64,000 bases of DNA from Balanoglossus misakiensis (GCA_040954595.2 CM082578.2:10795166-10859165), one strand, 5' to 3'. Positions 1 through 64,000 are shown, numbered from the stretch's first letter. Numbers and translations: made by a program. The notes: a model not told the origin generated them from the sequence alone.

Positions 1-56
1 GCGGCAGCAGCGACTGCGGTGATGATGATGATAATGATGACTACAACGAGGCATAA
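1..56 (+). CDS. Possible 3' end of an upstream gene (…GSSDCGDDDDNDDYNEA*)
   Basis: Open frame from the window edge to TAA at 54-56, with an acidic tail. Too short to identify. Confidence 0.25.
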   Translation, partial: GSSDCGDDDDNDDYNEA

Positions 57-483
57 GCGAAAGAAATAAAATATTAGCAATCCTTGAACCCTGACAAAAC
101 TAAGAAATAATTCCAGATGATCAACAGTGCAGGAATACGCTCATCTGAGACATCTGTGCCATTGTAAATGAGGGACGCTGCTTCTATTGTAATAATGTGG
201 TCATTGAGTCCGACACGGAACAATCAATTGTGCAGTTAAAATACCATTCAGACAAGGCAGAGACGTTTTTATGTATATCGGTCTCGGGAGAATAAGAAAA
301 TGAGTGGACTGGAGGGGCGAAATGGGACCATTTGATATGGAATCGGAAATCGATCCAGCAGCATTGTTGGCTAGCAGTACAGCAAGTCCAGGGTGTCTGT
401 TGGAGCTGCCTTTCCCCCTATTTTGACGTCACAATAGAGATGAAGCAACAGTGGGCACATATGTAGATTTACTATTAATAATA

Positions 484-615
484 TATATAGCTACCTTGAC
501 ATGGTTTTTCTGTGACAGTTATCATGGGTTCAGGGACGATGGTTGCCGATGAACAACAAATGGTATCTGATCTTTAATATCCTAAAACTATGGTAATCGT
601 AGAGGGCGATGTTAC
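484..615 (+). repeat. Dispersed direct repeat, copy 1 (similar to 4961-5092)
   Basis: TATATAGCTACCTTGAC…GGGTTCAG.GACGATG.TTGCCGATGAA.AACAAA…ATCGTAGAGGGCGA is shared with 4961-5092. Confidence 0.75.
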
Positions 616-2026
616 CAGGTAGAACTCTTGCCCTTCAAGTTTAGATTGGGACGAGGCGCCACACGTCGGGTGGAGAAAAATTCGAATATAGGAGACTTAA
701 ATCTACATATACATAATATATGCTAAAAGCAGGGATGCTATGAGTGAATAATATTTCTAAAAGTTAATATTTGTGCCAGTTGTAAACTCCTTTACCACTT
801 TGACTTTGGAACCCTATTCTGAAGCATACAATCTTCCATGGCAAATTTTCCTGATGAATCCCACAATTTTGTACGTTTGTCATTGTGTACAATAGAGAGA
901 GAGCCCAGCTTGAATCGCGGAGTGAAGCACCGTCACCGTGACGAAAACACATATGGGCCTGCATTTGATTAGAGCCCTGCTGCTGTTTGATGGGGCTTAC
1001 ATGATAAATGACCATTTCGGCAGCTTCTTAATTCGGGGAATTAATTAACCATAATGATCAATTTTGGCCCGAGCGTAAATGACAAAGGTTCTAGGCAACG
1101 TATAATGTAGACTTACAGCAAACCAACTATAGGCTCATATGATCTTTTCAGTTATGATACATCTACATACGGGACTTTGTCACAAATTAAATGGTTCAAG
1201 AGCACACTATGTTTCATTCTCACTCATCGAAATGGGATGAAGGGGCGCCTTTGTGGTATTTTTTTGCAGTTTATGATTCCACAGGAACTTAATATATAGA
1301 AAACGGCATCAGTATAATTGGATTGAAATTGATCCCGAAACCTATTTGCAACGGTTCGTTCTCTCAGGCGGCAATTATTTCACAAACGATAACTCAGCCA
1401 AACCCTGAATCGAAGCAGCACGACAGTAGTGCAGTGTCTAGAACAAAACAAACCAACTCGTGCTGTCGGGACCGCTAGCTTCAAAGATTAATGACTCATT
1501 TTCCGTTTGATAATGTTGATATTTCTCAGCACGCCTACAAAGGTTTGGGTATGTAATGTCGTTCTGCTATTTGATGACGCTTGCTTAAAAGTGATCGGGT
1601 AAACACATTGACCTGCAGGATATACAGATTGGCAAACACTGCAAACAAACCGAGGGACAATTTTTACCACGTACCTATCTCTAGTCCCCTGGGTGTTTGG
1701 CACGTATATGGCATCGTGATTTCAATAATTGAATACTATAGTGTGTAAATAAAAAAGTGACTTATTAAACACGTCCTATAAATTGTGGTGGTGGGCACAT
1801 CATTTTGATCGTTTTTTGCCACTGTTGGGAATCATTTATTGCCCAAATTAAGCTTATCTCAAAACTTGTCTTTATCACAATTAAGTTTATACGCTCTTAG
1901 TTTATTGGTTGGTATATGGGCTTCGTCTGTATGACGCCATTGTTCTGTGAAACAGGTTGATCAATGCCTCAACACCATTGTTCCACCATTATGAGGTGTT
2001 GTTAAATGTCAGAGTTCAAACTTGGC

Positions 2027-2170
2027 TATATATACTGTTAATTTTAGAGAATAAAACAGAGATAGACCACATTTGACTTCCCACCGAAGTATTGGCAATC
2101 CCGTTTCTCTCTTCATTCCGAGCCTACTTCTCAAGTGTACGCCGTACAGCCACCGACGAAGCTTCACAAG
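2027..2170 (+). promoter_or_regulatory. Putative TATA box and non-coding first exon of gene 1
   Basis: TATATATA at 2027-2034 and a strong donor AAG|GTAAGA at 2170/2171. The ATG exon at 2645 is preceded by an acceptor. Confidence 0.45.
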
Positions 2171-2645
2171 GTAAGACTGTTGTTTGTAAACTAGGGGCTC
2201 TTTGTCCGTCTACAGCTCTTTATAGGGAGAATCCAGGCGGGGCATGAGTCAAGAGACAGAGAATTCATGAAAGAATCGACATTCGTCAGTCAACGTAAAA
2301 TTGAACGCGGCTCAATACATGTGAAAGTTAGGAAATTTGTCCGGAAACCTATTTTAAGTAAAGTAAAGTGAAAATATTCAGAAGTGACGTTGATTTTACT
2401 GCCGTTCTTATTTCTTTCCGTTGTCTGTATTGGATCAACAAATTATATACTGCATGCATATTTTGTACATGTGAATGTGTACTGTTCATATATACATGGA
2501 AACGGCAAAGTGATATACAATCCACTTCAATACATGTACCTTGCTGTAGAAAGCAGGATTCGAAATGTTCCTTCGTCTTATAGTGTACAGTGTATGTTTC
2601 CACAGACAATAAACTCACTGACGATTTGCCTTCAAACCTAAAAGG

Positions 2646-4555
2646 ATGAAGATCGTGCTTGTATTTCCCCTCCTTTTGGTAGCGACGTTTCTTTATGATA
2701 CTCCGGGATCGTCTGGTGAGTTATAATATATATTTTCTTCTTTCATGGACTGGATGGCATAATCCAATCCCTCGCTATAATTATTATTATTGGTGTTGTT
2801 GTTGGTACTTGTACCACTGGTTATCTCCATGTATGTATTTCTATTTTTAAAGCATTGTCACTTTTCAACGAATCCATGACCTTTGATGATGCCCAGGCTA
2901 CGTGTGAGGGAGTTGGCCAGATTCTTGTGAAAGACACAAGTGCAGAAAAACATTCAGTAATACTAGAATTGCTCCAAGACAATGGACTGGGAGAAACTAA
3001 TATCTGGTTGAACGGCAGACAAGACTCAACTGATGCCTGGGTATTCACGGATGGGAAGCCAATCGGTAGTTACCAGCCTTGGAATACTGGTCAACCAGAT
3101 AGAAGTGGTCGTTGTTTACAACTGTGGTGAGTTAACAATTATTTATCCACATTAAATATATTCATACAATAAATAAGGTCCAGAAAACTGAGCTGTGTCC
3201 TTGGGATCAGGTCAAAATCTTAAATTTTACTAGATGCGGGAATTTATTTATTTATTTCAAGGCAAAGATAAACATATTATTTCAATGGTGACTTTTATTC
3301 TATATGCAGGGGGACGATGGGCCACACATGGGATGATCTTCCGTGTGACCATCTAAGACCGTTCATATGCCAAAAAGGTAATTCATTATCAAAGACTTAG
3401 AATACTATCAAATTCTAAAGTTTTCTCGAAGGAAATGCTTCAGTCAGTAAATAGGTTATATTTTATCTTATGATTTTAGTGAAACTCCGAAAATAGGCCG
3501 GCTGGTCATTGCCGATGTCTGTGCATGCCGATAGAAGAATCGCCTAATTTAACCATCGAATAAATGTGTATTCGGACATAAACTCCCAAATTATCCTTCA
3601 CGACCAAAAATACTGCTTGTGTGAAATTTCGTTGAAATCCACCTATTTCTATTCGGATTATTATTTTTACATAATTCTTTAATATTTAATTATAATTTTA
3701 TTATCGAATTTTGGTTTCAACAGAGTATTTCCTGAAATGTGTGAACAAGGCCAGTGATAGCCCCTCTGCCACGAACTATGCGACATGCCCTGCAGGTGAA
3801 TAACAAATATTTATGTCTTTGTGCCATGGACAAGCAATAATTCCTGGGGAAAAATGGTAAAAATGGCATTAACAGTAATAGCCATGGTACTTTTACTCAC
3901 CAAACCAGTGTATGCTATTATCATTCATTTGCAAAGTATGTAGGGGAGTATGGATTTCCTATGCAAACATGCGACATTATCGGCAGACGAAGTGTTAATT
4001 GTATTTCAGCTTGTTTCTTAGAAGCTTATATGTACCTTCAACTTCAATCTGTTGTCCACTGTGTGCGTAAAGTACGCGCCGGGGGGATTTTAAAAAGAAA
4101 AAATACAGTCGTCCAAATCATTCAATTGTTCACTTTAACATAGTGTGTGAGGGTGTTTTTCTAAACAACAAGAAAACATGATGTTCATATTCTTGTTTTC
4201 ATAAAAATATAACGTAGAGATTGGCGGCCATTTTGAATTCAAAATCGAGATAATTTCGCTCTCACAAATTTTGCACGGCGACCCACAATTTTTGTTCATA
4301 ATTTTAAGAGATGATAGTCTTAAGCTGCACTTTGAGCAAAATATGAAAACTATTACACTCAATGCTTCACGACGTCACTATACTTGCATTGTAGGATTCG
4401 AGGTAAGCGGGTGCAGTTGTGGCCACGGATGTGGTTCCTACAGTATCGAGATGGCCAGCGGTCGCTCACGTTGTTACTGTCATCTTGGCTGCATGCCAGA
4501 CAACCAACCCATCGACTGGACCTTGGCGCGTTGCTGTAAAGTTGCCCACGAGTAA
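2646..4555 (+). CDS. Secreted C-type lectin fused to a resistin/RELM-like domain (~214 aa, 5 coding exons)
   Basis: Exons 2646-2715 (signal peptide MKIVLVFPLLLVATFLYDTPGSS), 2853-3126, 3310-3377 (CTLD: TFDDAQATC…IWLNG…W…WNTGQPD…CLQLW…WDDLPC…PFIC), 3724-3795 and 4395-4555 (LKC…ATCPAGFEVSGCSCGHGCGSY…CYC…C…DWTLARCC). All junctions are GT-AG, phases match, total 645 nt. Confidence 0.88.
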
Positions 4556-4960
4556 CCAGAGCAATCCCACACTTGGGACAGTGTCATAACCATGAATGAC
4601 TGACATTGTACAGACTATTTAGTTAACGCGAACATGATTTGCCCGGTACATTTTCACCACATGATTGCATGAATTCCCCAATTGTTTTAATCAATTAGCT
4701 GTGTTAATTCCTGTTGATCACTGTAACTTTTGGAAGCACGGTATTAAGCCAAGAATGTGTTTGTATTTTATCTGAACGCTAGTGGTGTTATTGTATTATA
4801 ACATCATACCCAGGCATGCCATAATGATTGCTAACTTCCTGGTTTCTCCAACCATTGAAATAAAACGTAGGATTCAACTTCTAGTGATTGAAGCGTTATC
4901 AATAAAATATACCCTATCATCTGCACATTTTGTCTTGTCAGTTTTTATCTTTCCAAACAA

Positions 4961-5092
4961 TATATAGCTACCTTGACCTGGTTTTTTTCTTTTACGGCTA
5001 TCCTGGGTTCAGTGACGATGATTGCCGATGAAAAACAAAGTGTATCTATCTCGTCATGATGATATATTATTATTATCGTAGAGGGCGACGTT
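4961..5092 (+). repeat. Dispersed direct repeat, copy 2 (similar to 484-615)
   Basis: Aligns by eye with 484-615. Confidence 0.75.
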
Positions 5093-5874
5093 AGGACTAA
5101 CGGGTAGAAGTGCATGAAAGATGTCAGAGGGCGCCACGACATAGTACAGCTGCACATGCCAGCCGTGTTTGCTGAACACATGCATTCGCTTGAAACATTT
5201 AAATTAGGCTATAATTTAAATGTTTCAAACGAACGCATAGGCAACCAATCACAGCCCCGGTACTTTCCAGAACAGCTGAAGGTAGCTCGAAACTGGAGCG
5301 TGTAGAACACGTAGTCCCTCTCAGAAATCGCCTCAAAACACACGGAAGATCTTTATAAATGGGCAAGTAGGATAGCAGGTATGAATTTTGACATGGAATG
5401 GGTGGTATCGATGCCGATTTATTGATTAAATTTCGCCTTTGTGTGAGTGAAAACATCTACGGAACTTGGCAATGCATCTGTCAAATTTGGATTTGGTTTC
5501 ATGACTTGTCTTCGTAAATAAATTCTTGGCATTTCATGTAGTAGGATAATGTACATGTGTACATATTGACCACACATGCGTAGGCAATCATTTTTCTGCT
5601 GAAATTAGGCATTTTTCCAAAACTCCATTAGTATTAGTTAGATCACTCTGAACATTTCACTAATCATGTACCTAAGGTCAAAACTAAATAAATATGATTT
5701 CCGTTTTGATGACGCATGTTTCTATGGCACCCATTTGGGGCCCATTTATACATTTCCCTTAAATCTATCAGAAATTGTAGCCCATGGGTACATCATACAA
5801 GAAATAACATGTATGAACATTTCGCATGGAGCGGGTATCACAAGTCAATTTTAATAATAACAATATGCACATAA

Positions 5875-6027
5875 AATCCCATGATATCTTTTGTTTTGTT
5901 TGACGTCATCGTATTCTCGTGGTTTTCGCGGAGTTGTACAACTTCTCACCTACGGCTCGAAGTTGCACGGCTCCGCGAAAACCACTCGTATACGATGACG
6001 TCAAACAAAGAAAAATATCATGGGATT
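5875..6027. mobile_element. Palindromic (hairpin) element, MITE-like
   Basis: Arms of ~70 bp (AATCCCATGATAT…TTTGTTTGACGTCATCGTA…GTGGTTTTCGCGGAG…CAACTTC and its near reverse complement) flank the loop TCACCTACGGCTC. No coding capacity. Confidence 0.65.
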
Positions 6028-6204
6028 ATATATAAGTATCTTGCGGGATGTTTTACAGTATGCAAGAATAATAATAATCCACTGCAATGGGCCTCTGGAT
6101 AAACATGCTAAAGTATAAAACAGGTCTCGACATTTACGTTCGCCACCAGAAGTGTTACCACCGTAAAAAATAAACTAACCAACGAATTTGTTTTCATATC
6201 GAAG

Positions 6205-8669
6205 ATGATGAAGATCGTGCTGGTATTTCCACTCCTTTTGGTAGCGGCGATTCTGTTTGGAATTCCGGGTTCGTCCGAGTCAGGTGAGTTACAGATTGTT
6301 TCATGGAGTGGATTGATACAACAGATCATCACATTTTTTTCGGAAAAAGAGCTTCATTCATGGTATTATTTCAATGCTCCCAAGTCTCGAAACCCGGCCA
6401 TTGCTTCTACTATACAGCTAGATGTATCATTACATTACATTACATTACATTACATTACATTACATTACATTACATTACATTACATTACAGCTATCCTTGG
6501 CGTGGGGTCTGACTCGAACGTGTACAAAAGAGCGGATATTGAAGGCACATGGATAGGTCCTTTGAAAGAGAGCTGTTGTGTATCGTCCGTAACCACCTTG
6601 ACCGATGGGACAGTTGTTGGCGTTGGTATGGACAGCAACCTGTACACTAAATCCCTGACCGGACTCGATGGGCCATGGCAAGGACCTGTCGCCAACAGTT
6701 GCTGCGTCAAAGAAGTCACCGTTATGCCAGATGGCACGCTGGTTGGTATTGGTACGGATAATCAGCTGTGGACTCGGCCTGGTGTCGAGGGAACCTGGAG
6801 CGGTCCTGTGGCTAGCAGCTGCTGTGTTCAGTCCGTATCACCAATGCCGTCTGGTGGCCTGCTCGGTGTGGGTATGAAGCGAGGTAAACTGTTGGTCCGG
6901 TCGGGAGTACAAGGGACGTGGACCAAAGTGGACGGCAACGGCAAAGTCAGTGGCATATCCGTGGATGCAGCCGGTAGAGTCATTGGTATTGGTCGATCAT
7001 GTGGATTGTGGCAGCGAAACGTGTTTAGCACGCATGGCTGGTTAGGCGAAATTGCTGACAGTCGATGCGTTAAGTCAGTGTCATTTATGCGAAATGGTAA
7101 GTTATTCCTATTACTTTGTTTGATTTATTTATTTGATCTCCACGGGGTAGATAGTTTGACCTACCGTAAGTTTTGAGGGAGGGGTAGCCATCCCGGAAAA
7201 CATAGCTTGATTAGCAAAATGCAATACCTGTAGGCATTAATTAATACAAAGAAAATAATAACTAATTAAAGACTTAATACATTCAAGTGAAGATGTCATA
7301 AATAGACGGAATACAGAAAAGGGTATCTTGTCGTGTTGGAGAGATGTGGTGGAATTACCGGTACATGTAAAACTAATTTCGTCGTTTCTATAGCAACAAC
7401 AGCTCATTCAGTGAAACAAAGAAGATCATTGTCGTTGGACATCGTTGGGAAAGTATGAAGACGACGGATTTGTATCATTTACTTGGCTCATGGAAGGTTT
7501 CCATCCACCACAATTGTGAATATTGCAATAATTTCACATCATACTAATATTTACATATACTGACTTCACAGCCCAGGTGTCGACATGGCAGACAGCATGC
7601 TCATGCAATGGAGGTAAAAGTTTTAATATTTGGCGAGTTTTTTCACTCTCGTATCTACAAGCGGGATGGAAGGTGTGTGTGGTTGAACGTTGATTTACTA
7701 TATATCCACATTACTGAGACTGTTTTGCAGAATGAACCGTAGCTATAATCGCATTGTAAAAATCGTGACCATCCCATTAATTTGGTATTTAATAATGTAA
7801 AATCTGTTTTTATATTAAGGGGTGGATATCAATGTTTAAACCATTCCTCATATTACAACAAATGCTGTCAACGTTTCATGTTCTACTGAATGGTTTTGAA
7901 ATGAGTCAGTAATCGAATTTTGTATGTGTACACTAGCATGGGGGACACCATGTGCAGCTAGTATAGGTGAAGTTTCATGTAATATGTTTCTTGGCATCAG
8001 TGGACGGAACTGCGATGAAATCATGGTACACATCATAACAATCTTTTTTTCAATATTGTTCTAGGCCCTACAGCCCCAGTGTATGGTATTGGAACAAACA
8101 ACCAGTTATACAAACGTAACGACATTGAAGGCGCGTGGACAGGACCAATTCCAAACAGTTGCTGTGTTACAGCGCTGACAACCCTGGCAGATAAGACAAC
8201 CGTTGGTGTTGGTACTGACAATCAACTGTGGACAAAGTCTAGCGAAGATGCTCAGTGGGTAGGGCCTGTAGCCAACAGTTGCTGCGTCAAAGAAATCACC
8301 GTTATGCCAGATGGCACGTTGGTTGGCATTGGTATGAATAATCAGATGTGGACTCGGCCTGGTGTCGGGGGAACCTGGAGTGGTCCTGTGGCTAGCAGCT
8401 GCTGTGTTCAGTCCGTATCACCATTGCCGTCTGGTGGGCTGCTCGGCGTGGGTATGAGCGGCACATTATGGTTCCGGCCCGGAGTACAAGGGACATGGAC
8501 CAAAGTTGACGACAACGGCGTAGTCAGTGATATATCGATCAACGAAAATGGCGTGGTCATTGGTATTGCGGCATCATGTGGTTTATATCAGAGGTCGTAC
8601 TATGATTCCAACTGGGCAGGCGAGATTGCAAACAGTCGATGTGTGAAATCGGTTGCATTCATAAAATAG
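6205..8669 (+). CDS. Secreted protein with two tandem 5-repeat beta-propeller (tectonin/tachylectin-like lectin) domains (~443 aa)
   Basis: Exons 6205-6283 (signal peptide MMKIVLVFPLLLVAAILFGIPGSSES), 6491-7096 (5 x ~40-aa repeats, hhG[VI]GxDxxL[YW]xR…W.GP…SCCV..V…DG), 7572-7613 (linker) and 8065-8669 (5 more repeats). Phase-1 junctions; AATAAA at ~8708. An extra exon at 7394-7452/7458 is possible. The lectin assignment is inferred from repeat pattern. Confidence 0.8.
6428..6489. repeat. (TTACA)n pentanucleotide microsatellite
   Basis: About 12 copies in the intron, running directly into the acceptor TTACAG at 6490. Confidence 0.95.
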
Positions 8670-9880
8670 TGAGTACAATACATATCACTTAACATTTTTA
8701 AAATACCAATAAATTATGAAACTACTAAATTAGTGTGAGCAAGGTTCTCGTTTTTTTTAAATATGTTTACAACAAATATGAAATCAAGATAAAGTAGGTG
8801 TTCTAACTTTCTACTTTAGGGTATACTTATGTTATTTCTTAATGGGAAAAAGCTACTTAATGCCACCATGTACATTAAATGATTTACCCCGAAGGATTTC
8901 GTTTGACGATCGGAAATGAAAATGTCATAACATGTACTTTTTTGTCCCCGGGTATGGTTTATGGTGACATACCTGACATAACATGTATTTTTGCCCCCAG
9001 GTATGATGTATGGTGACGAACCCGGAAAGCTATTGGCAAGACCGACGATATCTCATTCAGTAATTTTTTGGTGATGGTGCTATTTTCAAGCTGTGCTAGA
9101 CTTATTTTGCTGTCAGGGCCTTCACGACTAGACGTTTTCATTCAATAATTGTTAAGAATTTGAAATAATCACTTGAAGATGGATTATACAAGAAGAGCAA
9201 AAAAGAAGACTGCGAATGCTGTCATGTTAAAGGCAAAGAATATAATTCTGTTTTTTAAGTGCAGCAACTACAGCAAGGAGAGGTACATGTAAACTCGAGA
9301 ACTTTCAAATCACAAGGCAATAACATTAAGGCCTACGGAAGACATGGCTAATTGGGGGCATTTCTGCTAATTAGGAAATGCCAGTTCATTTCTCCAACTT
9401 TTATCAGTAAATGCATGATTTTTTTCTTTTCTCTTTAAATTCGAAATATTCCTGTACGGCAGACTCGTGTTTCCTGTAGCCATTATATTTGCAACGGTAT
9501 GACATTTTGCGGTGTCGATCGTAATTAATGAAATTAAAACATATTATATGCGGCAAAATGAACAGATTGGTTTTGTTTTATTATTTTACATAGTGAGCCT
9601 TCTTAGAAGGCACAAGTAATTCATTAATTATTCACAATAACATCGAGTGTACACATAAGACTGAACTGCGAAGAGTTGTTTATTTCACCCCATTCTACAA
9701 AAATAACATCCTTCGATTAAAAATCATAATTTATCTCTGCCGAGAAGAACTGGGCCAAGAAATGACTTACATTGATCTCGACGCTAGGTTCTCCATTATG
9801 GAAAGATTCAAAATTAAACCGTGAGAAAGGGGGGGGGGGGGGTGGGGGTGGTGTCTGGGAGAACATTAAAGAGTTAATTG

Positions 9881-12800
9881 AGCTCATGAAAATCATCAAA
9901 AAATGACAATTTTTCGACTTTGCGGAATTTCAAAATTTGGCCGATTTTTGAAAAAATCATGGGTTATAGCTCATGAAAATCGTCCAGAAATGACAATTTT
10001 TCGACTTTGCGGAATTTCAAAATTTGGCCGATTTTTGAAAAAATCATGGGTTATAGCTCATGAAAATCGTCCAGAAATGACAATTTTTCGACTTTGCGGA
10101 ATTTCAAAATTTGGCCGATTTATGAAAAAATCATGGGTTATAGCTCATGAAAATCGTCCAAAAATGACAATTTTTCGACTTTGCGGAATTTCAAAATTTG
10201 GCCGATTTTTGAAAAAATCATGGGTTATAGCTCATGAAAATCGTCCAGAAATGACAATTTTTCGACTTTGCGGAATTTCAAAATTTGGCCGATTTTTAAA
10301 AAAATCATGGGTTATAGCTCATGAAAATCGTCCAGAAATGACAATTTTTCGACTTTGCGGAATTTCAAAATTTGGCCGATTTTTGAAAAAATCATGGGTT
10401 ATAGCTCATGAAAATCGTCCAGAAATGACAATTTTTCGACTTTGCGGAATTTCAAAATTTGGCCGATTTATGAAAAAATCATGGGTTATAGCTCATGAAA
10501 ATCGTCCAAAAATGACAATTTTTCGACTTTGCGGAATTTCAAAATTTGGCCCATTTTTGAAAAAATCATGGGTTATAGCTCATGAAAATCGTCCAGAAAT
10601 GACAATTTTTCGACTTTGCGGAATTTCAAAATTTGGCCGATTTTTGAAAAAATCATGGGTTATAGCTCATGAAAATCGTCCAGAAATGACAATTTTTCGA
10701 CTTTGCGGAATTTCAAAATTTGGCCGATTTTTGAAAAAATCATGGGTTATAGCTCATGAAAATCGTCCAGAAATGACAATTTTTCGACTTTGCGGAATTT
10801 CAAAATTTGGCCGATTTATGAAAAAATCATGAAAATCGTCCAGAAATGACAATTTTTCGACTTTGCGGAATTTCAAAATTTGGCCGATTTTTGAAAAAAT
10901 CATGGGTTATAGCTCATGAAAATCGTCCAAAAATGACAATTTTTCGACTTTGCGGAATTTCAAAATTTGGCCGATTTTTGAAAAAATCATGGGTTATAGC
11001 TCATGAAAATCGTCCAGAAATGACAATTTTTCGACTTTGCGGAATTTCAAAATTTGGCCGATTTTTGAAAAAATCATGGGTTATAGCTCATGAAAATCGT
11101 CCAGAAATGACAATTTTTCGACTTTGCGGAATTTCAAAATTTGGCCGATTTATGAAAAAATCATGGGTTATAGCTCATGAAAATCGTCCAGAAATGACAA
11201 TTTTTCGACTTTGCGGAATTTCAAAATTTGGCCGATTTTTGAAAAAATCATGGGTTATAGCTCATGAAAATCGTCCAAAAATGACAATTTTTCGACTTTG
11301 CGGAATTTCAAAATTTGGCCGATTTTTGAAAAAATCATGGGTTATAGCTCATGAAAATCGTCCAGAAATGACAATTTTTCGACTTTGCGGAATTTCAAAA
11401 TTTGGCCGATTTTTGAAAAAATCATGGGTTATAGCTCATGAAAATCGTCCAGAAATGACAATTTTTCGACTTTGCGGAATTTCAAAATTTGGCCGATTTT
11501 TGAAAAAATCATGGGTTATAGCTCATGAAAATCGTCCAGAAATGACAATTTTTCGACTGTGCGGAATTTCAAAATTTGGCCGATTTTTGAAAAAATCATG
11601 GGTTATAGCTCATGAAAATCGTCCAGAAATGACAATTTTTCGACTTTGCGGAATTTCAAAATTTGGTCGATTTTTGAAAAAATCATGGGTTATAGCTCAT
11701 GAAAATCGTCCAGAAATGACAATTTTTCGACTGTGCGGAATTTCAAAATTTGGCCGATTTTTGAAAAAATCATGGGTTATAGCTCATGAAAATCGTCCAA
11801 AAATGACAATTTTTCGACTTTGCGGAATTTCAAAATTTGGCCGATTTTTGAAAAAATCATGGGTTATAGCTCATGAAAATCGTCCAAAAATGACAATTTT
11901 TCGACTTTGCGGAATTTCAAAATTTGGCCGATTTTTGAAAAAATCATGGGTTATAGCTCATGAAAATCGTCCAGAAATGACAATTTTTCGACTTTGCGGA
12001 ATTTCAAAATTTGGCCGATTTTTGAAAAAATCATGGGTTATAGCTCATGAAAATCGTCCAGAAATGACAATTTTTCGACTTTGCGGAATTTCAAAATTTG
12101 GCCGATTTTTGAAAAAATCATGGGTTATAGCTCATGAAAATCGTCCAAAAATGACAATTTTTCGACTTTGCGGAATTTCAAAATTTGGCCGATTTTTGAA
12201 AAAATCATGGGTTATAGCTCATGAAAATCGTCCAAAAATGACAATTTTTCGACTTTGCGGAATTTCAAAATTTGGCCGATTTTTGAAAAAATCATGGGTT
12301 ATAGCTCATGAAAATCGTCCAGAAATGACAATTTTTCGACTTTGCGGAATTTCAAAATTTGGCCGATTTTTGAAAAAATCATGGGTTATAGCTCATGAAA
12401 ATCGTCCAAAAATGACAATTTTTCGACTTTGCGGAATTTCAAAATTTGGCCGATTTTTGAAAAAATCATGGGTTATAGCTCATGAAAATCGTCCAGAAAT
12501 GACAATTTTTCGACTTTGCGGAATTTCAAAATTTGGCCGATTTTTGAAAAAATCATGGGTTATAGCTCATGAAAATCGTCAAAAATTGACAATTTTTCGA
12601 CTTTGCGGAATTTCAAAATTTGGCCGATTTTTGAAAAAATCATGGGTTATAGCTCATGAAAATCGTCAAAAATTGACAATTTTTCGACTTTGCGGAATTT
12701 CAAAATTTGGCCGATTTTTGAAAAAATCATGGGTTATAGCTCATGAAAATCGTCCAGAAATGACAATTTTACGACTTTGCGGAATTTCAAAATTTGGCCA

Positions 12801-15800
12801 ATTTTTGAAAAAATCATGGGTTATAGCTCATGAAAATCGTCAAAAATTGACAATTTTTCGACTTTGCGGAATTTCAAAATTTGGCCGATTTATGAAAAAA
12901 TCATGGGTTATAGCTCATGAAAATCGTCCAGAAATGACAATTTTTCGACTTTGCGGAATTTCAAAATTTGGCCGATTTTTGAAAAAATCATGGGTTATAG
13001 CTCATGAAAATCGTCCAGAAATGACAATTTTTCGAGTTTGCGGAATTTCAAAATTTGGCCGATTTTTAAAAAAAATCATGGGTTATAGCTCATGAAAATC
13101 GTCCAGATTTGCGGAATTTCAAAATTTGGCCGATTTTTGAAAAAATCATGGGTTATAGCTCATGAAAATCGTCCAGAAATGACAATTTTTCGACTTTGCG
13201 GAATTTCAAAATTTGGCCGATTTTTGAAAAAATCATGGGTTATGGCTCATGAAAATCGTCAAAAATTGACAATTTTTCGACTTTGCTGAATTTCAAAATT
13301 TGGCCGATTTTTGAAAAAATCATGGGTTATAGCTCATGAAAATCGTCAAAAATTGACAATTTTTCGACTTTGCGGAATTTCAAAATTTGGCCGATTTTTG
13401 AAAAAATCATGGGTTATAGCTCATGAAAATCGTCCAGAAATGACAATTTTACGACTTTGCGGAATTTCAAAATTTGGCCGATTTTTGAAAAAATCATGGG
13501 TTATAGCTCATGAAAATCGTCAAAAATTGACAATTTTTCGACTTTGCGGAATTTCAAAATTTGGCCGATTTTTGAAAAAATCATGGGTTATAGCTCATGA
13601 AAATCGTCCAAAAATGACAATTTTTCGACTTTGCGGAATTTCAAAATTTGGCCGATTTTTGAAAAAATCATGGGTTATAGCTCATGAAAATCGTCCAGAA
13701 ATGACAATTTTTCGACTTTGCGGAATTTCAAAATTTGGCCGATTTTTGAAAAAATCATGGGTTATAGCTCATGAAAATCGTCCAGAAATGACAATTTTTC
13801 GACTTTGCGGAATTTCAAAATTTGGCCGATTTATGAAAAAATCATGGGTTATAGCTCATGAAAATCGTCCAGAAATGACAATTTTTCGACTTTGCGGAAT
13901 TTCAAAATTTGGCCGATTTTTGAAAAAATCATGGGTTATAGCTCATGAAAATCGTCCAAAAATGACAATTTTTCGACTTTGCGGAATTTCAAAATTTGGC
14001 CCATTTTTGAAAAAATCATGGGTTATAGCTCATGAAAATCGTCCAGAAATGACAATTTTTCGACTTTGCGGAATTTCAAAATTTGGCCGATTTTTGAAAA
14101 AATCATGGGTTATAGCTCATGAAAATCGTCCAGAAATGACAATTTTTCGACTTTGCGGAATTTCAAAATTTGGCCGATTTTTGAAAAAATCATGGGTTAT
14201 AGCTCATGAAAATCGTCCAGAAATGACAATTTTTCGACTTTGCGGAATTTCAAAATTTGGCCGATTTATGAAAAAATCATGGGTTATAGCTCATGAAAAT
14301 CGTCCAGAAATGACAATTTTTCGACTTTGCGGAATTTCAAAATTTGGCCGATTTTTGAAAAAATCATGGGTTATAGCTCATGAAAATCGTCCAAAAATGA
14401 CAATTTTTCGACTTTGCGGAATTTCAAAATTTGGCCGATTTTTGAAAAAATCATGGGTTATAGCTCATGAAAATCGTCCAGAAATGACAATTTTTCGACT
14501 TTGCGGAATTTCAAAATTTGGCCGATTTTTGAAAAAATCATGGGTTATAGCTCATGAAAATCGTCCAGAAATGACAATTTTTCGACTTTGCGGAATTTCA
14601 AAATTTGGCCGATTTATGAAAAAATCATGGGTTATAGCTCATGAAAATCGTCCAGAAATGACAATTTTTCGACTTTGCGGAATTTCAAAATTTGGCCGAT
14701 TTTTGAAAAAATCATGGGTTATAGCTCATGAAAATCGTCCAAAAATGACAATTTTTCGACTTTGCGGAATTTCAAAATTTGGCCGATTTTTGAAAAAATC
14801 ATGGGTTATAGCTCATGAAAATCGTCCAGAAATGACAATTTTTCGACTTTGCGGAATTTCAAAATTTGGCCGATTTTTGAAAAAATCATGGGTTATAGCT
14901 CATGAAAATCGTCCAGAAATGACAATTTTTCGACTTTGCGGAATTTCAAAATTTGGCCGATTTTTGAAAAAATCATGGGTTATAGCTCATGAAAATCGTC
15001 CAGAAATGACAATTTTTCGACTGTGCGGAATTTCAAAATTTGGCCGATTTTTGAAAAAATCATGGGTTATAGCTCATGAAAATCGTCCAGAAATGACAAT
15101 TTTTCGACTTTGCGGAATTTCAAAATTTGGTCGATTTTTGAAAAAATCATGGGTTATAGCTCATGAAAATCGTCCAGAAATGACAATTTTTCGACTGTGC
15201 GGAATTTCAAAATTTGGCCGATTTTTGAAAAAATCATGGGTTATAGCTCATGAAAATCGTCCAAAAATGACAATTTTTCGACTTTGCGGAATTTCAAAAT
15301 TTGGCCGATTTTTGAAAAAATCATGGGTTATAGCTCATGAAAATCGTCCAAAAATGACAATTTTTCGACTTTGCGGAATTTCAAAATTTGGCCGATTTTT
15401 GAAAAAATCATGGGTTATAGCTCATGAAAATCGTCCAGAAATGACAATTTTTCGACTTTGCGGAATTTCAAAATTTGGCCGATTTTTGAAAAAATCATGG
15501 GTTATAGCTCATGAAAATCGTCCAGAAATGACAATTTTTCGACTTTGCGGAATTTCAAAATTTGGCCGATTTTTGAAAAAATCATGGGTTATAGCTCATG
15601 AAAATCGTCCAAAAATGACAATTTTTCGACTTTGCGGAATTTCAAAATTTGGCCGATTTTTGAAAAAATCATGGGTTATAGCTCATGAAAATCGTCCAAA
15701 AATGACAATTTTTCGACTTTGCGGAATTTCAAAATTTGGCCCATTTTTTAAAAAATCATGGGTTATAGCTCATGAAAATCGTCCAGAAATGACAATTTTT

Positions 15801-18800
15801 CGACTTTGCGGAATTTCAAAATTTGGCCGATTTTTGAAAAAATCATGGGTTATAGCTCATGAAAATCGTCCAAAAATGACAATTTTTCGACTTTGCGGAA
15901 TTTCAAAATTTGGCCGATTTTTGAAAAAATCATGGGTTATAGCTCATGAAAATCGTCCAGAAATGACAATTTTTCGACTTTGCGGAATTTCAAAATTTGG
16001 CCGATTTTTGAAAAAATCATGGGTTATAGCTCATGAAAATCGTCAAAAATTGACAATTTTTCGACTTTGCGGAATTTCAAAATTTGGCCGATTTTTGAAA
16101 AAATCATGGGTTATAGCTCATGAAAATCGTCAAAAATTGACAATTTTTCGACTTTGCGGAATTTCAAAATTTGGCCGATTTTTGAAAAAATCATGGGTTA
16201 TAGCTCATGAAAATCGTCCAGAAATGACAATTTTACGACTTTGCGGAATTTCAAAATTTGGCCAATTTTTGAAAAAATCATGGGTTATAGCTCATGAAAA
16301 TCGTCAAAAATTGACAATTTTTCGACTTTGCGGAATTTCAAAATTTGGCCGATTTATGAAAAAATCATGGGTTATAGCTCATGAAAATCGTCCAGAAATG
16401 ACAATTTTTCGACTTTGCGGAATTTCAAAATTTGGCCGATTTTTGAAAAAATCATGGGTTATAGCTCATGAAAATCGTCCAGAAATGACAATTTTTCGAG
16501 TTTGCGGAATTTCAAAATTTGGCCGATTTTTGAAAAAATCATGGGTTATAGCTCATGAAAATCGTCCAGATTTGCGGAATTTCAAAATTTGGCCGATTTT
16601 TGAAAAAATCATGGGTTATAGCTCATGAAAATCGTCCAGAAATGACAATTTTTCGACTTTGCGGAATTTCAAAATTTGGCCGATTTTTGAAAAAATCATG
16701 GGTTATGGCTCATGAAAATCGTCAAAAATTGACAATTTTTCGACTTTGCTGAATTTCAAAATTTGGCCGATTTTTGAAAAAATCATGGGTTATAGCTCAT
16801 GAAAATCGTCAAAAATTGACAATTTTTCGACTTTGCGGAATTTCAAAATTTGGCCGATTTTTGAAAAAATCATGGGTTATAGCTCATGAAAATCGTCCAG
16901 AAATGACAATTTTACGACTTTGCGGAATTTCAAAATTTGGCCGATTTTTGAAAAAATCATGGGTTATAGCTCATGAAAATCGTCCAAAAATGACAATTTT
17001 TCGACTTTGCGGAATTTCAAAATTTGGCCCATTTTTGAAAAAATCATGGGTTATAGCTCATGAAAATCGTCCAGAAATGACAATTTTTCGACTTTGCGGA
17101 ATTTCAAAATTTGGCCGATTTTTGAAAAAATCATGGGTTATAGCTCATGAAAATCGTCCAGAAATGACAATTTTTCGACTTTGCGGAATTTCAAAATTTG
17201 GCCGATTTTTGAAAAAATCATGGGTTATAGCTCATGAAAATCGTCCAGAAATGACAATTTTTCGACTTTGCGGAATTTCAAAATTTGGCCGATTTATGAA
17301 AAAATCATGGGTTATAGCTCATGAAAATCGTCCAGAAATGACAATTTTTCGACTTTGCGGAATTTCAAAATTTGGCCGATTTTTGAAAAAATCATGGGTT
17401 ATAGCTCATGAAAATCGTCCAAAAATGACAATTTTTCGACTTTGCGGAATTTCAAAATTTGGCCGATTTTTGAAAAAATCATGGGTTATAGCTCATGAAA
17501 ATCGTCCAGAAATGACAATTTTTCGACTTTGCGGAATTTCAAAATTTGGCCGATTTTTGAAAAAATCATGGGTTATAGCTCATGAAAATCGTCCAGAAAT
17601 GACAATTTTTCGACTTTGCGGAATTTCAAAATTTGGCCGATTTATGAAAAAATCATGGGTTATAGCTCATGAAAATCGTCCAGAAATGACAATTTTTCGA
17701 CTTTGCGGAATTTCAAAATTTGGCCGATTTTTGAAAAAATCATGGGTTATAGCTCATGAAAATCGTCCAAAAATGACAATTTTTCGACTTTGCGGAATTT
17801 CAAAATTTGGCCGATTTTTGAAAAAATCATGGGTTATAGCTCATGAAAATCGTCCAGAAATGACAATTTTTCGACTTTGCGGAATTTCAAAATTTGGCCG
17901 ATTTTTGAAAAAATCATGGGTTATAGCTCATGAAAATCGTCCAGAAATGACAATTTTTCGACTTTGCGGAATTTCAAAATTTGGCCGATTTTTGAAAAAA
18001 TCATGGGTTATAGCTCATGAAAATCGTCCAGAAATGACAATTTTTCGACTGTGCGGAATTTCAAAATTTGGCCGATTTTTGAAAAAATCATGGGTTATAG
18101 CTCATGAAAATCGTCCAGAAATGACAATTTTTCGACTTTGCGGAATTTCAAAATTTGGTCGATTTTTGAAAAAATCATGGGTTATAGCTCATGAAAATCG
18201 TCCAGAAATGACAATTTTTCGACTGTGCGGAATTTCAAAATTTGGCCGATTTTTGAAAAAATCATGGGTTATAGCTCATGAAAATCGTCCAGAAATGACA
18301 ATTTTTCGACTTTGCGGAATTTCAAAATTTGGCCGATTTTTGAAAAAATCATGGGTTATAGCTCATGAAAATCGTCCAAAAATGACAATTTTTCGACTTT
18401 GCGGAATTTCAAAATTTGGCCGATTTTTGAAAAAATCATGGGTTATAGCTCATGAAAATCGTCCAGAAATGACAATTTTTCGACTTTGCGGAATTTCAAA
18501 ATTTGGCCGATTTTTGAAAAAATCATGGGTTATAGCTCATGAAAATCGTCCAGAAATGACAATTTTTCGACTTTGCGGAATTTCAAAATTTGGCCGATTT
18601 TTGAAAAAATCATGGGTTATAGCTCATGAAAATCGTCCAAAAATGACAATTTTTCGACTTTGCGGAATTTCAAAATTTGGCCGATTTTTGAAAAAATCAT
18701 GGGTTATAGCTCATGAAAATCGTCCAAAAATGACAATTTTTCGACTTTGCGGAATTTCAAAATTTGGCCGATTTTTGAAAAAATCATGGGTTATAGCTCA

Positions 18801-21800
18801 TGAAAATCGTCCAGAAATGACAATTTTTCGACTTTGCGGAATTTCAAAATTTGGCCGATTTTTGAAAAAATCATGGGTTATAGCTCATGAAAATCGTCCA
18901 AAAATGACAATTTTTCGACTTTGCGGAATTTCAAAATTTGGCCGATTTTTGAAAAAATCATGGGTTATAGCTCATGAAAATCGTCCAGAAATGACAATTT
19001 TTCGACTTTGCGGAATTTCAAAATTTGGCCGATTTTTGAAAAAATCATGGGTTATAGCTCATGAAAATCGTCAAAAATTGACAATTTTTCGACTTTGCGG
19101 AATTTCAAAATTTGGCCGATTTTTGAAAAAATCATGGGTTATAGCTCATGAAAATCGTCAAAAATTGACAATTTTTCGACTTTGCGGAATTTCAAAATTT
19201 GGCCGATTTTTGAAAAAATCATGGGTTATAGCTCATGAAAATCGTCCAGAAATGACAATTTTACGACTTTGCGGAATTTCAAAATTTGGCCAATTTTTGA
19301 AAAAATCATGGGTTATAGCTCATGAAAATCGTCAAAAATTGACAATTTTTCGACTTTGCGGAATTTCAAAATTTGGCCGATTTATGAAAAAATCATGGGT
19401 TATAGCTCATGAAAATCGTCCAGAAATGACAATTTTTCGACTTTGCGGAATTTCAAAATTTGGCCGATTTTTGAAAAAATCATGGGTTATAGCTCATGAA
19501 AATCGTCCAGAAATGACAATTTTTCGAGTTTGCGGAATTTCAAAATTTGGCCGATTTTTGAAAAAATCATGGGTTATAGCTCATGAAAATCGTCCAGATT
19601 TGCGGAATTTCAAAATTTGGCCGATTTTTGAAAAAATCATGGGTTATAGCTCATGAAAATCGTCCAGAAATGACAATTTTTCGACTTTGCGGAATTTCAA
19701 AATTTGGCCGATTTTTGAAAAAATCATGGGTTATGGCTCATGAAAATCGTCAAAAATTGACAATTTTTCGACTTTGCTGAATTTCAAAATTTGGCCGATT
19801 TTTGAAAAAATCATGGGTTATAGCTCATGAAAATCGTCAAAAATTGACAATTTTTCGACTTTGCGGAATTTCAAAATTTGGCCGATTTTTGAAAAAATCA
19901 TGGGTTATAGCTCATGAAAATCGTCCAGAAATGACAATTTTACGACTTTGCGGAATTTCAAAATTTGGCCGATTTTTGAAAAAATCATGGGTTATAGCTC
20001 ATGAAAATCGTCAAAAATTGACAATTTTTCGACTTTGCGGAATTTCAAAATTTGGCCGATTTTTGAAAAAATCATGGGTAATAGCTCATGAAAATCGTCC
20101 AGAAATGACAATTTTTCGACTTTGCGGAATTTCAAAATTTGGCCGATTTTTGAAAAAATCATGGGTTATAGCTCATGAAAATCGTCCAGAAATGACAATT
20201 TTTCGACTTTGCGGAATTTCAAAATTTGGCCGATTTTTGAAAAAATCATGGGTTATAGCTCATGAAAATCGTCCAGAAATGACAATTTTTCGACTTTGCG
20301 GAATTTCAAAATTTGGCCGATTTTTGAAAAAAATCATGGGTTATAGCTCATGAAAATCGTCCAGAAATGACAATTTTTCGACTTTGCGGAATTTCAAAAT
20401 TTGGCCGATTTTTGAAAAAATCATGGGTTATAGCTCATGAAAATCGTCCAGAAATGACAATTTTTCGACTTTGCGGAATTTCAAAATTTGGCCGATTTTT
20501 GAAAAAATCATGGGTTATAGCTCATGAAAATCGTCAAAAATTGACAATTTTTCGACTTTGCGGAATTTCAAAATTTGGCCAATTTTTGAAAAAATCATGG
20601 GTTATAGCTCATGAAAATCGTCAAAAATTGACAATTTTTCGACTTTGCGGAATTTCAAAATTTGGCCGATTTATGAAAAAATCATGGGTTATAGCTCATG
20701 AAAATCGTCCAGAAATGACAATTTTTCGACTTTGCGGAATTTCAAAATTTGGCCGATTTTTGAAAAAATCATGGGTTATAGCTCATGAAAATCGTCCAGA
20801 AATGACAATTTTTCGAGTTTGCGGAATTTCAAAATTTGGCCGATTTTTGAAAAAATCATGGGTTATAGCTCATGAAAATCGTCCAGATTTGCGGAATTTC
20901 AAAATTTGGCCGATTTTTGAAAAAATCATGGGTTATAGCTCATGAAAATCGTCCAGAAATGACAATTTTTCGACTTTGCGGAATTTCAAAATTTGGCCGA
21001 TTTTTGAAAAAATCATGGGTTATGGCTCATGAAAATCGTCAAAAATTGACAATTTTTCGACTTTGCTGAATTTCAAAATTTGGCCGATTTTTGAAAAAAT
21101 CATGGGTTATAGCTCATGAAAATCGTCAAAAATTGACAATTTTTCGACTTTGCGGAATTTCAAAATTTGGCCGATTTTTGAAAAAATCATGGGTTATAGC
21201 TCATGAAAATCGTCCAGAAATGACAATTTTACGACTTTGCGGAATTTCAAAATTTGGCCGATTTTTGAAAAAATCATGGGTTATAGCTCATGAAAATCGT
21301 CAAAAATTGACAATTTTTCGACTTTGCGGAATTTCAAAATTTGGCCGATTTTTGAAAAAATCATGGGTAATAGCTCATGAAAATCGTCCAGAAATGACAA
21401 TTTTTCGACTTTGCGGAATTTCAAAATTTGGCCGATTTTTGAAAAAATCATGGGTTATAGCTCATGAAAATCGTCCAGAAATGACAATTTTTCGACTTTG
21501 CGGAATTTCAAAATTTGGCCGATTTTTGAAAAAATCATGGGTTATAGCTCATGAAAATCGTCCAGAAATGACAATTTTTCGACTTTGCGGAATTTCAAAA
21601 TTTGGCCGATTTTTGAAAAAAATCATGGGTTATAGCTCATGAAAATCGTCCAGAAATGACAATTTTTCGACTTTGCAGAATTTCAAAATTTGGCCGATTT
21701 TTGAAAAAATCATGGGTTATAGCTCATGAAAATCGTCAAGAAATGACAATTTTTCGACTTTGCGGAATTTCAAAATTTGGCCGATTTTTGAAAAAATCAT

Positions 21801-24800
21801 GGGTTATAGCTCATGAAAATCGTCCAGAAATGACAATTTTTCGACTTTGCGGAATTTCAAAATTTGGCCGATTTTTGAAAAAAATCTGGGTTATAGCTCA
21901 TGAAAATCGTCCAGAAATGACAATTTTTCGACTTTGCGGAATTTCAAAATTTGGCCGATTTTTGAAAAAATCATGGGTTATAGCTCATGAAAATCGTCCA
22001 GAAATGACAATTTTTCGACTTTGCGGAATTTCAAAATTTGGCCGATTTTTGAAAAAATCATGGGTTATAGCTCATGAAAATCGTCCAGAAATGACAATTT
22101 TTCGACTTTGCGGAATTTCAAAATTTGGCCGATTTTTGAAAAAATCATGGGTTATAGCTCATGAAAATCGTCCAGAAATGACAATTTTTCGACTTTGCGG
22201 AATTTCAAAATTTGGCCGATTTTTGAAAAAATCATGGGTTATAGCTCATGAAAATCGTCCAGAAATGACAATTTTTCGACTTTGCGGAATTTCAAAATTT
22301 GGCCGATTTTTGAAAAAAATCATGGGTTATAGCTCATGAAAATCGTCCAGAAATGACAATTTTTCGACTTTGCGGAATTTCAAAATTTGGCCGATTTTTG
22401 AAAAAATCATGGGTTATAGCTCATGAAAATCGTCAAGAAATGACAATTTTTCGACTTTGCGGAATTTCAAAATTTGGCCGATTTTTGAAAAAATCATGGG
22501 TTATAGCTCATGAAAATCGTCCAGAAATGACAATTTTTCGACTTTGCGGAATTTCAAAATTTGGCCGATTTTTGAAAAAAATCTGGGTTATAGCTCATGA
22601 AAATCGTCCAGAAATGACAATTTTTCGACTTTGCGGAATTTCAAAATTTGGCCGATTTTTGAAAAAATCATGGGTTATAGCTCATGAAAATCGTCCAGAA
22701 ATGACAATTTTTCGACTTTGCGGAATTTCAAAATTTGGCCGATTTTTGAAAAAATCATGGGTTATAGCTCATGAAAATCGTCCAGAAATGACAATTTTTC
22801 GACTTTGCGGAATTTCAAAATTTGGCCGATTTTTGAAAAAATCATGGGTTATAGCTCATGAAAATCGTCCAGAAATGACAATTTTTCGACTTTGCGGAAT
22901 TTCAAAATTTGGCCGATTTTTGAAAAAATCATGGGTTATAGCTCATGAAAATCGTCCAGAAATGACAATTTTTCGACTTTGCGGAATTTCAAAATTTGGC
23001 CGATTTTTGAAAAAATCATGGGTTATAGCTCATGAAAATCGTCAAAAATTGACAATTTTTCGACTTTGCGGAATTTCAAAATTTGGCCGATTTTTGAAAA
23101 AATCATGGATTATAGCTCATGAAAATCGTCAAAAATTGACAATTTTTCGACTTTGCGGAATTTCAAAATTTGGCCGATTTTTGAAAAAATCATGGGTAAT
23201 AGCTCATGAAAATCGTCCAGAAATGACAATTTTTCGACTTTGCGGAATTTCAAAATTTGGCCGATTTTTGAAAAAATCATGGGTTATAGCTCATGAAAAT
23301 CGTCCAGAAATGACAATTTTTCGACTTTGCGGAATTTCAAAATTTGGCCGATTTTTGAAAAAATCATGGGTTATAGCTCATGAAAATCGTCCAGAAATGA
23401 CAATTTTTCGACTTTGCGGAATTTCAAAATTTGGCCGATTTTTGAAAAAATCATGGGTTATAGCTCATGAAAATCGTCCAGAAATGACAATTTTTCGACT
23501 TTGCGGAATTTCAAAATTTGGCCGATTTTTGAAAAAAATCATGGGTTATAGCTCATGAAAATCGTCCAGAAATGACAATTTTTCGACTTTGCGGAATTTC
23601 AAAATTTGGCCGATTTTTGAAAAAATCATGGGTTATAGCTCATGAAAATCGTCAAAAATTGACAATTTTTCGACTTTGCGGAATTTCAAAATTTGGCCGA
23701 TTTTTGAAAAAATCATGGGTTATAGCTCATGAAAATCGTCCAGAAATGACAATTTTTCGACTTTGCGGAATTTCAAAATTTGGCCGATTTTTGAAAAAAT
23801 CATGGGTTATAGCTCATGAAAATCGTCCAGAAATGACAATTTTTCGACTTTGCGGAATTTCAAAATTTGGCCGATTTTTGAAAAAATCATGGGTTATAGC
23901 TCATGAAAATCGTCCAGAAATGATAATTTTTCGACTTTGCGGAATTTCAAAATTTGGCCGATTTTTGAAAAAATCATGGGTTATAGCTCATGAAAATCGT
24001 CCAGAAATGACAATTTTTCGACTTTGCGGAATTTCAAAATTTGGCCGATTTTTGAAAAAATCATGGGTTATAGCTCATGAAAATCGTCAAAAATTGACAA
24101 TTTTTCGACTTTGCGGAATTTCAAAATTTGGCCGATTTTTGAAAAAATCATGGATTATAGCTCATGAAAATCGTCAAAAATTGACAATTTTTCGACTTCG
24201 CGGAATTTCAAAATTTGGCCGATTTTTGAAAAAATCATGGGTAATAGCTCATGAAAATCGTCCAGAAATGACAATTTTTCGACTTTGCGGAATTTCAAAA
24301 TTTGGCCGATTTTTGAAAAAATCATGGGTTATAGCTCATGAAAATCGTCCAGAAATGACAATTTTTCGACTTTGCGGAATTTCAAAATTTGGCCGATTTT
24401 TGAAAAAAATCATGGGTTATAGCTCATGAAAATCGTCCAGAAATGACAATTTTTCGACTTTGCGGAATTTCAAAATTTGGCCGATTTTTGAAAAAATCAT
24501 GGGTTATAGCTCATGAAAATCGTCAAGAAATGACAATTTTTCGACTTTGCGGAATTTCAAAATTTGGCCGATTTTTGAAAAAATCATGGGTTATAGCTCA
24601 TGAAAATCGTCAAAAATTGACAATTTTTCGACTTTGCGGAATTTCAAAATTTGGCCGATTTTTGAAAAAATCATGGGTAATAGCTCATGAAAATCGTCCA
24701 GAAATGACAATTTTTCGACTTTGCGGAATTTCAAAATTTGGCCGATTTTTGAAAAAATCATGGGTTATAGCTCATGAAAATCGTCCAGAAATGACAATTT

Positions 24801-27800
24801 TTCGACTTTGCGGAATTTCAAAATTTGGCCGATTTTTGAAAAAATCATGGGTTATAGCTCATGAAAATCGTCCAGAAATGACAATTTTTCGACTTTGCGG
24901 AATTTCAAAATTTGGCCGATTTTTGAAAAAATCATGGGTTATAGCTCATGAAAATCGTCCAGAAATGACAATTTTTCGACTTTGCGGAATTTCAAAATTT
25001 GGCCGATTTTTGAAAAAATCATGGGTTATAGCTCATGAAAATCGTCCAGAAATGACAATTTTTCGACTTTGCGGAATTTCAAAATTTGGCCGATTTTTGA
25101 AAAAATCATGGGTTATAGCTCATGAAAATCGTCCAGAAATGACAATTTTTCGACTTTGCGGAATTTCAAAATTTGGCCGATTTTTGAAAAAAATCTGGGT
25201 TATAGCTCATGAAAATCGTCCAGAAATGACAATTTTTCGACTTTGCGGAATTTCAAAATTTGGCCGATTTTTGAAAAAATCATGGGTTATAGCTCATGAA
25301 AATCGTCAAAAATTGACAATTTTTCGACTTTGCGGAATTTCAAAATTTGGCCGATTTTTGAAAAAATCATGGGTTATAGCTCATGAAAATCGTCAAAAAT
25401 TGACAATTTTTCGACTTTGCGGAATTTCAAAATTTGGCCGATTTTTGAAAAAATCATGGGTAATAGCTCATGAAAATCGTCCAGAAATGACAATTTTTCG
25501 ACTTTGCGGAATTTCAAAATTTGGCCGATTTTTGAAAAAATCATGGGTTATAGCTCATGAAAATCGTCCAGAAATGACAATTTTTCGACTTTGCGGAATT
25601 TCAAAATTTGGCCGATTTTTGAAAAAAATCATGGGTTATAGCTCATGAAAATCGTCCAGAAATGACAATTTTTCGACTTTGCGGAATTTCAAAATTTGGC
25701 CGATTTTTGAAAAAATCATGGGTTATAGCTCATGAAAATCGTCAAGAAATGACAATTTTTCGACTTTGCGGAATTTCAAAATTTGGCCGATTTTTGAAAA
25801 AATCATGGGTTATAGCTCATGAAAATCGTCAAAAATTGACAATTTTTCGACTTTGCGGAATTTCAAAATTTGGCCGATTTTTGAAAAAATCATGGGTAAT
25901 AGCTCATGAAAATCGTCCAGAAATGACAATTTTTCGACTTTGCGGAATTTCAAAATTTGGCCGATTTTTGAAAAAATCATGGGTTATAGCTCATGAAAAT
26001 CGTCCAGAAATGACAATTTTTCGACTTTGCGGAATTTCAAAATTTGGCCGATTTTTGAAAAAATCATGGGTTATAGCTCATGAAAATCGTCCAGAAATGA
26101 CAATTTTTCGACTTTGCGGAATTTCAAAATTTGGCCGATTTTTGAAAAAATCATGGGTTATAGCTCATGAAAATCGTCCAGAAATGACAATTTTTCGACT
26201 TTGCGGAATTTCAAAATTTGGCCGATTTTTGAAAAAATCATGGGTTATAGCTCATGAAAATCGTCCAGAAATGACAATTTTTCGACTTTGCGGAATTTCA
26301 AAATTTGGCCGATTTTTGAAAAAATCATGGGTTATAGCTCATGAAAATCGTCCAGAAATGACAATTTTTCGACTTTGCGGAATTTCAAAATTTGGCCGAT
26401 TTTTGAAAAAAATCATGGGTTATAGCTCATGAAAATCGTCCAGAAATGACAATTTTTCGACTTTGCGGAATTTCAAAATTTGGCCGATTTTTGAAAAAAT
26501 CATGGGTTATAGCTCATGAAAATCGTCAAAAATTGACAATTTTTCGACTTTGCGGAATTTCAAAATTTGGCCGATTTTTGAAAAAATCATGGGTTATAGC
26601 TCATGAAAATCGTCAAAAATTGACAATTTTTCGACTTTGCGGAATTTCAAAATTTGGCCGATTTTTGAAAAAATCATGGGTTATAGCTCATGAAAATCGT
26701 CAGAAATGACAATTTTTCGACTTTGCGGAATTTCAAAATTTGGCCGATTTTTGAAAAAATCATGGGTAATAGCTCATGAAAATCGTCCAGAAATGACAAT
26801 TTTTCGACTTTGCGGAATTTCAAAATTTGGCCGATTTTTGAAAAAATCATGGGTTATAGCTCATGAAAATCGTCCAGAAATGACAATTTTTCGACTTTGC
26901 GGAATTTCAAAATTTGGCCGATTTTTGAAAAAATCATGGGTTATAGCTCATGAAAATCGTCCAGAAATGACAATTTTTCGACTTTGCGGAATTTCAAAAT
27001 TTGGCCGATTTTTGAAAAAATCATGGGTAATAGCTCATGAAAATCGTCCAGAAATGACAATTTTTCGACTTTGCGGAATTTCAAAATTTGGCCGATTTTT
27101 GAAAAAATCATGGGTTATAGCTCATGAAAATCGTCCAGAAATGACAATTTTTCGACTTTGCGGAATTTCAAAATTTGGCCGATTTTTGAAAAAATCATGG
27201 GTTATAGCTCATGAAAATCGTCCAGAAATGACAATTTTTCGACTTTGCGGAATTTCAAAATTTGGCCGATTTTTGAAAAAATCATGGGTTATAGCTCATG
27301 AAAATCGTCCAGAAATGACAATTTTTCGACTTTGCGGAATTTCAAAATTTGGCCGATTTTTGAAAAAAATCATGGGTTATAGCTCATGAAAATCGTCCAG
27401 AAATGACAATTTTTCGACTTTGCGGAATTTCAAAATTTGGCCGATTTTTGAAAAAATCATGGGTTATAGCTCATGAAAATCGTCCAGAAATGACAATTTT
27501 TCGACTTTGCGGAATTTCAAAATTTGGCCGATTTTTGAAAAAATCATGGGTTATAGCTCATGAAAATCGTCCAGAAATGACAATTTTTCGACTTTGCGGA
27601 ATTTCAAAATTTGGCCGATTTTTGAAAAAATCATGGGTTATAGCTCATGAAAATCGTCAGAAATGACAATTTTTCGACTTTGCGGAATTTCAAAATTTGG
27701 CCGATTTTTGAAAAAATCATGGGTAATAGCTCATGAAAATCGTCCAGAAATGACAATTTTTCGACTTTGCGGAATTTCAAAATTTGGCCGATTTTTGAAA

Positions 27801-30800
27801 AAATCATGGGTTATAGCTCATGAAAATCGTCCAGAAATGACAATTTTTCGACTTTGCGGAATTTCAAAATTTGGCCGATTTTTGAAAAAATCATGGGTTA
27901 TAGCTCATGAAAATCGTCCAGAAATGACAATTTTTCGACTTTGCGGAATTTCAAAATTTGGCCGATTTTTGAAAAAATCATGGGTTATAGCTCATGAAAA
28001 TCGTCCAGAAATGACAATTTTTCGACTTTGCGGAATTTCAAAATTTGGCCGATTTTTGATAAAATCATGGGTAATAGCTCATGAAAATCGTCCAGAAATG
28101 ACAATTTTTCGACTTTGCGGAATTTCAAAATTTGGCCGATTTTTGAAAAAATCATGGGTAATAGCTCATGAAAATCGTCCAGAAATGACAATTTTTCGAC
28201 TTTGCGGAATTTCAAAATTTGGCCGATTTTTGAAAAAATCATGGGTTATAGCTCATGAAAATCGTCCAGAAATGACAATTTTTCGACTTTGCGGAATTTC
28301 AAAATTTGGCCGATTTTTGAAAAAATCATGGGTTATAGCTCATGAAAATCGTCCAGAAATGACAATTTTTCGACTTTGCGGAATTTCAAAATTTGGCCGA
28401 TTTTTGAAAAAATCATGGGTTATAGCTCATGAAAATCGTCCAGAAATGACAATTTTTCGACTTTGCGGAATTTCAAAATTTGGCCGATTTTTGAAAAAAT
28501 CATGGGTTATAGCTCATGAAAATCGTCCAGAAATGACAATTTTTCGACTTTGCGGAATTTCAAAATTTGGCCGATTTTTGAAAAAATCATGGGTTATAGC
28601 TCATGAAAATCGTCCAGAAATGACAATTTTTCGACTTTGCGGAATTTCAAAATTTGGCCGATTTTTGATAAAATCATGGGTAATAGCTCATGAAAATCGT
28701 CCAGAAATGACAATTTTTCGACTTTGCGGAATTTCAAAATTTGGCCGATTTTTGAAAAAATCATGGGTAATAGCTCATGAAAATCGTCCAGAAATGACAA
28801 TTTTTCGACTTTGCGGAATTTCAAAATTTGGCCGATTTTTGAAAAAATCATGGGTTATAGCTCATGAAAATCGTCCAGAAATGACAATTTTTCGACTTTG
28901 CGGAATTTCAAAATTTGGCCGATTTTTGAAAAAATCATGGGTTATAGCTCATGAAAATCGTCCAGAAATGACAATTTTTCGACTTTGCGGAATTTCAAAA
29001 TTTGGCCGATTTTTGAAAAAATCATGGGTTATAGCTCATGAAAATCGTCCAGAAATGACAATTTTTCGACTTTGCGGAATTTCAAAATTTGGCCGATTTT
29101 GAAAAAAATCATGGGTTATAGCTCATGAAAATCGTCCAGAAATGACAATTTTTCGACTTTGCGGAATTTCAAAATTTGGCCGATTTTTGAAAAAATCATG
29201 GGTTATAGCTCATGAAAATCGTCCAGAAATGACAATTTTTCGACTTTGCGGAATTTCAAAATTTGGCCGATTTTTGAAAAAATCATGGGTTATAGCTCAT
29301 GAAAATCGTCCAGAAATGACAATTTTTCGACTTTGCGGAATTTCAAAATTTGGCCGATTTTTGAAAAAATCATGGGTTATAGCTCATGAAAATCGTCCAG
29401 AAATGACAATTTTTCGACTTTGCGGAATTTCAAAATTTGGCCGATTTTTGAAAAAATCATGGGTTATAGCTCATGAAAATCGTCCAGAAATGACAATTTT
29501 TCGACTTTGCGGAATTTCAAAATTTGGCCGATTTTTGAAAAAATCATGGGTTATAGCTCATGAAAATCGTCCAGAAATGACAATTTTTCGACTTTGCGGA
29601 ATTTCAAAATTTGGCCGATTTTTGAAAAAATCATGGGTTATAGCTCATGAAAATCGTCCAGAAATGACAATTTTTCGACTTTGCGGAATTTCAAAATTTG
29701 GCCGATTTTTGAAAAAAATCTGGGTTATAGCTCATGAAAATCGTCCAGAAATGACAATTTTTCGACTTTGCGGAATTTCAAAATTTGGCCGATTTTTGAA
29801 AAAATCATGGGTTATAGCTCATGAAAATCGTCAAGAAATGACAATTTTTCGACTTTGCGGAATTTCAAAATTTGGCCGATTTTTGAAAAAATCATGGGTT
29901 ATAGCTCATGAAAATCGTCCAGAAATGACAATTTTTCGACTTTGCGGAATTTCAAAATTTGGCCGATTTTTGAAAAAATCATGGGTAATAGCTCATGAAA
30001 ATCGTCCAGAAATGACAATTTTTCGACTTTGCGGAATTTCAAAATTTGGCCGATTTTTGAAAAAATCATGGGTTATAGCTCATGAAAATCGTCCAGAAAT
30101 GACAATTTTTCGACTTTGCGGAATTTCAAAATTTGGCCGATTTTTGAAAAAATCATGGGTAATAGCTCATGAAAATCGTCCAGAAATGACAATTTTTCGA
30201 CTTTGCGGAATTTCAAAATTTGGCCGATTTTTGAAAAAATCATGGGTTATAGCTCATGAAAATCGTCCAGAAATGACAATTTTTCGACTTTGCGGAATTT
30301 CAAAATTTGGCCGATTTTTGAAAAAATCATGGGTTATAGCTCATGAAAATCGTCCAGAAATGACAATTTTTCGACTTTGCGGAATTTCAAAATTTGGCCG
30401 ATTTTTGAAAAAATCATGGGTTATAGCTCATGAAAATCGTCCAGAAATGACAATTTTTCGACTTTGCGGAATTTCAAAATTTGGCCGATTTTTGAAAAAA
30501 TCATGGGTTATAGCTCATGAAAATCGTCCAGAAATGACAATTTTTCGACTTTGCGGAATTTCAAAATTTGGCCGATTTTTGAAAAAATCATGGGTTATAG
30601 CTCATGAAAATCGTCCAGAAATGACAATTTTTCGACTTTGCGGAATTTCAAAATTTGGCCGATTTTTGATAAAATCATGGGTAATAGCTCATGAAAATCG
30701 TCCAGAAATGACAATTTTTCGACTTTGCGGAATTTCAAAATTTGGCCGATTTTTGAAAAAATCATGGGTAATAGCTCATGAAAATCGTCCAGAAATGACA

Positions 30801-33800
30801 ATTTTTCGACTTTGCGGAATTTCAAAATTTGGCCGATTTTTGAAAAAATCATGGGTTATAGCTCATGAAAATCGTCCAGAAATGACAATTTTTCGACTTT
30901 GCGGAATTTCAAAATTTGGCCGATTTTTGAAAAAATCATGGGTTATAGCTCATGAAAATCGTCCAGAAATGACAATTTTTCGACTTTGCGGAATTTCAAA
31001 ATTTGGCCGATTTTTGAAAAAATCATGGGTTATAGCTCATGAAAATCGTCCAGAAATGACAATTTTTCGACTTTGCGGAATTTCAAAATTTGGCCGATTT
31101 TTGAAAAAATCATGGGTTATAGCTCATGAAAATCGTCCAGAAATGACAATTTTTCGACTTTGCGGAATTTCAAAATTTGGCCGATTTTTGAAAAAATCAT
31201 GGGTTATAGCTCATGAAAATCGTCCAGAAATGACAATTTTTCGACTTTGCGGAATTTCAAAATTTGGCCGATTTTTGAAAAAAATCATGGGTTATAGCTC
31301 ATGAAAATCGTCCAGAAATGACAATTTTTCGACTTTGCGGAATTTCAAAATTTGGCCGATTTTTGAAAAAATCATGGGTTATAGCTCATGAAAATCGTCC
31401 AGAAATGACAATTTTTCGACTTTGCGGAATTTCAAAATTTGGCCGATTTTTGAAAAAATCATGGGTTATAGCTCATGAAAATCGTCCAGAAATGACAATT
31501 TTTCGACTTTGCGGAATTTCAAAATTTGGCCGATTTTTGAAAAAATCATGGGTTATAGCTCATGAAAATCGTCCAGAAATGACAATTTTTCGACTTTGCG
31601 GAATTTCAAAATTTGGCCGATTTTTGAAAAAATCATGGGTTATAGCTCATGAAAATCGTCCAGAAATGACAATTTTTCGACTTTGCGGAATTTCAAAATT
31701 TGGCCGATTTTTGAAAAAAATCTGGGTTATAGCTCATGAAAATCGTCCAGAAATGACAATTTTTCGACTTTGCGGAATTTCAAAATTTGGCCGATTTTTG
31801 AAAAAATCATGGGTTATAGCTCATGAAAATCGTCAAAAATTGACAATTTTTCGACTTTGCGGAATTTCAAAATTTGGCCGATTTTTGAAAAAATCATGGA
31901 TTATAGCTCATGAAAATCGTCAAAAATTGACAATTTTTCGACTTTGCGGAATTTCAAAATTTGGCCGATTTTTGAAAAAATCATGGGTAATAGCTCATGA
32001 AAATCGTCCAGAAATGACAATTTTTCGACTTTGCGGAATTTCAAAATTTGGCCGATTTTTGAAAAAATCATGGGTTATAGCTCATGAAAATCGTCCAGAA
32101 ATGACAATTTTTCGACTTTGCGGAATTTCAAAATTTGGCCGATTTTTGAAAAAAATCATGGGTTATAGCTCATGAAAATCGTCCAGAAATGACAATTTTT
32201 CGACTTTGCGGAATTTCAAAATTTGGCCGATTTTTGAAAAAATCATGGGTTATAGCTCATGAAAATCGTCAAGAAATGACAATTTTTCGACTTTGCGGAA
32301 TTTCAAACTTTGGCCGATTTTTGAAAAAATCATGGGTTATAGCTCATGAAAATCGTCAAAAATTGACAATTTTTCGACTTTGCGGAATTTCAAAATTTGG
32401 CCGATTTTTGAAAAAATCATGGGTAATAGCTCATGAAAATCGTCCAGAAATGACAATTTTTCGACTTTGCGGAATTTCAAAATTTGGCCGATTTTTGAAA
32501 AAATCATGGGTTATAGCTCATGAAAATCGTCCAGAAATGACAATTTTTCGACTTTGCGGAATTTCAAAATTTGGCCGATTTTTGAAAAAATCATGGGTTA
32601 TAGCTCATGAAAATCGTCCAGAAATGACAATTTTTCGACTTTGCGGAATTTCAAAATTTGGCCGATTTTTGAAAAAATCATGGGTTATAGCTCATGAAAA
32701 TCGTCCAGAAATGACAATTTTTCGACTTTGCGGAATTTCAAAATTTGGCCGATTTTTGAAAAAATCATGGGTTATAGCTCATGAAAATCGTCCAGAAATG
32801 ACAATTTTTCGACTTTGCGGAATTTCAAAATTTGGCCGATTTTTGAAAAAATCATGGGTTATAGCTCATGAAAATCGTCCAGAAATGACAATTTTTCGAC
32901 TTTGCGGAATTTCAAAATTTGGCCGATTTTTGAAAAAAATCTGGGTTATAGCTCATGAAAATCGTCCAGAAATGACAATTTTTCGACTTTGCGGAATTTC
33001 AAAATTTGGCCGATTTTTGAAAAAATCATGGGTTATAGCTCATGAAAATCGTCAAAAATTGACAATTTTTCGACTTTGCGGAATTTCAAAATTTGGCCGA
33101 TTTTTGAAAAAATCATGGGTTATAGCTCATGAAAATCGTCAAAAATTGACAATTTTTCGACTTTGCGGAATTTCAAAATTTGGCCGATTTTTGAAAAAAT
33201 CATGGGTTATAGCTCATGAAAATCGTCCAGAAATGACAATTTTTCGACTTTGCGGAATTTCAAAATTTGGCCGATTTTTGATAAAATCATGGGTAATAGC
33301 TCATGAAAATCGTCCAGAAATGACAATTTTTCGACTTTGCGGAATTTCAAAATTTGGCCGATTTTTGAAAAAATCATGGGTAATAGCTCATGAAAATCGT
33401 CCAGAAATGACAATTTTTCGACTTTGCGGAATTTCAAAATTTGGCCGATTTTTGAAAAAATCATGGGTTATAGCTCATGAAAATCGTCCAGAAATGACAA
33501 TTTTTCGACTTTGCGGAATTTCAAAATTTGGCCGATTTTTGAAAAAATCATGGGTTATAGCTCATGAAAATCGTCCAGAAATGACAATTTTTCGACTTTG
33601 CGGAATTTCAAAATTTGGCCGATTTTTGAAAAAAATCATGGGTTATAGCTCATGAAAATCGTCCAGAAATGACAATTTTTCGACTTTGCGGAATTTCAAA
33701 ATTTGGCCGTTTTGAAAAAATCATGGGTTATAGCTCATGAAAATCGTCCAGAAATGACAATTTTTCGACTTTGCGGAATTTCAAAATTTGGCCGATTTTT

Positions 33801-35740
33801 GAAAAAATCATGGGTTATAGCTCATGAAAATCGTCAAAAATTGACAATTTTTCGACTTTGCGGAATTTCAAAATTTGGCCGATTTTTGAAAAAATCATGG
33901 GTAATAGCTCATGAAAATCGTCCAGAAATGAGAATTTTTCGACTTTGCGGAATTTCAAAATTTGGCCGATTTTTGAAAAAATCATGGGTTATAGCTCATG
34001 AAAATCGTCCAGAAATGACAATTTTTCGACTTTGCGGAATTTCAAAATTTGGCCGATTTTTGAAAAAATCATGGGTTATAGCTCATGAAAATCGTCCAGA
34101 AATGACAATTTTTCGACTTAGCGGAATTTCAAAATTTGGCCGATTTTTGAAAAAATCATGGGTTATAGCTCATGAAAATCGTCCAGAAATGACAATTTTT
34201 CGACTTTGCGGAATTTCAAAATTTGGCCGATTTTTGAAAAAATCATGGGTTATAGCTCATGAAAATCGTCCAGAAATGACAATTTTTCGACTTTGCGGAA
34301 TTTCAAAATTTGGCCGATTTTTGAAAAAATCATGGGTTATAGCTCATGAAAATCGTCCAGAAATGACAATTTTTCGACTTTGCGGAATTTCAAAATTTGG
34401 CCGATTTTTGAAAAAAATCTGGGTTATAGCTCATGAAAATCGTCCAGAAATGACAATTTTTCGACTTTGCGGAATTTCAAAATTTGGCCGATTTTTGAAA
34501 AAATCATGGGTTATAGCTCATGAAAATCGTCAAAAATTGACAATTTTTCGACTTTGCGGAATTTCAAAATTTGGCCGATTTTTGAAAAAATCATGGGTTA
34601 TAGCTCATGAAAATCGTCAAAAATTGACAATTTTTCGACTTTGCGGAATTTCAAAATTTGGCCGATTTTTGAAAAAATCATGGGTAATAGCTCATGAAAA
34701 TCGTCCAGAAATGACAATTTTTCGACTTTGCGGAATTTCAAAATTTGGCCGATTTTTGAAAAAATCATGGGTTATAGCTCATGAAAATCGTCCAGAAATG
34801 ACAATTTTTCGACTTTGCGGAATTTCAAAATTTGGCCGATTTTTGAAAAAATCATGGGTTATAGCTCATGAAAATCGTCAAAAATTGACAATTTTTCGAC
34901 TTTGCGGAATTTCAAAATTTGGCCGATTTTTGAAAAAATCATGGGTTATAGCTCATGAAAATCGTCAAAAATTGACAATTTTTCGACTTTGCGGAATTTC
35001 AAAATTTGGCCGATTTTTGAAAAAATCATGGGTAATAGCTCATGAAAATCGTCCAGAAATGACAATTTTTCGACTTTGCGGAATTTCAAAATTTGGCCGA
35101 TTTTTGAAAAAATCATGGGTTATAGCTCATGAAAATCGTCCAGAAATGACAATTTTTCGACTTTGCGGAATTTCAAAATTTGGCCGATTTTTGAAAAAAT
35201 CATGGGTTATAGCTCATGAAAATCGTCCAGAAATGACAATTTTTCGACTTTGCGGAATTTCAAAATTTGGCCGATTTTTGAAAAAATCATGGGTTATAGC
35301 TCATGAAAATCGTCAAAAATTGACAATTTTTCGACTTTGCGGAATTTCAAAATTTGGCCGATTTTTGAAAAAATCATGGGTTATAGCTCATGAAAATCGT
35401 CCAGAAATGACAATTTTTCGACTTTGCGGAATTTCAAAATTTGGCCGATTTTTGAAAAAATCATGGGTTATAGCTCATGAAAATCGTCCAGAAATGAAAA
35501 TTTTTCGACTTTGCGGAATTTCAAAATTTGGCCGATTTTTGAAAAAAATCATGGGTTATAGCTCATGAAAATCATCAAAAAATGACAATTTTTCGACTTT
35601 GCGAAATCTCAAAATTTCGTCGATTTTTGAAAAAAATCATGGGTTTCGGTCATGAAAATCATCAAAAAATGACAATTTTTCGACTTTGCGAAATCTCAAA
35701 ATTTCGTCGATTTTTGTAAAAAAAATCTTGGGTTATAGCT
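9881..35740. repeat. 87-bp satellite DNA array, ~297 monomers, with higher-order repeats
   Basis: Consensus ATGACAATTTTTCGACTTTGCGGAATTTCAAAATTTGGCCGATTTTTGAAAAAATCATGGGTTATAGCTCATGAAAATCGTCCAGAA, repeated head-to-tail with very few variants. Diverged monomers at the edges. Confidence 0.99.
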
Positions 35741-36560
35741 AATGTTGTGAATTCCTGGTTGTGGTCTGAGCTCGAGGCGAAACTCACCACAAAAAAGTAT
35801 TTTCACTAGAAAAACTGTAACACATGACATTTGTCTGCCCAGTGAGTTTCAGTCCGTTTGCCCACTATAGCGTATTTCTGACATCTTATCATTTCCACAT
35901 TTGTGACGCAACTAAAACCTCACTCTGGGCCACTGGGTTAGACTCGATGATGAGGGACAGTGGAAAACGTTCTTCTTGAATAACAACATAACGAATATTT
36001 ACTGTCTAAGTTTCAGTTCTAAAATGTCGCCAACCCTCTCGGACAAGTCTACCCCTCCCATCAATAACGTGAGGCTCCCTGTCTGATGATTTGCTCACGC
36101 ACCGTGACTCATCGAATGTGTCGATTGTTACTTCTGTCAACTTGAAGGAAACAAGTCTATGCTTTGTTACGTCACTCCTGGTTTCCAGTAAAAACAAGAC
36201 ACTGGCTTCGATTCTTTATTCCATTGGCCCTGAAGGATTGATCGATTGAAAACAGTAACACAGGATTGAGTAAACCAGACAGTTGTTCTGCAGAACCGGG
36301 TTTATTTATTAAGTTACTAAAGATTGTACAAAAATATGCCAAAGGCAGTTGCTATTCGGAAATTTGCATTCCTTGAACAACAAAACAGACCGCCAAACTA
36401 ACAAAGACTCACAGCCATGTAACTTTTGGCTAGGATTGTCTTGAATATCTAAGAAAATCAACACAGAAAGAAAGAAAGAAAAGTGACGAGCTCACAATGT
36501 TACTTTTGGTGGAATTCTCAAAAATAATCAATTTCAAGAGTTCTAGGTATCTGCCCTCGT

Positions 36561-39170
36561 TCACAGCAAAAACGTTGCGATTGACAGAATACTGATGACG
36601 ATGCAGCTGGGCGTGATGACGTCAGAGCCACCTGCCATCAGCTCTCTCTCGTAGCCGACGCAGTTGTCGTAATCGCAGCAGGATACACAGCTCTCACTGT
36701 TGTCAGCTGAAAGATAAAAAAAATAAAAATTGTGGCCCACAGTAAGAATTATTGACCTCTGAGACCCTGGAGATTTTTTTGTATTTCAAGATAATTTATT
36801 GTGCGGATAGATTTGCAAGCATTGGTGAAATACGAACTCTTGAAATGTGGTATCACCCGAAACAAACAGAAAAAACTCCGCGTATATTGAAGTGCAAGGG
36901 AGCTAGCTGGACAAAAAATAGGCAGGTACATTTGGACTTCACTCAAGCATACAAACACACACGAAACAACTTTGTAGGTGATGTAATTACTTACGACTGC
37001 ATCCATGCCTGTTCCAGCATTGACTCGCACAGCCGTGGCGTTTCATCCACATGACACCATCCTCGTGCCAAAACTCACTCTGCATTTGAGTTAAAAAGAA
37101 AAGAAATTCACAATATTGTCGTCAGAAGTGACAAAACACACAGGCATGCAGGCAGGCAGGCACACAGACAGACAGACAGACAGACAGATGGACGGACGGA
37201 CGGACGGACGGACAGACAGACAGACAGACAGTTTACTTACCATGCAATAAGTCTGTTCTGGCGTGCACACTTGGACGTCATCTGGAGTCAATCCCATACC
37301 GGTGGCACACGGGGAGTGCTCGCTGACAAACCCGTCACACGTGTAGCACTTCAGTGGCTTATCTGAGATCAAAATTACAAAAAAAACCATGAGATAGTAA
37401 CACAAAATGTCAGTTCATTGGGGCGTGAAACCATGGGTTAACGATATCCAGTCATCGAGGCACATACCTGTGCATTACAATCATATTTCCGTCCATTTCA
37501 TGTGATGGCTGAATAAAGAGATAATTTGCAGTTTATTGTCAATCAAATGCTAGTAATTTACAATTTAGCGATTAATTTACAAATTTACGGTTCTTAGCAA
37601 AAATAATTTTTTTCCAAATTTAAACAGAAATGTCACACGCCAATATCTTTTCTCGAAGAATCTGCGCTGAAATCGCAACTTCGAGAAAATTGCATCTTGA
37701 AAGTTCCTCCATGGGCAAACAGGCGCATTCACAAAACTGGCGCTGTCACCGGCCTGTACGGCGATAGGCTTATATAATCAGGCTTTGGCGTGGTATTTAC
37801 CCCTACTTTCGCCCAGCCTGCAGAGTACACAAATATTCTATGCAAGGAATCCACTTTAATAACGAGTGAGAAGTAGTGGCGCGGTTGCCGTGGCGACACA
37901 CCTACTTGCCTATTTGCCGATCTTTTGTCAGACAAACGAAACTGTGCACTAGAACGTGTTTACATGGACAACAATTAGAAAACAAACTTCAGTACACAAA
38001 GAATCCGAGCAAATTGTCTGTTTCACGGTATACCCGCCAAATAAATTGTCTCGCAAACAGTGGCGTGATCAAACACGTGTCTTTGAAGTAGTCGGTGTGG
38101 TTCTAAATATTCCATTGTCATCCGATCTCCAACTCATCACAAAACCCACAAACCACGTGAAACTCCACTCGAGATTACGCAAAGTGAAATTGCCATTGAA
38201 ATACGCGTACTTATTATACACCTACTCCTGTAACCTATGTTGCTAAATTATTTAATGGATACAGAAATTAATGCCGTGGTATTCGCCGAAATGACAACGT
38301 CCCTTGAAGTCTCTAGTGCAACTTATGGTGATGGATTTCACGAAATTGCAAATTGGTCTCCTTGTACTATATTATAAGTAGCCAATTACTTGTTTTTTCC
38401 CTACCGTTATCCTAAATCATAAATAAAGCATTAACGTTTAATCGAAATTGGGACTGAGACCACCCGTTCTTACTGGAGTCGCGTGGTTACGATACTTACG
38501 GGTTTCACAGCGCATCCCGTAGTAGTTTGACGGGCAGCGGCAGGCTCCGCGGTGGCATTCACCAGGCCCGCAGTCAGAATCCTCCATACACCCCATCATC
38601 TCACCATCGGGTTCGTGTTCGGGATCTCCCATCGGGTCATCTCTCTCCTCCGAGTCCGAGTCGGGCTCGTGCTCTTCTTCCGGCATTGGCTCTGTCATCC
38701 CCTCCGGTTCTGGCTTATGCTCCGGTTCTGTCTCGGTCTCTGGTTCGGCCATTTTCGTAGCCTGTGGGTCTGCCATGGTCTGCGCTGTGTGGAGAGAAAT
38801 GCACGCGATATAGCAAAAAAACTGTTGCAACCACCGCAAATAGATCTGGCATAATTTATTATTGCGCCGGCACATCATTTCACGAATGTCATTACTCACT
38901 GAAGTAGACCATAGACAGCAGAAAGGACGGATATTTTTAGCCTCGGGTATTAAAGGCGCACCAGCTTTATCAAAAATGAACCGGATTAACTTCATAAAGA
39001 TTGCAATGGCCACAATTGCGTGAACCAGCTGAGGTTGAAATTATTCCCTTTGCGTATTAAAAGTCCAGACTTGAAATTCGCGAAAGGGGTGGAATTTTTC
39101 CTCGCGGAGAAATTAACTCACCATGCACGACAGCAAACGCTGCCACGAGCAATACCAAGTACTTCAGCAT
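36561..39170 (-). CDS. GPI-anchored protein: signal peptide, acidic E/P/D-rich linker, EGF, Ly6/uPAR (three-finger) domain (~228 aa)
   Basis: Minus-strand exons 39170-39122 (MLKYLVLLVAAFAVVH), 38784-38500 (EPE-rich linker + EGF C…CRCPSNYYGMRCE), 37362-37241 (LKCYTC…C…C…YCM), 37079-36995 (…HGCASQCWNRHGC) and 36706-36561 (CVSCCDYDNC… hydrophobic tail IVISILSIATFLL*). GT-AG, frame-consistent, 687 nt. Confidence 0.85.
37140..37230. repeat. Compound tetranucleotide microsatellite (GCAG)n(ACAG)n(ACGG)n
   Basis: Seen directly in an intron of the minus-strand gene. Confidence 0.95.
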
Positions 39171-39517
39171 CTTCTATGTTTGACCTGAGGAAGAAGAAAA
39201 ATAGTAGAATTCGAACAGATAAATGCTGTTGAAAAGATATGCCTCGGATTCGTGTGATAAATTCCCGAAAAACCTCGAAGAAAGAAAGGTGTATCCTCCT
39301 GTATGTGATACACATTAATTCACCGGCGTCACTTTTTTTCTGCGTGGAATGGGTAGTCTTAGGCTATTAATAGGCGCTCTGTTTAATAGATGTTGACGTT
39401 TTGATAAAACTGGGACTGGAAATTTATGGGGGTTCTGTTCATGTTTCATTGCCAATCCATTATGAACCTTGTGACCATACCATTCGTTTGCTAGAAGGCA
39501 ATTCAAACTTCACTTAC

Positions 39518-39639
39518 CCTTTTTGATCCTTTCGGAGATTCACTGAGACCCACCGGACTTGGTGTTGTCAGTTGTCGCAGTGCGGTGATTAATGCCAGAC
39601 GACAATGCCCCTTCTTCTCCCGTTTGGCTACCTTATATA
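39518..39639 (-). promoter_or_regulatory. Putative TATA box and non-coding first exon of the minus-strand EGF-Ly6 gene
   Basis: TATATAA on the minus strand at 39639-39633 and donor GTAAGTG at 39517-39511. An acceptor lies just upstream of the ATG exon (~39185). Confidence 0.5.
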
Positions 39640-41041
39640 CCTCCGAGTATACCACGACCCTATTGTTAACTCATCATATGCCCCGCCCATGCATTTAGGC
39701 AGTCGACGGAATTTCGGAGTGGGAGGAGTTGGCGAGACCGCGACGTCCCCCTTCAAGTACATTCTTGCAACTGTAGATACCCACTGCATGGCACATTTTA
39801 TTGTTGAAATAAAATTTCTATAAACCGGAATTTTCAGTGCCAGGACTTTTGTTCGTGGGTTGTCATGATAAAGATACGATGACGTTAAAATGTCCATGAA
39901 GTCAAAATGCTTTTAGAAGTGCTGCAGGCAGGAAAGCGCTGAATTTCCCGCCGGCTTTATGGTCCCTCATACGGGTTGTGAAAAATGGTGGTGTCTCCCC
40001 ACCCCCACAGCCCCAATCTCGATGCCCTTACGTACCCCCTCCCTCTGTAAACTCTGTCTTTTGTCTTTTGTTGTACAATTCGGTAGCTGGTACCCCGCCA
40101 AGCCTTTCAGTAGGCATATGCAACTCTGAATGTGATGTCGTCTGCGCGCCAATTGGCCAGCGTAGATCACGAGTAGATACCGATTGAGTACTGGAATGCA
40201 AACACAAGCTTCATCTCGGAAAGTGACGCGTTGGACAAGACTGTGTGCCAGTGAGTCGTCATGGTCACATTCAGTTCGCAGACCAGTAAAGTACAGTAAA
40301 TGGTGATGATCCTGTCAATGAACAATATAAAAATAGCAAACGATTGCAATCGAGGACATCATGTATGCAGTATTACTGCAAACTCTCGCTTATTTATTCA
40401 GGGTTTTGCAATTCATGTTTCGCAGAATCATCCATGTGATTTGGCTTCGGACAGGATTTGAAATAATGCTTTCCAGCAACATACTTCCAATTGAAAGTGA
40501 GTACTTTGTTGAAAGAAATGCAAAGTTATAGGCCTGAGCTACTGTTTGGAGAGTTTCTGAATGTTTAAAATATTAACAGACTGCGAATGACGAGAGTACA
40601 TAATTATACGTCGCTAATTTATAAATTGGCTGGTCAAATATACATCAATATTTTACCAAGTGTGATTTTGTTTCAGACATCTCCCGCAATTGGTAATTTA
40701 TCGTTCGGTTTCTCCTCCCGGGGTACGCCAGACTCTCCTAGCGCAGCAACGGAGTTAATCGACTTGAACGCACCCATAACCGTCGCCAAATGGTCCTCAG
40801 ACAATGCCGAGGAACTGTATGTACGCTAATGCAGAATTACATAATCTGTACACAAATCCTCCAAGCCCTCTTTTGTTTCTTTGGTATTCGCCACTCTTTG
40901 GATATCACAACGATTGTATTTCTTTTTTTTCCCCTGGGTAGACGTCGTCCCGATGATACTTTACGACAACTGGTCGTACAACGGGATAGTACAAGATTCA
41001 CAGCCCGCCGCCAAAGCCTCGTCAACATCCCAGGGAGCAAC

Positions 41042-44000
41042 ATGACGGAACGTGAATACCGTATACAGACGATTGCTTGGAAGGGCAGTCTTGCGAAACT
41101 CCCAGGGAATAGAAAGGTAGGTATTGCGACGTGTTTTGGTCAAGCAAACACTGTCGTTTGGCGTTCGAATCTCTGTTTTGAATGAATGGTCGTGGTTTCT
41201 GCAGAAGGCGGGATGGTGATCCGCGGAGTGAAAGGGCCGGTGCGTGTCTCGTTTGGAGACACAGTGTATTTCGTTTCCTGTTATGGATGGGTTGTACCGG
41301 ATGAATTTGGGGACGGACGGACGTATGTACAGTGAACCAGTCCTTCCTTCGCAGACAAAATTAGAGTCGGTCAAACACTTTACTCCAATGACAGCAGTCG
41401 ATTTTTGTTACACATTTAAAATACTGAAAGAAATGCAGCTGTCGAAGATATTTTGCCGCGATCTTTGCAGAAGGTTCCCTACGTTTAATGTTGGCGATTT
41501 CTTCGTTTCATTCAAATCAGGTGGTACTCACTCTTGGCTTCCTGACGTCACTTGTCTACGTTGCTATCTACATCCTCGGGTCGTCAAATTCACAAACTCA
41601 ACACGTTGGTCACGGCGCGGATGCGAACAGCGAGTAAGTATACATCTCCTCTCCTCCCCACCCATGCCTGTCTGGCAAAACGAGAGAAAGTTCAAACATA
41701 ATCGCCCACAATAAACATTTGTTCTAAAATGGAGGTTTATGTTTGCGGAATCAATGATCTAAAATAATAGGGTCCGGGTTTTCGGTACTGTCGGCCACTC
41801 GCACGCTGTTTTGCTACTCTCGTGGCGGCCACTTGGTATGTGTATTTGAATCAGACACACACTGCAGGCAGACAAGTTCACGATATCGGCTAATATAGGG
41901 CCTATGGAGATTCGTGGTGTAAGACTTGCCAACTTTTTTTTTCATTCTGACAGGAAGAAAAGAACCCTGCCGGATGGATCAACGCGACTGTTGTTGCCTG
42001 GTGACACTTCGTGCGCGCGTCAAAACGACATCGCTTACGTGTTCAATCGGAAGACGGGAAGCACTACACTTGTCAGTCTGCTGTACCGATATGCTACGAA
42101 ATACAACTTTCCCTTTCTTCGTGACGTCATCGTCCACAAATCGGAGAGACACGGTGGTTACATGAGACTTTACCATGTCCGGGGACTGTCTGAACAAATG
42201 GCCACTGCGCACAAGATTTCGAGGCATCAATATCTACTGCCCTCTAACATGACCATGTTGAAATTCACAGCGGACGGCGTAAGAACTCAGAGCAAATCCA
42301 TCAACACTGTCTTTCTTTCCATTGTGCGCGATCCCGCCAAAAATTTCGAGTCTGCTTTTGAATTTTTCCATATAGGGTCGTACGTGAGAACCGTGCAAGG
42401 GAGGCGACTGGTCCCTCGGGGAGCGCCGAGCCCGATCGTGGAATTCCTGAAAACGCCTGAATTTTACCGAAGGTTCATGAAACTGGGGGGTCTGCACTGG
42501 AGTGTGTCCAGAAACAGCCAATTGTGGCAGTTCGGCCTCGCGCACAGTTACCATGACGACGAAGAGGTCGTCGAGGAGTACCTGGAGCAGCTGGAGAAGG
42601 AGATCGATCTGGTCTTCGTCACGGAATACTACGACGAATCTCTGATTCTACTGAAAAGGCTGATGTGCTGGGACATGGAAGATATCCTGTACATGTCGAG
42701 GAGGGTGAGAGTGAGGGACACACGGTCAGAAATGACGCCAGAAACACGTGACAGAATCTACCAATGGAATCACGCTGACGTCAAGTTGTACGACAGGTTC
42801 AACAAGACGCTGTGGAGGAAGATCAGCGAATACGGGGACGGCTTTGACGCGGAACTGCGGTCATTCAGACAAGTCAGGGATGCGGTGGCAACCGACTGCG
42901 AACATTACCAATATCTCACGGAAGACTCTCTGCTGGTGATGAGAAAAGCGCACATTTTCGTCAAAGATTCCGCCGGATACTGCAGGCTTCTGAACTCGTG
43001 GTTTGATTTTGAAGTGACCACTGCAGTTGAGACCAACGGTCCTGTGGACTACAAGATTATCCCAACCCGCGAGCGTAAGTTTGAATAGTACCACTAAAGG
43101 CCCGTGTGCTGTGCAACTGTTTACTCTGTTTTGGTGATTTTACTTTTCAACTGAAGTAAGTTCTTGCATGTAGATGTGTGTTTATACCGAGGTGCGTGTG
43201 TAGAAGTTCTTCAGATTGCTTCATTAGGATTGGCCAATGCGTGGATATGTTTTAAAGACTTACTGATTTTAAAAGTATGTTTATTCATCTAGTCTCTTCT
43301 GGTAGCCCTTCAAATTATCTGATGTGGGTGAAATGCGAACAGCAAGAGGCACCATACCACTGTTTCATCCATTGCCGAAATTTTTGATGTATTAAAAAAC
43401 ATGGGCACAAAGGTTCTGAGGTCCCAATTCTTCTGGCGACTAGAGAGGGCGCCCTCGAGCGACGCAATTGCCAGACGGAGAGGACACACTGGAGTAGCCC
43501 AAACCCCTCGCGACACAGTCAAAGGTGTAGGGATATAGGAAGCGTGTATAGGATACAATATAGGCATGTTACGGGTCCGGGTTGAGCGCCCCCACTCGCC
43601 ATAACCGTACCCCTGGACAGGGTTCAGATGAGGACCTCCAATGCAATACCCACATCTTTCTGTTGTGCGTTCTTCCAACAGGGTTTGTTGGCTCCATATC
43701 GAGACAAACCTCGCTCGAAACATACGCAGGTCCAACGTGTGTAGAAGTTGACTATCACCGAGAGGGTATTTCGTCGCGCCTCTTCAGAAACTGGCGGAGA
43801 CCGAGTCTTGACGTGTACGTCAAAACGGACAATGAGACCATCGTCCCCAGACACATAAAGAGCTTGAAGCCAGGGCACTTCCACGCCGCCTTCCAAGTTG
43901 AGGCTGGTCATCATTTACAGGTGAGAGAAGGAGGCATATTTTTCGGACCGAACAAAAAGTTAGTGTGCGGTATAGCCGTCCTCGTTCGGCTGTTCCCGCC

Positions 44001-44304
44001 TCTCGCGATAACAGCAGACGAGAACAGCAAAGCCCTAACAAATGTAAACGCCGAGCCCACATCTCTACACCAGGCCCTGATGATTGGTGTTTCGGTGCAA
44101 GCAGTCCGGCCAACACTGTAAAATGCAACTTACTCCACATACCTGGTGCATCATGTCAACAGCAGGCGCTCAAAGCAACATAAAATGGTGCCAGTTTAAA
44201 GTTATGTGTTCCATCTCTCTCCACAGGTTGTCAGCCAAGCACACTTGTCGACAGAAGAGTACGTCGTAGATAGCGTGCGAGTGAAGAAGCCACCTTGTAT
44301 TTGA
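41042..44304 (+). CDS. Galactose-3-O-sulfotransferase family type II membrane protein with C-terminal MAM-like domain, paralog A (~541 aa)
   Basis: Exons 41042-41116, 41521-41633 (TM anchor VVLTLGFLTSLVYVAIYILG), 41954-43074 (KTGSTT 5'-PAPS site; SIVRDP…FESAFEFF 3'-PAPS site; DLVFVTEYYDESLILLKRLMCW; WNHADVKLYDRFNKTLW), 43682-43920 and 44227-44304. Frame-consistent, 1626 nt. Confidence 0.88.
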
Positions 44305-47031
44305 AAACCGCACTTTTCGCACAACACGACAACAGACCCACTTGTTTACTGCATCGTCGCAAACCACGGCCCTTTTACGGCAGCGCTCTGCTCCCCGCAA
44401 AAAGGCCGTGGTATAATACGGGCATGTATTCAGTATTTGGTCTAGGCGCTTTCATAGTACATCCAACAACCAATTAGATTGCTTGTTACATCCCATTCAC
44501 GCATCTCATTACATCTCATTCTAAACAACATGGCGGCTTCCAGTGGCAGTGCTCCGAGTCTGAGTGAGAGCGAAGAACGTGCAGTTTTGATTGGCCAGAT
44601 TATAATGATGTCATCTCATGAATATTTATTACCAATATGTTCAAATACCAGCGCAGTACTCCATTTTAACCAGAGTACAAATGTACGCGATTTCGATAGT
44701 GAAACGAAAGAAATCCGTAGTCTGGAGGGGCGAGAATGGTTTACTGTGGATTATACCACCGACTGACCTAGATTGAAATTCATCTTACTTTCCAAAAACT
44801 GTAAGCCCCAGTCACACTGATGACAAAAAAAAAACATTGCTGCAGTGTAGGCAGAAATCTAAATGAATATACCACATCAATTTACATGTATGATCATCTC
44901 TGTGATACTATCATAATTGTTGACTTTCCAAATAAGTAATGTGACTCAGAACAGAATGCAATGTTCTTGATAAACACGTCGCGTGTAATAAAAACAACAG
45001 CTGTTACGCCTACAATGCATGCAATTGTACATGCTTAAGGTTATCATGGACATGGTGCAAAATGTCTTTATTATATACTCCCGGGGTCTTACTACAGTGG
45101 CAGGGAGGGGGGTCACATTTTAATAGACGGCAGGGTAATAGGTAGGGTCACAGTTGGCAATGCAGGTATACCCAGAATTCCTCTGACCCACACCTTGTAA
45201 ATACTGAAGGCCCCCTTAGTAAACCCACCCCCTCCTCCACGACGTCTCTCGTCTGTTGTGGCCTTAGAATGCGCGCGAAGGTGATACAAACAGCAAACTG
45301 CACATTGCTACAGATAGGAGCATTTCGAAGTTGGGAATCATTGTACGCACCACTGCTTTCAGTCACTGCACTCGAGAAAATGTGAAGTCATTTCACCCGA
45401 GGTTTAAGTTCCCCTCGCTGGCATTTTCCACAGATGAAGGTAAGGGTAATATAACTAAGGTGTCGAAGGAGGACTGGAGGTAAGCTTACCGGCGCTGCAT
45501 GACTTTGAGACTCCATAAGATGCAGTTGTTTTAGTGATATTAAGCTTTGCTGTAAGACGAATATATGCCTTACCTAGGAATTCTAGTCCCAGCATTGCTG
45601 TAGAATTAGGCTTATTCGCTAATGGTTGAACGTCCCAGGCAAAGGACAGGTACGTATACCACGAATTTTTGACATGTTCACGACATAGTACACGCATGAT
45701 GCAAACGGTTGAACTGATCAAAATTGTAATACATTGTATTTGTATACCGACTGCTGTGACCGTCCCTGGGACTGGAGTGTGTCTTTTGTGTGCTATATTT
45801 ATAAAAAAAAATATAGATTGTGTTGTCCCCCCGACGTGTGAATATTTTTATGATTTGTTGTGAATTCGCGAAGAAAATGTCACCTAGGTTTTCGTTGCGA
45901 CGCGACGTGCACTCCCTTGACCTGGGGAGAATTAATTTACATAACAATAAGACCAATGCAAAATATTGCCAACAAAGTTTCAATTTTGAGTAAATATGGT
46001 GAACGTACGCGGCGTCGCGTCGCTCGATGCGAAGACAAGGTTATAAGGTATATGAAGTCAGAGAATGATATGTATTTAACGTCGTTTCAAACGACAGAAA
46101 GGTCTAAACAAAGAAACAATTATTGGAATCGTTTCACACATGTTATTCGGCCCTTTTTGGCCGGATGAGAAACTTGCTCTAGAGGCGCTCTTCTCCCATA
46201 GCTTGTTATAATCAGACGGCCACATTTTTGCAGCGTCGTGTCAATTAACTGTAAGTGGTCAATGAAATGTAATTACTGATTCACCAATACATGTACACTG
46301 ACTTTTACACTGACCTTCACGGCAAGCGATGAACATGTTCATTGAAAATGGAGTGACCGTGATAGGTAGAGGTGGCAGAAGATTTCGGGTAAAATAATAA
46401 AACATATTTTATTAACAATCAACTGTCATCACGCGATGGCGACTGCCTGCGTATTATTATGTAGATATATTCTGTCCGTGATGCCGATCCCGTGAAGGGA
46501 AAACAATATGGTCAACGGGTGCATGACGTAACCGACGGTCGTAACGCCAATTTTATAGTGCCAGTTGTTTAGAACCCCAACGTGCTTGTTCCATTGTTTT
46601 AAGCGGACAAACGGAATCGATCAGTTCATTCTTGATGAGAAACACTAGTGACATCATGCATGCCGTCACGATAAATGGACGTCATTTTAAACTGCGAAGA
46701 AAGTCAGTGACATTGATATAGCCATTATTGTTGTACTAACAATGATGAGTGAAAGTCATCCGTGAACAATTCTAAGCCTTGTGTTATGTATCGGGGGTAA
46801 GAATGGAGATGCGATATCCACGCATTCACGGTTTGTCTGATTACGTGAGCATGTAAATTCATATCGATTACCCCTGGCAATGCATAGACACGGTGACCAA
46901 ACGAGGTTTGATGCATGCATTCATAAATGCTATTTTGGGCGAATTATATGCCAATCCGTGTACCCTTGGTCTTCCAGCTGTGTATTTCCCAACTGGACCA
47001 GTGGCAGTGCAGCTGAAGATACCGTGCAAGA

Positions 47032-50000
47032 ATGCTGTCGGCTGTTCGAAAGCGACTCCCCACCAACCGACAGGTAAGCGAGAGCCCCCTGGGCACCAGT
47101 ATGGGAACTAAAAACTGTGATGAGCGGAACTTCATACATGTACATGTAGGCCTATTTATCACTCTGACTTCGAGTCATCCCGCTGCCCATTCGTCACCAA
47201 TCGCTCGTATTCCTGATTATGCCGTTGGTAGTGTACCGAAGTTAAAAAGATATTGATTTTAAAAACGGGTTCACGAAGGCAATTATACTGCGGACACACT
47301 TTATTGTCTTCAACGCAGTTGGATCGAATTCAGATCCTGTTAGAATCCGACACAAACATTTCCACACGCTGCCAACAACACATTAACATAACAAGAAAAA
47401 GTCATAAGGTTAAAGCCATGGGTTTATAGGCACGACAGACGTTTACATACATATACATACATACATACATACATACAGACGTAATAAATACATGCGGCAT
47501 GTTGTTTCATTGCGCCCCCCCCCCCCATTATCACGTTGCAGTTCCAGTCCAGGGTCTACACAAATCGCGCTGTTGGACAACATTTCTCACGTGTTTATCA
47601 AAGAACGAATATTCTATCTCGTTTTGTGGGACATGGTCAAGTTTTAGACCGTCCGTAGTATCCTCTGTCGGAATAGTTTTGAGACTCAACCCACCAGCTA
47701 TCTCACATGCTGCTCCTTATTTCTTGCAGGTGTTCCTCGGCGTCACCGGTTGCCTAGCAATATTTTACATCACCTACTGTGTACACGGTTCACTCGGCGG
47801 ATATCCCGCTATGTCGTCGGTCTTCCAAGACAGCGAATTCAGGTGGAAAAATAGTCGACGTTGGTGGCGCAATGTATTTTCTCTCCTCACGCGAAATGCA
47901 CATGGGATTTTAATTGACCCTTCCTTATGCATGTACGATGTACACGTATTTGATGGTATCTTATATAACACGGAAAGGCTAGGGTTCAATACGGGTCATC
48001 CTAATTTTAAGCTCCCTCCACAATTCTTTACTATCAATCACGTGATATGGCCATGTGACCCCCGGCGTTGTCATTACCAGATGACGGGCAAGCAATATTT
48101 CGGCATACTTTTAAAGTTTTTCCGAGTATGTTTTTACTTTAAAACAGCCAGACACGTAACATATGTATCAGTTATGGTGCCTCATCAGCCTCGTGGCATT
48201 TCGTCTGCACAGCCTTTGTCTGCACCACGTTGCTGAAGTTGCCCGTCATCTGGAAATTTGAATGCCAACGGAACAGCGTCTGACGTCACTTGATATCAAA
48301 GAAAAGGTCATCCTCAAACATTTCAGTATTGTTTCGATCACATCCAAAGAATTGTTATTTACGTTTAACCGGGTTCCTTGTCGTGGTTTTCTATCACGCA
48401 GTATTTATCAGAATATATCTCTATTCTCTCCACGATATCTAACAATATTCTCACCCCTCCCTCCACTTTCCCAACGTCTCTGTCTTTCATCTTCTCGCCA
48501 GATACTTTCCAGGCCAGAAGCAAGTCGCCTGGGAGACTTCGTCCAACTCGACATGCAGTGGGAGATACGACGTAGCCTACGTGTTCAATCGCAAGACTGG
48601 CAGTACGACGCTGGTGACGTTGCTCAACAGGGTCGGTCGGAAGTATGGCTTCCCCATGAAGAGAGAGATCAGCTTGCACAACTCCAACGACTTTGGCGGT
48701 CTCCTGAACATGTACCACTTGGGCGGGGTGGACTACAACAGCCACCTGGAGACTGGCGCTCGCGCGGGCGCCCAAAAGCGTCGCAACGTTTTGCTTCCAA
48801 GCCACGACCGGAAGTTGAGAATTGTTCAGGGTTTCGTTGGAAGTCACCAAGTAACCATCGATACGATATTTGTGTCGATAGCTCGAGATCCAGCGGCAAA
48901 TTTCCGATCAGCCTTCGATTTTTTCGATATCTCACAAAAGTACTTCAACGGACAACAGAGCGACTTCGAAATGTTTCTGTCAAATCCCCAGTACTATCGG
49001 GAGAAAATGCCAAACGGTTCCCTGGCATGGGCCGTCACCAGGAACAGTCAACTGTGGCATTTCGGTCTCGACCACAGTTACCATGACAACACGGAGGTCG
49101 TTGATCAATACATCGACCGAATCAGCGAAGAAATTGACTTGGTGCTATTGAACGAGTACTACGACGAGTCGCTAGTTCTGCTGAAGAAATTGCTGTGCTG
49201 GAACATGGAGGACATACTGTACATCGCCAGGAGAGTCAGCCACTCGCCGCGGTCTAATCTGTCGGCAGAAACGCGCCACAAAATCTACCGCTGGAACAGC
49301 GCCGATGTGAGATTGTACGACAAGTTCAAGCAACTGCTGTGGGAGAAAATAGAGGAGTACGGAGAGAGTTTCCAGAGAGACCTCCAATTGTTCAAAACGC
49401 TGAAGAATTTGGTGACGGACGACTGCGACGGATTGCACGCTCTCAGCCTAGACACCATGGAGTACCTGTCACGGCACGGCACGTACATCAAAGACGGACG
49501 ACAGTACTGCAAGCACGTCGAGGCGTGGTTTTCATTCGATGTCGATGTGCAGTACGAAATCATGGGTCCTAGAGAATACAAAGTCTCGCCAACTTCAAGC
49601 AAGGCCTGTGAGTCAACTAAGCATTTGCTGTTGTTGCTTGGTGTTGTTTTCGTTTGTATTGCAAGCCATGCGTTAGGGCGGGTTAATAACTAGTGTTGAA
49701 TGTCGTGCTATTTTGAACTCGATGTGATTGAAATGCCTGACCCTATCTAGCCATTGAGGGCGTTGATAAAATAACGCGAAGCATTCGCAGGGAAAGTATA
49801 CACTACCATATCAGTGAGCGGAGCCGGACCCGTACACGACTAAATCATTCAGTTGCCATGAAATACTTAGATAGATTTCCCAAAAATGAGTAGCCTCCTT
49901 TTTCGTCTTCATTTTTGAAAACCCCCACCTCCAGCTTTCCATTTTATGAGAGACCCCTTTGGGTGCTCTGGCCCCACCCCCGGTCCGTATATAATGACGG

Positions 50001-50541
50001 CTCCCCAAAGCAGACTACCTGCACAATGTTGGCCGATGAACTAACGTGTACTTGCCTTTTCGCAGATCTGAAAACTCAACACAGCCAGAAGCCAAAAATG
50101 GAGTACCAAGGTGTCTCTTGTCTTAAGATAAACTATCACAAGTATTCGGGGTGGTTCGGTTGGCCAGAGAGAAGTTTGGATGTGTATCTCAGAATCGGTG
50201 GCGATGACGACTGGCAGTATCGAAGCAGCGATTCTCAAAGGGGAGAATACACGGCCATGACTGAAGTTAATACTTCCCGCAATAGTCTGCAGGTTAGTCA
50301 CGATTAATTAAAAATTAGAGCTGGAATGTTAACTTCCAAGACTTTTATGCTATACGCATACATAAACATAATGTTCGGAGTTGACGGGGAGATGTGCAGA
50401 TGTTCAGTCACAGTTTAGTGGAGGGTTTAATGTTGACTCCTTTTCTTTCGCTCCAAACAGGTCATGAGTGAAGGTGGGTATTCGGGAGAAGAATACATCA
50501 TTTCGGCGGTCAGTGTATCACCGGGATCGTGTGACCTTTGA
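47032..50541 (+). CDS. Galactose-3-O-sulfotransferase family protein with C-terminal MAM-like domain, paralog B (~522 aa)
   Basis: Exons 47032-47073, 47730-47842 (TM anchor; 113 nt as in paralog A), 48502-49607 (KTGSTT; SIARDP…FRSAFDFF; EYYDESLVLLKKLLCW; WNSADVRLY), 50066-50292 and 50461-50541. Same intron phases as paralog A; 1569 nt. Confidence 0.88.
47445..47477. repeat. (TACA)n microsatellite
   Basis: Seen directly; intronic. Confidence 0.9.
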
Positions 50542-53428
50542 CTCGACCCGTATAAACTTTCGACTTTCCCGGCAGCAGCGCCGTAGAGCATCAGTGTCTT
50601 GCCTTCACATATCAATGCAGTTCTTCATGTCATACGGATTTGAAGACCGGATTTCAAAATCTGGAACCGTTTCCGCCACCCAACTCTTTCTGCTCAGTTT
50701 ACAGTTTACAGTTTCGATTGTTCACGTTTTAACCGTGGTTTGTACAAACTGTTCCATTGGATTTTAGTTTGTATAAATATGCGTGATTTTGTATCCTCAT
50801 AATTTGGTTTTGTAAATAAATTCAAGAAATTTAAAGCAACATTTTGGTATCTTTTCCCTCTCAAGCCGCTCCCTGTGTTTTCATATTAGTACTTTTTCAG
50901 TTTTCTCGCGTGCAATTCTCACATATCCCAAGAGACCACCTGTTGGATTTCTCGGGCCAGCATGGGTGTTGTCTGTCCCCAGCTTCTCCAGTTCAATCAG
51001 TCAGTGAGTCCATGAAGGAGCCAAGAACGCGGTTGAACAGGTTCCCAATATGCCGCGGAGTTACTGAAACCACAGTCCCTCCAGATCCGGCCGTGTTTAA
51101 CACTAAACCATAGACAGTACTAGTAGACTACGTACTTTTCTTTTTGTCTGTGAATACAAAGCCTGACACATTCCATGGCAACTTGTTGCGTAACCAGCTG
51201 CGCTGTCGCAAAAGACAGACCCTGCAGCTGGGAGGATATGTGTTGGGGCAGCTTTTCGTGACCACGTCTCGAAAAGAAGTCTCAAAGTGCGTTCAGTTCT
51301 AATCGAACTTTATCGATCGACGTATTGTCTTGCAAATGTTGTCCGAAACAGGCGGCTACCTATTCGATGCACTGCAGTTTTCACTGTCATGAAAGCTACA
51401 TGTATGGGTCATGACTCATCCGCCCATTTGGAAACGTTAAAGATTTCTCAAAATTTGAGCGTAATTTTTTTTTTGTAGCAAATTACTTAGTTTGGAAGTG
51501 TGTTGTATGATTATTTCCTTTCCTTTCCGAGACTTCATTGCATTTTACCATGTATGACTCAGCTAAATTAGAATGGACGTGCGAAACCCAAAATTGAGTG
51601 GGTGTTATTACTTGTATAAGAACCATACAGAGTCTCGCATTAATTATTATCTCACTTCATTTTAAAATCATGGTTATTCATGTTTGACTACAGGAATTTT
51701 TCTCCTGGCAACTGTGAACAAAACTAACAAACGCATTGTCTTTCATTGAAATCCCTGCGGTAGCTTGAAGCAAAGTCCCTCCACACACATGATTGTGGTG
51801 TAACGGCGCATACCTGTTGTTAGGGTTCTATTGTCTTGGCGTTGAGTTGGCAGAGGCAATCCTTTGAGTGAATGTCCAACGGCTCAGCACACTCGAACAT
51901 GCCCTCGCTCGTTTGCATATGCATCGATATCTCCGTACCTGGCACATGACGAGTCTCTTGTTCGGTGAACGTCTGAAAGTGTCACGTGATCGAACTCAAG
52001 GCGACAACCCGAAAATAAACGGAAAGGGCGCTGACACCCTGAGTTCGTTCACCCCGCTATAGTGAAATCGGTTTTCATCGGAAAAATCAAGGGTGAATTT
52101 TGAACTAGGCACGTTGAAGGTCTCGGGAACATGAATCAGGAGGCTGCCAAGACGCGGGGCAGTGGTCCGAATTCGACGGGAAGTTGGCATATTGACTTTA
52201 ACTGCACTGTCAAATTTTGAAAGCGGTCTTTCTCATATCACCTCTTCAGATTGTCATAGATTGTGATGCACCGGGGAGGGGGATAATGGTGTATGGATTG
52301 CATTGCGTATGACATCCCGGTCAGAAGCGATAAGTGTCTGTTAATTACACGTACAGTTTGTACAGATACAGAACCGAGGCACAGCTAAGAATCGGTCCGA
52401 ACCCTACAAAATCAATTTGGTCCAATCACGTGGTCCGCGATAGACGTAGAGTGAAAAGGGCGTGGCCTTGTTTACTCGGGGTACCCACGGCCGCTTTCAC
52501 TGTTGTCTGCTGTGATTAGGGAAAGGTCTTCGAAATTTAAATTCGAAGACAACCAAAGAATTAATTGCATGATTGAGGAACAGATTTTAGGTTGGACGGT
52601 GACACAAATTTCGGAGTATGTAGTATGGATAACATTTACACTAAGTTCTCCAAACTTGTGTTGGTGGGGTTTGTCTTTTGAAGAAAAAAACTGTCGGCGG
52701 ACTCGGATTTGTTTGCAACAAACAGTTGGGGTAGCGTATCACACAAATGAAGACACGTGATGGACGGTCGTTTGACAAAAACTGAAAGTGTAGTGAATTC
52801 TAGACGAAGATCCTTGCCGGTCAAACACGTAGCAACAGAACACGCGACAGATGCAATGGCCCAAAGTACGAATACTACCTGGAATGGAAAGGGCTTTGGC
52901 CTGTGTCAACATTCATGGTCAAAATTCACCAATCACGATAAGGTCTGTGACGTCTTTTCGATAAGCCAAAAACAAACACAATCGATTTACTTTCTTGCCC
53001 CTGTCAGTTCATTTTGTGACACTTTCGCCACCACCATATCTCGTGGCATGTAAATCATTAAACAAAACTGCCATCACTCAAGTTTTGTCCGTGCTTCTAA
53101 CTAGCGTGTATTCCGGTTTGTGTCGTTTACACACTGAGTGTCTCCCCTACCCACGCAACAACATGCAGACCGATCATGGTGAGGGGTGTAGTCAGACTCC
53201 TCCCACAGTCGCCACAGAACAAAGTAATTTTGCATGACAATAAACCAAATTTGCATAGCTGATTATTTACGGCCCTCGGGATTATTGGTCATCGGATAGA
53301 CTGGGTTCTGGCAACCGAGATCTCGCTGCATCCCATCATTTGCTACCGACCAACAGGGCAGACCAATTCCTCTTTCCGGTGCGTACAGTCGTGTGAAGAT
53401 ATCACTGACAAAAACGAGACTCGTAAAG

Positions 53429-56400
53429 ATGAACGGCTATCTTGTTGTCCTGTGCTTGAGCACTTTTATCATTGGTAAGTACAGTTAAGTAACATTTTAA
53501 CCAATATAATCAAGTTGGTCCGCCAACCCTGTCGTTTTTTTTCTGTGCGTCCCCCGATACGTGCCTGTTGACCATCGAACTTTGCGCGATGAAACAAGAA
53601 GCTTCAATCTTTCGAATGGACATTTTCTTCGCTCTAGTATTTGGCACTTGCCCACACTCTTTACATTTGATTTTGCGTGTTGACACACTAAGCAGTGAAG
53701 GTGATAATGTCACACGGTGATGTGGTAGCTGGCACAGCCCCTGTGGAAAATCGCCAGAGCGCGCGGTCACTCCACTTTCTAAATTGTGGAGAGAGGGACC
53801 TTGGCACGCAGGCCAGACAGACTTATGCTTCCCTTCCCCACCGTATCCAAGAGAAACCAATTAGTCGTGTCGCGTGGATCCGCGGGGGTTACGAAAGGAG
53901 AAACTGTAGAGGCCACTGAAACACATCTCCATGACGCGAACAAACACAACAGGGCGAAAGTGGCGATAATGAATATACCCGCACCAAAAGAAAGCAATAG
54001 CGACTGCAGCCCTGGACTCATCATGATTGGTGCGCCGGGGTCGTTGAACGGGCTGTCTCAGTGTACGCCGAGTCGTGCAGCTGCGTGGAGGGATAATAGC
54101 ATATTTGTGGATTTTGTCAATTTTTTGCCTAATTTATTAAAGAAAAAAAGGGGAAACAAGACAGATACTGTAACGGCAACAAGTGGTGTATGGTTCATGC
54201 CTGAAGAAATACGCCCAGTTTGCCTGAACGTCATTTTTATCGATCATTTCAACTACATGTAATTTGATTATACATGTACATGTATATGTTCAGCCTCTTT
54301 ATCACTCCCACATCAGGGCATTTGCACCGTGTTTGATTGTTGCTAAAAAGATCCCGAGTTGCGTTGGGTGAAAGTGTTGTACTCATATCGACGACCATGG
54401 ACGTGCACACTATACGACAATGAAAGAAGGCCAGCTTCACCTCCACCTGCAATGAGAGTCACGCGGGACGACTGCTGTTGACCATGTTACAACGTTGACA
54501 TTTACATGCTTTTGTTTGTTGGTATGCAAATCATTGTGCGTATTGTTCATACAGTGAACAGTTTCTTGCCAACGGAGCAAGGCGCTCGTGAATTTTAAAT
54601 AGAATGGCACAATTTCTCCGAAGATTCGTGTTGCGTAAAATACTGTACGTCGATATTGATTATTCGCTTGTGCCCTCACATCCGCGGTCTCTCCTACATG
54701 GGGTCACTCAAAGTGCACTCTATTCCATTATGAATTTTGTGTTTGGATTAGCAAGGGAGTGGCTCAAGCGCCTTCACTTATTTCTGGACAGGCTACTCTG
54801 TCACTACTGTCACTGTCACTGATAAGAATATCACGTGTTTCGCAGTTTGTAGCATAGTACAGTAACGCAGATCAGTCAAATTCTGTTTTTATTCCCCAGC
54901 GCTCAGTCATGGCTCTGACCGTGACTTCAGAAAGGTGATGAATAGAATAAAAGCGTTGGTAAAGAAATCCGGCGTTGTCAATATAGAATTGTGTTTCGTT
55001 GCGTCACCATGTATAACCTTGTTACTTGTTCAAGAACGTTTCTCTTTGGGACATTGTTAGTCATTTCAATATTAATGTATTCAAATAGACATATTAAATA
55101 ACCGTGGCGTCCAAACTATACGTTTTGTTTGTACACGTAGGTATACCATCACAAAAAACCACTTTGCATTTGAAATGAATCAGTTTACAGTAGTTGTTTG
55201 GTGAAATCATGGGGTCCACCGCTACCTTAATGGTCAAATAGTGTTGTTGTTGTTTTTCGGGGGAGGATCGGCACTTGCGTTTTTGACAGCCTGGGGGGAC
55301 TACTATTCTAAAATCTGCCGTTCCAACAATCCGTCCAGTAGCCCCGGTCGCCGCGGTGGCCTACCATGCATTTTAGAGCCGATGTTTGGAACATGCAGAG
55401 CAGTAGTCGAGTATACGCGTCTGCATCTCTGTTGCTCTATTGATCAGAATACTTCAGTTTCCACACTCAGCGTTCGTTCCGTGATGTGTGGAACACTCAG
55501 ACATTCCTGGTGCATGCAAACCGTGTTTACTTGGCAAAAGTAGGAGCGGATACGTTGAGGATTCTCGGAAAGTTGATGTTTTCTTCTCTGTTTCCCTTCA
55601 GGTTCCTGTGTTGCAGAAGACCCAACTGAACCACCAACACCCAAGTGTGGTCATGGCTGCATGAACGGCGCCCCATGTGAATGGCCCGGATATGGAGATG
55701 AATTTCACTGTCAGTGTCCCGAGGGTTTCACCGGGGTATTCTGCGAAACAGGTATAAAGCCAGTTTAGTGTCGTACACGCAGTGTGTGCTAGAGAATGGC
55801 AGTTTAGTCTCCTGATGAGTGAGTCCAGTGACTCACGAATTAACGTTGTACAGATTATACCGCCTTTCGTTTCTCCAACTACATACATAGACTTACATGA
55901 ATATACTAGTATACATAGTACATACATAATTTACATACATAGGCTTTCATACATACATACATCGTTAACTTCGCGTGGACTTGCCTGCATGGGTTTGTCG
56001 GTTGATAACCTCATCCGAGTCGTAAGCAACATGTTGAAACTATAGCACATTTTTCAGGTCTAATAATTACTCAATGGCTAATTCTTTTAAACAGAAATTC
56101 CCGACTGTAACTCGGGTGATATGTGTTATAATGAAGGCGTATGCGAAGATATTGGCGATGGTGAATTCTACTGCACATGCCCAGATGGATACACTGGTTA
56201 CCAATGCGAAACAGGTAAGAGGACATCGTGGAAAATTAAAAAGAGTTTGAAAATTAATCAATGTAGAACATACGACGAGATGGACATAATCGTCTCTTGT
56301 ATGTACATTAACCAATCGCAATCTGTAAAACGCGTCAATCGAGAACACACACCCTTTATGAGAACATCAATTTACTAGTCTCTTCCGTGTTTGGATGTTG

Positions 56401-58033
56401 CTCACAAATCGAGTAAACTGACTGGAACGTCGGGCGGACAAATTGCTAGCGACCCACCGCAGAAAACTAACACGCTTCGTTTTCCTTCTGTGTTTTCAGA
56501 ACTGCAAGATTGCAGAACTGGGGAGCCCCATGCTATATGTCTAAACGGCGGTACGTGCATGGATGAGGACGGCGATGTCTGGTGCAGCTGCTCCGACGGG
56601 TTCACCGGATACCAATGCGAAACAGGTAAACCAGTGATTCATCTTGACCGCGGGATGAGATGCTTCACCCTCTGTTGACCTGTTTGGCAAACCGGGCAGA
56701 AAATTGTCATGGGGTGACTACCGCTACTGGAACTAATGCCTCCTGCAATGATATGTCACTCACACATTGGAGTTATTACAGTCACCTTGTCAGAGTGAAA
56801 TCCCAATATTGGCAAATATTGCGGCGGGGGATGGGTTGGGGTAGGGGTGGAGCCACCCCAGTTTTAATGGAAAATCGTGTGGGACCTTGATCGTTGAGGG
56901 CGTTGCGTTCCAGCGTCAACAATAATTAAAGCACTGATGACAATTATAACATTTAGTAAACCAGATGTATTTGTAGGAGAGTGACGTATTTTTTTAGAAG
57001 ACTGACACATTTCCCTCTTCTTTATTTGTAGTGCTGCCAGTGTGCGATTCGTGTCACCCAGATGCAGGCGCATGTGACGAGGCCCCATGTATGTGTGAAG
57101 GTGAATGTGAAGGTGAGTCTCTGAATAATGCTATCCAAACTATCGTTTATTTCTCTCCCAGACAAAATAACAACCACAGAAACTTCGAGAGATCGGCGCG
57201 CTGTCCTTGTATAGTTTACGATGAGGTGGATATGTCGGCAGGGTATGTTGTTTAGAAAGTTGATCGTGCTCTTCGAGGGGGTGGGTGGGTGGATGGGTGG
57301 GTGGGTGGGTGAGTTAGTGAGTGAGTTTTTATTGTTGGAGATGGCATTTCAGTCCTGATTTTAACGCTACGTTATAGCTGTCCACTGAAGAACTAATGTT
57401 ATGGATGTTTTCACCCCCCCCCCCCCACCTGACCGCCTCAGATATCACCATGTGCCTTGCGTGTCATGGAACTTACGACACGGATTGCGGCAAACCATCA
57501 GAAGACGAAATGGAGGGCGTGCACGTGATGCAGTGCCCCTATGGCTGCAAGGTAAGGGGAAACCATTTGATTTGTGGGGGTGGGGTGGTGGCTATTTTCC
57601 ATGATGGTAATAACAGAAACGACAGACGTTGACGATGTTGCTTGCAATGATATTTTTTTTTACAAAACGATGTATTGTCGACATTTATTTGCAGACTGAA
57701 AATGGCATGTATGAAGGCAAATGGTACGTAATGCGTGGCTGTGCCGAAGATATGTGCTGGAACGGGTGCAATGATGAAGGCGGTGAGTTTTATGTTCATT
57801 TTCAATCAGCGTATGTAAAACGCCTTTTGCATAATTAGGTGCGTCATATGGCAGTCTTAATTAATTATGGGTGTAGTGTAGAAGCACTTTATCAATGCAA
57901 TTAAATTGAAAATATAAATAAAAATTGTACTGTTCCGGTAACACGCACTCTAGAAATTGGTTAGGATGGTCTGAACTCAGCGCAAACGGTCCTGACAAAC
58001 GTCTTTGTTTGTTGTTTGTTTTGTTTATTTGTT

Positions 58034-58116
<83 letters not shown>

Positions 58117-58271
58117 CAAACGCAGAGTGCAGAAAGTGCTGTGAAGGAGAGTATTGCAATCACATGGCAGTGGATCACGATATCGTTAATCCAAGTTCTG
58201 CATCGACGTTTGCCTCGCGCGTGTCCACCGTCCTCGCCATTGCTCTAGTCGGTTTCCTTGCCCTCGTCTAA
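53429..58271 (+). CDS. GPI-anchored protein: signal peptide, 3 EGF, 6-Cys mini-module, Ly6/uPAR domain (~288 aa)
   Basis: Exons 53429-53474 (MNGYLVVLCLSTFII), 55602-55751, 56095-56214, 56500-56625 (EGFs, each ending GxxCET), 57032-57112 (CDSCHPDAGACDEAPCMCEGEC), 57442-57551, 57695-57782 and 58126-58271 (CRKCCEGEYCN plus hydrophobic GPI signal). Frame-consistent, 867 nt. Confidence 0.87.
57277..57311. repeat. (GGGT)n microsatellite
   Basis: Seen directly; intronic. Confidence 0.85.
58033..58115. repeat. (TTTA)n microsatellite
   Basis: Seen directly, just upstream of the acceptor at 58125. Confidence 0.95.
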
Positions 58272-58731
58272 AGCAGATGTGTCCTCGATCGTCACTGGAC
58301 TTAAAGAAGCGAGTTTACAGAACACCCCTTGGTAACATACTGGCAGTGTCTGGGATCTCGCTTCAAATGTCGGCAGTGTACAGGGCGGTCGCTGGGACGG
58401 TTATCTGAACCCCGAAGAATCATATTGTTTTGATATGTATTATATAATTGGTAGATGAATATATTAATATCGACACAAAATTTGCATAGTGTACTTTACA
58501 CAAAAATTCAACATATATGACCTTGTACAGTTCGTATAATTACAAACAGCAAGGTTCAGTCACGCCCATAGCGTACAGACGACCAACTGATAGACGTAAT
58601 ATAGGCCTACCGTCTTTTACATATATTTGGCGAGCACTTTTGGGATACTTTTTCTAGGTACATTGGTTAATTCATTTGCATATGTAATAAAGTAAAGTCA
58701 AATTGAAGTAGAATATGTTTATTATTGGTGT

Positions 58732-58935
58732 TGTATGTATGTATGTATGTATGTATGTATGTATGTATGTATGTATGTATGTATGTATGTATGTATGTAT
58801 GTATGTATGTATGTATGTATGTATGTATGTATGTATGTATGTATGTATGTATGTATGTATGTATGTATGTATGTATGTATGTATGTATGTATGTATGTAT
58901 GTATGTATGTATGTTTGTTTGTTTGTTTGTTTGTT

Positions 58936-58972
<37 letters not shown>

Positions 58973-59044
58973 GTGTATGTGTGTGTATGTATGTGTGTGT
59001 GTGTGTATGTATGTGTGTATGTGTGTGTGTTGGTGTGTGTGTGC
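58732..59044. repeat. Compound microsatellite (TATG)n(TTTG)n(TG)n
   Basis: Seen directly; source of the low-complexity ORFs at 58667-59201. Confidence 0.97.
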
Positions 59045-60568
59045 ATGGTGGTTGTTGAATGGGTTAGGTGCACTAAACAAGGTATTTCTTTGGTGCTTTC
59101 CTATTTTGACGGTGAGTAACATGTATTTGCTTTCTTCAGACGTACTCCGACGACTCATGCCAAGGAAAGACCATGACCATCAAGCCATTACAGGAACATA
59201 AACTCTGAGAAAGACTTGGGGGTGGAGGCCAGGTGATCGTCACTGCTCTTGACACTTAATAGTGCGTGCACAGAGAATTTTGTTCCCGCCAGTGAAATGC
59301 AGTGGGAGGCTTTCTATTGTGTGCGCTTCGGGACGCCACTTTTCCGAAGTTGTCCAGGTGTTGAAAGAGGGACCCTATCGTGGAATGTGGTCAATGGAAA
59401 ATAATATAATAGACAGTAGTTTGCGGTGCCAGGTACATCGCTTCACCGCGACCTATTAGAGAGTTCAAACCCCTCAACACCCACCACTGTGACTCATGAG
59501 TCGGACTGAACTTAAGCGCCTGTCCCTTCTCACTCTGCCAAGGGTGAATTGTTTTGTGTTGAGTCTTGCAAGTAATCGAGGTTGCTTCAAACTACAACAC
59601 GAGACAGTCACGAGGGTCTGACTTGCACGGATGTGAGCGATTTGTAACCGAAATAGAGTTAAATTAAATGCTCATTACCGAGGGGTTATTGTCATATTAA
59701 TCCGAGTATTTTTTTAAAGTCGTATTTCGGACTGGGACGAAAACTGTAGTTTTCTTCTTATTAAGAATATGTCAGGCATTTATCAACATTGCACATGTTT
59801 GGTGATTGTTCTAAAACATCACATGTTTCACCTGATCTTGTATTCAATACATTTTCGCCTGGCCTGTTTGGCCCATTTAGGCACGGTCACTTCACAGTGT
59901 AGTGACCGTGATTTAGGACATCGTTGAATCCGCATTGCGTCCGATAATGGACAGCGGTTCGCTCTAGAACCCGACATTTACGATATGGATCGAAGAAACC
60001 ATTAATGCTAAATCCTTACATCATTTTTTACGTTTCCATGGTCATGTTACCTCACAACAAACCGTGACACGAAGAGGTTGACGATCCCTAAAAAGGGTTG
60101 CAAATATTGTCGACCCATTGATATTTGTGGCTGTTTTATTCTGTGTCCCCTACCCCGGCGGGGAACTGTAATGTATTATCCTCAGCTCTTTTGCAAAGAG
60201 CCACTTTTATGGGTGTGTCACAGCCACGCCGAAGAGAATCACCGTGACGTCACTACGAACTTCTCGCCAGTGGAAATCATTTTATCGCAATTACTTATTT
60301 CAGATTTCACAGTGTACTTCAGCTATGTATATTCTGCAGTATAAATCACGAGGCACCTCTAAATCAACCACAGTTCTTATACATATTTAGGCAATGTGCT
60401 TGTCATCCGTAAAGCACCCCCTTCTCTCTCTCCCGCTAGGTGAATGCAGAGGGCCAATCCCAAATAATAAACAACCTGTTTTGCATGACAGTGCATTCGC
60501 ATAGTTAAATAGAACACGGGATCTCTTGTCACCAACACAAGGTTCTGGCGACCGCAATCCCAAAACAT

Positions 60569-60576
60569 TATAAAAG
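60569..60576 (+). promoter_or_regulatory. TATA box of the second 3xEGF gene
   Basis: TATAAAAG about 115 bp upstream of the ATG at 60689. Confidence 0.55.
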
Positions 60577-60688
60577 CGAAGTGAAGTTTTCACAAGAACA
60601 ACGGACGTCTTGGGCACATCATCGTAAAGTTCTTACAAGTACACATACGGTAGTGCGATATATACCCGGTCAAATAAGACGCCTGAAA

Positions 60689-63995
<3,307 letters not shown>

Positions 63996-64000
63996 GTGAG

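Follow-up and report, generated by a model that had tools for sequence, protein, structure and literature searches.

The window, by which we mean the whole analysed stretch of 64,000 nt of Balanoglossus misakiensis DNA (GCA_040954595.2 CM082578.2:10795166-10859165), contains a five-exon gene at 2646-4555 on the plus strand. The five exons join into 645 nt encoding 214 amino acids and a stop codon, with no internal stop and no frameshift in any exon, and all four introns (4/4) are bounded by GT..AG, in phases 1, 2, 1, and 1. The predicted 214-aa protein is composed, in this order, of a signal peptide, a C-type lectin domain and a ten-cysteine resistin head. This intact frame confirms the proposal of a first-pass annotation of the same DNA, which had described a spliced open reading frame with a signal peptide, a lectin domain and a resistin domain; the junctions it placed at 3377 to 3724 and 3795 to 4395 coincide exactly with those of the predicted gene model.

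Exon 1 (2646..2715, plus strand, as are all features of this gene) encodes the predicted signal peptide in 23 codons plus one base and ends in phase 1. It has a paralogue in the next gene, whose first exon matches it at 58 of 69 nt (6208-6276). The N-terminus is the sole strongly hydrophobic stretch of the 214-aa protein, with a windowed mean hydrophobicity of 2.1-3.2 over starts 1-7. Exon 2 (2853..3126) carries the bulk of a short-form C-type lectin domain, including the QPD motif at residue 104, and one N-glycosylation sequon at residue 29, and exon 3 (3310..3377) provides the end of the domain with WDD (residue 122) and its last two cysteines. Because exon 3 ends in phase 1, exons 2 and 3 together form a phase 1-1 cassette. 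The fusion intron, intron 3 (3378..3723; 346 nt, phase 1), separates this cassette from exon 4 (3724..3795), a phase 1-1 exon that encodes the first part of the resistin head and is the counterpart of coding exon 2 of vertebrate Retn; it was assigned by alignment with hemichordate heads and by a rise in profile score from 58.5 to 76.0 bits. Intron 4 (3796..4394; 599 nt, phase 1) lies within the Gly codon of CPxG, and exon 5 (4395..4555) encodes the remainder of the head, with 8 of its 10 cysteines, and the stop codon. Two candidate polyadenylation signals (AATAAA) follow at 4859 and 4901 (4859..4906, plus strand).

Only three of the 114 GT sites within the gene agree with the donor consensus at 8 of 9 bases, namely the donors of introns 1, 3, and 4; the donor of intron 2 agrees at 7 of 9. 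We infer from the genomic sequence that 3377 is joined to 3724, which would link the lectin to the resistin exons. Read-through from exon 3 leads to a stop seven codons on, at 3398-3400, and intron 3 contains one AATAAA, at 3559, which is a weak indication since about 0.4 are expected per 346 nt at the local frequency of 1.2 per kb. The possibility that an independent resistin gene begins in intron 3 was rejected, as there is no signal-peptide exon in this intron: its five ATG-started frames are of 5-12 aa, none is a signal peptide and none runs into exon 4. Since these 346 nt hold no signal exon, the resistin exons would be secretable only via exon 1. Skipping of exons 2 and 3 would keep the frame and yield a plain resistin-like peptide of 100 aa (a Ptychodera resistin-like protein has 102 aa).

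In the Pfam search, exon 2 alone matched Lectin_C (PF00059) with 29.5 bits (cut-off 22.6), and exon 3 alone covered profile positions 90-107 with 16.2 bits, below the cut-off. The domain has the four conserved cysteines of C-type lectin-like domains (Cys 41, 111, 127, and 135), and the galactose-type combination of QPD and a WND-type WDD, claimed at first reading, is found at residues 104 and 122. Searches of the PDB returned matches including codakine and collectin-11, and the best sequence matches were the multi-domain IgY receptor and PLA2 receptor, which are protein-binding lectin-like receptors and whose E-values come from many weak repeats. In calcium-binding C-type lectins, a Glu ligand is located two residues before the third cysteine; here that position appears to be Gly, and the loop from QPD to the next cysteine is of four residues. 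Because the site looks incomplete, with a short loop and without the Glu, sugar binding may be weak or absent. The galactose specificity previously read from QPD is therefore unsupported: one calcium ligand seems to be missing and, in the available part of PMC12842671, QPD is not decisive for galactose binding in invertebrate lectins, the motif-based prediction in bivalves being called simplified. The same part reports WDD in a calcium-dependent bivalve lectin (PMC12842671).

Exon 5 alone matched Pfam Resistin (PF06954) with 40.0 bits (E = 6e-10; cut-off 25), so that both expected families, Resistin and Lectin_C, were recovered above their cut-offs; exon 1 alone and exon 4 alone had no family match in this search. 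Ten of ten conserved cysteines of the resistin head were aligned, with the spacing 15-8-1-3-13-1-3-13-0, which is exactly the pattern from C-x15 to the final CC given by the first-pass annotation. With a profile built from 19 other heads the spliced protein scored 76.0 bits (58.5 bits without exon 4), and with one built from 10 vertebrate heads only it scored 51.7 bits; 1000 shuffles of the head with fixed cysteines reached at most 17.5 and 13.0 bits, respectively, 735 and 708 of the 1000 being reported at all. Convergence through shared cysteines was rejected on the basis of these shuffles and of the intron match described below. When exon 5 was compared with the PDB, the only three matches at E<=10 were 1rfx, 1rgx, and 1rh7, and a profile of six invertebrate sequences matched resistin (E = 2.5e-13) and RELM-beta (1.6e-12), the next match having an E-value of 0.25.

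Exon 5 alone, which is part of the head, was modelled with low confidence (pLDDT 61, pTM 0.31), and the Ptychodera protein P0027, whose head is 71% identical, was modelled as a stand-in with a pLDDT of 79.5. This model has the six-stranded, disulfide-rich beta-sandwich fold. Resistin and RELM-beta were matched first both by Foldseek (E = 9e-5) and by VIA (Z 9.3, rmsd 4.6, 75 residues aligned; Z 9.1, rmsd 4.0, 72 aligned), followed in VIA by PCSK9 modules (Z 6.6, rmsd 5.7, 78 aligned; Z 6.2, rmsd 2.9, 63 aligned). The head of the window protein is a true resistin homologue, and the resistin identity claimed for it stands on the Pfam score, the PDB profile match and the fold of the stand-in. Its identity is 62-71% to the named hemichordate heads, 57% to the head of the unnamed protein P0020, 55-58% to anemone heads, and 44-49% to 10 vertebrate heads. 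The spacing 11-8-1-3-10-1-1-9-0, present in 9 of the 10 vertebrate heads (the tenth has 12 in first place), differs from that of the window head at 4 of 9 places (15, 13, 3, and 13 against 11, 10, 1, and 9), and on account of this difference the invertebrate heads are regarded as a distinct subfamily. The first spacing of 15 residues is common to the window head, Ptychodera, Saccoglossus and P0020.

The position of the introns was compared with that in vertebrates. According to the available parts of Hu et al. (2015; PMC4467842), both coding introns of vertebrate Retn are phase I, and in the Chinese alligator the duplicated exon 2 ends after the first base of the Gly codon in CPxG, a boundary that was read by eye and whose one-base ambiguity was settled by the stated phase I. 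Intron 4, in phase 1 at the Gly of CPxG, coincides to the base with the boundary between exons 2 and 3 of vertebrate Retn, and the window gene and the vertebrate resistin genes alike have a further phase-1 intron immediately ahead of the head. The match with RETN at this Gly had been put forward in the first-pass annotation and is borne out by the supplements of PMC4467842. Because this intron position is common to both, the head is likely older than vertebrates. The accessible parts of the same survey, the one evolutionary study of the whole family that was found and one confined to vertebrates, report Retn from coelacanth and tetrapods alone among 116 genomes, with none in 17 ray-finned fish, one shark and one jawless fish, for which sensitivity is a possible cause (Hu et al., 2015; PMC4467842). 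Resistin is treated as a mammalian family in the portion available of a 2026 review, and Pfam Resistin appears in a 2018 table listing domains that anemones have and corals lack, uncommented in the accessible text (PMC6214176). The domain itself had thus already been labelled outside vertebrates, there and in RefSeq, where hemichordate proteins of Ptychodera and Glandiceps are named 'resistin-like'. No paper on an invertebrate resistin or a lectin-resistin fusion was present among the matches listed from a largely open-access literature.

The distribution of the head was investigated by comparing exon 5 (a 52-aa query) with 1.84 billion cluster representatives in a word-free search, which gave eight matches, five of them true resistin heads; the other three (P0024-P0026) are unrelated repeat proteins and were dropped. 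As a single query against longer proteins exon 5 gave no candidate and a profile was needed, and Atlas searches with exon 5 and with P0020 gave only scores < 0.9. The profile search, covering proteins of 126-2000 aa with candidates chosen by shared words and length (n = 4400), returned 20 matches, comprising the three fusions again, stand-alone proteins of Saccoglossus and Nematostella, 10 vertebrate proteins, three-copy tandem forms from a ciliate (two) and a dinoflagellate (one), and two reduced-cysteine proteins. Stand-alone heads, consisting of a signal peptide and the head, occur in Ptychodera flava (XP_070537341-3), Glandiceps talaboti (XP_077985835) and Saccoglossus kowalevskii (XP_006825807). 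P0020, on a 1053-nt contig, combines the head with WSC, a sugar-binding domain, and is thus a second fusion to a glycan domain, and P0021 and P0023 (Actinia tenebrosa XP_031570485 and Nematostella vectensis EDO37952) combine it with collagen. The latter two have the C1q/ficolin-like layout of signal peptide, collagen and head, and are annotated merely as collagen or uncharacterised. The ciliate and dinoflagellate transcriptome proteins (P0030, P0031, and P0043) have three tandem heads per chain, echoing the three-module tail of PCSK9, and P0042 and P0044 have a reduced-cysteine head that scores above the Pfam cut-off (52.2 and 50.1 bits). In a pattern scan of metagenomes (42 of 64 parts), 2 of 599 pattern matches were confirmed. 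L001 (3-92), on a short AT-rich metagenome contig, is the incomplete end of a hemichordate-like head (74% over 27 residues), and L002 was rejected as the opposite strand of a long helicase-like ORF.

Lectin_C was found in none of the eight and none of the 20 matches, and a six-frame profile search within the window (2794 stretches) recovered only exons 5 and 4 at E<0.01. The lectin-resistin architecture was not found in the searches run and is known from one genome. Because these 8 + 20 matches include no lectin fusion, the fusion looks young and the head old; and because the searches, though limited, did find close hemichordate heads, a lectin fusion is probably lacking in the three annotated hemichordate proteomes that they covered. 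The description of the head as an ancient, shuffled module is upheld by its occurrence alone, with WSC, with collagen and in tandem among hemichordates, anemones and protists. Taken together, the shared intron and the anemone relatives point to an origin of the head no later than the deuterostomes and likely before the cnidarian-bilaterian split. An unrooted tree of 20 heads, which left out P0030, P0031, P0042-P0044 and further cluster members, recovered vertebrate (support 95) and anemone (96) clades, placed the window head with a support of just 37-50, and joined anemones with vertebrates (75), contrary to the species tree. As the position of the window head is unsupported and the anemone-vertebrate join runs against the species tree, the tree was not used for history.

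The next gene (6208-8669, plus strand) has three exons, with both introns in phase 1, and encodes a predicted secreted protein of 428 aa. Its first exon, the paralogue of exon 1, is followed by two tectonin-type repeat blocks rich in paired cysteines. The duplication extends over the upstream region, exon 1 and the start of intron 1, 2505..2761 (plus strand) corresponding to 6062-6318 ahead of the tectonin-repeat gene. Block 1 scored 21.5 bits with Pfam Tectonin, below the cut-off of 30, and block 2 matched no family; relatives of the gene carry Tectonin, and the best matches are Saccoglossus proteins (52% and 49%). In Saccoglossus, the tectonin-type block is fused to PF01400 (in a protein named metalloendopeptidase) or to PF00354, which we take to be astacin and pentraxin, respectively. 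Weaker relatives derive from metagenomes, a myxobacterium and a fungus. The same promoter and signal exon are thus used for different phase-1 cargoes, and the locus itself provides direct evidence that exons were shuffled between secreted proteins.

Other features of the window were recorded. A direct repeat of roughly 135-160 nt (79% over 136 nt) lies upstream of each paralogous signal exon, at 468-624 and 4944-5109, and is perhaps the trace of a tandem duplication or of a small mobile element. Imperfect palindromes at 5180-5238 (85%) and 5871-6031 (81%), between the two genes, resemble small non-autonomous transposons. A satellite of 25.9 kb occupies 9881-35744, with about 297 copies of an 87-bp unit that are 95-98% alike and a few 70-bp variants. 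Two long single-exon frames at 41850-43088 and 48443-49693 (plus strand) matched galactose-3-O-sulfotransferase with 152.5 and 134.2 bits (cut-off 27). The stretch at 49894-50307 (plus strand) matched Papo_T_antigen with 20.2 bits, below the cut-off of 23 (E = 7e-4), which may be chance, and at 38438-39040 (minus strand) an acidic Glu/Pro-rich stretch is followed by an EGF-like cysteine pattern, all matches being below cut-off.

The capacity of the head to form trimers was evaluated by modelling three copies of the stalk-less head of P0027 (residues 25-97). The trimer score was 0.88, compared with 0.00 for the best of three controls, with at least 94% of contacts agreeing between runs and a pLDDT of at least 87. 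In the calibration, which was done with two copies and not three, 21 of 30 solved pairs and 0 of 23 single chains attained the mark; for eukaryotes the figures were 17 of 29 pairs (animals 7/16) and 0 of 30 single chains. Of the seven eukaryotic cases lacking an older solved relative only one passed, so that the result for P0027 may be a memory of solved resistin. The window head is identical at 19 of 24 interface positions (one of the 25 lies outside the alignment), which is not significantly above the rest of the head (31/47; p = 0.29). The model predicts that the stalk-less acorn-worm head would trimerise by itself, and the collagen stalks of the two anemone proteins and the tandem triplets of other relatives are likewise in keeping with a threefold unit. 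Against this, the available parts of PMC13647132 and PMC8253364 ascribe the mammalian trimer to the coiled-coil tail, and the accessible part of PMC8576046 describes full-length human resistin trimerising an N-terminal fusion partner, the engineered fusion having retained the tail (residues 23-108). A trimer-forming role of the head would fit all the fusions described above. This role and the in-frame skip isoform had been overlooked in the first-pass annotation, whose observations hold and whose interpretation holds in part.

The interpretation that we prefer, with a probability of about 45%, is that the gene encodes a trimeric, secreted, collectin-like lectin in which the resistin head replaces the collectin neck, and which likely binds glycans of microbes or particles. 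Carried on a trimerising head that would do the job of the neck, the lectin domains may form a three-armed lectin with a likely high avidity for glycans. The link from the last cysteine of the lectin domain to the first of the head is just seven residues long, and in a C-type lectin domain the two termini are side by side, opposite the sugar site. From the short link and the adjoining domain ends it would follow that the three sugar sites face one way and the head the other, the lectins being clustered at the pole where resistin bears its coiled coil. With this geometry, agglutination or an opsonin-like bridging of microbes to host receptors would fit better than entry of the head into the bound membrane. 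Regarding its history, the phase 1-1 cassette of lectin exons may have been joined to the pair of resistin exons behind a locally duplicated promoter and signal exon, probably recently and in this lineage. An immune role is suggested by domain analogy and by one neighbour gene.

The three other explanations differ from this interpretation in what the head does, in whether the fusion is used, and in what the lectin binds. The model first proposed was a lectin-guided killer, in which the lectin docks on a bacterium and the head oligomerises and permeabilises the membrane in the manner of mouse RELM-beta. According to the available parts of PMC13647132 and PMC8253364, membrane permeabilisation is a property of several RELMs and of human resistin, and the C-terminal head of mouse RELM-beta, taken by itself, can bind anionic lipids and permeabilise liposomes. 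The window head keeps all ten cysteines, its net charge of +1 is within the range of -1 to +4 of 10 vertebrate heads (RELM-beta not being among them), and the lectin could supply targeting where salt screens charge. However, the available part of PMC13647132 reports the strongest RELM-beta activity at 25 mM NaCl, pH 5.5, and with anionic lipids, and cautions that the C-terminal activity should not be generalised to all family members; the acorn worm is likely marine. The mature lectin-resistin protein is acidic (net charge -9, the lectin domain -8), whereas the charge of the head, about neutral, speaks clearly neither for nor against killing, and the head would point away from the bound surface. 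Membrane killing, as carried over from mouse RELM-beta with its low-salt optimum, is thus unsupported here, and we consider this model doubtful.

It is unlikely that the fusion is not a working product, the locus mainly giving a lectin-only protein and/or the plain resistin-like peptide and the five-exon form being a minor product or a recent chimera with no function. An open frame exists for each of the shorter forms, through the stop at 3398-3400 and the AATAAA at 3559 or through the 100-aa isoform joining exons 1, 4, and 5; moreover, the annotated hemichordate relatives are stand-alone heads, and the fusion is seen in one genome only, with Lectin_C in 0/8 and 0/20 matches. Against this, the intron 3 donor is among the three best of 114 GT sites and the phases match, the resistin exons depend on exon 1 with the lectin exons standing in the path, and the exons are free of stops and frameshifts. 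Still less likely is a non-immune trimeric ligand or mucus component, for example of feeding or burrow mucus, with a lectin-like domain that binds self glycans, matrix or a protein and a head that acts as a cytokine-like signal or a cross-linker. This explanation would be consistent with a calcium site that looks incomplete, with the IgY and PLA2 receptors as best PDB matches of the lectin domain, with a head fold that the stand-in model shares with PCSK9 modules, and with the proposal, in the accessible part of PMC8253364, that mammalian resistin heads are protein-interaction domains. However, those PDB matches rest on many weak repeats, the neighbouring gene that shares the signal exon encodes a tectonin-type protein, and QPD and WDD are both kept, WDD being present in a calcium-dependent bivalve lectin (PMC12842671, in the part available).

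The partners of the head, namely C-type lectin, WSC, collagen and tandem triplets, suggest that its old job was to make trimers and to present them in secreted proteins of recognition. This brings within reach of testing the long-standing question of whether the ancestral role of resistin was antimicrobial, structural or hormonal. In the lectin fusion, nature has in effect run an experiment in which the head is separated from the coiled coil. More speculatively, and improbably in our judgement, the head may have been an innate-defence module of early animals that is seen being armed at this locus: by skipping of the phase 1-1 cassette one gene would make both the plain RELM-like peptide and the lectin-tipped form, and these would co-assemble through the head into trimers with one to three sugar-binding arms, so as to steer a membrane-damaging head to microbes in seawater. 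If true, the lectin would steer killing where the charge-guided killing by RELMs would fail.

Compared with known systems, the window protein has the same ten-cysteine C-terminal head as resistin/RELM (FIZZ; PF06954; 1rfx, 1rgx, 1rh7) and is likewise secreted by prediction. It differs from the vertebrate proteins in having neither the helical coiled-coil tail nor its inter-trimer cysteine, the lectin domain being present instead, and in its size of 214 aa against about 110. The named hemichordate resistin-like proteins have a signal peptide and the head only, to which the window protein adds the lectin, and their signal peptides are unlike its own (local scores of 15-29, compared with 85 for the neighbouring gene). 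In P0020 the head is preceded by WSC and not by a C-type lectin. The anemone proteins share the invertebrate type of C-terminal head, with C-x-C-x3-C as second triplet, and secretion, and have a collagen stalk where the window protein has the lectin. The fold match to the C-terminal Cys/His-rich domain of PCSK9, which holds three modules in one chain behind a protease, is to single modules, was obtained with the stand-in model and corresponds to an identity of only 23-25%. In collectins, ficolins and tetranectin-type lectins, recognition domains are clustered by a trimerising element, and in the preferred model the likeness would consist in three recognition domains clustered in this way. Unlike collectins, the window protein has its lectin domain directly after the signal peptide, without a collagen region or coiled-coil neck; its order is the opposite one, with the lectin first and the putative trimerising unit last, and it is not a member of that family.
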